Below are positions 1 through 64,000 of a stretch of 64,000 bases of DNA, in pieces. A program made the translations under genes and the position numbers. The stretch's first letter is position 1. Each line of letters begins with the position of its first letter. Source of the stretch: a virus (lineage: Duplodnaviria > Caudoviricetes); IMG/VR virus record IMGVR_UViG_3300027804_000071, positions 913 to 64,912 of that record; one strand, written 5' to 3'. The notes under the pieces are model-generated. The model was not told where the DNA came from. It did not search any database and saw only the letters and a list, made by a program, of their open reading frames with translations.

Positions 1-2
1 TG

Positions 3-3000
3 GTAACTATTTACAAGAACCCATTTAGCGTTACTCAAGACGAGACTATGCGTCACGAAATCATGCACTCTCTTGAGCAGATGATGACTCCAGAGGCACA
101 GATTGCTCTCGTTAACGCCTGGGCGGATGCTTTATCTAAAGCCATGAAGAAGCACACAGATGAAAGATCTCAGCTGTTCTTCAACGCTGTTCTTGACTAT
201 ATTGAGAACCCAACAAAGGCTAACTACCGTAAGGCAACCAATAAGCTTCCTGACCTTTCTTTCTACCAGTACATGAACCCATCAGAGTTCTGGGCCGTGA
301 ATGGTGAGAAGTTGATGAAGTCTCAGCTAGGTAATTCATGGGCTAGATTCGTTAAGGGTGTTCAGAAGATTCTTGAAGCATTGAAGAATGTATTCGGTTT
401 TGATAACCGTTACGCTGTTCACCGTGAGTTTGACCGCTTGATGAAGGCTGAGTCAGGCCAGATGACAGATACGATGTTGGCTGATTACTTGAAACAAAAT
501 GATGTTGAGATAGAGTTCCTCAATCAGGTAGAAGATGTGGATGAGCTATTAGATCGCCATGAGAGACCTGACACTCCGTTACACCCATCTGATTCAGTAA
601 AAGACCGCTTACTTGACAAGGTTGAAGACTTAAAAGGCTACCGTGACCGTGTGAGAGCCAATCCAAAGGTTGAAGCAGTCAACATGGTTGGCTCAGTAGA
701 CCGTGCTATTACCTACGCTCGTAACAAGAACGTATGGTTTGGCACTGGTTTGGAGTTGGCTGACCTTAAGAAATACATGGGTCAGTTGCGTGATAGCAAC
801 GGTTTCGCTATTGCCTCTATTGCCTTGACTAATGCCTTGCATGCTGGTCACGTAGCGACTCAGGTGATAACACAGGGTGGCTTGAGATTTGACCCAATAA
901 TGCAACAGTTCACAGCATACGCCAGCAAGTATTCATTGGCTAACGTGGTTCGTGAAAAAGCAAAACTAGTCAAGCAGTTAGGTGAGCAGCGAGCCAGTAA
1001 CCTCATTAACAGCTTCTTTGAAGCCAAGCGTTCACGCAGTATCCAGAATGAGTTCTACAACCGCCAGGCTGAGTACGAGACTCTCAAGCAGAAGTTTGAG
1101 GCTGCCGTAGAGACTGAAGAGAAAGACCAGTTATACAAAGACATGGTTGCTTCTAGAGAAGCTTTGGAGCGTGTGTCTGTGGCCATGGATAAGGTCAACA
1201 TGACCGATGAGGCCATTGATGATTTCATCGCCATGGAGAAGAAGTTCCCTGAGCTACGTGAAATGATGAAAAACTGGACGGCTGTTAATCAGAACATGAT
1301 TGACAACATGGAGTTCTCTGGAATTATCAGCAAGAAACGTGCCGCACAGCTTCGTGAGATTGAGGACTATGTGCCTTGGTATCGTATCCAGGACGAGATG
1401 GCAGACCCACATGACCCAGTATCTTCTGGCGTTCGTGGCTTGACCAACGTAGGTAAAGAGAAGAAGTTTAAGAAGGGTGCTACAGATAAGGACATCGATG
1501 ACATCGTGGATAACATGATTCATAACGTCATGATGACTACCCGTAACTCTATTCGTAACTACGCTGCCAACCGTATCGCTATGGAGTATGCGACCCGTAA
1601 TGACAAGGATAAGATTAAGGTATTCCCGAAAGAAGGCGTGATGCCAGACGGTGCTGTTCGTGTCAATATCTTAGCTAACGGCCGTAGGATTGTGATTGAG
1701 ATCAAAGACCCACTAATTGCTGAAGCAGTTCTTGGTATGGAGTCTATTGAGATACCGATGTATAACGTCTTGGGCATGATGGCCAACGGTCTACGCAGAG
1801 GTATTACAACCTTCCCAATCTTCCAAGTTAAGCAGTTATTCATGGATGCTCCTACAGCTGCATGGGTATCTGGTGTGAAGAACCCGTTTGCAGTATGGGG
1901 TAAGACATTTGGCAGCTTTGTGGCAGCCCTCAACCCTAATGACCCAATCGTTAAGATGATGAAGTCATACGGTATTGGCGGTTACCAGTCATCAGCTAGA
2001 ACACCAGAGAAAGAGTTGAAACTCCAGATTGGTTTGATTGGCCGTTCACCATTCGCAAGAATGATGCGCATCCTAGACCATATTGGTGATGCCTCTGACT
2101 ACGCCCAGCGCCGCGCTATCTACAAGCAAGTCTTGAAAGAGACTGGTGATGAGATGCAAGCGTTAATCCAGGCGAACAACGTCATTGACTTCTTGAAGCA
2201 CGGTAGTGCAAAGCATGCCCAGTTCTTGACCAGAACCGTATCGTTTATGAACGCCTATGCTCAGTCAGTGGATGTTTTAGCACAGTCTATGGCTGGTGGC
2301 GGTCTAAAGGGTAAGGAACGCTCTAAGGTGTTTGCTCAGTTCGTTAAAACTGGCATGATCTTGGCTGGCTTGTCATTGCTTTACTCATTCGCTGTAGGTG
2401 ACGATGAGGAATACCAGAAGATGGATGACCAGACGAAGCTTAGAAACTTCATCATTCCTAAGTCATTGACCAAGCTAGTTGGCATGGAAAACTCTGTAAA
2501 GATTCCTATGCACACCACAGCCAGCTTCTTCTTCAAGTCTATGCCTGAGTTGCTATACAACAAGATCATGAACGAAGGAACTAAGAACCATGTGGATAAC
2601 CAGCGCTTGAGAACAGCGATGCGTGAGGCTGCGGTTGATGCGTTGCTTGGCCCTAACGTAACTCCTACTGGTGTTAAGCCGTTCTTAGAGATTGCTTTGA
2701 ACAGAAACTTCTTTACAGGCGGCGCATTGACACCAAAAGGTATGGAGAATCTAGAGGCTTTCCGTCAATACACAGCCAATACATCTGAGTTGGGTAAGGT
2801 CATCAGCAAGGGTACATTCGGTGTATTGAACCCAATTGAGGCTGACCACTTGATGAAGAGCTTGTTAGGTACTGTAGGTGCTTCAGCCATGTGGGGATCT
2901 AACTTGTTCTCTGGTGACCGAGTAGAGCCTAATGCCAGCGCTAATCCGCTATATGGTGCGTTCGTATCAGCTCCTGTGCCTCGTGGTCCAGAAGACATCT

Positions 3001-3305
3001 ATTACGACCTCAAAGAACGTTCTACCAAGGTTTACACCACTTACATTGACATGATGAAGAAAGGTAGAACCGAGGAAGGCAAGAAGTACCGCAGCGAGAA
3101 TGAGGCCCTATTCAAGGCATACGGCTACACCAACGGTGTGGAACAGGGCTTGAAACAGTTGAACGCTGAGATCCGTAGGATTGGTGACTTGCCAGGTGAT
3201 AAGTTGTCTGGCGCGGAGAAACGGGAAAGAATCACCTACTATCAGGGTAAGAAGAACGATATTCTGAAGGATGTGATTGAGTATCGTAAGAGAGCTGGAC
3301 TGTAA
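3..3305 (+). CDS. C-terminal part of a giant polyvalent/DNA-ejection protein (HExxH zincin-like motif; LPD38-like C-terminus); 5'-truncated
   Basis: Frame is open from position 3 (VTIYKNPF...TMRHEIMH), with HEIMH at 54-68. The C-terminal PTGVKPFLEIALNRNFFTG...QYTANTSELGK..NPIEADHL resembles LPD38 (from recall). Confidence 0.75.
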   Translation, partial: VTIYKNPFSVTQDETMRHEIMHSLEQMMTPEAQIALVNAWADALSKAMKKHTDERSQLFFNAVLDYIENPTKANYRKATNKLPDLSFYQYMNPSEFWAVNGEKLMKSQLGNSWARFVKGVQKILEALKNVFGFDNRYAVHREFDRLMKAESGQMTDTMLADYLKQNDVEIEFLNQVEDVDELLDRHERPDTPLHPSDSVKDRLLDKVEDLKGYRDRVRANPKVEAVNMVGSVDRAITYARNKNVWFGTGLELADLKKYMGQLRDSNGFAIASIALTNALHAGHVATQVITQGGLRFDPIMQQFTAYASKYSLANVVREKAKLVKQLGEQRASNLINSFFEAKRSRSIQNEFYNRQAEYETLKQKFEAAVETEEKDQLYKDMVASREALERVSVAMDKVNMTDEAIDDFIAMEKKFPELREMMKNWTAVNQNMIDNMEFSGIISKKRAAQLREIEDYVPWYRIQDEMADPHDPVSSGVRGLTNVGKEKKFKKGATDKDIDDIVDNMIHNVMMTTRNSIRNYAANRIAMEYATRNDKDKIKVFPKEGVMPDGAVRVNILANGRRIVIEIKDPLIAEAVLGMESIEIPMYNVLGMMANGLRRGITTFPIFQVKQLFMDAPTAAWVSGVKNPFAVWGKTFGSFVAALNPNDPIVKMMKSYGIGGYQSSARTPEKELKLQIGLIGRSPFARMMRILDHIGDASDYAQRRAIYKQVLKETGDEMQALIQANNVIDFLKHGSAKHAQFLTRTVSFMNAYAQSVDVLAQSMAGGGLKGKERSKVFAQFVKTGMILAGLSLLYSFAVGDDEEYQKMDDQTKLRNFIIPKSLTKLVGMENSVKIPMHTTASFFFKSMPELLYNKIMNEGTKNHVDNQRLRTAMREAAVDALLGPNVTPTGVKPFLEIALNRNFFTGGALTPKGMENLEAFRQYTANTSELGKVISKGTFGVLNPIEADHLMKSLLGTVGASAMWGSNLFSGDRVEPNASANPLYGAFVSAPVPRGPEDIYYDLKERSTKVYTTYIDMMKKGRTEEGKKYRSENEALFKAYGYTNGVEQGLKQLNAEIRRIGDLPGDKLSGAEKRERITYYQGKKNDILKDVIEYRKRAGL

Positions 3306-3330
3306 AAAAAGGGGGGTTTTGACACCCCCC
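3304..3330 (-). terminator. Intrinsic terminator between convergent genes
   Basis: GGGGGG-ttttgaca-CCCCCC hairpin with an A7 tract on + (U-tract on the minus strand), downstream of rusA. Confidence 0.65.
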
Positions 3331-3362
3331 TAAACCACTCTCACTTCAAGGAAACTACACGA

Positions 3363-3728
3363 TCAGTCTATAGGCAAAATGACTATCGTGCAACCGCCCC
3401 CAGGGATTATTTCCTGGCGAATTATGTGTAGCTCGTCTATCTGGTTATCGTTCTCATAGCAGCCCGCATGCTCACATGCATCGAGCAAACTCTTTAAAAC
3501 GTTGTCCACGTCCCTCTTACGTCTGTCGGGAGGGAAGAGTGCTATGTGTACCGCTAAACGGCCTTCTAGGGCCTGTATTCCAGCCTCATTGACCGCATCC
3601 ATTACCTTAGCCCTGAACTCTTTACCCTTCTTGCCAATGAACCTATGGTTTCCTGATTGACCCCAGTAGTGATTGACACTGGGAGGGTACGGTAGTTGGA
3701 GTTGAATGTGCATGCCGTACTGTAACAT
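3363..3728 (-). CDS. rusA: RusA-like Holliday junction resolvase
   Basis: LPYPPSVNHYW and PPDRRKRDVDNVLKSLLD...NDNQI motifs typical of RusA. Confidence 0.9.
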   Translation of the reverse strand: MLQYGMHIQLQLPYPPSVNHYWGQSGNHRFIGKKGKEFRAKVMDAVNEAGIQALEGRLAVHIALFPPDRRKRDVDNVLKSLLDACEHAGCYENDNQIDELHIIRQEIIPGGGCTIVILPID

Positions 3729-3774
3729 TGTTACTACATAAATACAACAGGTGAAACTATTTTGGTATAACCTA

Positions 3775-3819
3775 TTGACATGACTTGCAACTGGTCATAA
3801 TATGGAGGCTCAACTGCTA
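3775..3819 (+). promoter_or_regulatory. sigma70-type promoter with TCAACTGCTA at predicted +1
   Basis: TTGACA (3775-3780), 17 bp, TAATAT (3798-3803); motif at 3810-3819. Confidence 0.75.
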
Positions 3820-3834
3820 GAAAAGGGGAAATCA

Positions 3835-3939
3835 ATGCGAATTATTGTCGGTTTAGTTACCGCTATTTTGTTGCCAGTAGCGATTGTCGTTGTGGCAATG
3901 CGGTGTGCAAAAGCTTTTGTTGAAAGGGGGATTGAGTGA
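3835..3939 (+). CDS. 34-aa single-pass hydrophobic peptide
   Basis: RBS AAGGGG; MRIIVGLVTAILLPVAIVVVAMRCAKAFVERGIE; GTGA overlap with the next gene. Below the ORF-track cutoff. Confidence 0.7.
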   Translation: MRIIVGLVTAILLPVAIVVVAMRCAKAFVERGIE

Positions 3940-4835
3940 AATTAACCAATAAGTATGGCATCCCACAGACGTTTATGAATGTCTTGGAACGCCCTACGTA
4001 TAGCAAAGGTAAGGCTAATATCTCAGCTACTCAGCTGTTGAATAGCCCAAAGATCGTTGCTTTGACCAAGAAGTTTGATGAGGAGTTGGAACAGGACGTG
4101 GCTGACATGATTTGGTCACTGTTTGGTTCAGCAATGCACAACATTCTTGAGCATGGCAAAGATGGCAATCATGTGGTGGAACAGCGTATCCACGTAGAGC
4201 ATGACGGTTGGCACATCTCAGGTGCTATTGACCTACAGATTGTGAATCCTGATGGCACGATTGATATTCGTGACTACAAGACTACATCTGCATGGGCAAT
4301 GATGAACGAGAAGATTGAGTGGGAACAGCAACTCAACATCTACGCATGGCTTATTGAGCGTGCCAAGAAGCAAACCGTTAGTTCTGTGGGTATCGTTGGT
4401 TTGATCCGTGATTGGAATCGCCGTGAGGCGGCTACGAAAGAGGGCTATCCAGAAGCTCCAGTCAAAGAAATCCCAATCAAACTGTGGACGTTTGACGAGC
4501 GTGAACAGTTTATCTCTAAAAGGGTGGCATTGCATAGTGCTTGTGATTTCGCCATGGAAACAGATGGCGAGTTACCTGACTGCACTCCGACAGAGATGTG
4601 GGAAAAGCCAACGGTTTGGGCTGTCAAGAAGGAAGGCAATATCAAAGCCAAGGCATTGTATGAGACTGAAGCCTTAGCAGAAGAGGCTGTAAGAGTCTTT
4701 TCTGAGAAGGATCCGAAGTCAAATTTCATCATAGAAGTAAGGCCAGGGGAGCGCACTCGTTGTGCAAACTTCTGTTCAGTTGCCCCATATTGCCAACAAT
4801 ATCGGGACTATTTAAATCTCAAGGAGGAAGTATGA
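3936..4835 (+). CDS. PD-(D/E)XK exonuclease (Cas4-like phage recombination nuclease)
   Basis: ISATQL, FGSAMHNILE, ISGAIDL..IRDYKTT, QLNIYAWL motifs; terminal Cys cluster RCANFCSVAPYC. Confidence 0.85.
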   Translation: MKLTNKYGIPQTFMNVLERPTYSKGKANISATQLLNSPKIVALTKKFDEELEQDVADMIWSLFGSAMHNILEHGKDGNHVVEQRIHVEHDGWHISGAIDLQIVNPDGTIDIRDYKTTSAWAMMNEKIEWEQQLNIYAWLIERAKKQTVSSVGIVGLIRDWNRREAATKEGYPEAPVKEIPIKLWTFDEREQFISKRVALHSACDFAMETDGELPDCTPTEMWEKPTVWAVKKEGNIKAKALYETEALAEEAVRVFSEKDPKSNFIIEVRPGERTRCANFCSVAPYCQQYRDYLNLKEEV

Positions 4836-4972
4836 AAAAGGTTATTTTGTGTTTATTTGTTGCAATGATTTCAACAAGCTCATTTGCAGCTATTAAGTGT
4901 GTTCCTAGTGGTGGCGGTACTTGCTGTTGGGACACAGTTCGTGACGGTCCATTTAAGCCAATTGGTTGCTGA
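4832..4972 (+). CDS. 46-aa exported Cys-rich peptide
   Basis: RBS GGAGG, ATG at 4832; signal peptide MKKVILCLFVAMISTSSFA followed by a mature part with 4 Cys. Confidence 0.65.
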   Translation: MKKVILCLFVAMISTSSFAAIKCVPSGGGTCCWDTVRDGPFKPIGC

Positions 4973-4973
4973 T

Positions 4974-5192
4974 ATGAGTTGTAAATTTGTTATTTGGGAT
5001 ACTTCCACAGGCATTTATGACGGAGCATATGCTGACAAAGATGTGGCTTTGGAAAGATATTTTGCTATGTTGGAAAACGACCCAAAGCGTGGATGGGTAT
5101 TAGCAGAAATTATTTACCCACAGGAGTTTAGGTTATCAGATGATAAGTTCCACGCAAAAGTAAGAACAAATCAAATTAAGGATTTCAAATGA
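4974..5192 (+). CDS. Hypothetical protein
   Basis: ORF packed between neighbouring genes; start chosen at ATG 4974. Confidence 0.55.
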   Translation: MSCKFVIWDTSTGIYDGAYADKDVALERYFAMLENDPKRGWVLAEIIYPQEFRLSDDKFHAKVRTNQIKDFK

Positions 5193-5920
5193 GTGTATAT
5201 AAAAAACTACAGGATGCACGTATTCAGTTACAGAATACAAAGCTTTCTAAATCAGGGAAAAACAAGTTTGCTGGGTATGAATACTTTGAATTGGGGGACT
5301 TTTTGCCTTCTATTCAGAATATCTGCCAAAAGGTAGGCTTGTGCGGTGTCGTGTCATTCAATGCTGACATGGCTTATCTGACCATCTATGACACAGACGG
5401 TGGCGACAGTAACTTTGTTACCTTCACATCCCCTATGTCATCGGCCGCCCTCAAGGGTTGCCATGATGTGCAGAACCTAGGTGCAGTTCAGACTTACCTA
5501 CGCCGTTATCTATGGACTAATGCTTTTGAGATTGTTGAGCATGATGCCTTGGATGCCACCATGGGTAATGAGAAAACAACTGTAACAGCTGTTACACCCA
5601 AACCAGTAATTAAAACTGTTAATGGTGAGCCTGTTGATAGTAACTTAAAACCAATCAAGCCTATCACTGGTCAAAAAGGTGAGTTCCAGATTGTTGCACC
5701 AGGAATCCCTGATTCAGAGCTAGACATTCCTCAATGGCTAGAGAACATCAAGCAAGCCGCTAGGGTTCTATTGGCTGTTGCTGATAGCGAAGAAGACGTT
5801 ATGCACATCTTCAAGAAGAACAAAGTTTTATTTGATGCAGTAAAAACCACCGATGCCGTGTTCTTCAAGGAACTTATGGCGTTATTCACAGAAGCAAAAA
5901 CACAACTAACTAAGGAGTAA
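5189..5920 (+). CDS. erf: ERF-family single-strand annealing protein
   Basis: KSGKNKFAGYEYFELGDFLP and QNLGAVQTYLRRY motifs; adjacent to the exonuclease. Confidence 0.85.
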   Translation: MSVYKKLQDARIQLQNTKLSKSGKNKFAGYEYFELGDFLPSIQNICQKVGLCGVVSFNADMAYLTIYDTDGGDSNFVTFTSPMSSAALKGCHDVQNLGAVQTYLRRYLWTNAFEIVEHDALDATMGNEKTTVTAVTPKPVIKTVNGEPVDSNLKPIKPITGQKGEFQIVAPGIPDSELDIPQWLENIKQAARVLLAVADSEEDVMHIFKKNKVLFDAVKTTDAVFFKELMALFTEAKTQLTKE

Positions 5921-5922
5921 TT

Positions 5923-6099
5923 ATGTTTAATTGGGAAAAATTGGCTATGTATGAAATTACAAAAGCCGAAAGACATTTAGTGGATACAGATGACCAGATT
6001 CACTGTTCAGTATGTGGAGAACATATTGGTGATCATGGTGTTAAAGATGGTGTTTTATTGCACCCACTAGACATCGCAAACATTATTAATAAGGATTAA
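5923..6099 (+). CDS. Hypothetical 58-aa protein (CxxC)
   Basis: RBS AAGGAG; MFNWEKLAM...HCSVCGEH. Confidence 0.55.
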   Translation: MFNWEKLAMYEITKAERHLVDTDDQIHCSVCGEHIGDHGVKDGVLLHPLDIANIINKD

Positions 6100-6101
6100 T
6101 C

Positions 6102-6359
6102 ATGGCAACTTTCGAGCAAAAACCAAATAGCGGTGCAATGTTTGTAAACGAACAGAAGAAAACAGAAAACCACCCAGACTGGCGTGGTGATCTACACCTA
6201 GACAAGACTTTCATTATTCAGCAGATGGATAAGATGGATGGTCCTTTGGTCAAGATCTCTTTGTCAGCTTGGTCTAAACAGGCTAAGTCAGGCAAGGACT
6301 ACCTATCCCTATCGGCATCTGAGCCGTGGGTTAAAAAAGACAGCGACTTACCATACTAA
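6102..6359 (+). CDS. Conserved phage protein, possible ssDNA-binding protein
   Basis: NSGAMFVNEQK..NHPDWRG...AW...GKDYLSLS with DLPY C-terminal tail; lies in the ERF operon. Confidence 0.55.
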   Translation: MATFEQKPNSGAMFVNEQKKTENHPDWRGDLHLDKTFIIQQMDKMDGPLVKISLSAWSKQAKSGKDYLSLSASEPWVKKDSDLPY

Positions 6360-6363
6360 GGAG

Positions 6364-6606
6364 ATGAACATGGCTAGAACAGTAGGTGCAAAAGACAAGA
6401 CCCCACGTAAGAAGAACCCAGCGGTTTCTCTTGAGAAGCAACTAGAGCAGTGGGATGCCAAAGAACAAAAGGTGGACTGGCAGGATCTATGTCAGAAGCT
6501 ACAGAGCGCATTGGCCAAAGCCTATGTTGATTGTGACTTGCTAGAAGTTACAGTAGCAGAGCAGAAGGTCATCATTCGTTACTTAGAAGGTCGTACTGTT
6601 GTATGA
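6364..6606 (+). CDS. Hypothetical protein (basic N-terminus, coiled coil)
   Basis: RBS AAGGAG; MARTVGAKDKTPRKK. Confidence 0.6.
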   Translation: MNMARTVGAKDKTPRKKNPAVSLEKQLEQWDAKEQKVDWQDLCQKLQSALAKAYVDCDLLEVTVAEQKVIIRYLEGRTVV

Positions 6607-7022
6607 ACAAGGTAAGTTTTGAGGGCGTAAAGGTCGCTATCAAGCAAGATAAGACTGGCTATGTGCTAACGCTATCTATCCATCCTGATGACATTCCTGA
6701 GGTACTACTCAGGGATTTCGTTGGGGCGCGGTATGGTGTGGCCATGGTCAGGATTGACGGCAACGAGCAACCAATGAACCGAGAAGCTGAGTTTGAAGGC
6801 GATAAGCTAATCCGTATAGCTGGCATGTTTAGCAAGGATAAGCAGTTCTGGAAGTATCTATATGACGATGCCCAGATATTTGAAGAGAACGAGAAGGAAG
6901 CCACTGATTGGTTAAGAACCTACCTGTGTATTCAGTCCCGTGCCGAGCTTAAAACGAATGTTCAAGCACAGCAACTTATGAAACAACTAGTTAAGGAATT
7001 TAACGAATGGAAAAGAAACTAG
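6603..7022 (+). CDS. Hypothetical protein
   Basis: 139-aa ORF with ATGA coupling. Confidence 0.6.
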   Translation: MNKVSFEGVKVAIKQDKTGYVLTLSIHPDDIPEVLLRDFVGARYGVAMVRIDGNEQPMNREAEFEGDKLIRIAGMFSKDKQFWKYLYDDAQIFEENEKEATDWLRTYLCIQSRAELKTNVQAQQLMKQLVKEFNEWKRN

Positions 7023-7285
7023 TACCGTACTCGGTGTACCTACCCGAAGAGCATGTAAAGAAGTTACGTGATCTAGCCAAAGACCGTAAGGCCTCTGAGC
7101 TAATCCGTGATGCAGTTATCAACATGCTAAGTGGTGGCGATACATTTAAAAGTGGTTACAACAAAGGTCTCAAAGATGCTGCGAAGGTAGTCTATGACTC
7201 ACCAGAAGCTCAGATGATTGCTGTTAAAAAGCGTGACTTGGGTGACATTTTGTCTGAACAGATTGAAGCATTGGAGATGAAATGA
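7007..7285 (+). CDS. Ribbon-helix-helix (CopG/Arc-like) DNA-binding protein
   Basis: VPYSVYLPEEHVKKLRDLAKDRKASELIRDAVINML fits the strand-helix-helix pattern. Confidence 0.55.
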   Translation: MEKKLVPYSVYLPEEHVKKLRDLAKDRKASELIRDAVINMLSGGDTFKSGYNKGLKDAAKVVYDSPEAQMIAVKKRDLGDILSEQIEALEMK

Positions 7286-7503
7286 GTGATGATCCAACAA
7301 GAGATATAGCGATTGAGGTATTCCAGATGTTGGCTGCCAAGGCTGATACTGATACTGCTGTAATACTATCTGCTGTGAGTATTGTCCTGGCTACTATTGC
7401 TGTAGAGGCTGGTATGGAAGAGGAAAAGGCAGTCTACGCTTTCCGTAAATCCTACGGCAACGCACAGAGAAGACTGAAGCGATTGATGAAAGAGGTGCAT
7501 TAA
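7282..7503 (+). CDS. Hypothetical protein
   Basis: Coupled ORF in the operon. Confidence 0.55.
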   Translation: MSDDPTRDIAIEVFQMLAAKADTDTAVILSAVSIVLATIAVEAGMEEEKAVYAFRKSYGNAQRRLKRLMKEVH

Positions 7504-7736
7504 TGAACGATGATGACTTGAGAGATTGCTTTGCTATGTTTGCTATGAACGGCTATGTATCTAATATGGGTTTTAACCCCCAAGCGCATGGCGGGATATG
7601 TAAAGATGGCGAAACTAATGCGGAGGCTGTTGCAAGAAGTTGCTACGAAATGGCAGATGCCATGATTGAAGCACGTAAACCTAAAGAAGAAGCTGGGTTA
7701 CCAGCTATCAGACGGAGAGTAAAGAAGGGTGAGTGA
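7503..7736 (+). CDS. Hypothetical protein
   Basis: TAATG coupling; DLRDCFAMFAM...ARSCYEMADAMIEARK is a common phage pattern. Confidence 0.6.
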   Translation: MNDDDLRDCFAMFAMNGYVSNMGFNPQAHGGICKDGETNAEAVARSCYEMADAMIEARKPKEEAGLPAIRRRVKKGE

Positions 7737-7878
7737 TCAAAACAAGTGGTGTACGTCATGCCGAATGATGAAGAACCCCATGGGTGGAGAGTGGATTGTT
7801 TCAAACAAGGGGCTTGTTAAGCGTTGGTCTTGTGCTTCTTGCCTTCAAAGAGCAAAGGAGCGAAAGGGGAAACTATGA
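7729..7878 (+). CDS. 49-aa zinc-finger-like protein
   Basis: GTG start; CTSC...CASC; ATGA overlap with the next gene. Confidence 0.5.
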   Translation: MSDQNKWCTSCRMMKNPMGGEWIVSNKGLVKRWSCASCLQRAKERKGKL

Positions 7879-8222
7879 AAGCTAGATATGTAGTAGGTTC
7901 AATATTGGTTGCTTGGATGGCTACCTATGTTTATGCCGTAAAAGCTGAGACAGTTGCAACTCAGCCTAACCAGGCTGGCGGGAAGATTGTTCTAACTGAT
8001 CAAATTTGCAAGTACGATGGTCAGGTATTCGATAAATTAAACCGTGCCTATAACTATGGCAGTGCAGGCTATACAAGCGAAGGCTGCTGGGGTGTTGAGG
8101 ATGAAACAGTGATTGTTTACTGGATTGATACAGACCAGAAGATGCGTTATCCAGCTACTGCTTTCACTATGAGTCCTAAATATAGTAAGAAAAAGGGAAA
8201 TAGCGATGGATACAGATATTAA
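7875..8222 (+). CDS. Exported hypothetical protein
   Basis: RBS AAGGGG; signal peptide MKARYVVGSILVAWMATYVYA. Confidence 0.6.
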   Translation: MKARYVVGSILVAWMATYVYAVKAETVATQPNQAGGKIVLTDQICKYDGQVFDKLNRAYNYGSAGYTSEGCWGVEDETVIVYWIDTDQKMRYPATAFTMSPKYSKKKGNSDGYRY

Positions 8223-8397
8223 AGAAGACAAGGCTTGGGTAACCAAGTTCCGTAACTTTGCAATCGTTTTGCTTGTTGGCTTTGCTTTGGGAACCGTAGT
8301 CTCAAACATTACTTATACCTACCACTTACAACAGGATTGCGACACTATGAAGCAGTTCCGTATTGGTAAGTTGGCCTACACATGCATGGTGAAGTGA
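8206..8397 (+). CDS. Small membrane protein
   Basis: One hydrophobic segment, FAIVLLVGFALGTVV. Confidence 0.55.
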   Translation: MDTDIKEDKAWVTKFRNFAIVLLVGFALGTVVSNITYTYHLQQDCDTMKQFRIGKLAYTCMVK

Positions 8398-8705
8398 TGA
8401 AGCCACATAAACACGCAGAATTAATCAAAGCATGGGCTGATGGCGCTGAGATTGAGTCTAGGAATTTATGCACAGCAACATTGTCCTGGGAGGACTGGAA
8501 ACTAAATGAGACCCCAAATTGGTCAGTCAGTGATTTCGTTGAGTTCCGCATCAAGCCTACGCCAATAAAGCTTGATATTGTTGTATTAAGACATCTTAGA
8601 TTTTGGAGAGACAATTTATTAGCTGACCCAAATGAAGAGCCAAATATTAAATTTGTTTTTGATGGTGAAACTAGGAAAGTTAAATCAGCAGAGGTATTGA
8701 AATGA
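8397..8705 (+). CDS. Hypothetical protein
   Basis: MKPHKHAELIKAWADGAEIE...FRIKP, a common phage pattern. Confidence 0.6.
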   Translation: MKPHKHAELIKAWADGAEIESRNLCTATLSWEDWKLNETPNWSVSDFVEFRIKPTPIKLDIVVLRHLRFWRDNLLADPNEEPNIKFVFDGETRKVKSAEVLK

Positions 8706-8751
8706 GCTGGGCCATCTTAATCTGCCTCATCGTGATTGTGTATCGCCTTGA

Positions 8752-8976
8752 GTGCATATTGAAGGAGTTGCGGAAATGACATCAAAAGATAGGTTTCCAA
8801 ATCACGAAACAATATGCGGTCAATGTGGCACAACAATTTATAAACCATTTAAAGGGTTAAGTGATAAAGAAATAACTGAAGTGTTTGATGAGTGTTACCC
8901 AAATAACGGTGATGGTGATGTTGTTACATTGATTGATTTTGCTAGAGCAATACTAAAGAAAGCGAGTGAGAAATGA
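8752..8976 (+). CDS. Hypothetical protein (start uncertain)
   Basis: GLSDKEI...FARAILKKASEK pattern. Confidence 0.55.
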   Translation: MHIEGVAEMTSKDRFPNHETICGQCGTTIYKPFKGLSDKEITEVFDECYPNNGDGDVVTLIDFARAILKKASEK

Positions 8977-9254
8977 GAAAAGTGAGCATACGAACAGTTG
9001 AAGGTGATATTGGATTGGCACGTAGTGTTGCTAATGGAACAACCAAGTTTCCTTTTCTTAACTACTGTGCAGACCAGATGGAAAGGATGCTTGAAGAGAT
9101 TAAAGATGCAAGAAAGAAAAAAGAGTGGCAGTACCTGACAGACGATGAGATTAAAGAAATCGTTGGTAGCTACGGCGACGGTGTTGGCGGTTACACCCGT
9201 GAACTGTTTGAAAAAATACAGGCCAAGATAAAGGAAAAGAACTTTGATTCCTAA
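8973..9254 (+). CDS. Hypothetical protein
   Basis: LTDDEI...IQAKIKEKN pattern, similar to the preceding ORF. Confidence 0.55.
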   Translation: MRKVSIRTVEGDIGLARSVANGTTKFPFLNYCADQMERMLEEIKDARKKKEWQYLTDDEIKEIVGSYGDGVGGYTRELFEKIQAKIKEKNFDS

Positions 9255-9885
9255 AATAATTCACATTATCTGGATTGGCGATCAATCCAAAAAACCAACC
9301 AAGTGCATTGATACTTGGATTAAAAAGAACCCTGATTACGAGGTAAGAGTCTGGGGTAACAATCAAGTTCAGGCGACCAACTGGAAGAACTACCGACAAC
9401 TTAACGACATGATTATCAAACAGGATTGGGCTGGGGCTAGTGACGTGATGCGTTATGAAATCCTGTATGAGCATGGTGGCGTTTATGTGGATGCAGATAC
9501 TTATTGCGTTAAGCCATTAGAAGATTGGCTATTAAATTGCCAAGCGTTTGCCTCTTGGGAACAGGAGCTGGTGCGAAACAATCTGATTGCCAATACTGTG
9601 ATGGGTAGCGTGCCAGGCTCTGAGGCCATGAAGTTGTGCATAGATGAAGTGGCCACAAAGGACTGCACAGAACAGAAACTTGCGTGGATGATCACTGGTC
9701 CGATGCTTGTGACTGATGTATTTTTCAAGAAGCAAGCAAATCTGACGGTGTATCCTTCCCACTTCTTTATGCCAAAGCATCACTCTGGTTATGAAAGTAA
9801 GGTAACGGGTCATCACTTTGCCAGCCACCTATGGGGTTCTGACATTGGTTATGACAATATGGACAAAATTATGGAGAAGAATTAA
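9244..9885 (+). CDS. GT32-like glycosyltransferase (DXD sugar-binding)
   Basis: IPKIIHIIWIG, SDVMRYEILYEHGGVYVDAD and TGP motifs; TTG start. Confidence 0.85.
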   Translation: MIPKIIHIIWIGDQSKKPTKCIDTWIKKNPDYEVRVWGNNQVQATNWKNYRQLNDMIIKQDWAGASDVMRYEILYEHGGVYVDADTYCVKPLEDWLLNCQAFASWEQELVRNNLIANTVMGSVPGSEAMKLCIDEVATKDCTEQKLAWMITGPMLVTDVFFKKQANLTVYPSHFFMPKHHSGYESKVTGHHFASHLWGSDIGYDNMDKIMEKN

Positions 9886-10445
9886 TGAATGTAATTGAAA
9901 ACTTTGTTCCTAAGGTTTACCAAGACAATATTGAGGGTACTTTATTAGATAATAACTTCCCTTGGTATCTACATAAATCAACAGTATCTGAAGCGTATGC
10001 TGGTAACACAGATAAAAACGTGGTTGATAGACCACAATTTGCCCACATTTTTAATGTAAACAATGAAGCTACGTCACAGTATTGGCCTTTGTTACAGCCA
10101 TTTGGTTTCTTTTTGATGGGTAAATCTAACATAGACACGAGTCACGTTCTTAGAGTAAAGGCTAATCTTAATCTTCAAGATGCCTTATTCCCACAAGATA
10201 AATACTTTACACCTCACATTGATTGCCGTGATGCTGCTAAGTTTTTGACTGCTATTTATTATGTGAATGACTCTGACGGAGATACTTTGTTTTTTGATAA
10301 AAAGAAAAACATAGTTAATAGGATTACGCCAAAAAAAGGAACTTTAGTTTACTTTGACGGAAATGAACTTCATGCAGGTCAGTCACCTGTTAAAAGCCAA
10401 TACAGATGTTTAATTAACTTTAACTTTTTAGGAAAAACAAAATGA
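9885..10445 (+). CDS. 2OG-Fe(II) oxygenase
   Basis: PHID (HxD), distal LHAG and RCLINFN; YYVNDSDGDT. Confidence 0.8.
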   Translation: MNVIENFVPKVYQDNIEGTLLDNNFPWYLHKSTVSEAYAGNTDKNVVDRPQFAHIFNVNNEATSQYWPLLQPFGFFLMGKSNIDTSHVLRVKANLNLQDALFPQDKYFTPHIDCRDAAKFLTAIYYVNDSDGDTLFFDKKKNIVNRITPKKGTLVYFDGNELHAGQSPVKSQYRCLINFNFLGKTK

Positions 10446-11197
10446 CACAACAAAAATCACCAACATTATTTGTAGCTACTCCAATGTATGGCGGTATGTG
10501 TATTGGTAACTATACGGCTGCGCTTATGCAAATGCCGTTGGTAGTAAGTAAATCAGGTATCAAGATGTATTACACATATATGATGAATGAGTCCTTGATT
10601 ACCCGTGCCAGAAACAGTTTAGCCTATGATTTCTTGGCTTCAGATGCTACTCATTTGATGTTTATCGATGCCGACATTGGCTTTAACCCGAATGATATTG
10701 TTGAGATGGTCAAGCGTGACGTGGATATTTGTTGTGGTTTGTATCCAAAGAAAGAAATTCACTGGCAACGTGTGGCTGATGCTGTAAACAGAGGTGTTCC
10801 TGCCGACCAGTTAAAAGATCATACAGGCACATTCGTGGTGAACTTAGTCAAAGAAGAACGCCAGGAAGTAAAGATGAGTGAGCTATTAGAGATCCAAAAC
10901 GGTGGTACAGGATTTATGTTGATTAAGCGTGAAGTGTTTGAGGCTTTGGCTGATAAGGTTCCTGAGTACAACAGTGACATGTTTTTAGCTATAGACACTG
11001 TAAGAACACCTAAGATTATTAAAGAGTTCTTTGCTACAAGCATTGATCCTGAATCCAATAACCGCTTGTTATCTGAGGACTATCACTTCTGTAAGTTAGC
11101 CAGGAAGCATGGTTTCAAGGTGCATGCCGCGCCATGGGTACAGTTATCTCACACTGGAACATATATTTTTAGCGGAGCATTGCAAAGAGTTGGCTGA
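10442..11197 (+). CDS. GT-A fold (GT2-like) glycosyltransferase
   Basis: ESLITRARN, HLMFIDAD, GTGFMLIKREVF and SEDYHFC motifs. Confidence 0.8.
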   Translation: MTQQKSPTLFVATPMYGGMCIGNYTAALMQMPLVVSKSGIKMYYTYMMNESLITRARNSLAYDFLASDATHLMFIDADIGFNPNDIVEMVKRDVDICCGLYPKKEIHWQRVADAVNRGVPADQLKDHTGTFVVNLVKEERQEVKMSELLEIQNGGTGFMLIKREVFEALADKVPEYNSDMFLAIDTVRTPKIIKEFFATSIDPESNNRLLSEDYHFCKLARKHGFKVHAAPWVQLSHTGTYIFSGALQRVG

Positions 11198-11630
11198 AAA
11201 AGGATTAAATCGTTTCAAGCCAGAAGACAAGGCGGTTGATCTAAACAATCAATCGTCTGCTTGTTATTCTCTAATGAATTACTTTCAGGTAGATATTCAA
11301 ACAATGCCAGAGATGTCTATCTGGGATTGGGAGTTCTACAGAGATGGCCAGCTGGTAGGTATTGGTGAATACAGACGAAGATTCCACAACTTTGGCACGT
11401 TTTCAGACTTTCAGTTTGGCCAAAAGAAGTTTAAAACCATGGTTGCAGAAGGTAAAAAGCATGGTGTACCAGCTTGGATGTTCGTGGAGTTTGATGATTT
11501 ATTCCTGTATTTCACCATGGAAGGTGATCCGCCAGTCAAAACAATGAGACGTAACCATGAGACCAGGACAGAGGAATGTGTCTGTTTCACCATGGATAAG
11601 TTTCGCAAACTAGAGAACTTAAATGTATAG
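11109..11630 (+). CDS. Hypothetical protein, possible PD-(D/E)XK fold (true start probably near 11190)
   Basis: WDWEF...IGEYRRR resembles a D...ExK-type core; weak call. Confidence 0.4.
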   Translation: MVSRCMPRHGYSYLTLEHIFLAEHCKELAEKGLNRFKPEDKAVDLNNQSSACYSLMNYFQVDIQTMPEMSIWDWEFYRDGQLVGIGEYRRRFHNFGTFSDFQFGQKKFKTMVAEGKKHGVPAWMFVEFDDLFLYFTMEGDPPVKTMRRNHETRTEECVCFTMDKFRKLENLNV

Positions 11631-11910
11631 AAATCAAAAACTATTGGAGGCTCTTCGTGAGTCTCCATGCCAACATTGTGGGAGACAAGATGGAACAATT
11701 GTTGCAGCGCACAGTAACCAGCTCAGAGATGGCAAAGGCCGTGGCATCAAGGCACATGACTACAGGACGGCAGCTCTATGCTACGGGTGTCACATGGAGT
11801 TGGATCAGGGCAAGAACCTATCAAAAGCTGAGAGGGAAGAGCTATGGGAAAACGCCCATCGTAAGACGGTAGGCTGGCTCTTTGAAGCAGAAAAACTCGT
11901 AATTAAGTAA
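11623..11910 (+). CDS. DUF1364/DUF968-like zinc-binding (His-Me finger) protein
   Basis: PCQHCG...VAAHSNQ..GKGRGIKAHD...LCYGCH. Confidence 0.7.
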   Translation: MYRNQKLLEALRESPCQHCGRQDGTIVAAHSNQLRDGKGRGIKAHDYRTAALCYGCHMELDQGKNLSKAEREELWENAHRKTVGWLFEAEKLVIK

Positions 11911-12012
11911 AATACCCAAGAGGGCTGTGGAACTCGGCTCGGCGAGTATAAATATCCTGTAACCTAAATCCATTAATATACGACCTCAGCCCTCACTCCA
12001 AATTACTACAGA

Positions 12013-12042
12013 TTGACACAGATCGTAATATTCTGCTATATT
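12013..12042 (+). promoter_or_regulatory. sigma70 promoter of the sRNA
   Basis: TTGACA (12013-12018), 18 bp, extended -10 TGcTATATT (12034-12042). Confidence 0.7.
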
Positions 12043-12047
12043 TAGTG

Positions 12048-12178
12048 TGTCAGACCTCCAAGATACTGACAGCCGTCACTCGCTTTTGATGTAGCAGTTG
12101 ATTGTGAATAAATGACGGCAAGCCCCTCGGTGATCCCCTTCACCCTAAACCCCCAGCTAATCCCTGGGGGTTTTTCTT
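12048..12178 (+). ncRNA. Predicted trans-acting small RNA (three hairpins plus terminator)
   Basis: Stems TGTCAG/CTGACA, GCCGTCA/TGACGGC, GGTGA/TCACC and a terminator; no ORF; own promoter; loops complementary to other phage leaders. Confidence 0.7.
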
Positions 12179-12179
12179 T
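12149..12179 (+). terminator. Intrinsic terminator ending the sRNA
   Basis: ACCCCCAG-ctaatcc-CTGGGGGT followed by TTTTCTTT. Confidence 0.85.
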
Positions 12180-12254
12180 GCCCATTTTCTCCCGATAGCC
12201 AGGCTACAGGGAATTACCTCAAATCAGCTATTTCAGGTAACTCTAAAAAAGTTG

Positions 12255-12299
12255 TTGCAAATTATTTTTATTTCATTTAATCTACAGTTTCAACTGCTA
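12255..12299 (+). promoter_or_regulatory. sigma70 promoter with TCAACTGCTA at predicted +1
   Basis: TTGCAA (12255-12260), 17 bp, TAATCT (12278-12283); motif at 12290-12299. Confidence 0.7.
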
Positions 12300-12694
12300 A
12301 GGATCAAAAGCGAGAACTGAAACAATTTCTCGTAGACAATATGAATATGAACGTGCCACACGTTGGCATTGTCACCTTTGTCTCTTTTGATTCTTAGCAT
12401 ATGACGGACTCCACCCGTTAGCAATGAACCTACATGGGTTGCGTGGAAGAGAACATAGGCTGATTTCATCACCCGATTTAGCCTCGTAGCCTTAAATGGG
12501 GACTACACAAGACGGAGAGGCCAGAGGTGAGACCAACTCTCCATCGATTGAACATTAACTTAGGTAGGACTAGCAGTAACCGTGTTGTAGTGTATGGATT
12601 CGTGGAGTGTTAGTTGTGGGTCAGAGTGATTAAGTACAACAGATCGTTGGCTTATCACCCTTGGGGGAACTATGAGAAAAAGAAAGAGACATAA

Positions 12695-12877
12695 ATGCAG
12701 ATAAAAATACCAAAATTCCAAGCCGTGCGTTACATGGTGCATGACTGGGGTGGCCCAATTCGTGGCTTTGAGACAAGAGCTGAGGCTGAAGACTTTGTTA
12801 ATGGTGACAAATCTTATTGGGTTGAATTCATTCCAAAGAGAGTAGCGACCATTGACGTAGAAGAAGCACCGTTTTAA
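12695..12877 (+). CDS. Hypothetical protein
   Basis: 60-aa ORF containing FETRAEAEDF. Confidence 0.55.
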   Translation: MQIKIPKFQAVRYMVHDWGGPIRGFETRAEAEDFVNGDKSYWVEFIPKRVATIDVEEAPF

Positions 12878-12896
12878 ACTGATTGTTCAACTGCTA
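12852..12896 (+). promoter_or_regulatory. sigma70 promoter of the replication operon with TCAACTGCTA at predicted +1
   Basis: TTGACG (12852-12857), 17 bp, TAAACT (12875-12880); motif at 12887-12896. Confidence 0.7.
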
Positions 12897-12940
12897 GGGG
12901 AAACCGATGGAAAAACACTTATCCGTTTACGGAGGCATTT

Positions 12941-13249
12941 ATGTCTGGTAAACAAAATAAAGAAATCACTGATGCAATCCTTAATGAAATAGCTAACAAG
13001 GGTTGCGTAAGCACTCAAGAGATCGCAGAACTTCTAAAGACAACACCAGCCGTATCTGCTGGGCGTTTGACTTACTTGCGTAAACAGGGTCGTATCGTAG
13101 GCAAGAAGGGTAGATGGGCGTTTCGCATGGAACATCTAAACATCAAGCCAAAAGAACTTCTTGTCAATCAAACATTCAGAGATTTATCAGAAATCTTTGA
13201 CAACATTATTCGTATGGGGTTACCAAATGAAAAAACTCAACATTCTTAA
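12941..13249 (+). CDS. Winged-helix DNA-binding protein
   Basis: RBS GGAGG; VSTQEIAELLKTTPAVSAGRLTYLRKQGRI HTH pattern. Confidence 0.55.
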   Translation: MSGKQNKEITDAILNEIANKGCVSTQEIAELLKTTPAVSAGRLTYLRKQGRIVGKKGRWAFRMEHLNIKPKELLVNQTFRDLSEIFDNIIRMGLPNEKTQHS

Positions 13250-14075
13250 CATCCGCATTGACGGTGGCACACAAGCCCGTCTTAAGTTAAATCAGGATGT
13301 GGTCAAGGACTACGCAGAAGCTATGCGTGAAGGTGCAGTATTTCCTCCAATCATTGTCTACCATGACGGCTCAGACTACTGGTTGGCTGATGGTTTTCAC
13401 AGATACTTTGCGACCAAGGCTAATGCAACTGCCTCAATTGATGCAGAAGTCCGCACAGGAACGCTAAGAGATGCCATCCTATTCTCATTCAGCGCCAACG
13501 ATCCAAGTAAGCGTGGCTTATCACCAACCTCTGAAGACTTGCGTAACATCATCCGTAACATGCTGTTGGATGAAGAGTGGAGTAAGTGGACTAACTCTGA
13601 GATTGCTCGCCATGTAGGCGTATCTAAGATGACTGTTGGCCGTATCAAGGCATCAATGACTGAACAGCCTAAAGAAGTCAGCGAAACTAAGAAATATACA
13701 GACAAAAACGGTAATGAAAAGACAGTCAATACCAAGAATTTAGGTAAACAAACACCTACAACAAAACCAGACTTATCTACCTATGATGAGAGAGACGACA
13801 TCATCAAAGAGCTAACTGACACGGTGAATTCATTGTCAGACGAGAACTCTAAGCTCAAGGATGCGATTGCTTTGGGTCAGTGGGATGCATCAGACATTGA
13901 AAAAATTGATGCAGAGGATACAATCAAAGACCTTCGTGAACAGGTCAAGATCTTTGAGATTGACAACAGGGCTTTGCGTGAAAGCAGAGATATGTTCCAA
14001 AACCGTAACGCTGAACTGATGAAAACCGTCAGCTCATTACAAAGAAAACTAAAACAATTTAAAGAGGAAGTATGA
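13227..14075 (+). CDS. ParB/Srx-like N-terminal domain protein with HTH and coiled coil
   Basis: GGTQAR, FPPIIVYHDGSDYWLADGFHRY and WTNSEIARHVGVSKMTVGR. Confidence 0.75.
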   Translation: MKKLNILNIRIDGGTQARLKLNQDVVKDYAEAMREGAVFPPIIVYHDGSDYWLADGFHRYFATKANATASIDAEVRTGTLRDAILFSFSANDPSKRGLSPTSEDLRNIIRNMLLDEEWSKWTNSEIARHVGVSKMTVGRIKASMTEQPKEVSETKKYTDKNGNEKTVNTKNLGKQTPTTKPDLSTYDERDDIIKELTDTVNSLSDENSKLKDAIALGQWDASDIEKIDAEDTIKDLREQVKIFEIDNRALRESRDMFQNRNAELMKTVSSLQRKLKQFKEEV

Positions 14076-14236
14076 AAGATTACTCAGAAATATTGATCAA
14101 GATGCAGATTGGTGTGAAAGAATTGCATGAGGCAATAAATGCAAAAGATTGGCTTGAAACAGACATTCAGTCCGATAATCTTGTGTTCTTGGCAAAACAA
14201 ATAAGAGATTCAGTAGCTGATTTACATACGAAATAA
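14072..14236 (+). CDS. Hypothetical 54-aa protein
   Basis: RBS GAGG; ATGA coupling; translated manually. Confidence 0.55.
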   Translation: MKDYSEILIKMQIGVKELHEAINAKDWLETDIQSDNLVFLAKQIRDSVADLHTK

Positions 14237-14288
14237 GTCTTCGGACTAGCCCAAGCCTAGAGGGAATCTAGGCAGTATAGGAATACAA

Positions 14289-15764
14289 ATGGAATTGCAA
14301 TTGCGTGAGCATCAGCAACATGTTATTGATGCGTTAAGACAGGGCTTCATCAACGGTCACAGAACTCAGTTACTCTATGCACCGACAGGCTTTGGTAAGA
14401 CAGAGGTAGCCATAGCCCTGATGAAAGCTACGGCAGAGAACTTCAAGCGTGCCTCAATGGTCTTAGACCGTATCGTTTTGGTAGATCAAACAAGCCAACG
14501 ACTAGACAAATACCGTATCAGGCATGGTGTATTTCAGTCTGGCCATTGGCGGTATGACAAGCGAGAGAAGCTACAGGTCTGTTCAGCTCAGACCCTGGAA
14601 CGCAGAGATAGTTTCCCAGAGATGGACTTGATGATTGTGGATGAGTGTCACATTGCTCGTAAACAGACCTCAGAATTCATCAAGAACAACCCCAATATCA
14701 AAGTTATAGGACTGACTGCTACCCCTTTTACCAAGGGATTGGGTGAGTTGTATACCAATGTAGTCTGTGGATCAACCACAAGCGACTTGGTTCAAGGCAA
14801 ATGGTTAGCCCCTCTGAAGGTATTCATTGCCAAAGAGATTGACATGACAGGTGCAAAGAAGGTTGCTGGTGAGTGGTCAGGTGACGAAGTTACTGAGCGC
14901 GGTATGAAGCTAACAGGTGACATTGTTCAGGAATGGATTAAAAAGACTCATGAAGTGTTCGGTAGACCACGCAAGACCATTGTCTTCTGTGCGGGTGTAG
15001 CCCATGGTGCGGACTTGGTTAAGCAGTTTGCAGAGCATGGCTATAACTTTGTATCAATCAGCTACAAGGATGATGATGAGTTCAAAAAGGCTGCCATCGA
15101 AGACTTTGCCAAGCCAGACACAGAAATCCACGGTTTGATTGCTACCGACATCTTAACTCGTGGCTTTGATGTATCAGATGTAATGATCGGTGTATCGGCT
15201 AGACCATTCAGCAAGTCATTATCTTCCCATGTGCAACAGATGGGGCGAGTGATGCGGTCACACCCTAATAAAGAGTTCGGTTTATGGCTTGACCATAGCG
15301 GTAACTACCTCAGATTCCGTGATGATTGGGATGAATTGTATGAGGATGGGGTCAAAGAGCTAGATAGTTCTGGTGAAAAGGCACACCGTGAGCCAACAGA
15401 GAAGAAGAAAAAGGAATCCAAGTGTCCTAAATGCAGTCTGTTATGGCCAAAAGGCACAGATACTTGCCCTTCTTGTGGCTATGTGAGAGAGAAAAGGAAC
15501 GAAGTTTCTGCCGTTGCAGGTGAAATGGTTGAGTTCTTGGCATCCGAGACCGTGGTCAAAGAGACCAAGCAAGACTTCTATTCACAGTTACTGTTCATTG
15601 CCAATGAGAGAAGTTATAACCCACATTGGGCTAGTCATAAGTATCGAGAACGGTTCGGAGTCTGGCCTAAGGGACTTGTAGATAAACCAATACCACCATC
15701 AATTACGACCATGAAATGGATAAGAAGTAAGCAGATTGCATGGGCTAAGAGGAAAGTTAAATGA
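14289..15764 (+). CDS. SF2 DEAD/DEAH-box helicase with C-terminal Zn finger
   Basis: APTGFGKT, DECH, TAT, QQMGRVMR motifs; CPKC...CPSC. Confidence 0.92.
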   Translation: MELQLREHQQHVIDALRQGFINGHRTQLLYAPTGFGKTEVAIALMKATAENFKRASMVLDRIVLVDQTSQRLDKYRIRHGVFQSGHWRYDKREKLQVCSAQTLERRDSFPEMDLMIVDECHIARKQTSEFIKNNPNIKVIGLTATPFTKGLGELYTNVVCGSTTSDLVQGKWLAPLKVFIAKEIDMTGAKKVAGEWSGDEVTERGMKLTGDIVQEWIKKTHEVFGRPRKTIVFCAGVAHGADLVKQFAEHGYNFVSISYKDDDEFKKAAIEDFAKPDTEIHGLIATDILTRGFDVSDVMIGVSARPFSKSLSSHVQQMGRVMRSHPNKEFGLWLDHSGNYLRFRDDWDELYEDGVKELDSSGEKAHREPTEKKKKESKCPKCSLLWPKGTDTCPSCGYVREKRNEVSAVAGEMVEFLASETVVKETKQDFYSQLLFIANERSYNPHWASHKYRERFGVWPKGLVDKPIPPSITTMKWIRSKQIAWAKRKVK

Positions 15765-15934
15765 GTTCAAAAACAATTAAATTGAAAGTTGATGGGAAAG
15801 TTGTATATCAGTTTGACGTTACTGAAACCCAATTAAATCTGGCAAAAAAGCTTGGAGTAAAAGAAAAAGATTTCATAACAGAGCTTGCAAAAGAACATTT
15901 AAAAGAACATAAGGCAAAAAAAGATGAGATTTGA
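15761..15934 (+). CDS. 57-aa protein resembling the scaffold C-terminal helix motif
   Basis: MSSKTIKLKVDGKVVYQFDVTETQLNLAKKLGVKEKDFITELAK...; ATGA coupling to the helicase; below track cutoff. Confidence 0.6.
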   Translation: MSSKTIKLKVDGKVVYQFDVTETQLNLAKKLGVKEKDFITELAKEHLKEHKAKKDEI

Positions 15935-16751
15935 AGATTTTGCCAAGCTACATGGGCTGATTATCAGAGACATCACACCCTTTAAGTGGATGTCTACCCC
16001 TACAGAAGATAAGCCACGATCAACTAACGGCAGATACAAATACATGGGTGATGTTGGTTGGGTGCAGAATTGGGCGACCATGGATAAACCAGCCATTTGG
16101 AAACCCGATGAAAAGTTTACGCCTCCACCCGAATTCTTAAAGCAAAGGGATTCCGCCCTGAATGACCGTCAGAAGTTAGCTGACAAGGCATCAGCAAAAG
16201 CGGGATGGATCATGCACCAGACCGCCAACGCTACCCATGAATACCTGGCGAAAAAGGGATTCCCCGAAGAGGAGGGTAATGTCTGGCGGACGGATACTGA
16301 TGAATTGTTAGTGATACCCATGCGTATCTCTGGGAAACTTGTGGGGTGTCAGCTCATCAACACACAGGGGGAGAAGAAGTTCTTGTATGGTCAGCAGACC
16401 AAGGGGGCATCCTTCTGCATTGATGCAAAGGGAACACCTATTTTCTGTGAGGGCTACGCTACGGGGTTGTCTGTCCGTTCCATAATGAAAGCGAACAAAC
16501 TCCGCTACAGTATCCATATTTGCTTTAGTGCAAGCAACCTCAAGGAAGTAGCAAGGCACATCCCCAACGGGATCGTTGTCGCTGATAATGACCCCAACGG
16601 TATCGGTGAGACTGTTGCCAAGGAAACAGGCAAACCGTATTGGATTTCCGACACAGTTGGGGAGGATTTCAATGACTATCACCTCAGAGTAGGACTCTTC
16701 AAGGCGAGCCAGAGCCTTAAACAGATTTTTCTGCATAAGCCAAACTCATAA
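15924..16751 (+). CDS. Toprim-domain DNA primase (plasmid/phage type)
   Basis: YLAKKG, LVIPM...GCQLI..GEKKFLYG, FCEGYATG and VADND motifs. Confidence 0.85.
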   Translation: MRFEDFAKLHGLIIRDITPFKWMSTPTEDKPRSTNGRYKYMGDVGWVQNWATMDKPAIWKPDEKFTPPPEFLKQRDSALNDRQKLADKASAKAGWIMHQTANATHEYLAKKGFPEEEGNVWRTDTDELLVIPMRISGKLVGCQLINTQGEKKFLYGQQTKGASFCIDAKGTPIFCEGYATGLSVRSIMKANKLRYSIHICFSASNLKEVARHIPNGIVVADNDPNGIGETVAKETGKPYWISDTVGEDFNDYHLRVGLFKASQSLKQIFLHKPNS

Positions 16752-17001
16752 GACGAATGAATTTGGCCTCAATCTGCCTAGCTCTTTCACGACCCATGCC
16801 ATGCGGTTTACCACTATCTGCTAGTGTTGCACCTTTGGCACGGGTTTTTAACATTTTCCAATAAGCATCACGGCAATCCTTCGGACTGCGGTAAAACATT
16901 TGATCAAATTCTGATTTTGTTGGGAAATCTACCAAACGGTAGGGAGTGTCCCCTACCACCGTGTAAACAGGGACTCTTCCGTTGCATTTACTTAGATTCA
17001 T
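16717..17001 (-). CDS. Stand-alone sigma70 region-4-like HTH protein
   Basis: TLADSGKPHGMGRERARQIEAKFIRLM resembles sigma70 region 4.2 (TLEEVG...TRERIRQIEAKALRKL). Confidence 0.7.
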   Translation of the reverse strand: MNLSKCNGRVPVYTVVGDTPYRLVDFPTKSEFDQMFYRSPKDCRDAYWKMLKTRAKGATLADSGKPHGMGRERARQIEAKFIRLMSLAYAEKSV

Positions 17002-17002
17002 C

Positions 17003-17176
17003 TCAGTCCCTTGGGTCAATTTCACAAACATCAGTCGTTTCCCAATCGGTAGCCACCTGAATATCATCTTCATCAAGGTAGTCTATTGCCATATCGCAAG
17101 CCTCATCTGCATCACTTGCATCCACGGTCACCACGACCTTAGCCGTGGTGGTCATTGTTATTTCATATCGTCTCAT
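17003..17176 (-). CDS. Small acidic protein (DpnD/PcfM-like pattern)
   Basis: MRRYEITMTTTAKVVVTVDASDADEACDMA; translated manually. Confidence 0.55.
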   Translation of the reverse strand: MRRYEITMTTTAKVVVTVDASDADEACDMAIDYLDEDDIQVATDWETTDVCEIDPRD

Positions 17177-17436
17177 AGTAATCTTAATTCCTCTCTGGTC
17201 ATTGATTGCATCATGTTTTGTTCTTCTTCAAACATATCGTTCATGCCGTTGTCGCCTAGCGTGTGGATATTTATGTGAAAGACCGCATCAGGGTCATACG
17301 GCTCATCATCAAGACAAAATACATTGATGTCGTGATGTTCAAACCCATGCCACCAATCGCATTGGTCAAGGATTTCATCCTTATACTTTTTGATCGTGGC
17401 AAGGACTAATTTCTTATCAACTAAGTAGCTTTTCAT
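17173..17436 (-). CDS. Hypothetical early protein
   Basis: Start MKSYLV after a GAGGG RBS; coupled overlaps. Confidence 0.55.
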   Translation of the reverse strand: MKSYLVDKKLVLATIKKYKDEILDQCDWWHGFEHHDINVFCLDDEPYDPDAVFHINIHTLGDNGMNDMFEEEQNMMQSMTREELRLL

Positions 17437-17600
17437 GGGTTCACCCTCTGGAGTAGTTCCTTCAAGTAACCCAAGCTGATGCCGTGTTGGTCTGCATACC
17501 AAGATAAACATTCCTCTTGGTTCACAAAGCCACCATCTTTGAAATAGTTAGCCTTGACCACGGTCAGCATCTCTCTTACTTCTTGTAGGTCATTCATCAT
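17433..17600 (-). CDS. Hypothetical early protein
   Basis: RBS GAGGAGG; 55 aa; translated manually. Confidence 0.5.
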   Translation of the reverse strand: MMNDLQEVREMLTVVKANYFKDGGFVNQEECLSWYADQHGISLGYLKELLQRVNP

Positions 17601-17781
17601 TGACCTCCTCAATCAAACCCCTGTTAATCATCTCTTCCTGTAGGTCGTTGTCATACCAATTCTCATAGCCAATAAAGCCCTTACGCATAATAAATGCGAA
17701 GTAATCATCCTTATCGTCACGGTCATACCAACTGTTCAAATCATCATCAATCAATAGGTCAATCATCTCGTTGCGGTTCAT
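17590..17781 (-). CDS. Hypothetical acidic early protein
   Basis: Coupled ORF with RBS AAGGAG. Confidence 0.6.
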   Translation of the reverse strand: MNRNEMIDLLIDDDLNSWYDRDDKDDYFAFIMRKGFIGYENWYDNDLQEEMINRGLIEEVNDE

Positions 17782-18041
17782 GCCGTCTCCTTTTTAACCA
17801 TATCAATCCAAAGCTCAATCGTTTCCCAATTGATGCCAATACTAGAATCTGAATACTTTTTCATGTATTTGAGAACATTTAGAGCTTGCTCGTGAGTCAG
17901 TTCATCACCGTTACTCGCACCATAGATGTCTGATATATGCCACCAATCAGCATACCAATCAGGGCTTGTAAGCATCAAAATATCTTCAGCTTGCGGAATA
18001 GCCTGACCCTCTGGCACATCTATCTCAATCATCACCTTCAT
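17778..18041 (-). CDS. Hypothetical early protein
   Basis: WHISDI...LT.EQA..VL...D..IGINW.TI pattern, common in phages. Confidence 0.6.
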   Translation of the reverse strand: MKVMIEIDVPEGQAIPQAEDILMLTSPDWYADWWHISDIYGASNGDELTHEQALNVLKYMKKYSDSSIGINWETIELWIDMVKKETA

Positions 18042-18238
18042 ACATCCTCCTTCTGTCTATCCCATGCCATACCAGATACCTCATAAAGTTTATTTTGAAA
18101 ATCACGCAAGGCATCTATCTGGTCAGCCTCAAAAAACATATTGGTCATTTGGTGGGTCGTCTCCACCCAACGAGCAATAAACTGTTCCTTAGTTAATTTC
18201 ACAGGTTTAAAAAACCCATCAAAGGTCTTTGTTTCCAT
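18038..18238 (-). CDS. Hypothetical early protein
   Basis: RBS TTGGAGG; start METK. Confidence 0.6.
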   Translation of the reverse strand: METKTFDGFFKPVKLTKEQFIARWVETTHQMTNMFFEADQIDALRDFQNKLYEVSGMAWDRQKEDV

Positions 18239-18252
18239 AGTTCCTCCAAGAA

Positions 18253-18307
18253 CGGCCAACATTAGCCCACAAACCCACTCCGCAGAATGGGCTTGTAGAT
18301 AATGCTA
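18253..18307 (-). ncRNA. Structured intergenic RNA element, copy A
   Basis: UAGCAUU/AAUGUUG outer stem, internal loop, 9-bp inner stem; homologous to 20283-20336. Confidence 0.65.
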
Positions 18308-18457
18308 CTTACTGAAACTTCTCATCCAAGCCAAGAGAATGGTCTTCGCCTCCTTACGGTCAAGACCGAATTCAGCCTCTAGGTAAGGTGATGCAAGCAA
18401 CATATTGGTCTCGCCAGAGTCCCGTAGGTCATTGAGGTAGTCAAAGTATTGGCTCAT
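18305..18457 (-). CDS. Hypothetical 50-aa protein
   Basis: MSQYFDYLNDLRDSGETNMLLASPYL...WMRSFSK; RBS GGAGG. Confidence 0.65.
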   Translation of the reverse strand: MSQYFDYLNDLRDSGETNMLLASPYLEAEFGLDRKEAKTILLAWMRSFSK

Positions 18458-18458
18458 C

Positions 18459-19046
18459 TCAATCCTCCCACAACTCGTAAGCATTAAGAATATCCATCTC
18501 GTTCAAGATGTCTGATGGGATACCTTTGAGGCTTTCTCTGGTGACCCGACCCTCGTCATCAGTCTTAATGTCATAGGTGTCGTCCTGACCATCCATCCAT
18601 AACCCACAGAAGGCACATCCGCCCTCGTGGTAATAGGCACGGACTGTAAAGCCTAGCTCTTCCAATTTGGCATAGGCATCTGTCGGAGGTGACCAAGCAG
18701 AATCAAAGTAAACAAACATATCGTTATCGCCACCTTGAGCCTTGTTATCCCTGTCGTCACTATGACCAATGTCCCACTTAGTCCCCCAATTCTGTATTCG
18801 CCAATCCCACCATGCATCCTCACGGATGGTCGGTTCATTAGCCAATGCTTTAGCCTTTTCCTCTTCGGTCTTGGCAAAATCTGCCATGATGTTCGGGAAT
18901 GTCTGAGGCACAGGTGTAACTGTGTAATCAGGTTCAGGCACAAAGGTCGCCAAGAAATTACCAGAATCCCAAGCCTCTTTGGCTTTTTTGATCATCTCTG
19001 GGTCTTCGTGAGTTAAATATAGGTTGTTATCGCACCAATTAGGCAT
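18459..19046 (-). CDS. DUF1281/YubB (Api92-like) ferredoxin-like domain protein
   Basis: MPNWCDN...WWDWRIQNWGTKWD...FDSAWSPP...YHEGG. Confidence 0.75.
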   Translation of the reverse strand: MPNWCDNNLYLTHEDPEMIKKAKEAWDSGNFLATFVPEPDYTVTPVPQTFPNIMADFAKTEEEKAKALANEPTIREDAWWDWRIQNWGTKWDIGHSDDRDNKAQGGDNDMFVYFDSAWSPPTDAYAKLEELGFTVRAYYHEGGCAFCGLWMDGQDDTYDIKTDDEGRVTRESLKGIPSDILNEMDILNAYELWED

Positions 19047-19194
19047 TTTCATTCTCCTTGAGTTTATAAAAGTTAAATACAGATACATCTTGAAACTTCA
19101 CACAATCATTTAGGTATTGGATTAGTGCATCCACAGCCTCTTCCTCGTTCTCTACTTCTATTTCATCTTGAAAAGTAACCTCAAATTTAGGCAT
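19039..19194 (-). CDS. 51-aa acidic protein (array member)
   Basis: MPKFEVTFQDEIEVENEEEAVDAL; ATGCCTAA overlaps at both ends. Confidence 0.6.
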   Translation of the reverse strand: MPKFEVTFQDEIEVENEEEAVDALIQYLNDCVKFQDVSVFNFYKLKENENA

Positions 19195-19342
19195 TTTCAA
19201 TCTCCATAGTTTCAGCTACAAAAGGGTCGTTCAAATCATCATTACTAAACATTCCCCATGCGAGGTCTTCTGCATCTTTTTCATCAAAAGCCTCTACTTC
19301 ATAGACAACGCATCTCTCAATTACGACCTGATATTTAGGCAT
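19187..19342 (-). CDS. 51-aa acidic protein (DpnD/PcfM-like pattern)
   Basis: MPKYQVVIERCVVYEVEAFDEKDAEDLAWGMF. Confidence 0.6.
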   Translation of the reverse strand: MPKYQVVIERCVVYEVEAFDEKDAEDLAWGMFSNDDLNDPFVAETMEIENA

Positions 19343-19511
19343 CTTTTTCCTCCTCAATTAAGTCAGCCTCTTCGCAAAGAAATTCAGGATGTTCGGGTGT
19401 TATCTCGCCATCCTTATACATACCCCATGCGACCATTTCAGCATCTCTGGGGTCTTCCGCCTCTACTTCTACATAGATTGCAGTAGTCATTAGCACACTC
19501 CATTTAGGCAT
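19335..19511 (-). CDS. 58-aa acidic protein (paralog of 19187-19342)
   Basis: MPKWSVLMTTAIYVEVEAEDPRDAEMVAWGMY. Confidence 0.6.
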   Translation of the reverse strand: MPKWSVLMTTAIYVEVEAEDPRDAEMVAWGMYKDGEITPEHPEFLCEEADLIEEEKDA

Positions 19512-19704
19512 TTTCATTTATCCCTTCTGTGATTTGTTTAACCCCACACACCGCCAAAATGATTTCACGGCAACTTGAATCAACTCCAAAATCTTTACAA
19601 ATGTCTGCCCAATCATGAGGAATAACCTCAGGGTTCAGTCTTACCCATCCACCCTGTGGCAATACCTCATAACCGTTTTCTACCAATTCTTCTTCGGTAA
19701 TCAT
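19504..19704 (-). CDS. Hypothetical early protein
   Basis: RBS AAGGGGG; ends ENA* overlapping the next ATG. Confidence 0.6.
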   Translation of the reverse strand: MITEEELVENGYEVLPQGGWVRLNPEVIPHDWADICKDFGVDSSCREIILAVCGVKQITEGINENA

Positions 19705-19845
19705 AATTTCCCCCTTGCCTGTAGCTCTTCTTCAATGTCATAAACTAGCATGATGTCTTTAACACCCAAGCCCCCAAAATGTAGCTCTTTCAATAGTGTT
19801 CTTAACTGCCTGACGGTCATGTTTTTAACATTCATCAGTCACCTC

Positions 19846-20070
19846 CTACCAATCACAGAGGACGGTCTCGCCCTCTTCGTTGCGAACCTCAGACCCCATA
19901 GATTCAGACCAAGACCATGCCATATCAATAATTCGGTCATTGGGTTCGCTAGACTCCACTAGATCAATAGAACTGCCATCATTCATGGCAATCTCATTAG
20001 CCTCCTCTGGCGACTCTGCAAGCACTTCATACTCAACAATCGCATAAACATAAACCGTGTATCTATTCAT
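19846..20070 (-). CDS. Acidic protein (DpnD/PcfM-like pattern)
   Basis: MNRYTVYVYAIVEYEVLAESPEEANEIA. Confidence 0.55.
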   Translation of the reverse strand: MNRYTVYVYAIVEYEVLAESPEEANEIAMNDGSSIDLVESSEPNDRIIDMAWSWSESMGSEVRNEEGETVLCDW

Positions 20071-20266
20071 AATTCACCTCCGTAATCGTGAAATCATCCC
20101 CAATAACTGCCCCAACTTGCAACGGCTCACCATCCATGTAATGGAAAATGCTTTCGTCCTCAAGGTCTTCGACCTCATCCCATGACCCAAGGGCAATTTT
20201 TACATCAAAGATATTTTCGGGGTCTTCTGACCAATGACCCTCGCACCATACCGTTTTGTATTTCAT
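20063..20266 (-). CDS. Hypothetical early protein
   Basis: RBS TTGGAGGT. Confidence 0.6.
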   Translation of the reverse strand: MKYKTVWCEGHWSEDPENIFDVKIALGSWDEVEDLEDESIFHYMDGEPLQVGAVIGDDFTITEVNYE

Positions 20267-20282
20267 ATAACCTCCAAGTTAT

Positions 20283-20336
20283 CGGCTAACATTAGCCCAA
20301 TAGGTCACTCAGCGAATGACCTATTAGAAAATGCTA
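20283..20336 (-). ncRNA. Structured intergenic RNA element, copy B
   Basis: Same flanks and loop as copy A; 9-bp inner stem differs in sequence but remains paired. Confidence 0.65.
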
Positions 20337-20600
20337 CCCCCTTAATAATGGTAAAACTTGGTCTCTGTCGTGACTCGTGAACAATGAGCCTCCCTCGTTG
20401 CCTTCATCATCACATGATGGAAAAATCCAAATGCCACTATCTAAAAGCATGGTCACAGGGCGACCAGACCATCCCATATTTTCTGACTCTTCATCTGTTA
20501 AATAGCGAACCTTGACTATTTTGCGACCAAGTAACAGGTCAGAGGCGACCTTATCCCAATGCTTAGTTAATTCTTTGTCGTTCATTTCGTGCAGTTTCAT
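20334..20600 (-). CDS. Hypothetical early protein
   Basis: LLGRKIVKVRYLT.EE...W...IFPSCDDEGNEGG, a common phage family. Confidence 0.65.
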   Translation of the reverse strand: MKLHEMNDKELTKHWDKVASDLLLGRKIVKVRYLTDEESENMGWSGRPVTMLLDSGIWIFPSCDDEGNEGGSLFTSHDRDQVLPLLRG

Positions 20601-21101
20601 TTATGCCACCTTTTTAAAATCGTTAAAAAATACAGACCCATCAGCTAAATAATCGTATTCGTTGAGGGTTAGAGTCTCGTCAATGTTGTTATCGCTATAA
20701 AAATCCTCTACATCACGGCTAACATAGTTAAGGAATGACTCTATAGCTTGCTGATACGCATACATGGAATCTCCTGTAGCCTTAAAACTGTCGTGAAACT
20801 CTTCCCAAAGTGAGCAGTCAGCACAGTAGCCTGTTGGCATATGGTCACGGCTAAAATCTTTTAGCTTTAACCCACGGAAATTGTGCTTGCCTAGGTCGGT
20901 TTTAATAAAAGCATGGCGGGTATCGCCAACAGACCAATTAAGCATTGAACCGCCAAAATGACCAATAAAAGCCTTGGCTGATTCCATATTTTCATCAAAC
21001 CAAGGATATTCCCAAGTGGAACGAAAGACCTCCCTCGCCTTTTCCTTGGCTTCCTCTTCTAATTCATCAAAACTAAAAACCTGAATTTCTACCTTTTCCA
21101 T
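20601..21101 (-). CDS. Hypothetical early protein
   Basis: RBS TTGGAGGT; VFSFDELEEEAKEKARE...NEYDYLADG. Confidence 0.65.
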   Translation of the reverse strand: MEKVEIQVFSFDELEEEAKEKAREVFRSTWEYPWFDENMESAKAFIGHFGGSMLNWSVGDTRHAFIKTDLGKHNFRGLKLKDFSRDHMPTGYCADCSLWEEFHDSFKATGDSMYAYQQAIESFLNYVSRDVEDFYSDNNIDETLTLNEYDYLADGSVFFNDFKKVA

Positions 21102-21188
21102 ATAACCTCCAAAATTACGCACCCACCCTAAAGATTAACCACCACCCTGACCCGTTGCGTATAGGTCTGGGGGTCGGTTTTTTGATCG

Positions 21189-21290
21189 CTAGCTGTTAGA
21201 GATAAACGACCAAGCAAACAAAAAAGCAAGCCCACCCATCACGGCAAGACTAGCGACCCACTCGAGCAACATAACAACGAACCGCCTCAC
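21189..21290 (-). CDS. 33-aa hydrophobic peptide
   Basis: GTG start in a GTGA overlap; MRRFVVMLLEWVASLAVMGGLAFLFAWSFISNS. Confidence 0.5.
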   Translation of the reverse strand: MRRFVVMLLEWVASLAVMGGLAFLFAWSFISNS

Positions 21291-21475
21291 GATTGCACCT
21301 GAGAGACAGAGACACCATAGACGGCTAGAAACTTAATAGCCTCTTTGTCCATCTTCACGGCTTTAGACATCAGCCCCGACAATTCGGCAGATGTTCTGGA
21401 CGGGTTGCCCTGTTCCAGATGGTGACGAGCCACGGCACGAGGCACGGGGCGAGAATTAACATAAAATTGAATCAT
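21287..21475 (-). CDS. Hypothetical early protein
   Basis: Coupled ORF. Confidence 0.55.
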   Translation of the reverse strand: MIQFYVNSRPVPRAVARHHLEQGNPSRTSAELSGLMSKAVKMDKEAIKFLAVYGVSVSQVQS

Positions 21476-21648
21476 CTTTCAAACTCCACCAAAGTATTCA
21501 AAAGGTAGTCTCTGACTGAGTAGCCTGTGACCTCTGGGTGAGTCTCTGCGAGTGCTTTGTATTCCATAAAAAACTCAGCCGAGTCCTTATCGGAAAACTT
21601 AGCAATTGCCTCGCTTGTTTCGGTAGTGTGGCGATATACATAAAACAT
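21472..21648 (-). CDS. Hypothetical early protein
   Basis: RBS TGGAGGT just 3' of the hammerhead cleavage site. Confidence 0.6.
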   Translation of the reverse strand: MFYVYRHTTETSEAIAKFSDKDSAEFFMEYKALAETHPEVTGYSVRDYLLNTLVEFER

Positions 21649-21665
21649 AAAAACCTCCATTTAAT

Positions 21666-21718
21666 GACTAAGACCGTCCTGAGACGGTTTCGGCTAATAA
21701 AGCCCTCATCAGTTAGCC
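21666..21718 (-). ncRNA. Type I hammerhead ribozyme
   Basis: Minus strand: GGCUAA-CUGAUGA-G-GGCU(uuauu)AGCC-GAAA-CCGUC(ucag)GACGG-UC^-UUAGUC; full core, three stems, GUC triplet. Confidence 0.85.
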
Positions 21719-21904
21719 TTGAATCGCTTTTTGCATCTCCTTGGCGAGTTCTATCCACGAGTCAGCATTGATTAAACCCATTGAAGGATATTGCTCAGGG
21801 GTGGACTCTGCGACCTGAGCCGTGTAACGGTTTACCGCCTCCAAAATCATCAGAGGGGCTAAAGGGTGAGAGTCTAGAAGTGCTTGGACTGTTTTAGGGT
21901 TCAT
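21713..21904 (-). CDS. Hypothetical early protein
   Basis: Its stop codon lies in hammerhead stem I. Confidence 0.6.
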   Translation of the reverse strand: MNPKTVQALLDSHPLAPLMILEAVNRYTAQVAESTPEQYPSMGLINADSWIELAKEMQKAIQG

Positions 21905-22332
21905 ACTGTCGCCTCTTTGCTGATGTAGTAGGCGAGAGTCTGCCCCTTTTTGTTGTATTCACCCTGTAAAGAGAGACCCAAAGCCCTAGCGATTCTTTTC
22001 ATTGAATCAAGACCGCAAGCACCGTCAAGACAGACCGACCCATCTGGGCGAATGGTCAAGCCATAGAATGAAGGGTTTATATCCTCGGCAATCTGTAGCC
22101 ACGAAGTAGAGCCATAAGGCACTTTTGGCAAATCCTTAACGAGGGCTTTCAATTCGTCCTGATATTCACACTCTAAGAAATCCCCGAAGACCTTCCCAGT
22201 CATGTCATAGCCACCACCTGAGCAACGATACCGCTTGCCAGAGTTGCGAGAATCAAGACGGCAGATGTTGTAGCCGTAAGTGTCACGACCACGAGAGACA
22301 GACCAAGACAAAGCTAAACGATTGATAAACAT
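21901..22332 (-). CDS. Hypothetical early protein
   Basis: RBS TGGAGGT; YRCSGGGYDMTG...LDGACG, a common phage family. Confidence 0.65.
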   Translation of the reverse strand: MFINRLALSWSVSRGRDTYGYNICRLDSRNSGKRYRCSGGGYDMTGKVFGDFLECEYQDELKALVKDLPKVPYGSTSWLQIAEDINPSFYGLTIRPDGSVCLDGACGLDSMKRIARALGLSLQGEYNKKGQTLAYYISKEATV

Positions 22333-22348
22333 TTTTCAGACCTCCAGA

Positions 22349-22543
22349 TTAAAAAGTAAAACCAACAAAAACAGAACGAGAACCACGGACAAATTTTTCG
22401 TGATTGATGTCGTCAAACTTGTAAATAGAATAAGAGCGAGACTCACGGTCATAGTCACCACGAACCCAAACAGGCGAAGACTCAGAATCTTTCAGCTTGA
22501 TAAATTCCCCCTTCGGTATTGCTTTAATTGTCATTTGTTCCAT
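22349..22543 (-). CDS. First gene of the leftward early operon (hypothetical)
   Basis: RBS AGGAG abuts the TCAACTGCTA motif; GEFIKL...VWVRGDYDR..YS. Confidence 0.65.
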   Translation of the reverse strand: MEQMTIKAIPKGEFIKLKDSESSPVWVRGDYDRESRSYSIYKFDDINHEKFVRGSRSVFVGFTF

Positions 22544-22602
22544 TGTGAAAACTCCTAGCAGTTGATTGATGCGAATAGTCACCTATTGACTAATCTCGCC
22601 TG

Positions 22603-22650
22603 ATTTTCATTGCTTGGGGGGTTGCTTGTCAATACCCTAATAAAAATAAA
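22603..22650 (-). promoter_or_regulatory. Leftward sigma70 early promoter
   Basis: TTGACA on minus (22632-22627) with an AT-rich UP-like tract; -10 weak (GAAAAT, 18-bp spacer). Confidence 0.55.
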
Positions 22651-22808
22651 TTTACAGGCTTATAGATAAAGGCTTGCGAGAGAGTTTCCGAGGCCGTTCT
22701 AGTGATCAAAAACATAAAAGGCGGATAGATTAGCCGAAGGCGAACAGTCCATTATTGATAGAGTCACATAGAGACAGACACACACCAGAGAGACCAATCT
22801 TGCGAGAG

Positions 22809-22837
22809 TTGCAACACTCTTCAGACCGTCCTATTCT
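22809..22837 (+). promoter_or_regulatory. Rightward sigma70 promoter for packaging genes
   Basis: TTGCAA, 17 bp, TATTCT. Confidence 0.55.
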
Positions 22838-22868
22838 CTAGGGTATAAAAATACCCTGTTTATACCCT

Positions 22869-23816
22869 ATGACCAAAAAACCGAAACTAACTCGCAAGCA
22901 GATAACCGAAGGACTGCAACAGATGCCGATTGAGACCATTCTCTTAGGTGCGAACAATGCGAAGGAAAAGAGACTCACCGCCTCACAGATTAAGTTTGCC
23001 GAGGAAATCGCCAAGGGTAAGACCAAGGCAGAGGCATACAGACAGAGCAGACCGAACGGTAAGAAAAGCAATGCAAAACCCTCCACAGCATCACGAAAGG
23101 GTCAAGAGCTTTCAAAGGTGGACGCAATACAGACGCAAATAGAGGCTTTTAAAGTGGCTTTAGAAGCTCAGAAATATCAAACCCCCCTTCACTTGAGGGC
23201 TTTGACAATCCATAAACTCACAGAAAAGGTGCTAGACCCTAACTGCCCACCCGCCCAACAGATAAAAGCCATGGAGTTATTGGGTAAGATTACCGAGGTC
23301 GCACTCTTCACCGAGAGACGAGAGGTCATTCAGCACAACACGAGCGACCAGATGAAAGAGAAGCTCCTCTCTTCTCTTCGCCTGGCGATTTCTTCTCAGG
23401 GTGTAACAGATGTTACAGAGACAGACCCAGAGTCATTACTGGCAGAGCTGACCGCCAAGCCGTTAGATATGACCATAGACTCGGATTATGTCGCTGATGA
23501 TGATGTATCTCTGGCACAAGAGACCAATGAACCAGAGGCGGAGGGGTTGAACGATCTGGAATCTGCCGACCCTACCACTCCCCGACCCCCTTTTTTACAA
23601 AATTTGCAGGCGTCACCTATGCATAGTAATCCACACACTCAATCTCCTAAAAATACCATGCCCTTGCAACCCATTGATTCTTCAGAAGTTTCATGTGTAA
23701 CACCTGTTACATCTAGGGTAAACCCTAATGTTACAGAGGGGGAGGGGGGTATAAATATACCTGTCGGTGATTTGGAGTCAGAATTACGGACACCCCCCGT
23801 CAACGTTTCTAAATAA
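22869..23816 (+). CDS. terS: Terminase small subunit (with long acidic low-complexity tail)
   Basis: LTASQIKFAEEIAKGKTKAEAYRQS...ASRKGQELSK HTH; upstream of terL. Confidence 0.65.
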   Translation: MTKKPKLTRKQITEGLQQMPIETILLGANNAKEKRLTASQIKFAEEIAKGKTKAEAYRQSRPNGKKSNAKPSTASRKGQELSKVDAIQTQIEAFKVALEAQKYQTPLHLRALTIHKLTEKVLDPNCPPAQQIKAMELLGKITEVALFTERREVIQHNTSDQMKEKLLSSLRLAISSQGVTDVTETDPESLLAELTAKPLDMTIDSDYVADDDVSLAQETNEPEAEGLNDLESADPTTPRPPFLQNLQASPMHSNPHTQSPKNTMPLQPIDSSEVSCVTPVTSRVNPNVTEGEGGINIPVGDLESELRTPPVNVSK

Positions 23817-23833
23817 AAGCGTGGGGGGTATAT

Positions 23834-24406
23834 ATTTTAAATTTTAACGAACTTACTCCTAGGCTTATTGCTAAGGCTAATGGGGAGAAAAGATACCAAG
23901 GACAGCCATGTATCAATGGCCATATTGGTGTTAGATATGTTCGTAATCACGATTGTGTAGATTGTAGAAATATATCTGGCAGTTTAAAAGCGAGAAGAAA
24001 ACGCGAGTTTTTTGGTCGGAAGGTTGGGCGACCAAGAAAATACCCAGAACTTATTGGCCCGCCTAAACCAAAGAGAGTTGTATTTAACCCAGTGACAGTA
24101 GAAGAGAAGTGGATTGTTAGGTCAAGGGTTGCTACAAAGCCAAAGAAAAGCAAAAGAAAGAATTTGTCGGTTGAGTACTATAAAACATTGATAGTTACGC
24201 ACTGCCCGCTTTTAGGTATTGAATTGAGTTATGAAAAGTTTGAAGGCAATACGCCAAACAATTATGCAACTTTAGATCGTATTGACTCAACGCTTGGGTA
24301 TGAAGAAGGCAACGTACAGATTATTTCTTTTAGAGCAAATACGTTGAAAAGTAATGCGACTTTAGAAGAATTGAAGTTATTAGTAAAAAATTGGGAGGGT
24401 CTATGA
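23834..24406 (+). CDS. HNH endonuclease (N-terminal Zn motif upstream of the track start at 24092; start codon uncertain)
   Basis: CPLLG...TLDRIDSTLGYEEGNVQIISFRANTLK core; in-frame upstream RYQGQPCINGH..RY..NHDCVDC. Confidence 0.7.
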   Translation: MLNFNELTPRLIAKANGEKRYQGQPCINGHIGVRYVRNHDCVDCRNISGSLKARRKREFFGRKVGRPRKYPELIGPPKPKRVVFNPVTVEEKWIVRSRVATKPKKSKRKNLSVEYYKTLIVTHCPLLGIELSYEKFEGNTPNNYATLDRIDSTLGYEEGNVQIISFRANTLKSNATLEELKLLVKNWEGL

Positions 24407-24530
24407 AAATTTGGACTTACGAAGAGATGTTAAAAGCTATACAGTCGATGACGGAGGAGGAGAAGCACAAGTTGTTGACGATGTTATTGCGTGATGAGGC
24501 AGTGATGATTATGGCAAAGAGAGAGCCAGA

Positions 24531-24755
24531 ATGACTCCTGCACAAAAAGAGATCTTTATGATCATTGATGAATGGTGGAAGATGTATGGCTTTGGGCCGA
24601 CTGTGGACGATATTATGAGAATGACTGGTGAGAGAAGTCGGAGTAATACGGTTCGGAAGATGAAGGCGTTAGTTGCGATTGGGGTATGCAGAGCGACTCC
24701 GAAACGAGCGCGATCAATTCGGCCAGTGGGTATTCGTGTTCGGAGCGTTGAGTGA
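24531..24755 (+). CDS. LexA-like DNA-binding domain protein (no peptidase domain)
   Basis: MTPAQKEIFMIIDEWW..YGFGPTVDDI......S.....KMKAL...G...R.RSIR matches the LexA N-terminal wHTH. Confidence 0.7.
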   Translation: MTPAQKEIFMIIDEWWKMYGFGPTVDDIMRMTGERSRSNTVRKMKALVAIGVCRATPKRARSIRPVGIRVRSVE

Positions 24756-26248
24756 ACGATAAAGAAATTAACAAGATCATTGATAGTCTTCCAGAGGCGG
24801 ACAGAGCTGAGTTATTAACCATGGCTCAGGCTTATATGGAATCTGTGACCAGGGAGAAGGCAACAGTTAGTTTCATGGAGTTTGTTAAGGTCATGTGGCC
24901 TGGGTTCATTCATGGACGTCACCATGCTTTGATGGCAAAGAAGTTCGAGGATATAGCGAACGGCAAGATTAAAAGATTAATTATTAATATGCCGCCGCGA
25001 CATACGAAGTCAGAGTTTGCCAGTTATATGCTACCAGCTTGGTTTCTAGGCAGATACCCTAATAAGAAGATCATTCAGTGTTCGAATACAGCTGAGTTGG
25101 CTGTAGGCTTTGGTCGTAAAGTACGTAACTTAGTAGACGGAGAACAGTATGCAAAAGTCTTCCCCAATGTCCATCTTAGGTCTGACTCTAAGGCTGCTGG
25201 TCGCTGGAGTACTAATGGTAACGGGGAGTATTTTGCTATTGGTGTTGGCGGTACTGTTACGGGTAAAGGTGCGGATCTACTCATTATTGATGACCCACAT
25301 TCTGAACAAGAGGCAGCGTTAGCAGCTAGTAACCCTGAGGTGTACGACAAGGTTTATGAGTGGTATGGCTCTGGTCCGAGACAGCGTTTGCAGCCAGGCG
25401 GTGCGATTGTGATCGTTATGACCCGTTGGGGTAAACGCGATTTGACGGGTCGTATTTTGCAAAGCGCGGTTGAAAGGGATGGAGATGAATGGGACATTAT
25501 TGAATTACCAGCGATATTGCCGACTGAAAAGCCGTTATGGCCAGAGTTCTGGTCAATGGATGAGTTGGTCAAACTCAGAAATGAATTGCCCGTTTCTAAA
25601 TGGTCAGCCCAATACCAACAATCTCCTACATCTGAAGCGGGTGCAATTGTTAAACGAGAGTGGTGGCAAATGTGGGAACAGGAACAGCCGCCGCAATGCG
25701 AGTTCATCATCCAGTCATGGGATACAGCGTTTACTAAGAATGAACGGTCAGACTATTCTGCTTGTACGACATGGGGCGTCTTTTATAAAGACGAGAATCC
25801 TGATGATGCCAATGTGATTTTATTAGACGCTTTTAAGGAACGACTAGAGTTTCCAGAGCTAAAAGAGCGAGCTTTACAGTATTACAAGGAATGGGAACCT
25901 GATGCGTTCATTGTTGAGGCAAAAGCCTCTGGTGCGCCATTGATCTTTGAATTAAGAAGAATGGGTATTCCAGTACAAGAATTTACACCAACCCGTGGTA
26001 ATGATAAGATTTCGAGAGTAAACTCCGTATCAGACTTATTTGCATCTGGCAAGATATGGTGTCCACGTACTAGATGGGCGGAAGAGGTGATGGAAGAGAT
26101 GGCTGCTTTCCCTAATTCAGATCACGATGACTTGGTTGACTCATCAACACAAGCGCTGATTAGGTTTAGAAAAGGCGGTTTTTTAAGATTACAGACGGAT
26201 GAAGTAGACGATCCTGTTCACTTCAGACGCAAAGTTGCATATTACTAA
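24752..26248 (+). CDS. terL: Terminase large subunit
   Basis: INMPPRHTKS Walker A, LLIIDDP Walker B, SWDTA nuclease motif, HDDLVDS. Confidence 0.95.
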   Translation: MNDKEINKIIDSLPEADRAELLTMAQAYMESVTREKATVSFMEFVKVMWPGFIHGRHHALMAKKFEDIANGKIKRLIINMPPRHTKSEFASYMLPAWFLGRYPNKKIIQCSNTAELAVGFGRKVRNLVDGEQYAKVFPNVHLRSDSKAAGRWSTNGNGEYFAIGVGGTVTGKGADLLIIDDPHSEQEAALAASNPEVYDKVYEWYGSGPRQRLQPGGAIVIVMTRWGKRDLTGRILQSAVERDGDEWDIIELPAILPTEKPLWPEFWSMDELVKLRNELPVSKWSAQYQQSPTSEAGAIVKREWWQMWEQEQPPQCEFIIQSWDTAFTKNERSDYSACTTWGVFYKDENPDDANVILLDAFKERLEFPELKERALQYYKEWEPDAFIVEAKASGAPLIFELRRMGIPVQEFTPTRGNDKISRVNSVSDLFASGKIWCPRTRWAEEVMEEMAAFPNSDHDDLVDSSTQALIRFRKGGFLRLQTDEVDDPVHFRRKVAYY

Positions 26249-26256
26249 GGAAACAT

Positions 26257-28692
26257 ATGTCTATCGATAAAGGTTTATACGAGCTACCACAGGGTCTTGA
26301 GGCCATTAATGACCAAGAGCCAGCAATTGAGATTGAAATTGAAGATCCTGAGGCAGTAAATATTGCCATTGATGGTTTAGAGATTGAAATTCGTGATGAA
26401 GAAGCCGAGTTTGATAAGAACTTAGCGGAAGACATGAATGAACAAGCTCTACAATCATTAGCTAATGACTTAATTGGTGACGTAGAGTCAGACATTAGCG
26501 CTAGAAAAGACTGGATTCAGACATATGTTGACGGCTTAGAGCTGTTAGGTATGAAAATTGAAGAAAGAACCGACCCATGGGAAGGTGCTTGCGGTGTTTA
26601 CCACCCATTATTGAGCGAAGCCCTAGTTAAATTCCAAGCTGAGACTGTGATGGAGACTCTTCCAGCCAGCGGCCCAGTTAGAACTGTGATTATTGGCAAA
26701 GAAACCACAGAAAAATTAGATGCAGCCAAGCGAGTTCAGGCTGATATGAACTACCAGATCACAGATGTGATGCCAGAGTACCGCCCAGAACACGAAAGAA
26801 TGGTTTGGGGCTTGGGACTTTCAGGTAATGCGTTCAAAAAAGTGTATTACGACCCACACATGGAGCGTCAGGTCTCTATTTATGTGCCAGCTGAAGACAT
26901 TATTGTTCCTTATGGCGCATCAAACCTAGAAACAGCCGAGCGTGTTACCCATGTGATGCGTAAAACTGGCAATGAATTACGCCGTTTGCAAGTTGCTGGT
27001 TTTTACCGTGACGTAGAACTCGGCGATCCAGTCATGACGATGGATGAAGTAGAAAAAGAAATTGCTAAAAAGATGGGATTCCGTGCAACAACGGACGATC
27101 GCTTTAAATTATTAGAAATGCACGTTGACTTGGACTTGCCAGGCTATGAAGATGAAGAAGATGGCGAGCCAACAGGGATTGCTTTACCTTATGTAGTAAC
27201 AATTGAGAAGGGAACGCAAACTGTTCTCTCAATTCGCAGAAACTGGAACCCTGATGACTCCACCAAACAAAAGAGACAGCATTTTGTACATTATGGTTAC
27301 GTGCCTGGTTTTGGTTTTTATTGTTTCGGTCTTATTCATCTCATCGGCGCTTTTGCTAAGTCAGGCACCTCTATTATTCGCCAGCTTGTTGATGCTGGTA
27401 CTCTAAGTAACTTACCAGGCGGCTTTAAAACTCGTGGTATGCGAGTAAAAGGTGATGACACTCCGATTGCTCCAGGCGAATTCCGTGACGTAGACGTACC
27501 GTCAGGAACATTAAAAGACAACTTATTGCCGCTTCCATACAAAGAGCCATCACAAGTTCTATATAGCTTGATGAATACTATTGTGGATGAAGGCCGCCGT
27601 TTTGCCTCAGCTGCGGACTTGAAGATCAGCGATATGTCAGCCAACTCACCAGTTGGTACAACACTAGCTATTCTTGAGCGTACCTTAAAGGTAATGTCAG
27701 CTGTTCAAGCTCGTGTTCATTACTCAATGAAACAAGAGTTAAAGCTATTAAAAGGAATCATTCGTGACTACACACCAGAAGAATACAGCTATGAGCCAGA
27801 TGAAGGTTCAAGATTGGCAAAGCAATCTGATTACGACAATGTGGACGTTATCCCTGTGTCAGATCCTAATGCTGCAACAATGTCACAGAAGGTTGTCCAG
27901 TATCAAGCGGTTCTACAGTTAGCCCAGCAAGCCCCACAGCTATACGACATGGCTAAGTTGCACCGTCAAATGTTAGAAGTATTGGGTATAAAGAACGCTG
28001 AGAAGCTTGTTAAGTTAGAAGATGATAAGAAGCCAGAAGACCCAATTACTGAAAACATGAACGTTTTGAATATGAAGCCTATTAAAGCTTTTTACTATCA
28101 AGACCACGAAGCCCATATAAAAGTTCATATGAACGCCATGCAGGATCCAAAGCTTGCACAGATTGTCGGTCAAAACCCGAACGCACAGGCTATCCAAGCA
28201 GCTATGTTGGCCCATATTAACGAACACTTAGGCTTTGGATACAAGAAACAAATGGAACAGCTCATTGGTATGTCTTTACCGCAAGACGAAGACCAAGAAG
28301 GTATTCCAAAAGAAATGGAAGTCCAGATTTCTCAAATGGCAAGTCAGGCTTCCGACATGTTGTTGCAACGTAACCAAAATGAAATTGCAGCACAGCAAGC
28401 CCAGCAAGCAGCCCAAGACCCTGTTGTTCAAATGCAAATCAAAGAACAGCAATTGGAAGAGCAAGAACTTCAGCGCAAAGCCGCTAAAGATCAAGCCGAT
28501 GCTACTGTTAAGGCAGAACAACTCCAAGTGGAACGCGAGCGTATCGCCTCCCAGGAGCGTATTGCAGCCGAGCAATTGGCTGCTAAATTAGCCAAAGACC
28601 AAGAAGAGCTTAGTATCAAAAAACAAAGCGAAAACTTCAAAGTGGCTCAAGGGATTTTTAACGCAAGCAGACCTGTCAAAAAAGGTGAATGA
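26257..28692 (+). CDS. Portal protein (P22-like, long C-terminal barrel)
   Basis: 811 aa directly after terL; GNAFKKVYYD, YGYVPGFGFY, Q-rich coiled-coil C-terminus. Confidence 0.85.
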   Translation: MSIDKGLYELPQGLEAINDQEPAIEIEIEDPEAVNIAIDGLEIEIRDEEAEFDKNLAEDMNEQALQSLANDLIGDVESDISARKDWIQTYVDGLELLGMKIEERTDPWEGACGVYHPLLSEALVKFQAETVMETLPASGPVRTVIIGKETTEKLDAAKRVQADMNYQITDVMPEYRPEHERMVWGLGLSGNAFKKVYYDPHMERQVSIYVPAEDIIVPYGASNLETAERVTHVMRKTGNELRRLQVAGFYRDVELGDPVMTMDEVEKEIAKKMGFRATTDDRFKLLEMHVDLDLPGYEDEEDGEPTGIALPYVVTIEKGTQTVLSIRRNWNPDDSTKQKRQHFVHYGYVPGFGFYCFGLIHLIGAFAKSGTSIIRQLVDAGTLSNLPGGFKTRGMRVKGDDTPIAPGEFRDVDVPSGTLKDNLLPLPYKEPSQVLYSLMNTIVDEGRRFASAADLKISDMSANSPVGTTLAILERTLKVMSAVQARVHYSMKQELKLLKGIIRDYTPEEYSYEPDEGSRLAKQSDYDNVDVIPVSDPNAATMSQKVVQYQAVLQLAQQAPQLYDMAKLHRQMLEVLGIKNAEKLVKLEDDKKPEDPITENMNVLNMKPIKAFYYQDHEAHIKVHMNAMQDPKLAQIVGQNPNAQAIQAAMLAHINEHLGFGYKKQMEQLIGMSLPQDEDQEGIPKEMEVQISQMASQASDMLLQRNQNEIAAQQAQQAAQDPVVQMQIKEQQLEEQELQRKAAKDQADATVKAEQLQVERERIASQERIAAEQLAAKLAKDQEELSIKKQSENFKVAQGIFNASRPVKKGE

Positions 28693-28886
28693 TGATTGAT
28701 AAAAATCTTGACTACCTCTTAGATCAAAACAGAGACCGTATGGAGATGCTCAAACAAGCATTAACGTCTGGTAACTGTCAGACTTATGAGGAGTATAAGT
28801 ACACATGTGGCCAGCTACGAGGTCTCGAAGCTGCATGTTTAACCATAGTAGACCTCAAACATAGACTGGAGAACTCGGATGAGTGA
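28689..28886 (+). CDS. Conserved small head-module protein
   Basis: YEEYKYTCGQLRGLE pattern, between portal and GroES. Confidence 0.6.
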   Translation: MMIDKNLDYLLDQNRDRMEMLKQALTSGNCQTYEEYKYTCGQLRGLEAACLTIVDLKHRLENSDE

Positions 28887-29289
28887 AATCCTTATCGGCT
28901 CAAACCCCGATGATGTAAATGCAGTAACAACTCTGCCTCAAACAGCAGAAGAAAAAGCAAAGCAACTTCCTGAACCTGTTGGCTACCGCATCCTATGCGC
29001 TATTCCTGAGCAAGAAAAGGAATATGAAAGTGGCTTATTGAAGGCAGACTCAACAATGCACTATGAAGAAGTTCTTTCTACGGTGTTTTTTGTTGTAAAG
29101 CTGGGTCCTGACTGTTACACCGATAAAGCCCGTTTTCCTAATGGCCCATGGTGCAAAGTCGGTGATTTTATTCTGGCCAGACCAAACTCTGGTACACGTC
29201 TAAAGATTCACGGTCGTGAATTCCGTTTAATAAATGACGATTCTGTCGAGGGTATTGTAGAAGACCCACGCGGAATTACTCGTGTTTAG
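28879..29289 (+). CDS. GroES/Cpn10-like co-chaperonin
   Basis: PVGYRIL, VVKLGPDCY, CKVGDFIL and RLINDDSVEG motifs. Confidence 0.85.
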   Translation: MSEILIGSNPDDVNAVTTLPQTAEEKAKQLPEPVGYRILCAIPEQEKEYESGLLKADSTMHYEEVLSTVFFVVKLGPDCYTDKARFPNGPWCKVGDFILARPNSGTRLKIHGREFRLINDDSVEGIVEDPRGITRV

Positions 29290-29297
29290 GAGGACAT

Positions 29298-30269
29298 ATG
29301 CCACAATTTGAAGAAGAATTTAAGTTTCCAGACGAGATTGACAATAAGAAAGTAGAAGCATCTGCTGAAGATGAGATTGAAGTTGAGATTGTTGACGATA
29401 CCCCAGAGGAAGACCGTCAAAATGCAGCTCCAATGCCTAAGGATATTGTTGACGAGCTAGAGCAGGATGAGCTTGAAGAGTATTCTGAAAAAGCCAAGAT
29501 GCGCTTAAAACAGCTCAAAAAGGTCTGGAACGATGAGCGCCGTGCAAAAGAAGCAGCCTCAGCTGAACAAGCTGAAGCTATCCGTGTTGCACAGTTACTT
29601 ATAGAAGAGAACAAAAAGCTCAAAGGCCGCTTATCTGACGGTGAAAAGACCCTGGTCTCTAACCATAAAGAAAAGCTAGAACGTGAGTTGGCTGATGCCA
29701 AAAAAGAGTTTAAAGATGCTTATGACTCTGGCGATTCAGATCGCTTGGCTGATGCTCAAGAGAAGCTCACAGATGTTAAGTTCAAATCTGCTCAAGCAGA
29801 GGCTTATAAACCTGAGTACGAAAATACTTTACAAGAAGAAGAAATTGATGTACAAAGTCAGCAACCGCAACGTTTGGACCCAAAAACCCAAGCATGGCTG
29901 GACAAAAACAGCTGGTACGGTGTTGATCAAGATATGAGCTACCTAGCAATGGGTGTTCATAGAAGATTGCAAGTAGAAGGAGTGCCAGTAGGCTCTGACA
30001 ACTACTTCAATTCAATTGACGCAGAGATGCGTAGACGGTTCCCAGAGAAATTTGAGGACCAATCAGAGTCCAAAACCTCTGAAAACACAGTGTCCAAAAA
30101 CACTGCTAAGGTTAGTAAACCAAGCACTGTTGTTGCTCCAGCGACCAGAAGTACATCCCCAAAAAAGATTACTTTGACTCAAAGACAACTTAATTTGGCT
30201 AAGAAATTCAAACTTACCCCAGAGCAGTATGCTCGTGAACTAACTAAATTGGAGTCCCAAAATGGCTGA
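29298..30269 (+). CDS. Capsid scaffolding protein
   Basis: Acidic coiled coil with C-terminal LTQRQLNLAKKFKLTPEQYAREL helix motif; upstream of the capsid genes. Confidence 0.7.
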   Translation: MPQFEEEFKFPDEIDNKKVEASAEDEIEVEIVDDTPEEDRQNAAPMPKDIVDELEQDELEEYSEKAKMRLKQLKKVWNDERRAKEAASAEQAEAIRVAQLLIEENKKLKGRLSDGEKTLVSNHKEKLERELADAKKEFKDAYDSGDSDRLADAQEKLTDVKFKSAQAEAYKPEYENTLQEEEIDVQSQQPQRLDPKTQAWLDKNSWYGVDQDMSYLAMGVHRRLQVEGVPVGSDNYFNSIDAEMRRRFPEKFEDQSESKTSENTVSKNTAKVSKPSTVVAPATRSTSPKKITLTQRQLNLAKKFKLTPEQYARELTKLESQNG

Positions 30270-30717
30270 AAATTCAAGAACACCAAGAGAAGTGGCAACA
30301 AGAACTCAAGCAGAACGTCCTAAACAGTGGCAAGCGCCTGAGTTGTTACCTGAACCAGACAAACAGCCTGGCTTTTCTTATAGATGGATTCGTGTAGCTA
30401 CCAACGGTCAAGCTGACCCACGCAACTTATCTGCCAAAATCAGAGAAGGCTGGGAGCCAGTAAGAGTTGAAGAGCAACCGAAGTTTGGACTGTTAGTCGA
30501 TCCAGGTAGTCGTTTTAAAGACAATATCGAAATCGGCGGGTTGTTGTTATGCAAAACTCCAACAGAATTTACTCAACAGCGTAATGCACATTACCAGCAG
30601 TTGACTGATTCTCAGACGAGAGCTGTAGACAATAGCTTTATGCGCCAGAATGACCCAAGGATGCCACTCTTTAATGAGCGTAAATCTACGGTAAGTTTTG
30701 GAAAAGGTAATAGTTAA
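30262..30717 (+). CDS. Conserved head-module protein
   Basis: PGFSYRWIR...REGWEPV..GGLLLCK pattern. Confidence 0.6.
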   Translation: MAENSRTPREVATRTQAERPKQWQAPELLPEPDKQPGFSYRWIRVATNGQADPRNLSAKIREGWEPVRVEEQPKFGLLVDPGSRFKDNIEIGGLLLCKTPTEFTQQRNAHYQQLTDSQTRAVDNSFMRQNDPRMPLFNERKSTVSFGKGNS

Positions 30718-30742
30718 CTTTTTATTAATTAGGAGTATTTAA

Positions 30743-31369
30743 ATGGCTTATCCAACAGTAAGCGCTCCATACGGTTTTAGACCTGTTAATCGTCAAGATG
30801 GCATGCCATACGCTGGTGCGACTACCCAATACGGTATCAAATCAGTATCTACAGCTATCTATAACGGTGATCTAGTTTATGTTGCCGATGGTGTCGTTAA
30901 ATCAACAGTAACAACAACTTCAGTTTTAACAGTTGCTAACCAAGCAAACGTTACAGCTGGTGTATTTGTAGGCTGTCAGTATGTAAACACTCAAGGTCAG
31001 ACAGTTCAGTCACAGTATTACCCAGGTAACGCTGCTGCTTCTTCTGCTATCGCTTATGTGGTAGTTGACGAAAACGCTGCTTACAAAGTAGCTGTAACTA
31101 ACGGTTCAGGCGTGATGTCTTCAACAACATCAAAAGCTATTGGTGTTAACTTGGTTGTAGATCAGGAAACTGGCTCTGCAACTACTGGTAACTCTGGTAA
31201 CGGTGTTGTAGCTCCATCAGCTAACTTAGGTAACGCTTCTACATTGCCTGTTAAGGTAATTTCAGTTGTTCCTGAAACAGCTATTAACGCAACAAACTTC
31301 TGCGAAGTTATTGTTGTTTTGACTAACCCTCAGTTGACATCCGCTGCTGGCGGCGTTGACTTCGCATAA
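30743..31369 (+). CDS. Capsid-associated (decoration/cement) protein
   Basis: APYGFRPV...IYNGDLV..GVFVGCQY; immediately before the major capsid gene. Confidence 0.6.
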   Translation: MAYPTVSAPYGFRPVNRQDGMPYAGATTQYGIKSVSTAIYNGDLVYVADGVVKSTVTTTSVLTVANQANVTAGVFVGCQYVNTQGQTVQSQYYPGNAAASSAIAYVVVDENAAYKVAVTNGSGVMSSTTSKAIGVNLVVDQETGSATTGNSGNGVVAPSANLGNASTLPVKVISVVPETAINATNFCEVIVVLTNPQLTSAAGGVDFA

Positions 31370-31381
31370 GGAGCTACGTAA

Positions 31382-32293
31382 ATGGCTATTTCACGCGCCC
31401 AACTCTTAAAAGAGTTATTGCCTGGTTTGAACGCATTGTTTGGACTTGAGTATGCAACATACGGTGAAGAACACAAAGAGATCTTCGAAACTGAAGCATC
31501 TGAGCGTTCTTTTGAAGAAGAAACAAAGCTATCAGGTTTCTCAGCTGCACCTGTTAAAAACGAAGGTTCATCCATCGCTTATGACAACGGCCAAGAAGCT
31601 TGGACAGCACGCTATACACACGAAACTATTGCATTAGGTTTCAGCTTGACAGAAGAGGCAGTAGAAGACAACTTGTACGACTCTCTATCAGCTCGTTACA
31701 CTAAGGCTCTAGCTCGTGCTATGGCTTACACTAAGCAAGTAAAAGCTGCTAACGTGTTAAATAACGGCTTTACCGCTGGTTACACTGGTGGTGACGGAAA
31801 GACATTGTTTGCTACAGATCACCCGCTAGTTTCAGGTGGTGTTAACAGCAACACGCCAGCTACTCAAGCTGACTTGAACGAAACATCATTGGAAAATGCT
31901 GTTATTCAAATCGCTGCTTGGACAGACGAGCGTGGTCTTTTGATCGCTGCTAAACCTCGTAAATTGATTGTTCCACCATCATTACAGTTCGTTGCAACTC
32001 GTTTGCTTGAGACTGAATTGCGTGTTGGTACAGCCGATAACGACATCAACGCAATCAAAAACAACGGTTCTATCCCAGAAGGTTACGCAATTAACCACTT
32101 CTTGACAGATACGAACGGTTGGTATTTGACTACTGATGTACCTAACGGTATGAAGCACTTCGTACGTACAGCTATGTCTACTGGCATGGATGGCGATTTC
32201 GATACTGGTAACGTACGTTACAAGGCTCGTGAGCGTTATTCTTTCGGCTGGTCAGATCCATTGGGTATGTTCGGTTCACAAGGCGCTGCTTAA
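31382..32293 (+). CDS. Major capsid protein (Mu gpT-like, HK97 fold)
   Basis: ISRAQLLKELLPGLNALFGLEY...KARERYSFG; strongly biased codon use; followed by a terminator. Confidence 0.9.
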   Translation: MAISRAQLLKELLPGLNALFGLEYATYGEEHKEIFETEASERSFEEETKLSGFSAAPVKNEGSSIAYDNGQEAWTARYTHETIALGFSLTEEAVEDNLYDSLSARYTKALARAMAYTKQVKAANVLNNGFTAGYTGGDGKTLFATDHPLVSGGVNSNTPATQADLNETSLENAVIQIAAWTDERGLLIAAKPRKLIVPPSLQFVATRLLETELRVGTADNDINAIKNNGSIPEGYAINHFLTDTNGWYLTTDVPNGMKHFVRTAMSTGMDGDFDTGNVRYKARERYSFGWSDPLGMFGSQGAA

Positions 32294-32311
32294 TAGCTCG
32301 CACTTTGTGGT

Positions 32312-32340
32312 AAAAAGAGGGGTCTTCGGACCCCTTTTTT
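32312..32340 (+). terminator. Intrinsic terminator after the major capsid gene
   Basis: AGGGGTC-TTCG-GACCCCT plus T tract (cUUCGg loop). Confidence 0.9.
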
Positions 32341-32353
32341 AATGGAGAAAATA

Positions 32354-33037
32354 ATGAAAACTTATGCAAATGCATCACTTATCTCATCATTCTTAGCAGA
32401 AAAAGAACCATTTTTTAGCTATTACAAGGAAAACTTAGAAACTCTTAACAAGATTATTAATGACATAGGTGAGCCTTTAGAAGGCAATATCTTCTATGAA
32501 CACTTAGATCCACACAGATCTGCTCTGATTGAAAAATTCTTCCCTAAACGTGCAGCTTTGGCTATGTTTGCTATGGCACATGACAATATCGTTGAGATTG
32601 GGTTTAACTCAGGTTTTAGCGCATTATTAATGCTGACTGCTAACCCAGAGCTAAAGCTTACATGCGTGGATATTTGTGAACACAAGTACACAGAACCATG
32701 CTTTGAATATTTATCTTCAATGTTCCCAGGGCAAATTACCTTGGTAAAAGGAGATTCAACAAAGGTATTAGCAGATGTATTAAAGTCAGATAAAGACTTA
32801 ACTGGTTACATTATTGACGGCGGTCATGGCCTAGAAACAGCAGAGCAAGACCTAAGAAATGTGCTTTTACATGCTAATCCTAACGCTGTTTTATGCTTTG
32901 ATGACAGCGATTTTGTAGACCTTCGCATGATGTTGAATATGTACATGATGTCTGGTGACTTGTTGCCAATTTGTGATCCATATGGTCCAACACAAAATCA
33001 AACACAAATGTTCTTTAAATTAGTTGCACAATCTTAA
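32354..33037 (+). CDS. Class I SAM-dependent methyltransferase (Methyltransf_24-like)
   Basis: IVEIGFNSGFS, CVDICEH, KGDS, IIDGGH and FDD motifs. Confidence 0.8.
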   Translation: MKTYANASLISSFLAEKEPFFSYYKENLETLNKIINDIGEPLEGNIFYEHLDPHRSALIEKFFPKRAALAMFAMAHDNIVEIGFNSGFSALLMLTANPELKLTCVDICEHKYTEPCFEYLSSMFPGQITLVKGDSTKVLADVLKSDKDLTGYIIDGGHGLETAEQDLRNVLLHANPNAVLCFDDSDFVDLRMMLNMYMMSGDLLPICDPYGPTQNQTQMFFKLVAQS

Positions 33038-33113
33038 AATTAGAGTAAGATTACTGAAACTGGGAAAACCGCTTATTAGACTGCCCCAGCAGACGATATA
33101 CCGACTAATAAGC
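33024..33113 (+). promoter_or_regulatory. sigma70 promoter plus pseudoknotted 5' UTR
   Basis: TTGCAC, 16 bp, TAAGAT; GCTTATTAG/CTAATAAGC stem; CTGGG pairs with loop CCCAG. Confidence 0.55.
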
Positions 33114-33136
33114 TAACTTGTATATAAGGATCCAAA

Positions 33137-33595
33137 ATGGGAACAACCACATTCAGCGGCCCAGTCAAGGCTGGCAATATTTATAACACTACTGGTACAA
33201 CCGTTGGTACAAACGTTAAAAACGTTGGCTATGTACTAATGGCTCAATCAGCTATTATCGACATCATTGGCGCTTCAGCTAATACAACAGTTGCTGTTAT
33301 TCCAGCAAACTCACAGATCGTTGACGTTATTCTTAGCGTTGTTGAAGCAAATAACGATTCAAATGCAGCAGCTGTTACTGTTGGTATTACAGGCAACACA
33401 AACGCTTTCTTTCCATCTACAAGCGTTAAAACCGCAGCTTTAACAAACGCTTCTGTTTTGGAATCTAATGCAACTGACGTAGGCACTACAGACGTTCAAG
33501 TTAATGCATACTTTACAGCTACTGATGGTAACGGTACTACTGGTAATGCTACCGTGACTGTTATTTACTTACAAGCTAACAACTTAGTTGCTTAA
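33137..33595 (+). CDS. Virion structural protein (putative head decoration)
   Basis: MGTTTFSGPVKAG...IPANSQIVDV; T/A/V-rich. Confidence 0.6.
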   Translation: MGTTTFSGPVKAGNIYNTTGTTVGTNVKNVGYVLMAQSAIIDIIGASANTTVAVIPANSQIVDVILSVVEANNDSNAAAVTVGITGNTNAFFPSTSVKTAALTNASVLESNATDVGTTDVQVNAYFTATDGNGTTGNATVTVIYLQANNLVA

Positions 33596-33641
33596 TTAAT
33601 CTGGGGGTTCGCCCCCTGTTTAACCTTATTGGAGATTAATT

Positions 33642-33932
33642 ATGGGTATGCAATATGACGTAAAAGCAGCGCACGCAGATGCAAGCGCTAAAATTATTAC
33701 TGGACCAGTTAGAATTAAAGGGTACCAATTGGCACCTGGTGGAACTGCTGGCGAGATTCAATTTTGGGATACCTCTGCTAATTCCGCTACTGGTACAGAA
33801 CGTATAACATTAAATATCACTACAAATACCGCTGCTATTTCTACATTATTACCAGGCGAAGGTATTAGGTTTGATCTTGGTGTTTATGTAGTATTGCCAG
33901 CTAACGCATCGATTACAACGTTTTATGGCTAA
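33642..33932 (+). CDS. Conserved virion protein
   Basis: MQYDVKAAH...LPGEGIRF..GVYV pattern. Confidence 0.55.
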   Translation: MGMQYDVKAAHADASAKIITGPVRIKGYQLAPGGTAGEIQFWDTSANSATGTERITLNITTNTAAISTLLPGEGIRFDLGVYVVLPANASITTFYG

Positions 33933-34179
33933 GAAAACGCCTTCTCTTGCAGTAGGGCGTGGAGAAAAGCTCCCAGTGTCGAAAGGCGCTGGGCTTACCG
34001 CTAAAGGCCGTGCTAAGTACAACAAAGCTACTGGATCAAACTTGAAGGCTCCACAGCCAGAGGGTGGTCCACGTAAGAAGTCGTTCTGCGCACGTATGTC
34101 AGGCATGCCTGGTCCAATGAAAGACGAGAACGGTAAACCGACTCGTAAAGCAGCGAGTCTAAAACGATGGAAATGCTAG
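33925..34179 (+). CDS. Small basic conserved phage protein
   Basis: GLTAKGRAKYN..TGSNLKAP...RKKSFCARM. Confidence 0.65.
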   Translation: MAKKTPSLAVGRGEKLPVSKGAGLTAKGRAKYNKATGSNLKAPQPEGGPRKKSFCARMSGMPGPMKDENGKPTRKAASLKRWKC

Positions 34180-34415
34180 TCTGGAACTTAGTCCTGTCAA
34201 CCTTAATTGGTATGCTTGCTTTCTTTTTAAAAGAAAAGTCAATTGAGTTGAACCGTATTCAAATTTTATTAAATAGAACTCGTGAAGAAATTGCTAAGGA
34301 ATATGTGACCAAGGCTGATGTTCATAACGACATTAATCGAGTTTTAGATAGAATAGATCGTATGGAAGCTAAGTTAGACGACTTTATAAAAGGACAACGA
34401 AGTGCCATCAACTAG
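34167..34415 (+). CDS. Small membrane-anchored coiled-coil protein
   Basis: Hydrophobic N-terminus; REEIAKEYVTKAD...RMEAKLD. Confidence 0.6.
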   Translation: MEMLVWNLVLSTLIGMLAFFLKEKSIELNRIQILLNRTREEIAKEYVTKADVHNDINRVLDRIDRMEAKLDDFIKGQRSAIN

Positions 34416-34845
34416 TAAAAAACAACACAACTTCATGGCAGCAGTTGCCAAGAATCCTAAGTTTGCCAAAAAAGCTGGCGTTCCACAGTCCGTGGGCGAA
34501 GAGTTTTTAGAAGCAGATAAAGGTAAGAAGTTCCGCAAAGGCGGTACTACAAACCCTATGCGTGCAGGTATTAACAAACAGAAAACTCGTGCTGGCATGT
34601 TACAAATGCCCAATGCGAGCCTTACAAAATTTAGAGGTTTTAACGAAGGTGGAGCAACTATGAAACATTCAGACATTTCAAAAGACAAGCCAATGATGAA
34701 AGCAGAAGCTGAAAAGGCTGTTAAAAGCCATGAGAAGCGTATGCACAAAATGGCTAAAGGCGGCGTAACTCGTGCTGATGGCTGTGTATCTAAAGGTCAC
34801 ACCAAAGGTACTATGATTAAAATGGCTAAAGGCGGAGCTTGCTAA
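34402..34845 (+). CDS. Basic internal-virion-like protein
   Basis: MPSTSKKQHNFMAAVA; four [FM]xxGG motifs. Confidence 0.6.
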   Translation: MPSTSKKQHNFMAAVAKNPKFAKKAGVPQSVGEEFLEADKGKKFRKGGTTNPMRAGINKQKTRAGMLQMPNASLTKFRGFNEGGATMKHSDISKDKPMMKAEAEKAVKSHEKRMHKMAKGGVTRADGCVSKGHTKGTMIKMAKGGAC

Positions 34846-35138
34846 TGGCTAATATCCGCAAACCAACAGTTAAAGAGGTTGAGAAACTAGACAAGTCTCG
34901 TGAGCTAATGGTTCGCGGTATTGAAGGTGAAAAAGACTTCTTATCTAAAGTTTCAACAACCATGGCTAAATCTGCTCGTGATGATCAAAAGTCTGCCAAG
35001 AAAATGCGTGAGTCTGTACCAGAAAGCGCCCGTGATTACGAGGCATATCAAGAAGCTGGTTACAAAACAGGCGGCAAAGTGTCATCAGCATCAAAACGTG
35101 CTGATGGTTGTGCAATCCGTGGAAAGACAAGGATTTAA
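34845..35138 (+). CDS. Basic small protein
   Basis: C-terminal YKTGGKVSSASKRADGCAIRGKT. Confidence 0.6.
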   Translation: MANIRKPTVKEVEKLDKSRELMVRGIEGEKDFLSKVSTTMAKSARDDQKSAKKMRESVPESARDYEAYQEAGYKTGGKVSSASKRADGCAIRGKTRI

Positions 35139-35140
35139 TT

Positions 35141-35482
35141 ATGGGATTAAAAGACATACTTAAAAGTGGTGCTTTAGGGGCTGGTGCATCAGTAGTTGCT
35201 GACAATCCTAAATTACTTAAAGGCATGGGTCTTCTAGGAAATGTGGCTTACAACAAGATTGAAAATCGCGAAGATGATAAGCGCATAGCTGCAGAACAAG
35301 CCAAAGAAGCAGAAGCCATGAAGAAACAACAAATGGCTGCAAAGGCCAGAAGATCTAGCCCACAACAAGCTGGCACTGAAGGTGGATACAAAGGTTACGC
35401 TAAAGGCGGTAAAGTATCATCTGCCTCGAAACGTGCTGACGGCTGTGCTATCAAAGGCAAAACAAAAGGACGCATGGTATGA
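35141..35482 (+). CDS. Basic small protein
   Basis: C-terminal YAKGGKVSSASKRADGCAIKGKTKG. Confidence 0.6.
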   Translation: MGLKDILKSGALGAGASVVADNPKLLKGMGLLGNVAYNKIENREDDKRIAAEQAKEAEAMKKQQMAAKARRSSPQQAGTEGGYKGYAKGGKVSSASKRADGCAIKGKTKGRMV

Positions 35483-35727
35483 GAGCCTCTCGTGGTATGG
35501 GAGATATAAACCCAAGCAAAATGCCTAGCGCTAAGAAAAAAGCCAGGCGTGATGATACCGACTTTACGCAGTATGCGGAAGGTGGTAAGGTTGGTTTGTA
35601 TGCCAATATCGCCGCAAAGAAAAAACGTATAGCCGCGGGATCTGGTGAGAAAATGAGAAAGCCAGGATCCAAAGGCGCTCCAACTAAAGCAGACTTTATT
35701 AAGTCAGCAAGGACAGCTAAGAAATGA
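35479..35727 (+). CDS. Basic small protein
   Basis: MRASRGMG...YAEGGKVGLYANI...KMRKPGSKGAPT. Confidence 0.6.
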   Translation: MRASRGMGDINPSKMPSAKKKARRDDTDFTQYAEGGKVGLYANIAAKKKRIAAGSGEKMRKPGSKGAPTKADFIKSARTAKK

Positions 35728-36647
35728 CAACATCAAGCGCATCAACGTTTAACCTAGACCTTAACGATCTAATTGAAGAAGCGTTTGAACGTTGTGGCCT
35801 TGAGTTGCGTACTGGTTATGACTTTAAAACAGCCAGACGGTCTATGAACTTGCTTACTGTAGAGTGGGCAAATCGTGGTATTAACCTTTGGACCGTAGAA
35901 CAAGGCCAGATTACGATGAATACAGGACAGGCTACATATGCTCTTCCTGTTAACACCATTGACCTTTTAGACCAAGTAATTAGGCAAAACAATGCAGGAC
36001 CTAATCAGATTGATATTAATATCAGCCGTATTAGTGAGTCTACTTACTCTACTATTCCAAATAAACTAACCACTGGCCGTCCTATTCAAGTGTGGATTAA
36101 TCGCCAATCTGGTCAAACAAATAACTTAGCATCGTCAACTTTAAACGGTGCTATTGATGCAGATGACACAACAATTACTTTGGTATCAACGGTTGGATTA
36201 GCGGTTTCTGGGTTTATCAAGATTGATAACGAAACTATTGCCTACTCTAACGTTAGTGGTAATCAGCTTTTAAACTGCGCACGCGGTCAAGCCAATACTG
36301 TGGCAGCAGCTCATTTGACAGGTGCTTCTGTATTCGCTCAAAACCTGCCTTCAATCAACGTTTGGCCTACTCCTAATGCTGGCGGTGGGTACACATTTGT
36401 TTACTGGCGTATGCGCCGTATACAGGATGCTGGAACAGGTGTTACTGACCAAGATATTCCATTCAGATTCTTACCTTGCATGGTAGCTGGCTTGGCTTAT
36501 TACATTGCCATGAAGAAACCTGAGGTATCACCAGACCGCATTATGATGTTAAAGAGTGATTATGAGCAGCAATTCCAGTTAGCAGCAGACGAAGATAGGG
36601 ATAAAGCACCTCTTCGCTTTGTGCCAAGGAATATGTTCTATGCCTAA
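35724..36647 (+). CDS. Head-tail connector/neck-like protein
   Basis: DLIEEAFERCG...ARRSMNLL...LPCMVAGLAYYIAMK; inserted beta-rich domain. Confidence 0.6.
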   Translation: MTTSSASTFNLDLNDLIEEAFERCGLELRTGYDFKTARRSMNLLTVEWANRGINLWTVEQGQITMNTGQATYALPVNTIDLLDQVIRQNNAGPNQIDINISRISESTYSTIPNKLTTGRPIQVWINRQSGQTNNLASSTLNGAIDADDTTITLVSTVGLAVSGFIKIDNETIAYSNVSGNQLLNCARGQANTVAAAHLTGASVFAQNLPSINVWPTPNAGGGYTFVYWRMRRIQDAGTGVTDQDIPFRFLPCMVAGLAYYIAMKKPEVSPDRIMMLKSDYEQQFQLAADEDRDKAPLRFVPRNMFYA

Positions 36648-37068
36648 TCGTTTTGCTTCTGGTAAGTGGGCAATTGCGGAATGTGATCGTTGCTCACAAA
36701 GGTATAAATTGAAGGAGTTAAAAGCTCTAACAATTAAGACTAAAAAGACTAACATTTTGGTATGTCCAGAATGTTGGGAGCCAGACCAGCCTCAATTGTC
36801 ATTGGGTATGTATCCAGTTGATGATCCACAGGCTCTTAGAAATCCTAGACCAGATACTAGTTATCAGGTTTCTGGTACAAGTGGGTTGCAAGAGTTGCTA
36901 GCGAATAGCGTGACACAACAAGGTGTTGGCTATCCAGAAGCAGGTAGTAGGATTTTTCAGTGGGGTTGGAACCCTGTAGGTGGAGCAAGATTTTTTGATA
37001 CAGAATTAACACCAAATAACTTGATTGCAAGAGTACAAGTTGGTACAGTTACAGTTATAACTTCTTAG
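36640..37068 (+). CDS. Zn-binding conserved protein
   Basis: AECDRC...VCPECWEPDQPQL. Confidence 0.6.
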   Translation: MPNRFASGKWAIAECDRCSQRYKLKELKALTIKTKKTNILVCPECWEPDQPQLSLGMYPVDDPQALRNPRPDTSYQVSGTSGLQELLANSVTQQGVGYPEAGSRIFQWGWNPVGGARFFDTELTPNNLIARVQVGTVTVITS

Positions 37069-37077
37069 GAGTAAATT

Positions 37078-37269
37078 ATGTTTAGAAAAGCCGCAGATGG
37101 TATTACAAAACAAGGCAAAACCAAAGGTAAAAACTTAGGTGATTCAGGCCCAAGAATGGGTATTGAAAAAGGTCCAAAATCAACTGGCAGCAAGGGTGGT
37201 AAAACCAATGCTGACATGAAGAAAATGGGTCGTGGTCTAGCTAAGATTGCAGCCCAGAAAAAAGGCTAA
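37078..37269 (+). CDS. Small basic protein
   Basis: K/G-rich; RBS AGGAG. Confidence 0.55.
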   Translation: MFRKAADGITKQGKTKGKNLGDSGPRMGIEKGPKSTGSKGGKTNADMKKMGRGLAKIAAQKKG

Positions 37270-37271
37270 TC

Positions 37272-37538
37272 ATGGCTAAATATAGCAAAAAATTAATGGG
37301 TAAAGAGATTGGCGATGCTGAAGTTTATGCGGCTCCTCATACCATGAAAGGTAAGACAATGGATGAAAAAATGACTAAAGCAGCTGTGACCAAGCCAGGT
37401 AACGGTATGGACAAGATGAATATCTCTGTAGGCAATGTGGGCAAGCGTAACTATGCTCCTGAGAAAACAGATGGTATTAAGATTCGTGGTACTGGTGCAG
37501 CCACTAAAGGTCTTAAAGCTCGCGGACCAATGGCCTAA
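37272..37538 (+). CDS. Small basic protein
   Basis: GIKIRGTGAATKG..ARGPMA C-terminus. Confidence 0.55.
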   Translation: MAKYSKKLMGKEIGDAEVYAAPHTMKGKTMDEKMTKAAVTKPGNGMDKMNISVGNVGKRNYAPEKTDGIKIRGTGAATKGLKARGPMA

Positions 37539-38218
37539 TGAACTACACAGAGTTATCCGCTAGGATTCAAGCGTATTGCGAAAACGACTTCCCAGTTTCG
37601 GCTGGTAATTTGACATCTGCCGAACAGATAGCTACGTTTGTTGAGCAAGCTGAAGAACGTATTTATAACAGTGTCCAGATTCCTGCGTTACGTAAGAACG
37701 TAACTGGCGTTTGCACCATTGGTAATACATACTTAGCTTGTCCTACCGACTTTCTCGCAGTGTATTCAATGGCTGTGATAGCCGCTAATGGCGATTATGA
37801 GTACCTCCTTAATAAGGATGTGAACTTTATTCGCCAGGCTTATCCAAACCCAACAGATACAGGTACGCCAAAATACTACGCTTTGTTTGGCCCCCGTTCT
37901 GCAAACCCAACAGAATTAGCCTTTATTCTAGGCCCAACGCCAAGCGCTAATTTAAATGTTGAGCTTCATTACTTCTTCTACCCACAATCTATTGTTACCG
38001 CTGGAACTAGCTGGCTTGGTGATAATTATGATCCAGTATTACTTTACGGCGCGCTAAGAGAAGCGTATATTTACATGCGTGGCGAAGCTGATATGATTGC
38101 TAACATTGAAGCAAAGTATAATGAAGCATTAGGGCAGTTAAAGCGTCTTGGCGATGGCTTAGAAAGAAACGATGCTTATCGCGCTGGACAAACAAGTTTG
38201 CAGTACAACAAGTTATAA
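37538..38218 (+). CDS. Head-tail adaptor (tail tubular protein A-like)
   Basis: MNYTEL..IQAY...AEERI...GTPKYYA...LLYGALREA pattern. Confidence 0.65.
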   Translation: MNYTELSARIQAYCENDFPVSAGNLTSAEQIATFVEQAEERIYNSVQIPALRKNVTGVCTIGNTYLACPTDFLAVYSMAVIAANGDYEYLLNKDVNFIRQAYPNPTDTGTPKYYALFGPRSANPTELAFILGPTPSANLNVELHYFFYPQSIVTAGTSWLGDNYDPVLLYGALREAYIYMRGEADMIANIEAKYNEALGQLKRLGDGLERNDAYRAGQTSLQYNKL

Positions 38219-38231
38219 ACAGGAGTAAAAA

Positions 38232-38666
38232 ATGGCCTTTACAGGTAACTACATGCCAACATCTTTCAAGATTCAACTCTTGAATGGCTTGCAAAACTTT
38301 TCAGCTAACACGTTTAAGATTGCTCTGTATACAAACTCAGCAACTTTAGATGCCAATACAACTGCGTACACAACCTCTGGTGAAGTAGCCGCTACTGGTA
38401 ACTACAGCACAGGTGGTAACACTTTGTCTGTTACTACAACGCCAACCAACGGTGGATCAGGTACAACAGCTTACATTGACTTTGCAGACACAACTTGGTC
38501 TTCAGCAACAATCACAGCTCGTGGCGCTTTGATTTACAACAACAGCCAAAGTAATTCTGCGGTTGCTGTGTTGGACTTTGGTAGCGACAAGACATCTACT
38601 GACGGTGATTTTACTGTTCAGTTCCCAGCTGCTACGAACACAACAGCTATCATTCGCATCGCTTAA
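38232..38666 (+). CDS. Virion structural protein (tail-associated)
   Basis: FKIALYT..ATL...TTAY...ARGALIYN...LDFGSDKTST. Confidence 0.65.
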   Translation: MAFTGNYMPTSFKIQLLNGLQNFSANTFKIALYTNSATLDANTTAYTTSGEVAATGNYSTGGNTLSVTTTPTNGGSGTTAYIDFADTTWSSATITARGALIYNNSQSNSAVAVLDFGSDKTSTDGDFTVQFPAATNTTAIIRIA

Positions 38667-38678
38667 TAGGAGCCTGAC

Positions 38679-41321
38679 ATGGCTCTTGTACTAAAAGACC
38701 GCGTTAAAGAGGTTACAAGTGTAACTAGCACAGGTACAGCCACGCTATTAGGTGCGGTTGTTGGATTTCAATCATTTAACACTGCCATTCCTACGGGATC
38801 AACGGTGTATTACTGTATTGCTGGCCAAGGTACATCCCAATGGGAAGTTGGTATAGGTACGTTTACAGCGCCTGACCAACTAAGTCGAGATACTGTTTAC
38901 TCATCTTCTTCTGCTGGCGCGCTAGTTAACTTTAGTGCTGGTTCAAAAGATGTGTTTGTTACTTACCCATCTGAACGTGCTGTCTTTGAAGAAGCTGATG
39001 GCACCACCGTTTTACGTCAAGGCCCAATTACAGTTGTTGGCGCTAATGCAAGCTCTTATACAAGCTTTGGCGCTTCTTTAGGTGAGTTTTACGCTAATGA
39101 ACCTAGTTTTGCTCAGTTATATGTACAAAACTTAAATGATGCCTCTAACGCTTCTACAGATATTGTTGCTTATAACGATCTTGGTGACGGTACAAATAAC
39201 TTTATTGACATGGGTATTTGTAGCTCAAACTATACAGAAGCAGCGTTTCCAATTTTTTCTCCAAATTCAGGTTATCTATATAACGATGGCGGCGTATTAC
39301 TTCTTGGTTCAGCCACAAATAACGTAACAGTTTTCGCTGGTGGTGTAGATACAAACAACGCTGTAGTAACATTTAACACAGATTTAAGTACTTCTTTTAA
39401 AGGTAACGTTGCAATACCTGGCACGTTTACATCTAATGGCGCTGCTACTTTTGGTTCAACCGTTCTTTTAAATGCAGATCCTACAGCTGGATTACAAGCA
39501 GCTACAAAACAATACGTTGATAGTGCTGTTTCTACTGGCTTTATTGTTCACGACTCAGCTGTTTATGCTACGGCCGCTGCCCTACCTAATTCTCCAACAT
39601 ACAACAACGGTACAAGTGGAGTTGGGGCAACACTTACAGCAAACGCTAACGCAGCATTGGTTATAGACGGTGTAACTCTTGTATCGCCAACAGATAACGG
39701 CATACGTGTTCTTATAAAAAATCAAGTTAGCTCACAATACAACGGTATATATGTTGTAACTGAAGCTGGTAGCGGTAGTGCGCCATGGGTTTTAACACGC
39801 GCAACAGATTTTAATACTTATGCCCCTGGTAATATATCTACAAACGCCTACGTTTACGTAACCGCGGGTAGCACAAATATTGGTTCTTCTTGGATTTTTT
39901 CACAAGTAGGAACTGTAACGGTAGGTACAACCCCGCTTCATTTTGAAATCTTTTCTCAGCCAGCCGCTTATACAGGCACAAGCCCAATCAACGTTACGGG
40001 TCAGGTTATATCCTTAACTACAGTACCAGCAACATTAGGTGGTACAGGCGCTAATACAGTTGCTACTGGTGATTTGCTATACGGTTCAGCCACTAATACA
40101 TGGTCTAAGTTACCAATCGGTACTGGGTATAAATCATTAAGGGTTAATGCCGCTGGTACTCAAGTTGAGTGGAACGCTGTTTCTCTTGACCAATCCGCAG
40201 CTATTTCAGGTACATTAGGTCCTACAAATGGTGGTACAGGTATTTCTAGTTACACCCAAGGTGAAATGCTTTATGCAAACACTTCTACACAACTAGATAA
40301 AGTAACTCCAAATACCACAACAACTAAGAAGTTTTTAGGTCAAACTGGTACAGGCACAGCTGGATTAGCACCGACTTGGGAACAGCCAGCAGCTTCTGAC
40401 ATTACAGGTTTAGCTCCTTCAGCAACAACAGATACAGCTAATGCTTCAAACATTACATCTGGTACGCTTCCAACAGGTCGTTTAACTGGTTCTTATACAG
40501 GCATTACGGGTGTAGGTACGATTGCTACGGGTGAATGGGCAGCTAATGCAATTGCTGTAGCTTATGGCGGTACTGGAGCAACTAACACAACCAATGCACG
40601 TACTAACTTAGGTTTAACAATTGGTACAGACGTTCAAGCATATAGTCTTCAGTTGACTTCTGTGGCGGGTTTATCTACAAATGGTTTGCTAAACCGCAGT
40701 GCGGCTAATACAGTAACCATTGCTTCAGCAGCTGATATCGTTAGTCAAATTGGATCAACAGCCGTTACTAATGCAACAAATGCTACTAACGCTACTACAG
40801 CTACTACAGCTACTACGGCTACAACAGCTAATGCTTTAAATACAGCAAATAGCTATACAGTTAATGGTTTTACAGTAAGTAGTACTGCACCTCGTTTGTT
40901 TTTTGCAGATACTGATGGATATACTTTTTCGCTTTATAACAACAGTAATACTTTTTATCTTTTAAACAGCGGAGGAAGTAGCTTAATTTATTGCGATACA
41001 TCAGGAAACTTTACAGCTGTAGGTAACGTCACAGCTTATTCCGATGAGCGCGTAAAAACAAACTGGCGTGACTTACAACCAGACTTCATTGAGCAACTTG
41101 CTAAAGTAAAACATGGTATTTATGACCGCACAGACCAAGAATCCACGCAAATTGGTGTTGGAGCGCAGTCTTTACGCCCTGTAATGGAACATGCAGTTAT
41201 GGAAGATGCTGAAGGTAAGCTATCCGTTGCATACGGTAACGCCGCGCTAGTAGCTGCTATTGAACTGGCAAAACAAGTTGTTGAGCTTAAGAAAGAAATT
41301 GAACTGTTAAAGGCTAGATAA
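38679..41321 (+). CDS. Tail fibre with C-terminal S74-type intramolecular chaperone
   Basis: LVLKDRVKE N-terminus, GGTG repeats, TAYSDERVKTNW..., terminal coiled coil. Confidence 0.85.
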   Translation: MALVLKDRVKEVTSVTSTGTATLLGAVVGFQSFNTAIPTGSTVYYCIAGQGTSQWEVGIGTFTAPDQLSRDTVYSSSSAGALVNFSAGSKDVFVTYPSERAVFEEADGTTVLRQGPITVVGANASSYTSFGASLGEFYANEPSFAQLYVQNLNDASNASTDIVAYNDLGDGTNNFIDMGICSSNYTEAAFPIFSPNSGYLYNDGGVLLLGSATNNVTVFAGGVDTNNAVVTFNTDLSTSFKGNVAIPGTFTSNGAATFGSTVLLNADPTAGLQAATKQYVDSAVSTGFIVHDSAVYATAAALPNSPTYNNGTSGVGATLTANANAALVIDGVTLVSPTDNGIRVLIKNQVSSQYNGIYVVTEAGSGSAPWVLTRATDFNTYAPGNISTNAYVYVTAGSTNIGSSWIFSQVGTVTVGTTPLHFEIFSQPAAYTGTSPINVTGQVISLTTVPATLGGTGANTVATGDLLYGSATNTWSKLPIGTGYKSLRVNAAGTQVEWNAVSLDQSAAISGTLGPTNGGTGISSYTQGEMLYANTSTQLDKVTPNTTTTKKFLGQTGTGTAGLAPTWEQPAASDITGLAPSATTDTANASNITSGTLPTGRLTGSYTGITGVGTIATGEWAANAIAVAYGGTGATNTTNARTNLGLTIGTDVQAYSLQLTSVAGLSTNGLLNRSAANTVTIASAADIVSQIGSTAVTNATNATNATTATTATTATTANALNTANSYTVNGFTVSSTAPRLFFADTDGYTFSLYNNSNTFYLLNSGGSSLIYCDTSGNFTAVGNVTAYSDERVKTNWRDLQPDFIEQLAKVKHGIYDRTDQESTQIGVGAQSLRPVMEHAVMEDAEGKLSVAYGNAALVAAIELAKQVVELKKEIELLKAR

Positions 41322-42217
41322 TGGCATTACCAGCATCAGGTCCTCTTTCAATGTCAGACATTAATACTGAGTTTGGTAGAGGTAACAACTTAAATTCATA
41401 CCGAGGGACTACTTACTACACATCAAGTGGTGGTCCTTTTACGTTCTCTTCAGGCACAATTAACTTTAGCGACTTTTACGGCACCCAGGTTAATTCGCCA
41501 TTATTTACATTTACTATTTCATCTAATCAAGATAGAGCAAACTTACGCTCATTAGCAGTTGCCGCTGGTTGGAATGGATCATCTGCTGTGACCGCTACAT
41601 TAGCAGGTGGCGTTTGGATTTACTCAGCTACTACAGCAACTCCCGCGTTAACTATTGATGGTTCATGGCCAGGCGGTGTTACGTTTGTTAACAACGGTAA
41701 TGTTATTGGCATGGGCGGTAACGGGGGCAATGCTGGCTCCCCTGCTGCTGCGGGTGGCGGTGGTGGCACTGGCTTGGCTGTTAGCACTTCTGTAACCATT
41801 CAAAATAATTCAAATATTGGTGGTGGTGGCGGCGGTGGTGGTGGCGGTGGCTCTGGCACTGGAAATGCGTATGCAGCCCTTGGTGCTGGTGGCGGTGGCG
41901 GTGGCCAAACGGGTCTAGCAAATTCAGCAGGTGGCTCTCCTACCTTAAGTGCAGGGGCGGGCGGCTCTGGAACATCTGGTGGCGGTGGCGGTGGCGGGGC
42001 GGGTACTGTTCAAGATGCAACTCACTACGGTGGTAATGGTGGCAGCGGGGCTTCTTGGGGCGCTACAGGTAACGCTGGTGGCACAGGTACTCTTTACTAT
42101 GGCGCACCAATTGTTCCATCAAACGGTGGAGTTGGCGGTGCGGGTGGTTTAGCTGTAAGCGGAAACGGTTTTATTACATGGTCAGCAACAGGTAACAGGT
42201 ATGGAGGACTAGGATGA
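41321..42217 (+). CDS. Glycine-rich tail fibre/receptor-binding protein
   Basis: MALPASGPLSMSDINTEFG N-terminus; poly-Gly runs. Confidence 0.7.
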   Translation: MALPASGPLSMSDINTEFGRGNNLNSYRGTTYYTSSGGPFTFSSGTINFSDFYGTQVNSPLFTFTISSNQDRANLRSLAVAAGWNGSSAVTATLAGGVWIYSATTATPALTIDGSWPGGVTFVNNGNVIGMGGNGGNAGSPAAAGGGGGTGLAVSTSVTIQNNSNIGGGGGGGGGGGSGTGNAYAALGAGGGGGGQTGLANSAGGSPTLSAGAGGSGTSGGGGGGGAGTVQDATHYGGNGGSGASWGATGNAGGTGTLYYGAPIVPSNGGVGGAGGLAVSGNGFITWSATGNRYGGLG

Positions 42218-42474
42218 TAGAAGAAAAACACATTGTTTTTAATTGTTTAATAGGGCAATATGAGTATTTAGCTTCAAAAGATGATGTCGCAAGCCGTATA
42301 TTGAAAAACGCGCTTGAACTTTATTATTCTCAAACTCGCGGGGTTCATTACCGTTGTGTTTATATTGATGAGCATGGGTACGAATATGAAAGTAAGGATG
42401 GAGGGGATAACGGCACAGAAATTCCCCCTGAACTACTAGCGGAAGCGTTAAATAAAATAAATGAAAACCTATAA
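42214..42474 (+). CDS. Hypothetical protein
   Basis: Coupled ORF. Confidence 0.5.
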   Translation: MIEEKHIVFNCLIGQYEYLASKDDVASRILKNALELYYSQTRGVHYRCVYIDEHGYEYESKDGGDNGTEIPPELLAEALNKINENL

Positions 42475-43018
42475 ACTACCTAAGTTACATATACCAACAA
42501 CGTGGGAAGATGTAAGTGCTTTTTGTGATTGGTATATAGAAAATAATATGCCTCTTAGATTTCCAAAGATACCAGAGGTTTTTTTATCAGATGATGCTAC
42601 AGCTGTTTGTTTGTTTAGGCACGGGCAGTTTCAAGTAGAATTATATTTAATTCATCCAAAACCACTTGTTCAGTTTCATGAACACCCTGGAGTAGATGTT
42701 ATTAAAGTTAGATTGGCAGAGGAAAGTGATAATAGTTATGTTGCATACGTCTCCCCTGTATTAAGAAAAGGCCAGTCTCACGGGGCGGGGGTCCGATTTG
42801 AAAACGAAGAAACGGGCTTCCCGTTACTTGCAATACAGCACTGGAAATCTGGAATACCAACGACTGTTGCAGCAGCTTGGAAAGGTAAAACAGTGGGTCC
42901 TCTGCAAGAAAAACTAATTAAACGCATCTACCCAGAAGCTCTTGTCATAGATGGATATGCTGACGTTACTAAAACAATGGGTTACTTAGAGGAGCTAAAA
43001 AATGTGGCAAACGGTTGA
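42461..43018 (+). CDS. Cupin-like protein
   Basis: LFRHGQFQVELY..HEHPGVD...HGAG; paralog of the next gene. Confidence 0.55.
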   Translation: MKTYKLPKLHIPTTWEDVSAFCDWYIENNMPLRFPKIPEVFLSDDATAVCLFRHGQFQVELYLIHPKPLVQFHEHPGVDVIKVRLAEESDNSYVAYVSPVLRKGQSHGAGVRFENEETGFPLLAIQHWKSGIPTTVAAAWKGKTVGPLQEKLIKRIYPEALVIDGYADVTKTMGYLEELKNVANG

Positions 43019-43463
43019 GGAATTTGCGGCGTGGTACAAAGCCAGTGGTATGCCAATGCGCCCTCCAAAAGAAGACCCAATTTATGTAACTGAAATTAGT
43101 TATAGCTACGTGCTTTACCGAGAAGGCCAGTATCAGGCCGAGCTTTATTTGGTAAGACCACACACAGGATCCCCAGACCATAGCCATCCTGGAGTTAACA
43201 ACATCATAATGCTATTAGGTGGCGATATTGGGACAAAACAAAATAACGTAATAACTTTAGTACCCCCCAGTGTTGATATATTTGGACTGCTTGGACCAAC
43301 CATTAATAGTGGTGACACACATGGACTTCATGTTGGTGAAAAAGGTGGGGCTTTTTTAAGTCTTGAAAAGTGGGACGATGGCATTAAACCAACCAGCGTG
43401 ACTATTCGCTGGGAAGGCGAAACATGTGGTGATTTACATACGGCATTGGTAGATGTTTCATGA
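43002..43463 (+). CDS. Cupin-like protein
   Basis: LYREGQYQAELY..HSHPGVN...THG..GGAFLSLEKW. Confidence 0.55.
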   Translation: MWQTVEEFAAWYKASGMPMRPPKEDPIYVTEISYSYVLYREGQYQAELYLVRPHTGSPDHSHPGVNNIIMLLGGDIGTKQNNVITLVPPSVDIFGLLGPTINSGDTHGLHVGEKGGAFLSLEKWDDGIKPTSVTIRWEGETCGDLHTALVDVS

Positions 43464-44086
43464 TTAAAGAAATATTCCCAATCAAGATCTACACAGCGCA
43501 GTTTCCAGATTTTGAATTAATTCAAGCTGACCTTGAAGCAGAAATTCGTGCGTATTTTGACGTTGATAGAGAGGCTTTTAGCAAACACCGTTTATTTAAT
43601 GGGTCTTATAGCTTAGAGGGAACTTTGCCACATGAGGTAAGAGACCTACACAAACGCTTAAAAAATCAAAAAATTGTCGAGTTTATTGAACACCATATTA
43701 ACGAATATTGGAAAGAGCTTGGGTTTTATAGTAGGTCACGACCAACCATAGAACACATGTGGGCTAATTTAACTCCAAAAGGTGGGAACATTATTCACCA
43801 CAATCACAATCCTTTTGAAATTGCAGGTTCTTTTTACGTAAACGCAACGCCTGAAATGGGGTGTATTGCTATGGTTGACCCTCTTGAGGTTATTAGAGGA
43901 AGGCTTCCCATATATAACTCACCTGAATCGAAACAAGGCCGTTACTTTTTTGACCACGTAGAGCCTCCATCCCCTGGTAAACTTGTGTTATTTCCTGGCT
44001 GGCTGTACCATAAAACTCAGCCAAACCCTAGCGATAAAGAACGCATTGTTATGGGTATGAACATACATAATTCTTTAAGAGGGTAG
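43460..44086 (+). CDS. Putative 2OG-Fe(II) oxygenase (TIGR02466-like)
   Basis: MWAN...HHNH..IAGSFYV...LVLFPGWLYHKTQPN...RIVMGMN. Confidence 0.8.
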   Translation: MIKEIFPIKIYTAQFPDFELIQADLEAEIRAYFDVDREAFSKHRLFNGSYSLEGTLPHEVRDLHKRLKNQKIVEFIEHHINEYWKELGFYSRSRPTIEHMWANLTPKGGNIIHHNHNPFEIAGSFYVNATPEMGCIAMVDPLEVIRGRLPIYNSPESKQGRYFFDHVEPPSPGKLVLFPGWLYHKTQPNPSDKERIVMGMNIHNSLRG

Positions 44087-44088
44087 TC

Positions 44089-44745
44089 ATGCCACGCATA
44101 GTTGAAACCGAAGTTATGACTGACCAAGCATCCGTTGATGCGTACACTTTCATGACAAAACAGCCCCCAAATTTAGTAAATGTTTTTTTAATACCTACAT
44201 TACTGAATAATCAATCTGTTTTAAAAATAGCTGATATAGGGTGTGGCCCATGTGGGTATCACCAGGAGCTTTATAGTGTTTACCCTAATGCTACTATTGA
44301 TGCTTATGAGGCATCAGCGCCTATGCTGGTTGAGGCTGCGAATCTTATTAATCCACAAAAAACAACCCTTGTTGAGGCGTTTATTCCAGACTACCCATTG
44401 CCACAGGCGCAATATGATATTGTGTTAGCCGCTATATTTTTGCACCAACTCCCAGACGCAGCGGTTGCATGGGATGCTATTAAACAGTTAGGAAAACCAG
44501 GCGCGTCATTTATTGTATTTGACCTAATACGCTTGGAAGATGAAAAAACCTGTTGGGATATCGTAAACGGATTTACCGCAAATGCTCCTCAAGCATTTAA
44601 ACAAGATTTTGTTAATTCATTAAGGGCTTCTTTTATTGTTTCAGAAATAGAACAGCAATTAACAGCAGCTGGCTTAACAGCTACAATTACAACACAAGAA
44701 GTTTTTTCAAATTGCAGTGTTATGACTATACGAGGAACACTATAG
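44089..44745 (+). CDS. Class I SAM-dependent methyltransferase
   Basis: IADIGCGPC; YDIVLAAIFLHQLPD...PG. Confidence 0.85.
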   Translation: MPRIVETEVMTDQASVDAYTFMTKQPPNLVNVFLIPTLLNNQSVLKIADIGCGPCGYHQELYSVYPNATIDAYEASAPMLVEAANLINPQKTTLVEAFIPDYPLPQAQYDIVLAAIFLHQLPDAAVAWDAIKQLGKPGASFIVFDLIRLEDEKTCWDIVNGFTANAPQAFKQDFVNSLRASFIVSEIEQQLTAAGLTATITTQEVFSNCSVMTIRGTL

Positions 44746-44746
44746 T

Positions 44747-45412
44747 ATGTTCGCAGCCTCGTCATTCGCAGAAGCCCCATTTGCCAGCGGTTCGGTAAGT
44801 GAAGGCACGGTTGCGTATCCTGAAGGCGTATCTGCTACTGGCCAAATAGGCACCCCATTTGTAATTGGTACAGGTTCTACGGCTACTACTGGCGTTGAAG
44901 GCATTGTTTATGTAGGTACGGTTTCTGTAGTTGGTGAAGCCAATATTGATGTTACAGGTTTACAGGCCACAGGACAGATCGGCAACGTCAGCATTATTAG
45001 TGCGGCGGTTATATCCGTTACAGGCGTTCAAGGTACCACTGCTTTAGGTACGGCTACAGCTAATGCGGCGGCTGTTGTTACGCTTACTGGATTACAGGCT
45101 ATTGGCTCTATAGGTAATGTTACCGTAGCTGGTAAATCAGTTATTAATGTAACGGGTGTCGTAGGCACAACATTCTTAGGAACCGCGGTAGTTGATGCAG
45201 CGGCAACAGCAAACGTTACTGGTGTTTCTGCAACAGGTTTTGTAGGCAATGTAACGATTACTGGTAAAGCGATTGTCACTGTAACAGGTGTTACAGCCAC
45301 TGGATACGTTGCTCAAGTGCTTGTTTGGGGTCTAATTGATAACTCACAAACGCCAAATTGGGTTAATATTACAACATCTGAAGACCCTACTTGGATTCAA
45401 ATACCTTCATAA
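44747..45412 (+). CDS. Virion structural repeat protein
   Basis: Repeated VTGVxATGxVG units. Confidence 0.6.
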   Translation: MFAASSFAEAPFASGSVSEGTVAYPEGVSATGQIGTPFVIGTGSTATTGVEGIVYVGTVSVVGEANIDVTGLQATGQIGNVSIISAAVISVTGVQGTTALGTATANAAAVVTLTGLQAIGSIGNVTVAGKSVINVTGVVGTTFLGTAVVDAAATANVTGVSATGFVGNVTITGKAIVTVTGVTATGYVAQVLVWGLIDNSQTPNWVNITTSEDPTWIQIPS

Positions 45413-45421
45413 GGAATTAAC

Positions 45422-46141
45422 ATGTCAACTTATTCAACAACATTACGTATAGAACTCATCGGCGCTGGTGAGCAAGACGGTGTTTGGGGTGATACAACCA
45501 ATTCAAACCTAGGCACAATCATTGAATCTGCCATCACTAACGTGGTAGATATTACTTTTGCTAACGCAACTTATACCTTATCAGCCAATAACGGCTTACC
45601 AGATGAGGCCCGCAATGCTGTGTTAAACCTTATTGGCTCTAACTCAACAGCTCAAAACCTAATTGCCCCAGCGGTTGAAAAGACTTATATCATCAAAAAC
45701 GCCACAGGTGCAACGGTCACAATTAAAACTTCAAGTGGATCAGGTGTAGCAATCTCTAACGGTACAACAAGAATCGTTTGGTGCGATGGTACAACCTTTT
45801 ATACAGCAGCCTCTCAAACGGTAGTTGCTGCTGGTACTGGCATAAACGTAGCCACGGTAGGTGATACTACAACAGTTACTTTAGCCAATACTGCGGTTAC
45901 GGCTGGAAACTATGCAGCTGCTACATTAACTATTGATGCACAGGGCAGGATTACAGCGGCAGCTAACGCCTCTATTGTGAATACAGCTATTGGTACAGCC
46001 AATGCTATTAACGTGTCAGCAGCTACAGGAAACGTCACATTCTCAATTGCTGGTGCGTCAAACGGATTTGGAGTACGAACAGTTTCTACTTCTGGTCCAG
46101 CAGGCGGTTCTGACGGCGACATTTGGTATCAGGTAGCTTAA
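45422..46141 (+). CDS. Tail structural protein
   Basis: LRIELIGAGEQDGVWGDTTN...WCDGT...GDIWYQ. Confidence 0.65.
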   Translation: MSTYSTTLRIELIGAGEQDGVWGDTTNSNLGTIIESAITNVVDITFANATYTLSANNGLPDEARNAVLNLIGSNSTAQNLIAPAVEKTYIIKNATGATVTIKTSSGSGVAISNGTTRIVWCDGTTFYTAASQTVVAAGTGINVATVGDTTTVTLANTAVTAGNYAAATLTIDAQGRITAAANASIVNTAIGTANAINVSAATGNVTFSIAGASNGFGVRTVSTSGPAGGSDGDIWYQVA

Positions 46142-47532
46142 TGCCTAAATTATATGTAAAACAGTCTGGAACTTGGAAGCAAGTTTTAGCCATGTACGTA
46201 AAACAAAGCGGGGTATGGAAAAGCCCAACAGCCGCGCTAGTTACCCAAAGTGGTGTTGGTAAACAGTTTTATCCAGATTCAACGGGCCCTGTAACGTATA
46301 CAACGGCGGGTACTTATTCTTATGTAGTCCCAGCAGGTGTTACATCTATTACTACAACCGTTGTAGGTGCTGGCGGTGGTGGTGGCGGGGATAATAGTAA
46401 CGGAGATACATTCCGAGGCGGTTCAGGCGGTTCAGGTGGGTATTATTCTAACCAGTCTATCGTTGTTACTCCAGGTGAAACTTTGACTATTACAGTTGGA
46501 GCGCAAGGTTTAAGTGGTTGGTATAACTTTGGTGGAGGCATGCAATGTGCTGGTACATCTGGCTCGCAAAACGGTACAGCTGGTGGGCTTTCTAGAATAT
46601 CTAGGGGAGGTACAGCTTTACTTACAGCAACGGGCGGCGGTGGCGGTACAGGCGCTCAAAATAACTTTAATAGTGCTGGAGGTACAGCTGGCTCTCCTAG
46701 CGGAGTTGCTGGCACTTCTGGTGGTACAGTTTTTAACGGATTCCCAGCATTAGCTGGTGGAAGTAATGGCACTGGCTTTGGTACTGGTGGCTCTAGTAAC
46801 GGCTTTAACCCAGGATATACGTGCCCAACTAAAGGTGGTACAGGTTTTGTATCTATTACTCCAGTAAACGCTAACGCTATTACATATTCATCAGGTTCAT
46901 TTTCATTTACTGTTCCAGCGGGCGTTACTTCAGTAAGAATTTATGCTGCTGGTGGCGGTGGTGGTGGCGGCTCAGGTTCTTTTTCAAATGCTGACACTGG
47001 TGTTTATGGCCCTGGTGGCGGTGGCGGTGGTGGTGCGTACATGAATAACATCACGCTATCTACCACACCTGGTACAAATATTACTGGAACAATTGGTGCT
47101 GGCGGTGCAGGTGGTGGTTTTGGTGGTGTATATCAAAGTGGTATTACTGGTAACTCTGGTAGTGCAACTACTATTACACGGTCTGGCGCTGGTACGATTA
47201 CATTAAATGGCGGGGCTGGTGGCTCTGGCGGTAACGTAAACGGCTTTGGTGTTGCTACTGGCGGTGCTGGTGGTACTGCTTCAGGATCTGGTTCAAACGG
47301 TAGTGCTGGTTTAGGTGGCGACACTGGTGGCTCAGATGTTCCTGGATATAACGGCGGTAATTCATACGGTGCTGGCGGTGCTGGCGGCTCTAAAGTAGGC
47401 GGTGACAACCCAGGCTCACCTGGAACAAACGGTGGCGGTGGCGGTGGCGGTTCATCACATACTTATTTTGGTGATAATTTGGGTCTGCTTGGTGGCGCTG
47501 GCGGCAATGGTTTTGTAACAATTATTTATTAA
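46141..47532 (+). CDS. Tail fibre with two glycine-rich domains
   Basis: Two copies of Y/FxVPAGVTS...GAGGGGG...GxGFVxI. Confidence 0.7.
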   Translation: MPKLYVKQSGTWKQVLAMYVKQSGVWKSPTAALVTQSGVGKQFYPDSTGPVTYTTAGTYSYVVPAGVTSITTTVVGAGGGGGGDNSNGDTFRGGSGGSGGYYSNQSIVVTPGETLTITVGAQGLSGWYNFGGGMQCAGTSGSQNGTAGGLSRISRGGTALLTATGGGGGTGAQNNFNSAGGTAGSPSGVAGTSGGTVFNGFPALAGGSNGTGFGTGGSSNGFNPGYTCPTKGGTGFVSITPVNANAITYSSGSFSFTVPAGVTSVRIYAAGGGGGGGSGSFSNADTGVYGPGGGGGGGAYMNNITLSTTPGTNITGTIGAGGAGGGFGGVYQSGITGNSGSATTITRSGAGTITLNGGAGGSGGNVNGFGVATGGAGGTASGSGSNGSAGLGGDTGGSDVPGYNGGNSYGAGGAGGSKVGGDNPGSPGTNGGGGGGGSSHTYFGDNLGLLGGAGGNGFVTIIY

Positions 47533-47538
47533 GTACAT

Positions 47539-47850
47539 ATGACATATTTTGCTAAAGTAGAAAACGGTGTTGTAACGGGAACAATTGAAGCAAACCCAGA
47601 AATGGTAGCAAATGGGGTTTGTGGCGAGCCATCTTTGTTTATTGAATACTCCGAAAATAGTAAACGCCCAGCTGTTCTTGGCGGTACTTATAGGGCAGAC
47701 ATCAATGAGTTTATTAATCCAAGCCCATATCCGTCTTGGGGGTTAGATTCAAACAACGACTGGCAGCCATTAACACCAAAGCCAACGCAAGGCAATTACT
47801 ATTGGTCTGAGCAAGATTTAGCTTGGATTGAAATTATTTCACCTGTATAA
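47539..47850 (+). CDS. Tail-fibre-associated protein
   Basis: MTYFAKVENGVVT...PSPYPSW...W.PLTPKP...W.E pattern. Confidence 0.55.
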   Translation: MTYFAKVENGVVTGTIEANPEMVANGVCGEPSLFIEYSENSKRPAVLGGTYRADINEFINPSPYPSWGLDSNNDWQPLTPKPTQGNYYWSEQDLAWIEIISPV

Positions 47851-47858
47851 GGATTTAT

Positions 47859-48056
47859 ATGATTATTGAAAAACAAGCAGAAGCTGGTGACGTAGCACAT
47901 AAGGTAGAAATCTACTGCCCTAGCTGTAATCGTGATGTTGATGAAACAGAATTAGCTGCACAAAAGTGCAATGATTGCGGTGAAGATCTATCTACGCCAA
48001 AACAGTCAGTGACTATTGCAGCAACCTCTGTTTCCACTATTGGTATCCTATGGTAA
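47859..48056 (+). CDS. Zinc-ribbon protein
   Basis: CPSC...CNDC. Confidence 0.6.
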   Translation: MIIEKQAEAGDVAHKVEIYCPSCNRDVDETELAAQKCNDCGEDLSTPKQSVTIAATSVSTIGILW

Positions 48057-48544
48057 GAGCTGCTCAGTTACTTTGCTGGTTTCTTGGAGGTATCCTCCTT
48101 GGAGGAATAATTGCCTCTTCTATGGCTCAAGACACCACGATTAACTATAAAGGCCAGCCACCAGCAGGTGCTATGGCGCCGTCTATCAGTTCATTCAGCC
48201 AGGATAACTGCTTAGTTGCTGTATCTGGGGCTATTAGCTCTACGGTAATTGGCTTCTCTGGCGGTTCTTACATGATGGATGAGGATTGCTCACGCCGTAA
48301 GTGGGCATCGTTCTTATCCAATAACGGTCTAAAAGTTGCTGCTGTTGCTATTGCTTGTTCAGCTCGTGAAGAAAACTGGGATGCCATGATGATGTCAGGC
48401 ACACCTTGTCCGATTGATGGTCTTGTTGGCGATGCAGCGCGCAACGAGTGGATTAAACGTCATCCTGAAAAGTTTAAGAAATTATATGGTTCGGTTCCTC
48501 CTCTTGTTGACTTGGCTGCTGTTAAGCCTGACGAAAGCAAATAA
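48050..48544 (+). CDS. Exported hypothetical protein
   Basis: Signal peptide; APSI...NC...DEDCSRRK...MMMSGTPCP. Confidence 0.65.
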   Translation: MVRAAQLLCWFLGGILLGGIIASSMAQDTTINYKGQPPAGAMAPSISSFSQDNCLVAVSGAISSTVIGFSGGSYMMDEDCSRRKWASFLSNNGLKVAAVAIACSAREENWDAMMMSGTPCPIDGLVGDAARNEWIKRHPEKFKKLYGSVPPLVDLAAVKPDESK

Positions 48545-49676
48545 TGTTCAAGCGGCTTGTTATGCTGGTACGTGGACTAATGGGTTGCCAGTCTACAGCT
48601 CCCTCTTTGTTGACGGTGGAACAACCCTCGCTCAGTGTCAAGCCGTTGCGTGCCAAGCGTACCCAGGAATCTCAACCAGTTGCCCAGCCGTCTGCCAAAC
48701 CGAAAGTCAAACGCAAACCAAAAGCTGTCCAACCAACTTCACAGGCCAATTCACGGAAAGCCGCACCAAAACCTGCCCAGACAACACCTGGCAACCGTGG
48801 ACAGTCATCCAAGACACTTGCACCCCAAACCCAGTCACTTGCATCTACCAAGCGCAAGTCGAAACAAGAATCTGCCCAGTCAACCACAGTGGCAGCCAAA
48901 CCTGGAAAAAAGAGACCAACTGTCCGTCAGGTAGCTATGGTCAGCCAGTCCAAACCGACTGGTTCAAAATCCAAGACACCTGCGTCAAAAACCCGCCAAC
49001 ATGTCAAGTAAGCAGCGAACAACAAACACTCAGTTGTCAGACAGGCTTTACGGGGAGCATTATCCAGACTCGTTCCTCGACATGCCCAGACCCTTACGCA
49101 CAACCCGTTATAGGCCAGTGGACGACAACGACAAATACGTGCGTGAAGAATGTAACCAACCCAACGAATCCAACTTCGCCAGTAAGTCCGATCAATCGAA
49201 ATTCGACCACATCTGCCCCAACAACCCCATCCTTACCTGTAACTGCACCGACCCCAAATATTGCGCCGAACTCGGAAGCGATCCCGATGGCACCGCCGCC
49301 CAAACCGAAGGAACGGGAACAGAAGAGGGAAGAGACGGAAACAAGCGATGCCCCGAAAGTGGAAGGACCTGCAACAAAAGAGTCTGCCCCCAAGAGTGTC
49401 TCGGAGACAAAGACGGATTCTCCGACAACCTCGAATACACAGGCATCCCCATCCCCACCCCCAAAAGGGAAAACGCAGTCGGTGGTTGGCCTTGTGTTGT
49501 CGTTGGAGCTGTTTGTGAAACCTGGGCTACAGCAACCGAACATATTCTTCGAACCACAGCTAGTGGGTGGAATACCGAACAGCATACTGACGCAAGATTT
49601 AATAATGATGGACCTGTTGCAACAAAAGGGCTTTAACCAGCCAGACTACAACCAAGATTTAGGATTTGAGCAATGA
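48486..49676 (+). CDS. Exported Cys-repeat protein with Pro/Ser/Thr-rich stalk
   Basis: Signal MVRFLLLLTWLLLSL; three CxxxxQ..C..G..G...C...W....TC repeats; ATGA coupling to the next gene. Confidence 0.6.
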   Translation: MVRFLLLLTWLLLSLTKANNVQAACYAGTWTNGLPVYSSLFVDGGTTLAQCQAVACQAYPGISTSCPAVCQTESQTQTKSCPTNFTGQFTESRTKTCPDNTWQPWTVIQDTCTPNPVTCIYQAQVETRICPVNHSGSQTWKKETNCPSGSYGQPVQTDWFKIQDTCVKNPPTCQVSSEQQTLSCQTGFTGSIIQTRSSTCPDPYAQPVIGQWTTTTNTCVKNVTNPTNPTSPVSPINRNSTTSAPTTPSLPVTAPTPNIAPNSEAIPMAPPPKPKEREQKREETETSDAPKVEGPATKESAPKSVSETKTDSPTTSNTQASPSPPPKGKTQSVVGLVLSLELFVKPGLQQPNIFFEPQLVGGIPNSILTQDLIMMDLLQQKGFNQPDYNQDLGFEQ

Positions 49677-50125
49677 GTGATTTACAAAAATTAGACCAAG
49701 TACAAGGCTTTGTAGATAAGTGGGTTACTTGGGCCAAGCAGAACACGATGGTAGCTGGCTTCATTATTGCTGGCGTACCTGCTATTTTAGGTGCTGGCTA
49801 TACAGGTATTACCAAGTTCAACGAAGTTAAAGAGATGTATGAGGGTTACAGCGACACTGCCTCATCCGCAGCATCCGCAGAGCGCAAGGTCAAGCTACTA
49901 GAAGAGAAGGTAGCGGATCAACGTGAAGTAATAGCTAAGATGCAGGAGCGTTTAGCCGAGGCGTTGATGGCAGCGCGCGAAGCCAAGATTGTTGCAGAAA
50001 GCACACAGAAAGAACTACGTTCTGGGCTGGCTGCACAAAAGGTTGAGCTAGATGTAACAAGTTCTACACTACGCTCTGAGATGAATACATTAAAACGTGC
50101 AACAACTAACCGTTTAGGACAATAA
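49673..50125 (+). CDS. Membrane-anchored coiled-coil protein (i-spanin-like topology)
   Basis: N-terminal TM segment then coiled coil, adjacent to holin and endolysin. Confidence 0.5.
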   Translation: MSDLQKLDQVQGFVDKWVTWAKQNTMVAGFIIAGVPAILGAGYTGITKFNEVKEMYEGYSDTASSAASAERKVKLLEEKVADQREVIAKMQERLAEALMAAREAKIVAESTQKELRSGLAAQKVELDVTSSTLRSEMNTLKRATTNRLGQ

Positions 50126-50126
50126 A

Positions 50127-50630
50127 ATGTTATCGCTAATTTCAACACTAGGTGGCTTGTTAATTTCAGGATTGCCAAGCGTATTGGGTTTCTTCCAAGA
50201 TAAGTCTGACAAGGCGCATGAGCTAGATCTAGCTAGGATGCAGACTGAGCGTGAAATCCAGATGATGGAGAAAGGCTACGCAGCACAAGCCAAGGTAGAA
50301 GAGATTCGCACTGACCAAGTAATGATGCAGACAGATGCAGACATGACTAAGGCGGCTTATGAGCATGATGCCAAAGTACTACAAAAGGCGGCTCCGTGGG
50401 CTTCTACCTTTGTGGCTACAGTTCGTCCGATGGTGACTTACTTGTTTGTGGCTGAGTTGTTTGTGATTAACGTAGGTATCGGTATCTACGTGTTTATGCA
50501 CCCAGGCGTTATTGGAAACATTGATGACTTGTTAAAGATTTCTGATGAGATTTTTAGTGATGATGAAATGGCTATGCTAGGCGGCATTATTGGCTACTGG
50601 TTCGGATCACGTGGGTGGTCTAAAAAGTGA
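50127..50630 (+). CDS. Holin (3-TM family-like)
   Basis: Hydrophobic N-terminus, VRPMVTY, GIIGYWFGSR; directly before the lysozyme. Confidence 0.65.
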   Translation: MLSLISTLGGLLISGLPSVLGFFQDKSDKAHELDLARMQTEREIQMMEKGYAAQAKVEEIRTDQVMMQTDADMTKAAYEHDAKVLQKAAPWASTFVATVRPMVTYLFVAELFVINVGIGIYVFMHPGVIGNIDDLLKISDEIFSDDEMAMLGGIIGYWFGSRGWSKK

Positions 50631-51103
50631 ACGTAAGCGAAAAGCTTATTGAGATGATTAAACATGACGAGGGGGTGAAGACCTCCCCGTACCAGTGTCC
50701 TGCTTTACTTTGGACTTGTGGTGTTGGGCATGTTATTGATCCTACCCATGCTAGAGTTAAGTTAGAAGACCGAAAAGCACTTCCTATTCCTGCTGGGTGG
50801 AATCGGGTTCTAAGCATGGATGAAGTAAACGACATCCTAAAGAAAGACCTAAACAGGTTTGAAGCAGGCGTTCATCGCTTATGCCCAGGTGAAATGACTC
50901 AAGGTCAGTTTGATGCTTTGGTTAGCTTTTCATTCAATGTAGGTCTTGGTAACTTGCAAAACAGTACCCTAAGAATGAAGCACAACCGAAAAGAATTTGA
51001 GGCTGCCGCAGAAGAGTTCTTGAAGTGGAACAAAGCTGGTGGTAAAGTGCTAAAAGGGTTAGATAAACGCCGCAAGGGTGAAAAAGCCCTGTACGAATCT
51101 TAG
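50627..51103 (+). CDS. Endolysin, GH24 lysozyme
   Basis: IKHDEG...PYQCPA..WTCGVGH; QGQFDALVSFSFNVG; WNKAGGKVLKGL..RR..E. Confidence 0.92.
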   Translation: MNVSEKLIEMIKHDEGVKTSPYQCPALLWTCGVGHVIDPTHARVKLEDRKALPIPAGWNRVLSMDEVNDILKKDLNRFEAGVHRLCPGEMTQGQFDALVSFSFNVGLGNLQNSTLRMKHNRKEFEAAAEEFLKWNKAGGKVLKGLDKRRKGEKALYES

Positions 51104-51111
51104 GGTAAATT

Positions 51112-53016
51112 ATGCCGTTACAGAAACTTGTATTCCGACCAGGTGTTAATAAAGAAAATACTAACTACGCTAATGAGGGTGGCTGGTACGATTGCGACAA
51201 AATCCGTTTTCGTTCTGGTTTTCCTGAAAAGCTAGGGGGTTGGACACGTTTTTCTAACAACCAGTTTTTAGGCATATGCCGTTCTTTAAATAACTGGACC
51301 TTACTAGATGGGGTTAGCATCATTGGAGTTGGTACAAACTCTAAGATGTACCTAAATAAAGGCGGTGCTTACTACGACATCACGCCTATTTATGACGTTA
51401 CAGTCAACGCTTCTACGGCTACATCAGGCCCATTCTTCGCCTCAAACGGTAGTAACGTTGTTACAGTGGTGGATGCTACTTACAACCCAGAGGCGGGTGA
51501 CTATGTTATCTTTTCAGGTGCTGCTAATCTATATAACACTAGCGGTAACGTATCTGCTACTATTTTAAATACCGAATATGAGGTGGCATCGGTTGTTAAC
51601 GCTACAGCGTACACCGTTATCATTCCTACAACAGCTACAGCCAATGACACTCGTCATGGTGGTAACTCAACCACAATCACTTACCTATTGCCGTCTGGTA
51701 ATGACGTATACACCATAGGTACAGGCTGGGGTGCTGGTCCTTGGTCACGCGGGACTTGGAGTTCTGGTTATACATCAGGTATTGGTTCCCAGTTGCGTTT
51801 ATGGACTCAGGATAACTTTGGCGAAGACTTCATCTTTGCACCTCGTGGCGGTGATCTTTATTACTGGGATGCCACTACAGGTGTTAGCGTCCGTGCTATT
51901 ACATTAGAATCAGCAGCCAATGCCGCATCTTATTCAGGACAGTTTGTTCCAAAAACAACCAACCAGGTTATTTCATCTGCGGTACAGCGTTTTGTTATTT
52001 GTTTTGGGGCTAACCCATATGACCCAGCTGACTCAAATACAGCATTTGACCCCTTGTTAGTCCGCTGGTCTGACCAAGAAAACCCATTTGACTGGGTACC
52101 TTCAGCGACTAACCAGTCTGGCGAACAGCGCCTAACTATTGGCTCATCAATTATTCAAGCGGTTAATACCCGTCAAGAGATTGTCGTATTTACAGATGCT
52201 GCGGTTTATTCTATGCAGTATCTAGGACCACCGTATGTATTTGGCTTCCAGCTCTTACAGGACAACATTTCCATTATGAGTCCTAGAGCAGCCATTACGA
52301 TTAACAACGTTACCTACTGGATGGGTTCAGACAAGTTCTTCTCATACTCTGGTCGTGTGGAAACATTACCATCCAGCTTGCGTACATTTGTGTTCCAAAA
52401 CTTAAACAGAGACCAATCGTGGCAAATTTTTGCCGCCTCTAACGAGCAGTATTCAGAGGTGTGGTGGTTCTATTGTTCTACAGGTTCTTTGATAGTAGAT
52501 AGCTATGTGGTGTACAACTACCTAGACCGTGTGTGGTATTACGGCACAATGGGACGTACAGCATGGTTTGACTCTGGTACACAACAGCACCCAATCGCTG
52601 CTGACTATAATCGCCGCCTTCTTAACCATGAAGATGGTGTAGATGACGTTTCAGGCCCTAGTGCTGTGGCTATTAATGCTTACATTCAGTCATCTGACTT
52701 TGATATTGGCGATGGTCATAACTTTGGCTTTGTATGGCGTATATTGCCTGACGTTACCTTTGCTGGATCTAATGCAGCTAATCCTAGCTGCACAATGGTT
52801 GTTAAGCCAAGAACTAACGCAGGTACAGCTTATGGAACACCAAACGACAAAACAGTTGTAAGAACTCAGCAGTATCCCGTAGAGCTGTTCACAGGTCAGG
52901 TATATACCCGTATCCGTGGTCGTCAGATGGCTTTCCGCATTGAAAGTGCTACCGTAGGTACAACTTGGCAGCTTGGCGCCCCTCGTATTGATATTCGCCC
53001 AGACGGAAGAAGATAA
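51112..53016 (+). CDS. Tail nozzle / DNA-stabilisation protein (P22 gp10 / tubular B-like)
   Basis: 634 aa; RWSDQENP..W, FYCS, WYYG beta-propeller-like patterns. Confidence 0.7.
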   Translation: MPLQKLVFRPGVNKENTNYANEGGWYDCDKIRFRSGFPEKLGGWTRFSNNQFLGICRSLNNWTLLDGVSIIGVGTNSKMYLNKGGAYYDITPIYDVTVNASTATSGPFFASNGSNVVTVVDATYNPEAGDYVIFSGAANLYNTSGNVSATILNTEYEVASVVNATAYTVIIPTTATANDTRHGGNSTTITYLLPSGNDVYTIGTGWGAGPWSRGTWSSGYTSGIGSQLRLWTQDNFGEDFIFAPRGGDLYYWDATTGVSVRAITLESAANAASYSGQFVPKTTNQVISSAVQRFVICFGANPYDPADSNTAFDPLLVRWSDQENPFDWVPSATNQSGEQRLTIGSSIIQAVNTRQEIVVFTDAAVYSMQYLGPPYVFGFQLLQDNISIMSPRAAITINNVTYWMGSDKFFSYSGRVETLPSSLRTFVFQNLNRDQSWQIFAASNEQYSEVWWFYCSTGSLIVDSYVVYNYLDRVWYYGTMGRTAWFDSGTQQHPIAADYNRRLLNHEDGVDDVSGPSAVAINAYIQSSDFDIGDGHNFGFVWRILPDVTFAGSNAANPSCTMVVKPRTNAGTAYGTPNDKTVVRTQQYPVELFTGQVYTRIRGRQMAFRIESATVGTTWQLGAPRIDIRPDGRR

Positions 53017-53291
53017 TGGCATTAATCCCACCAAAGGCCCCCAACCTCTTACTTGCCCCACCAGCTGAGTATGAACCTCAATATCAAGAACAGTTAAACA
53101 ATGCCTTACGCCTTTATTTTGCGCAGGTAGATAACTTTGCTCAGGGCATAAATGTGCCTCCCTCTGGGACTACAGCAAATAGGCCAGTCACTTTTTTAGT
53201 TATTGGACAGCAGTACTACGACACCACACTTGGGTACCCAATTTGGTATAACGGAACAGTGTGGAAAAACGCTAGCGGAACAACCGTCTAA
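53016..53291 (+). CDS. Small virion protein
   Basis: LRLYF...SGTTANRP...YYDTTLGYPIWY. Confidence 0.55.
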   Translation: MALIPPKAPNLLLAPPAEYEPQYQEQLNNALRLYFAQVDNFAQGINVPPSGTTANRPVTFLVIGQQYYDTTLGYPIWYNGTVWKNASGTTV

Positions 53292-53330
53292 CATGATAAC
53301 ATTCAACATAATCAACTCAGCGAGGCAAGA

Positions 53331-53831
53331 ATGAGCCTACAAGACATTAATCAAATGCAACAGTCCACTGGATCGTTGGCTTCTGCCATTGCTCCAGCTG
53401 TTCAGACTAGCATAGTTCCTCAACAGTTTGCTGAAGGTGGTATTGCTGCTGCTGATAAGTCCATGAAAACAAACAAGATTGCTAAAATCTTAGGCAATTA
53501 CTTTAGCAACCGTGGTATTCCCATGGATGTTGGTATGCAAAGTGTTAAGAAAGAAGTGTCTGAAGGTCTAAAACTAGTACCTTTTGAGGACTCAGTAATG
53601 GGTTACAAGATGCTAAAGCCTGGTGTAGCTCAGGTTCACTTCTTTACAATTGCTACAGTTCAAGATCTATCTAACGATATTCAGTATTTTGTCAAAGAAT
53701 TAAAGAAGGTTGGAGTTCGTACCATTTATGACTCTGAGCCAGCCCCTGTAACAACAACTACTTTGAAAGAAACTGGCGCCCGTATTGAGGAGTCAGACAT
53801 TCCAAAGTACAAATTCAAAGCTACCATATGA
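53331..53831 (+). CDS. Hypothetical internal-virion-associated protein
   Basis: Contains the FAEGG motif; at the start of the ejection module. Confidence 0.5.
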   Translation: MSLQDINQMQQSTGSLASAIAPAVQTSIVPQQFAEGGIAAADKSMKTNKIAKILGNYFSNRGIPMDVGMQSVKKEVSEGLKLVPFEDSVMGYKMLKPGVAQVHFFTIATVQDLSNDIQYFVKELKKVGVRTIYDSEPAPVTTTTLKETGARIEESDIPKYKFKATI

Positions 53832-54244
53832 CAGTCACTCTAACACCTGTTAGAGATGTATCCGTTGAACAGAAGTTTGACTCATTGATTGACGCCGTTA
53901 AAAGCGCACCACAGGTAGAGTGTCCAGAAAAGCATCATTTTGGACCGAACATTTACATAAAAGAGGTAACTTTGCCAGCTGGTTCAGTGATTGTTGGCAA
54001 GTACCACAGACATGAGCATCTCTGCAACATGGTATCAGGCAAGATGATCGTAGTAGATTCAGAAGGCAATCGTACAGAATTAGTAGCACCAGTTACCTTT
54101 ATGGCCAAATCTGGGCGTAAAATTGCGTATATTATTGAAACAGTAGTATTCCAAAACATTTACTCAACCAGCGAAACTGATATACAAAAGCTTGAGGATA
54201 TGATTGTGGATAACTCTAAAGATATGTTGTTAGAAGGGAATTGA
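53828..54244 (+). CDS. Cupin-fold protein
   Basis: HHFGPNIYIKEVTLPAG..IVGKYHRHEH. Confidence 0.65.
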   Translation: MTVTLTPVRDVSVEQKFDSLIDAVKSAPQVECPEKHHFGPNIYIKEVTLPAGSVIVGKYHRHEHLCNMVSGKMIVVDSEGNRTELVAPVTFMAKSGRKIAYIIETVVFQNIYSTSETDIQKLEDMIVDNSKDMLLEGN

Positions 54245-54245
54245 T

Positions 54246-55793
54246 ATGTCATTCGTAGCCGCAGCAACCTCAGTTGGAGCAGCAGTTTTAGGTACTGGCG
54301 CAGCAGCTGGTATTGGATCCACTATAGTTGGTGGAGCGCTTATTGGTGCTGGTGTGGGCGGTGCTTACAGTGCTATTACAGGTGACGGCAAGATTCTTGA
54401 CAGTATGTTAACGGGAGCAGGTATTGGCGGTCTAGCTGGCGGTATAGGTGGCGCAATGTTCCCAGGAGCTGCTGGTTATGCAGCACCAGCAAGTGGAACA
54501 TTAGGAACCGCAGCAGAGTCAGCAATTGCATCAAATACTCCAGCAGTTGCAGCAACATCAAACATTAACCCAGCCACAGGATTAAGCTGGGAATCCACAG
54601 GAAGCGGTCTAAGTGGTGGCGCTGGATCTACTGCTACTGACCCAAGCTGGTGGAGTTCTTTATCTGGCGGAGAAAAGCTAGGTTACGGATTGGGTGCAAC
54701 AACTTTATTAGGTTTGCTAGGTGGACAGCCAGAAGGTGTCAATGCTCCTAGCGATAAAGGCATGATTCGTCCTTACGAATATGCTTCATCTAAGCGTGAG
54801 CCAGAATCTGGTAAGTCTTATTATTTTGAGCCTATTGAATATGACCAATATGGTAAGACTACAAAACCGATTGATACATCTGAGCGTAACTACTTTAATC
54901 AAAAGTTCACTCCATTGCCAACTTATAAGGCGGCTTTGGGCGGTCAGGTTCCACAGTTAAACAATATGCCAGCGGGTGGTTTATCTGCAATTCAGGGCAT
55001 GCGTGAAGGTTACTCTCCAATGACAACAAGGGATGGCAACATTCCTCAGTTTGCTAATGGCGGTCAAATGCCTAGCAATAAGATACTTGATCAGATGCAG
55101 CAAATGAAGTTTGAAAGAGATATGCCAGACAATTTAAGAGATTTTACTCGTGCCAAACGCATGGGAATTTTAGAGGGAACAATGGCTGGTGACGAACAAG
55201 CTAAAGCAATGGGGTATAAACCTCAAGACTTTATGTTTTCCCCACAAGTAAGCCCAGATGGTAAAAACATGAGTGCATTGGCCACAGTTAATAAAGAATT
55301 GACCGATGACACAGAGATGAAGTTGATGGCTTTGGGATATAAGAACCCAGAGAAATCAGGGATTGCAAGATATGGCGCTGGCGTAACTCACAAATTAGAC
55401 AAGGATTCAGACATTTCTGGTTACTTTGAGCAGTCTCCAGGTGGACGAGATAAGTCTTATGGCGCTAAGTATTCAAAGAGATTTAACACGGGCGGTATGA
55501 CTGAAGGTGACTTAGGCGGTTATTCTGATGGTGGCCGTTTGTTGCGTGGTCCTGGTGATGGCGTATCTGATGACATCCCAGCAACCATTAACGATAAACA
55601 GCCAGCTCGTTTAGCGGATGGTGAATTTGTTATCCCAGCCAGAATTGTTTCAGAAATTGGTAATGGTTCTACAGATGCAGGTGCAAAGCGTTTGTACGCT
55701 ATGATGGATAAGATTCAAGCTGGTCGCAAGAAGACTGTAGGCAAAGGTAAGGTTGCGGTTGATACTAAGGCTAAGAAGCATTTGCTTGCATGA
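54246..55793 (+). CDS. DNA ejection/pilot protein
   Basis: Gly/Ala-rich hydrophobic N-terminus; GPGDGVSDDIPA...LADGEFVIPA C-terminus. Confidence 0.65.
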   Translation: MSFVAAATSVGAAVLGTGAAAGIGSTIVGGALIGAGVGGAYSAITGDGKILDSMLTGAGIGGLAGGIGGAMFPGAAGYAAPASGTLGTAAESAIASNTPAVAATSNINPATGLSWESTGSGLSGGAGSTATDPSWWSSLSGGEKLGYGLGATTLLGLLGGQPEGVNAPSDKGMIRPYEYASSKREPESGKSYYFEPIEYDQYGKTTKPIDTSERNYFNQKFTPLPTYKAALGGQVPQLNNMPAGGLSAIQGMREGYSPMTTRDGNIPQFANGGQMPSNKILDQMQQMKFERDMPDNLRDFTRAKRMGILEGTMAGDEQAKAMGYKPQDFMFSPQVSPDGKNMSALATVNKELTDDTEMKLMALGYKNPEKSGIARYGAGVTHKLDKDSDISGYFEQSPGGRDKSYGAKYSKRFNTGGMTEGDLGGYSDGGRLLRGPGDGVSDDIPATINDKQPARLADGEFVIPARIVSEIGNGSTDAGAKRLYAMMDKIQAGRKKTVGKGKVAVDTKAKKHLLA

Positions 55794-56194
55794 AATTTGA
55801 GTTAGTACCCAACGAATGGACAGCCCGTTTGTGGCCAGAAGTAGAGCAGTATGTCTCGATGGCACAAGAGTTTGCATCCGATGAGTACTCGGTTGATCAA
55901 GTAAAAACGTTGGTACTAACAGGTGTTTGGAATTTGTTAGTGGCAACAGAAGAGAATAAGTTAGTTGGTGCAGTTATATTAGCTGTAACCAATAGACCTA
56001 ACGATAGAGTTGCTTTTATTGTTACGATGGGCGGTAAAAACATATTGAACGCTGATGGCATTAATCAAATTAAAGAGATTGCCGTTAGATTGGGTGCAAC
56101 AGTTTTAGAAGGCGCTGTTAGAGAAAGTGTTGCAAGATTGGCTATAAAGGCTGGTTTTACAGAAAAGTGCAAATTGATAGAGGTTAAGTTATGA
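55790..56194 (+). CDS. Hypothetical protein (possible GNAT fold)
   Basis: Between ejection genes; predicted alternating beta/alpha pattern; weak call. Confidence 0.4.
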   Translation: MKFELVPNEWTARLWPEVEQYVSMAQEFASDEYSVDQVKTLVLTGVWNLLVATEENKLVGAVILAVTNRPNDRVAFIVTMGGKNILNADGINQIKEIAVRLGATVLEGAVRESVARLAIKAGFTEKCKLIEVKL

Positions 56195-58206
56195 GCAAAA
56201 TTATTGGCGGTCTTTTTGGTGGTGGCGGTGGTGGTGGCGGCAGTAGCGCGCCTACCAATCAGACCATTACTCAAACATCTATTCCAGAATACGCACGCCC
56301 ATATGTAGAAAGCATGTTGGGTAAGTCAGCTGCTCTGACAGATATTAACGCTAACCCATATCAATCCTATGGTGGTCAAAGAATCCAAGGCTTTACACCA
56401 ATGCAGGAGAGAGCGTTCCAAAACTATGCAACACAACAAATTGCTCCAGAACTTGGTGCTGGTTCAAATATGGCTGCCTTGTCTGGTTTAGGTTCATTGA
56501 CTGCTGGCAGCGATTATATGCGTATGGCATCTGATCCAAGATCCATGCAGTCATTTATGTCCCCATACATGCAGAATGTGGTTGACTTGCAAAAGCAAGA
56601 AGCTACCCGTGATTATGAAAAAGGTCTAGGTGCGTTAAATGCTAAAGCTGTAGGATCAGGTGCTTTTGGTGGTACTCGTGCATCATTGGAGCGTGCTGAG
56701 GCTGGCCGTAACTTAGGCACAACTTTAGCTAACATTCAGGCTACTGGTTCACAGAACGCATTTGACAAGGCACAGCAAGCACAACAGTTTGGCTCTACCC
56801 TAGGATTACAAGGTTACGGTCAAGGAATACAGGCCGCATCTACATTAGGACAGCTTGGTCAAACAAGGTACGGCCAAGAAATGGGTATTAGTGATGCTAT
56901 TGCTCGAGCTGGTGCAGTGCAACAAGCTCAAGGTCAACAAGGTTTGGACTTGGCTTATCAAGACTTTACACAGCAAAAGAACTATCCATACCAACAGTTG
57001 GCGTTCCAGTCAGACATGCTACGTGGATTGCCGCTATCTCAGTCTTCACAGCAAATGTACTCTGCTGCACCAAGTACGATGTCTCAGTTAGGCGGCTTGG
57101 GAACTACTGCTTTGGGTATTTACGGTATGTCTGGTGGCTTCAAGAAAGATGGTGGAGTAATCAAAGGCTACAAAAACGGTGGTCAGATTGGCTACTTAGA
57201 TGGTGGCGAAGTAGAGATGATGACTACTGAACAATTAGAGAAATTGTTAGCAAGCCCTAACCTGAACCCTCTAGAAGTAGCAATGATTCAAAAAGCTTTG
57301 ATGGAACGTAAGCGTATGGCTAGTAATCCACAGGCTCAAGAAATGATGGCTCGTTCTGGTATTGGAGCTATATCAACAGGTGATATGGTTCCTGAAGAAA
57401 TGACCATGGCTGCTAATGGTGGAATCATTGCTTTTGCGAATGGTAACGAAGTAAAAAAGCCTGAAGGGTATGCTGACTACCGTGAAATCATTAAAAAGAG
57501 ATTAGAGGCTCTAGATTCAGGTACTGACCCTTTTGCTAAATCTTCAGCATTGCAAGAAGAGTATGCCAAAGGTATTGAAGACCGTAGAGCTATTGCCCCA
57601 TGGCAAGCTGTTACACAAGCTGGTCTTGCAATGATGGCTGGAACATCCCCTAATGCGTTAACTAACATTGGTGCTGGTGGCGCTGAAGGCTTTAAGTCAT
57701 ACGCAAGAAGCTCTGCTGAAGAAGCAGCTGACCGTAAGCTCATGTTGCAACAACAGGTTGAGGCTGAAAAGTCTAAGTATGCCCGTGATATGGGTAACTT
57801 AAGCACACTTATTACTGCTCAAGGCCAGTTAGATGCCAAAGAAATTGCTGCCTTAAACCGTAAGTCTACTGATGCCAATACAGCCGCGGTTAAAGAGGCA
57901 GCCATTGCAGAGCGTGCAGATAAGAACTTCCGTGATGCAGTTACAAAGTTCCAAAATCTTCTTATTCAAGACGAAGTTAAGAAGTTTGACTATGAACGCA
58001 ATCCTTACAAGTTGCAGAAGGATGCTTACAAAAACGCTTATAAATCTACGTCACCAGCAACTCGTAAATTACTTGAATTAAAAGATCCAGATGAGCTTTA
58101 CCCAGAGCAAAATTCAGGTGATAATAAGGGAAGTAAACCAGCTTCTACTGCATCGGGGGGGAGGTCAAGTCCTCCACCACCGCCTGGATTCAAAGTCCAA
58201 CCGTAG
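56191..58206 (+). CDS. DNA ejection protein
   Basis: IPEYARPY, FMSPYMQNVV, AFGGTR, Q/G/A-rich; repeated [FYA]xxGG motifs. Confidence 0.7.
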   Translation: MSKIIGGLFGGGGGGGGSSAPTNQTITQTSIPEYARPYVESMLGKSAALTDINANPYQSYGGQRIQGFTPMQERAFQNYATQQIAPELGAGSNMAALSGLGSLTAGSDYMRMASDPRSMQSFMSPYMQNVVDLQKQEATRDYEKGLGALNAKAVGSGAFGGTRASLERAEAGRNLGTTLANIQATGSQNAFDKAQQAQQFGSTLGLQGYGQGIQAASTLGQLGQTRYGQEMGISDAIARAGAVQQAQGQQGLDLAYQDFTQQKNYPYQQLAFQSDMLRGLPLSQSSQQMYSAAPSTMSQLGGLGTTALGIYGMSGGFKKDGGVIKGYKNGGQIGYLDGGEVEMMTTEQLEKLLASPNLNPLEVAMIQKALMERKRMASNPQAQEMMARSGIGAISTGDMVPEEMTMAANGGIIAFANGNEVKKPEGYADYREIIKKRLEALDSGTDPFAKSSALQEEYAKGIEDRRAIAPWQAVTQAGLAMMAGTSPNALTNIGAGGAEGFKSYARSSAEEAADRKLMLQQQVEAEKSKYARDMGNLSTLITAQGQLDAKEIAALNRKSTDANTAAVKEAAIAERADKNFRDAVTKFQNLLIQDEVKKFDYERNPYKLQKDAYKNAYKSTSPATRKLLELKDPDELYPEQNSGDNKGSKPASTASGGRSSPPPPPGFKVQP

Positions 58207-58235
58207 TTTAAGGGAGCTAACAATTCGGAGATAAC

Positions 58236-61200
58236 ATGAAGCAAGCGGTAAACCCACAAACAGGTGAAGTAGTATTCCTAGTTAACAATGAGTGGGTAAG
58301 CCCCTTGCAGACTGCGACCAACGAAGCTGGCGAAAAGGCTTTCCTAGTCAATAACCAGTGGTATGTTCCACCTGTCCCTACTGCTCCCACCTTATCTCCT
58401 GAAGAGCAGGTCATGTCATCGATTGGTGCTGACACGACTGGGGGTATTCAAGCATCTGATTACGGTAAGTTATTTGGCGCTGGTGCTGTCAAAGGCACTC
58501 TTGGCGCACCTGAAGCTGTTATTGCTGGTACATCTGGTATCTCTAGAGATACAACTACCAAACCTACAGAAATCCTTAATTACTTAGCAGACCCACGTAA
58601 GCTGGCCAATGACCTTGCCCAGGCTGTTCGTTTGCCTAAGATATTTGAAGATGATGCCAAAGTAGGTATTGTTCCTGAAAAGACTGTGGCAAAGCAGAAG
58701 GCTGCGGTTGATGAGGCATTGACCAAAGGTAAGCTACAGTCCCTTCGTGACCTTACAGAATACGGTAGCAAGATTTCTTCTCAGATTGAAGACAGCGTAA
58801 CGCCTGAAATGAAACAGGCTTTGGCTGACTCACAGCCTACAGGTAACATCATTGAGGCTTTCCAGACTGGAGACTTCAGCAAGATTAGTCTAGGTTCAGC
58901 ACCAAGCGTTGCTGGTATTGCTGGTCAAGCATCTAAGGTATTCGGTAGTACAGCCCCATCATTATTGATTGCCGTAGCATCTAAGAGTCCTACAGTTGGT
59001 GGTATTGCTGGCTTTGGACAGGCTGGTTCAGAGGGTGTTGAGACTGCCCGTGAACACATCAAAGCCATGTCTAACGAAGATTTGGCTAAGAATTCAGAGT
59101 ATTTCCGCAACCTATTGGTTATGGGATATACGCCAGAGATGGCCAGAAGAATGACCGAAGACAAGGCTGCCGACACAGCTGCCTACTACCAAGGTGTGGT
59201 TGGTGCGTTAGGTACTACCTTTACAGCTAATCTACTTAAGGGTAAGTTTGACGATGCATTGATCAAGAGTGCCTCCACACGTTTAGGCAGGATAGCCAAG
59301 GGTACTGCGGTTGGTATGACCGAAGAAGGATTGCAAGAGCTTGCTGAAGGCGTGGCAACAGACCTAGGTATTGACAGAACAGTTGTTCGTGAATTGGGTG
59401 TTGACTCATTTGCCAACGTTGTTTTAGGTGCTATTGGTGGTGGCGTTCCAGGCGGTGTGCGTGGTGCTATTGCCAGAGACAAGACAGAAGTACCTCCTGC
59501 TCCACCAGAAGTTGCTCCTACTGTAACACCTGTTACACCTGAAGCTACTCCGTCAGCTGCACCAGTTGCGGCTGTTCCTCCTGTGCCACCAGCACCAGTT
59601 AGTGGTGCTATCAGTGAGACAGAGTTAGAGACTGCTGAAGAACCTACTGCCCCTGTAGCAGCCAAGCCTAGCGAGGCAATGGTCGCAATCGTTGATGAAG
59701 ATGGCAATGTCACCGATGAGGTAGACAAGGTTAATCTCAATGACCTTTATGAAGAAGACGGCAAGATATATGTTCGTGGTGAGTTCTATGACCATGACCT
59801 AATGTCAGTATTGGCAGACCTTAAAGACGAAGGCCAAAAGATGGAATTGGTCAAGCGTGCAGAGAACTTAATGCCGACTCAGGCAGCTGAAGAAGAGGTA
59901 GTCAAAACTACAGCTGAACCATCAGAGGCTCAAAAGAACCTTGATGAGTTTTTATCTCAAGACAAAGATGAAACTATCAAGAAAATTGCAGAAGGTAATA
60001 ACGTTGATTTAAAACTTGCTGAACAAGCATATGAAGCAGAAAAAGAATTTAGAGAGGCCAAGGCTAAGTATTACACGCCACAGTTGATCAACAGCCCTGA
60101 ATTAAAAGCTGCCCAAAAGAAACATACCGTATTCTTTAATAAACTCCGTCAAACAGGTAAAAAGGCAAAGGCTGTACCAGTAGTTGCTGAACCTGAGGAA
60201 GAAAGAGTACTTACACGCGATGAAATAGATGCAAAATATGCTGGTGCATCTAAGCAAGTAGACCGAATTAAAGAACTTTCTAATATTGGCGATGAAGACA
60301 GGACAGATGAGGAAGATGATTTCCTTGATGCTGCTCACCGTGAGCTAAATAGAACTGCTGAAAGAATATCAGGACCTCCAAGAAAAAAAGGTTATGTATC
60401 TTCTGGCAATATTGATGTTAATCAGTTTGGCAATAAGTGGGTTGCTGGATCAACTTACATGGGAACTACTGGTGGCTATGGTCTAGGTGTTAGCTATGAC
60501 AGCGACCAATTTGATTCTCGTGAAGAGGCTATCAACGCAGAGATTGACAAGATGCGTCCATATGCTCAATCGCAAAAGGATGCTATCACTCTGAAATGGC
60601 TTGACTCTATTGACTCACGCATTGAAGCAGAAGCTCCTAAGAAAGCTCAGACCAAAGAAGAAAAGGCTGAGGCTAACCGTAAGCGCCAGGAAGAAAAGAA
60701 AGCCAAGGCAGCTGAAGAAAAGGCCGCTACCAAAAAGCAAGAAAAAGAAGACTTTGATCGTGAGATGGATGAGCGCCGACAAAGAGAAGAGAATCAGAGA
60801 AAGAAAACAGCAGAAGAATCTAAACGCAGAAAAGAAATTGAGTCTTTAAAATTAACTAAATTTGAAGACGATACTGGTATCCCTCCGCGTGATCTAAAAG
60901 AAGCAAATGCCTTAGTAGATGAGACCGAAGAAGAGTACGGCGATGCAGCAAGAAACTACATTAAGACTGGCGAAGGTAAAGATTTAGTTGAAAAAGCCCG
61001 TGCTAAACACGATGCGGCTATTAAAGAATTCAACAAAACTGTTCGTGAAATCCGTGGCGAAGAGCAAGTTGAAGACGAAGAAGAGGCTGATGAAAAAGGC
61101 AACTACACCATAGACAAGGACTCTAAGTCAGAAATTATTGAGGGTGTTGATGGTCGTGTAAAAATTTATGTACGTGAGATTACCGACAAAGATCCAAAGA

Positions 61201-64000
61201 ATATTGATGGCGAGTCTTTAGCTGGTAAGTGGTTGCAAACCAAAATATACAAAACTCCAGATGGTTCAAGCTATGGCCCTGGAATGACGCCAAAGTCAAC
61301 ACCTACTACTTACGACTCTAGAGAAGAGGCCATTGCATCAGCCATCAACCTCATTAAGTATTTGGACGAGAAAGAATCAAAGCGTACCAATAGATCTAGT
61401 GATACAGAGGTACTTGAGTTCTTAGATACTCTTCAACCTAAGGCTGAAGAAAGAATTAAAGAAGCCCACATTGAAGGCAACAAGTCTGAACCAGTAACGA
61501 CCAAGACTATTGAAGAAGCTATTGATAAGGCTGAGACAAAGGTTGATTACAAGAAAATCAAGCAGGCTGTTAAGAATCAATTTGATCAAGCTATCAAACG
61601 TGCCACCATTAAAACTGAGAAAGATTGGAACGCATCTACTGTTGATGAAAACAGCTATGTAACTATTTCAATTCCAGGTGATGGCAAGTTTAAGGTTAAG
61701 AACAACGTAGAACGCCTTACAGAGTTGCAAACAAAGATAATTAATGCTGTAGAACCAAAAGGACCCAAGAAAACGACTGGCGTTACATCTGGTACTTTGG
61801 AAGCATTTAAAGCCATGGTTGATGAAAGTGACATGGAAAATGCTATTGAGTATGCAAAACTCAAAGGCCTTGACATTAAAGAGGCAAAGTTAAGTCCAAA
61901 ACAACGATCTACTGTTGATAGTTATCTTAAAAATCCAGCAGAGTTTGAGCGTCAGAAAGAAGAAGCGGAGTCTTTAGAATCAGCAAGAGCTGAGGCTTTA
62001 CGCAGAGATCAAGAGAAACGTATTGCTGAAAGACTTGCGGAAGATGAAAAGCGTGAGGAAAAAGCTAGGTTTGATGCCGTCCTTGATACAACAATAAGAT
62101 CTACAGAATCTCAACTTAAACGAGATATTGCTGCAAAGAAAATATCTTTAGCTGACGCTAGAGCAATGCTGGAGGTATTCCCTAGGTATCCAGAAGGTAC
62201 AGTAAAGCCATACACAATTCGCCTTATTGAAAAACGTGCTGGTGCTGAACCGTCATTTAAGAAACTACGCAAAACTGAAACAGAAGATGGATATAAGATA
62301 CAAAATCCATTAATGGTTGGTCTAGTAGATGATGGCTATGAGATGCTTGACCTCAGAAATCCTCGTACTTATGTAGATAAAAACGGTACACCACATAGAA
62401 CATTTGAAAAGAATGGTGTACGTATTGCATTGACTGCTGGTGAGAAACTATTCCAAACAGCTGGAAAAGAAAATCAGGCTCCTCAAACTGGAATTGGTAA
62501 TGACAATGATGTTCACTTTAACGCGTTGTTAGTTGATCCAGAGATTCGCAAACAAGGTAAAGCAAAGAAAGCAATTAATGATGTTACTTTCCTAGCAGAT
62601 AAGAACAAACTTACTGTTTATCTTGAGCCAGTTCAACTTGAAGATGGCGGAATGTCTAAAGATCAGCTATCTAAGTTATATGCTGAATTCCAATTCAAGC
62701 CTACCAATGAATCTGGTAAGGTCATGAAACGTGAGCCAGAGTCTTATGAAGAGACAATGGCAAGAGTCAATGCAAAGATGGAAGCAGAGGGTCGTGAGTC
62801 TGAATACTCAAGACTAGCAAGAGAACTTGCAGAATTAAAAGCTAAGGCTCAACCAGAAGCCATTCTGACTCCGCCTCAACAAAAGATACTTGAAAAAGAA
62901 GTAGATAAGCTATCTGATAGTGAGATTGCTACTCTTGAACAGCACTATGGCGTAGACAACTATTCTCTAACATTCTTAAAGAAAGTTCGTGAAGATGCCG
63001 TCAAGTACATCAATGATGGTGCTAATGCTGTTGATAAAGCCGTCCGTAGCATTATCTCTAAGATTGCAGCTGCAATCCTTTCAGTAGCTATCGTATTCAA
63101 CCCTAACTACATGAGCGATGCATCAGCTGTTGTATTGCCACAGGTAGTAACTCAGGTTGTCCAGGCGGAAGTTCCGACCGAAGCCAAGGGAATGTCTGAG
63201 TCTGGCAAGAAGGCATACGCTACTTTGTATCCAGCAATCAAGCAAGAGTTGCAAAAAAACAACAAGTATTTCACTGTTGTTGATAAGCCTACGTCTAAGG
63301 TCTATGTATTCAACCCAGACGGTTCTTTGATGACTCAAAGCACTGTGTTATTGGGTAAGGCTTTTGGTGACACCTATGTTGGCAAGACTGACTTCAAGGG
63401 TAACCGTATTACCCCAGCTGGTTTGTTCAAGCCTAAGGCGGAAAAAGGCAGTGCAACCTATGACGGCAAGACTGTATACACCCTAGAGAATGTGAAAGAG
63501 GGCTGGAACGCTGTGTTCATGCACACCGTTTACCTCAAGGAATCAGATGCCAAGGATCGTTTGAAGGCACTAGAGACTGGTGAAGGTACTCGTTTATCTT
63601 ATGGCTGTATAAATGGCCCGACTGCATTGATGGAGAAGATTGATAACGAGAGCATGAATGAGTCACACATATTCATTGTTCCTGACAATCAAGCTGCAAC
63701 TGATGACTACATTGCTAACCGTGTATCTAACGAAGATTTGACACGTGAGACAGTAACACCTGTTACTAAGAAGGTTCCTGCCCCACGTGCTAAGACCATG
63801 ACTGAGCAAGAAGTGTTTGGTCGTGAGGAAGAGTTAGCTTTAGCACCACGTAAGACTCAGGCTGAGATCAACCGTGACCGTCAGCAAGCTAGAAAAGCCG
63901 CATCAACAAGCGAAGACAAGGGTATTTTCTTTGGTAACTTCACTGGCGAAATGTCTGAAGCAGACAAGAAAGCCATGCGTGAAGAGATTAGAGAAGAAAA
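58236..64000 (+). CDS. Giant polyvalent/ejection protein, N-terminal part (>1920 aa, runs off the window); GNAT and YkuD-like L,D-transpeptidase domains
   Basis: RBS GGAG, ATG 58236. Absent from the track because no stop lies in the window; spot translations at the start, middle and end are all in one frame. RKQGKA at 62547; MH (63519-63524) and SYGCIN (63597-63614). Confidence 0.75.
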   Translation, partial: MKQAVNPQTGEVVFLVNNEWVSPLQTATNEAGEKAFLVNNQWYVPPVPTAPTLSPEEQVMSSIGADTTGGIQASDYGKLFGAGAVKGTLGAPEAVIAGTSGISRDTTTKPTEILNYLADPRKLANDLAQAVRLPKIFEDDAKVGIVPEKTVAKQKAAVDEALTKGKLQSLRDLTEYGSKISSQIEDSVTPEMKQALADSQPTGNIIEAFQTGDFSKISLGSAPSVAGIAGQASKVFGSTAPSLLIAVASKSPTVGGIAGFGQAGSEGVETAREHIKAMSNEDLAKNSEYFRNLLVMGYTPEMARRMTEDKAADTAAYYQGVVGALGTTFTANLLKGKFDDALIKSASTRLGRIAKGTAVGMTEEGLQELAEGVATDLGIDRTVVRELGVDSFANVVLGAIGGGVPGGVRGAIARDKTEVPPAPPEVAPTVTPVTPEATPSAAPVAAVPPVPPAPVSGAISETELETAEEPTAPVAAKPSEAMVAIVDEDGNVTDEVDKVNLNDLYEEDGKIYVRGEFYDHDLMSVLADLKDEGQKMELVKRAENLMPTQAAEEEVVKTTAEPSEAQKNLDEFLSQDKDETIKKIAEGNNVDLKLAEQAYEAEKEFREAKAKYYTPQLINSPELKAAQKKHTVFFNKLRQTGKKAKAVPVVAEPEEERVLTRDEIDAKYAGASKQVDRIKELSNIGDEDRTDEEDDFLDAAHRELNRTAERISGPPRKKGYVSSGNIDVNQFGNKWVAGSTYMGTTGGYGLGVSYDSDQFDSREEAINAEIDKMRPYAQSQKDAITLKWLDSIDSRIEAEAPKKAQTKEEKAEANRKRQEEKKAKAAEEKAATKKQEKEDFDREMDERRQREENQRKKTAEESKRRKEIESLKLTKFEDDTGIPPRDLKEANALVDETEEEYGDAARNYIKTGEGKDLVEKARAKHDAAIKEFNKTVREIRGEEQVEDEEEADEKGNYTIDKDSKSEIIEGVDGRVKIYVREITDKDPKNIDGESLAGKWLQTKIYKTPDGSSYGPGMTPKSTPTTYDSREEAIASAINLIKYLDEKESKRTNRSSDTEVLEFLDTLQPKAEERIKEAHIEGNKSEPVTTKTIEEAIDKAETKVDYKKIKQAVKNQFDQAIKRATIKTEKDWNASTVDENSYVTISIPGDGKFKVKNNVERLTELQTKIINAVEPKGPKKTTGVTSGTLEAFKAMVDESDMENAIEYAKLKGLDIKEAKLSPKQRSTVDSYLKNPAEFERQKEEAESLESARAEALRRDQEKRIAERLAEDEKREEKARFDAVLDTTIRSTESQLKRDIAAKKISLADARAMLEVFPRYPEGTVKPYTIRLIEKRAGAEPSFKKLRKTETEDGYKIQNPLMVGLVDDGYEMLDLRNPRTYVDKNGTPHRTFEKNGVRIALTAGEKLFQTAGKENQAPQTGIGNDNDVHFNALLVDPEIRKQGKAKKAINDVTFLADKNKLTVYLEPVQLEDGGMSKDQLSKLYAEFQFKPTNESGKVMKREPESYEETMARVNAKMEAEGRESEYSRLARELAELKAKAQPEAILTPPQQKILEKEVDKLSDSEIATLEQHYGVDNYSLTFLKKVREDAVKYINDGANAVDKAVRSIISKIAAAILSVAIVFNPNYMSDASAVVLPQVVTQVVQAEVPTEAKGMSESGKKAYATLYPAIKQELQKNNKYFTVVDKPTSKVYVFNPDGSLMTQSTVLLGKAFGDTYVGKTDFKGNRITPAGLFKPKAEKGSATYDGKTVYTLENVKEGWNAVFMHTVYLKESDAKDRLKALETGEGTRLSYGCINGPTALMEKIDNESMNESHIFIVPDNQAATDDYIANRVSNEDLTRETVTPVTKKVPAPRAKTMTEQEVFGREEELALAPRKTQAEINRDRQQARKAASTSEDKGIFFGNFTGEMSEADKKAMREEIREE

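What the first reader, a model, noticed from the sequence alone, without database searches (positions are those of the whole stretch)
21666..21718. Hammerhead ribozyme embedded in the early polycistronic mRNA, cutting just upstream of an RBS
Seen (minus strand): stem I GGCUAA/UUAGUC, core CUGAUGA, one extra G, stem II GGCU/AGCC, GAAA, stem III ACCGUC/GACGGU, and a GUC triplet with predicted cleavage between 21672 and 21671. Stem I includes the upstream stop codon, and the cut lies about 11 nt before the UGGAGG RBS of gene 21472-21648. Established: an extra nucleotide between A9 and G10.1 is tolerated in natural viroid hammerheads; hammerheads occur in phage and bacterial genomes with mostly unknown roles. 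Inference: self-processing of the early transcript, analogous to T7 early RNase III cuts; the 5'-OH end could stabilise the downstream mRNA.
Basis: partly seen in the sequence, partly recalled or inferred. Interest (0 to 1): 0.72.

Follow-up and report, generated by a model that had tools for sequence, protein, structure and literature searches.

The report
Type I hammerhead ribozyme between phage genes
The flagged 53 bases are a genuine, evolutionarily conserved self-cutting hammerhead RNA between two small genes of an uncultured 65-kb phage; it is a new example of a kind of phage element known since 2011, and its exact job is still unproven.

Summary
On the minus strand, 21718-21666 carries a complete type I hammerhead, with the cut predicted between 21672 and 21671. 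The upstream gene's TAA stop lies in stem I. GGAGG and ATG 21648 follow 13 and 23 nt after the cut.

It is not a chance match. No equal match occurred in 300 shuffles of the window. The six nearest related contigs keep the element at the same junction, with compensatory changes in all three stems.

A core-pattern scan of IMG/VR plus a covariance model found 125 further copies in 80 contigs. They lie on the coding strand, often in same-strand arrays of 2-7, with a median of 26 nt from cut to start codon.

No Rfam family reaches its threshold. Even so, hammerheads flanking phage genes, and the idea that they cut polycistronic RNA, were published in 2011 (PMC3088659). This scan has noted phage hammerheads in at least 347 other genomes.

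The extra G is a lineage-specific insertion that close relatives lack. In the one tested viroid case, a G at that position was strongly detrimental, so this copy may be slow.

Most likely the element cuts the leftward small-gene transcript co-transcriptionally. Cleavage itself was not tested.

Verdict: real, ordinary in kind, a new member.

The parts
21666..21718 (-). Complete type I hammerhead ribozyme (53 nt)
   Evidence: Sequence read. Model R1 scores it 72.6 bits. No shuffle of 300 matched it.
21713..21718 (-). Stem I, 5' strand GGCUAA. It contains the TAA stop (21715-21713) of the upstream 63-codon ORF.
   Evidence: Stem I covaries in the orthologues (4 of 6 pairs changed on both sides).
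21706..21712 (-). Catalytic core C3-A9 (CUGAUGA)
   Evidence: Invariant in the orthologues except N7.
21705..21705 (-). Extra G between A9 and G10.1. It can equally be drawn as a one-base bulge within the GGG run of stem II.
   Evidence: Present in the window and L002, absent in L003 and L004. Only about 2 of 70 members of the subfamily carry one inserted base here.
21692..21704 (-). Stem II GGCU/AGCC with pentaloop UUAUU
   Evidence: The loop fits the subfamily pattern: U1 in 70/70, A3 in 67/70, U5 in 55/70.
21689..21691 (-). Core G12 A13 A14
   Evidence: invariant.
21673..21688 (-). Stem III hairpin: A15.1-CCGUC / UCAG / GACGG-U16.1
   Evidence: L004 has a compensatory U-A to C-G change.
21672..21672 (-). 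C17. Predicted cleavage is 3' of this base, between 21672 and 21671.
   Evidence: Position follows from the hammerhead consensus (established knowledge). H17 is C in 69/70 family members. Cleavage was not tested.
21666..21671 (-). Stem I, 3' strand UUAGUC. It would become the 5'-OH end of the downstream RNA.
   Evidence: The isolated stem I duplex is only -3.8 kcal/mol.
21646..21665 (-). Leader with GGAGG (21658-21654) and start codon ATG (21648-21646)
   Evidence: The same leader is kept in L002-L004.
21472..21648 (-). 58-codon gene directly behind the ribozyme; a variable cassette
   Evidence: Present in the window and L004. Absent in L002 and L003, where the same hammerhead and leader drive the next gene.
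21713..21904 (-). Upstream 63-codon ORF whose stop codon lies in stem I
   Evidence: No Pfam or PHROG match.
22603..22632 (-). Best sigma-70-like promoter of the leftward block (TTGACA-18-GAAAAT); presumed start of the transcript that carries the ribozyme
   Evidence: 10 of 12 matches; a consensus match only. It is followed by a 5' hairpin and the leader CAACUGCUAGGAG at 22565-22553.

Best explanation
This is a functional type I hammerhead ribozyme transcribed as part of the leftward small-gene operon of an uncultured, roughly 65-kb aquatic phage. When the 53 nt have been made, the RNA folds into the three-helix junction and cuts itself after C17, between 21672 and 21671. The upstream piece carries the first three genes with their stop codon intact. 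It ends in the compact stem II/stem III structure with a 2',3'-cyclic phosphate. The downstream piece starts with a 5'-OH, six bases of former stem I and an unstructured leader, with GGAGG 13 nt and AUG 23 nt from the new end. Stem I is short and weak, so the products separate and the cut is effectively irreversible. The likely consequence is that the upstream and downstream parts of the operon are uncoupled in stability and translation, much as RNase III cuts do in T7 early RNA or as the engineered RiboJ insulator does. What is shown: the motif, its conservation and covariation, its family-wide placement between a stop codon and an RBS, and its coding-strand orientation. What is inferred: cleavage in vivo, its rate given the extra G, and its effect on mRNA fate.
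For: The core and helices are exact, and no shuffle of 300 matched them. Orthologous copies sit at the same junction in L002-L007, the relatives whose neighbouring 143-aa protein is 64-96% identical. In these, 99% of cells are paired, against 27-44% for slid controls, and 9 of 15 pairs change on both sides. A core-only pattern scan of IMG/VR followed by model R1 gave 125 hits in 80 loci. These are 97.5% paired (62.6% when shuffled, about 32% when slid), with 553 cells changed on both sides. Among 123 distinct copies, 119 have an ORF start within 150 nt downstream on the same strand, with a median of 26 nt from cut to start. The upstream stop codon mostly lies from 5 nt before the element to about 15 nt inside it. 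All 29 loci with several copies have every copy on one strand. The window copy carries the subfamily's extra-helical signature: A 5' of a 6-bp stem I, A 3' of it, and loop II U-N-A-N-U. In relatives L005-L007 the hammerhead directly precedes the leader ACUGCUAGGAG, the same leader that follows the promoter and 5' hairpin of the first leftward gene in the window. The stem I duplex is only -3.8 kcal/mol, and the RBS is equally open before and after cleavage. Published precedent (PMC3088659): clustered prophage hammerheads cleave about 2-kb polycistronic constructs in vitro and in vivo. A halovirus hammerhead lies 13 nt before an early gene's start codon, and a mapped 5' end falls within 3 nt of its cleavage site.
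Against: No cleavage assay or RNA-end data exist for this element. The extra G at 21705 sits at a position where G was strongly detrimental in the one tested case (PMC3705267). The nearly isoenergetic alternative hairpin GGCUAA/UUAGCC (-17.0 versus -16.5 kcal/mol) could trap part of the RNA. No Rfam hammerhead family reaches threshold. Three complete or nearly complete related genomes (G002-G004) have no copy at all, so the element is dispensable. The tight packing between stop codon and RBS could simply reflect genome compaction rather than a functional coupling. The promoter and the 'early' timing rest on consensus matches only.
Confidence: 0.62

Rival explanations
1. The fold is a true hammerhead by descent, but this lineage's copy (window and L002) is crippled or much slowed by the inserted G. 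It would then cut only partially or under special conditions, acting as a decaying relic or an attenuated, possibly regulated, processing site.
For: The extra G is absent from the closest relatives L003 and L004. G at this position was strongly detrimental in CChMVd (PMC3705267). Only about 2 of 70 subfamily members carry one inserted base there, and the other one carries U, the benign variant. A competing hairpin is marginally more stable than the active fold. The element is dispensable in complete relatives.
Against: Every other core base and all three helices are intact. The same insertion is fixed in two independent assemblies. The inserted G lies in a GGG run, so a canonical G10.1-C11.1 pair can still form. 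Local co-transcriptional folding favours stem II over the long-range competitor.
Confidence: 0.22
2. The hammerhead plus its leader is chiefly a module boundary, or a selfish and mobile junction at which small genes are swapped. Any RNA cleavage would be incidental to the phage's gene expression.
For: The 58-codon gene right behind the ribozyme is present in the window and L004 but cleanly absent in L002 and L003, with the break exactly in the leader. The extra-G state and the presence of this gene occur in all four combinations, which implies recombination here. Perreault et al. noted that the genes flanked by hammerheads are not constant (PMC3088659). Distribution among relatives is sporadic.
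Against: A recombination signal would not need a catalytic core preserved with compensatory stem changes across hundreds of divergent copies. It would also not need a strict coding-strand orientation.
Confidence: 0.1
3. Cleavage is followed by hammerhead-catalysed or ligase-mediated rejoining, giving circular or spliced RNA.
For: In arrays of other contigs, the copies often share an identical stem I (for example four copies in L067). That would let a fragment's two ends re-form one ribozyme. Perreault et al. raised the possibility (PMC3088659).
Against: This genome has a single copy. Perreault et al. looked for such products and found none. The weak 6-bp stem I favours product release.
Confidence: 0.03
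4. Chance resemblance with no RNA function.
For: Rfam's curated hammerhead families do not reach threshold (best is RF03152 at 17.8 bits against a cut-off of 56.3, E = 1.2).
Against: No shuffle of 300 matched it. Compensatory changes occur in all three stems at the same gene junction in relatives.
Confidence: 0.01

Closest known systems
Clustered and intergenic hammerhead ribozymes of phages and prophages (Perreault et al. 2011, PMC3088659)
   Same: A canonical core, an intergenic position on the coding strand between small phage genes, and a proposed role in cutting long phage transcripts into gene-length mRNAs. Relative L005 has two copies 945 nt apart, and other contigs carry 2-7.
   Different: This genome has one copy only. 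The copy carries an inserted G after A9. Neither it nor its canonical orthologues are picked up by any Rfam hammerhead family at threshold.
HHphage of haloviruses HF1/HF2 (PMC3088659)
   Same: [quoted passage not shown] In HF1/HF2 the mapped 5' end lies within 3 nt of the cut.
   Different: HHphage has insertions near C3/stem I and depends on salt. Its hosts are archaea. It heads the first ORF, whereas here the ribozyme is internal to the operon.
RAGATH-1 hammerhead (Rfam RF03152)
   Same: Type I topology and the same core. It is the only Rfam family giving any alignment.
   Different: The score is 17.8 bits against a gathering score of 56.3. The family's 5' hairpin is not conserved in the orthologues.
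CChMVd (+) viroid hammerhead with extra A10
   Same: One extra nucleotide between A9 and G10.1.
   Different: The viroid base is A, in a type III ribozyme of a circular RNA replicon. G at that position was detrimental there (PMC3705267).
T7 early-mRNA RNase III sites and the synthetic RiboJ insulator (PMC6206723)
   Same: Both work alike: a cut between cistrons, or ahead of an RBS, that gives each message defined ends and uncouples it from upstream context.
   Different: RNase III is a host protein acting on long hairpins. RiboJ is engineered, leaves a hairpin on the downstream RNA and sits behind a promoter. Here the RNA cuts itself, and almost the whole ribozyme stays on the upstream product.

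Membership tests
Hammerhead ribozyme (class) | Core C3 U4 G5 A6 N7 G8 A9, G12 A13 A14, A15.1-U16.1, H17 (criteria of PMC3088659) | tested here: met
   All positions are present at 21712-21706, 21691-21688, 21673 and 21672.
Hammerhead ribozyme (class) | Three helices around the core, supported by covariation | tested here: met
   Orthologues: 99% paired, 9 of 15 pairs changed on both sides. Wider family: 97.5% paired, 13 of 15 pairs. Caveat: both alignments were fitted to the model.
Hammerhead ribozyme (class) | Standard pairs directly next to the core (1.1-2.1, 10.1-11.1, 15.1-16.1) | tested here: met
   U-A, G-C and A-U respectively.
Hammerhead ribozyme (class) | No insertion within the core or junction strands | tested here: not met
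   There is one extra G at 21705, which relatives L003 and L004 lack. Natural active hammerheads with an extra base here exist, but G was detrimental in CChMVd (PMC3705267).
Hammerhead ribozyme (class) | Site-specific self-cleavage 3' of H17, giving 2',3'-cyclic phosphate and 5'-OH ends | not testable with these tools
   Needs an in vitro transcription and cleavage assay or RNA-end mapping.
Hammerhead ribozyme (class) | Tertiary contact between stem I and loop II for activity at physiological Mg2+ | tested here: inconclusive
   Conserved unpaired bases: A 5' of stem I in 69/70, A 3' of it in 60/70, loop II U1 in 70/70 and A3 in 67/70. The window copy has them all. No structural or mutational test was possible. 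No pseudoknot covariation was seen by eye between the window and L004.
Type I topology | Stems II and III closed by loops, stem I open | tested here: met
Rfam hammerhead families (RF00163, RF00008, RF02275-7, RF03152) | Score at or above the family's gathering threshold | tested here: not met
   No hit at gathering thresholds in the window or in 40 related loci. The best hit is RF03152 at 17.8 bits against 56.3.
Clustered phage hammerheads (Perreault 2011) | Several copies close together, flanking single genes | tested here: not met
   One copy in the window. Relative L005 has two, and many other contigs have 2-7.

The most novel reading that the evidence does not exclude
The window's element belongs to a large phage subfamily of type I hammerheads that I did not find delineated in the papers I read or in Rfam. 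The subfamily has a fixed 6-bp stem I, a 4-bp stem II, a U-N-A-N-U pentaloop and conserved flanking A residues. Its members are systematically wedged between a stop codon and an RBS about 20 nt downstream. In this phage group the ribozyme occupies the same position, ahead of the shared leader ACUGCUAGGAG, that a promoter plus 5' hairpin occupies on primary transcripts. On this reading these ribozymes are natural RiboJ-like insulators that give internal cistrons a standard, protected 5' end. They would also mark junctions at which small gene cassettes are exchanged.
Probability: 0.35. Interest if true: 0.55.

Novelty: new member of a known kind. Interest (0 to 1): 0.33.

Why it matters
Hammerheads are common in phage genomes, yet their biological role is still called an open question (PMC6765202). 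This case adds little in kind. It does offer a clean natural comparison: near-identical phages that differ by one inserted core base, and by the presence of the gene directly behind the ribozyme. It also adds family-wide numbers: cut-to-start distance, the stop codon lying inside the ribozyme, and strict strand bias. Together with the shared leader, these make the 'natural insulator / 5'-end generator' idea concretely testable.

Tried and rejected
- **Rfam at gathering thresholds.** Nothing was found on the window or on 40 related loci. In E-value mode only a sub-threshold RAGATH-1 hammerhead alignment appeared.
- **BLAST against isolated phages.** Searching the ribozyme and the surrounding 1.1 kb gave only short matches to the neighbouring 143-aa gene. 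No cultured phage carrying this element was found.
- **Pfam and PHROGs.** The five small flanking proteins have no family in either library. The sixth protein tested (20604-21122, 173 aa) matched only two PHROGs of unknown function.
- **A pseudoknot between loop II and the 3' flank.** The window and L004 differ in both segments but not in a compensatory way, so I dropped it.
- **TTAGTC near the predicted +1 of the leftward promoter (22593-22588).** I asked whether it is a second partner for stem I. The relatives show it is part of a conserved 5' hairpin (GUCAC-UAG-GUGAC type), so the match is coincidental.
- **Trans-cleavage of other sites.** This is excluded by the topology, because stems II and III are closed.
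- **The same core pattern in bacterial and archaeal genomes.** Only 23 model hits were found in 80 loci, with lower scores; several are in Legionella. This compares with 125 hits in 80 viral loci. The subfamily is therefore mainly viral.
- **A scripting error.** My first shuffle script over-counted stem III and missed the real site. I corrected it.

Full report
**1. What is in the sequence**

Read on the minus strand, 21718-21666 spells a complete hammerhead:
- stem I 5' strand GGCUAA (21718-21713)
- core CUGAUGA (21712-21706)
- one extra G (21705)
- stem II GGCU / loop UUAUU / AGCC (21704-21692)
- core GAA (21691-21689)
- stem III A-CCGUC / loop UCAG / GACGG-U (21688-21673)
- C17 (21672)
- stem I 3' strand UUAGUC (21671-21666)

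The topology is type I: stems II and III are capped and stem I is open. The predicted cut falls between 21672 and 21671.

The TAA stop of the 63-codon ORF 21713-21904 lies inside stem I. GGAGG (21658-21654) and ATG (21648) follow the cut by 13 and 23 nt. Genes in this leftward block otherwise overlap by 4 nt, and the ribozyme fills the one real gap of 64 nt.

**2. More than chance**

A canonical descriptor finds only this site in the window. It asks for CUGANGA, at most one inserted base, a closed stem II, GAAA, a closed stem III ending in U, H17 and stem I. In 300 composition-matched shuffles, both strands, there were two relaxed hits and none as good as the observed 6/4/6 pairs (one search had a scripting error that I corrected).

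ViennaRNA gives the hammerhead-like centroid. The z-score of -2.1 is unremarkable on its own.

Rfam finds nothing at gathering thresholds. In E-value mode only RF03152, the RAGATH-1 hammerhead, aligns. It aligns the whole core but scores 17.8 bits against a threshold of 56.3.

**3. Relatives**

The window is nearly all of a 64,912-bp IMG/VR virus record. Its large terminase is at most 59% identical to those of isolated aquatic phages such as 023Pt_psg01, pelagiphage HTVC027P and DSL-LC04. No close cultured relative exists.

Using the neighbouring 143-aa protein, I fetched 64 related viral loci. The six closest (64-96% protein identity; L002-L007) carry a hammerhead at the same junction. L005 carries a second copy 945 nt downstream. 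More distant loci carry none. Three complete or nearly complete related genomes have none anywhere. The element is therefore accessory.

Across the orthologues the core is invariant. The stems change in a compensatory way: 99% of cells are paired, against 27-44% with slid partners, and 9 of 15 pairs change on both sides. This settles that the element is a real, selected hammerhead fold.

**4. The extra G**

L003 is identical to the window's ribozyme except that it lacks the G. L004 lacks it too. L002 shares it. It is therefore a lineage-specific insertion seen in two independent assemblies, not a sequencing slip in one of them.

Because it lies in a GGG run, it can be drawn in two ways. It can be an extra junction base (-16.5 kcal/mol for the hammerhead fold) or a bulge inside stem II (-12.5 kcal/mol).

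In the CChMVd hammerhead an extra A lowers the rate moderately and U raises it 3-4-fold, but G and C were strongly detrimental (PMC3705267, summarising De la Pena & Flores 2001). In the wider family, the only other copies with a single base inserted here carry U (L122, and L123 at 223).

A competing hairpin, GGCUAA with UUAGCC, is marginally more stable than the active fold (-17.0 kcal/mol). I therefore give about a one-in-five chance that this copy is markedly slowed.

**5. The wider family**

Model R1, built from the orthologues, found 125 matches in them, down to E = 1.6e-15. Covariation is overwhelming:
- 97.5% of cells are paired, against 62.6% when shuffled and about 32% when slid
- 553 cells are changed on both sides

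The caveat is that the alignment was fitted to the model, and the pattern fixed some bases next to the core.

Of 123 distinct copies, 70 share a precise architecture:
- a 6-bp stem I whose outermost pair is G-C (66/70)
- a 4-bp stem II
- a pentaloop with U1 (70/70), A3 (67/70) and U5 (55/70)
- an unpaired A just 5' of stem I (69/70) and A just 3' of it (60/70)

The window's copy has all of these. I read the conserved unpaired bases as the stem I/loop II tertiary contact. That is an inference.

Context is just as regular. A same-strand ORF start lies within 150 nt downstream in 119 of 123 copies, with a median of 26 nt from cut to start codon. The upstream stop codon usually lies from 5 nt before the element to about 15 nt inside it, often using the UGA of the core itself. 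Twenty-nine loci hold 2-7 copies, always on one strand, 180-2000 nt apart.

In bacterial and archaeal genomes the same pattern gave only 23 weaker model hits in 80 loci, several of them in Legionella.

**6. How it most likely works**

The best sigma-70-like promoter of the region (TTGACA-18-GAAAAT, 22632-22603, minus strand) lies about 900 nt upstream, with no convincing terminator in between. The ribozyme is thus probably internal to the leftward transcript.

After folding it would cut 3' of C17. The type I topology has two consequences, which follow from the anatomy:
- The upstream RNA keeps its stop codon and ends in the stable stem II/III structure with a cyclic phosphate.
- The downstream RNA gains only six bases ahead of an unstructured leader.

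The stem I duplex is weak (-3.8 kcal/mol), so the products should part. The RBS is equally open before and after cleavage, so cleavage is not needed to unmask it. The effect is more likely on segment stability and on uncoupling the two translationally coupled gene blocks.

One observation supports a role in making 5' ends. In L005-L007 and in several unrelated contigs the ribozyme is followed directly by the leader (A/C)AACUGCUAGGAG. In the window the same leader follows the promoter and a conserved 5' hairpin of the first leftward gene. The ribozyme thus stands where a promoter plus protective hairpin stands elsewhere.

**7. A variable gene behind the ribozyme**

The 58-codon gene 21472-21648 is present in the window and L004. 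It is cleanly absent from L002 and L003, where the same ribozyme and leader drive the next gene. The presence of this gene and the extra G occur in all four combinations, so recombination happens at or near this junction. This fits the published remark that the genes flanked by phage hammerheads are not constant (PMC3088659). It also sustains a minor rival reading of the element as a module boundary.

**8. Comparison with what is known**

Perreault et al. 2011 (PMC3088659) described hundreds of bacterial and prophage hammerheads. They include clusters flanking single genes, and the authors showed cleavage of about 2-kb polycistronic constructs in vitro and of one triple arrangement in vivo. 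They proposed processing of long phage transcripts, and they noted a halovirus hammerhead 13 nt before an early gene's start codon with a matching mapped 5' end.

A 2019 review still lists the function as unresolved (PMC6765202). Type II copies near phage-like genes in Desulfovibrio were shown to cleave in cells in 2021 (PMC8782182). The engineered RiboJ insulator is the closest functional analogue (PMC6206723).

This scan's own index holds 406 notes on hammerheads in or near phage DNA, in at least 347 genomes. The present element is therefore a new member of a known kind. It meets the core, helix and topology criteria. It fails only the 'no insertion' criterion and Rfam's thresholds. Its catalysis is untested.

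**9. Verdict**

Self-processing of the leftward operon is probable. The extra G leaves the rate in doubt. Novelty is low and interest is modest.

Noticed in passing
window 20283-20336 and 18253-18307 (minus strand); also L002:4823-4890 and L004:4470-4540: A second conserved intergenic RNA motif lies just ahead of an RBS. It has the form UAGCAUU-WUCU-[9-bp hairpin]-GGGCUAAUGUURGCC. Its last hairpin uses GGCUAA/UUAGCC, the same bases as the hammerhead's stem I. UAGCAUU can also pair with AAUGUUA. No Rfam family matches at E<=5. The 20283-20336 copy is conserved in L002 and L004.
   Followed up: partly
window 22553-22600 (minus strand); L002-L005 equivalents: The first leftward gene is preceded by a promoter-like site, a conserved 5' hairpin (GUCAC-UAG-GUGAC type) and the leader CAACUGCUAGGAG. 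The core AACTGCTA recurs at 3812, 12292 and 12889 (plus strand), and its complement lies at 12092-12099.
   Followed up: partly
L108 (7 copies over 4.5 kb), L095 (6 copies), L067, L092 and L120 (4 copies each): Other IMG/VR contigs carry same-strand arrays of this type I hammerhead subfamily, about one per small gene. Copies within a contig often share an identical stem I, for example GUCUAA/UUAGAC four times in L067.
   Followed up: partly
L122:11756-11808 and L123:223-274: Family members with an extra U between A9 and G10.1. U is the variant that raised activity in the CChMVd study (PMC3705267).
   Followed up: no
L219, L244, L236, L214, L194, L228, L243, L262 (Legionella genomes): Type I hammerhead hits of the same model occur in several Legionella species, two of them with two copies within 8 kb.
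   Followed up: no
window 21904-22332 (minus strand): A 143-aa protein with no Pfam or PHROG family. It is nevertheless conserved in more than 60 viral contigs and in Klebsiella, Aeromonas and Pseudomonas phage isolates.
   Followed up: no
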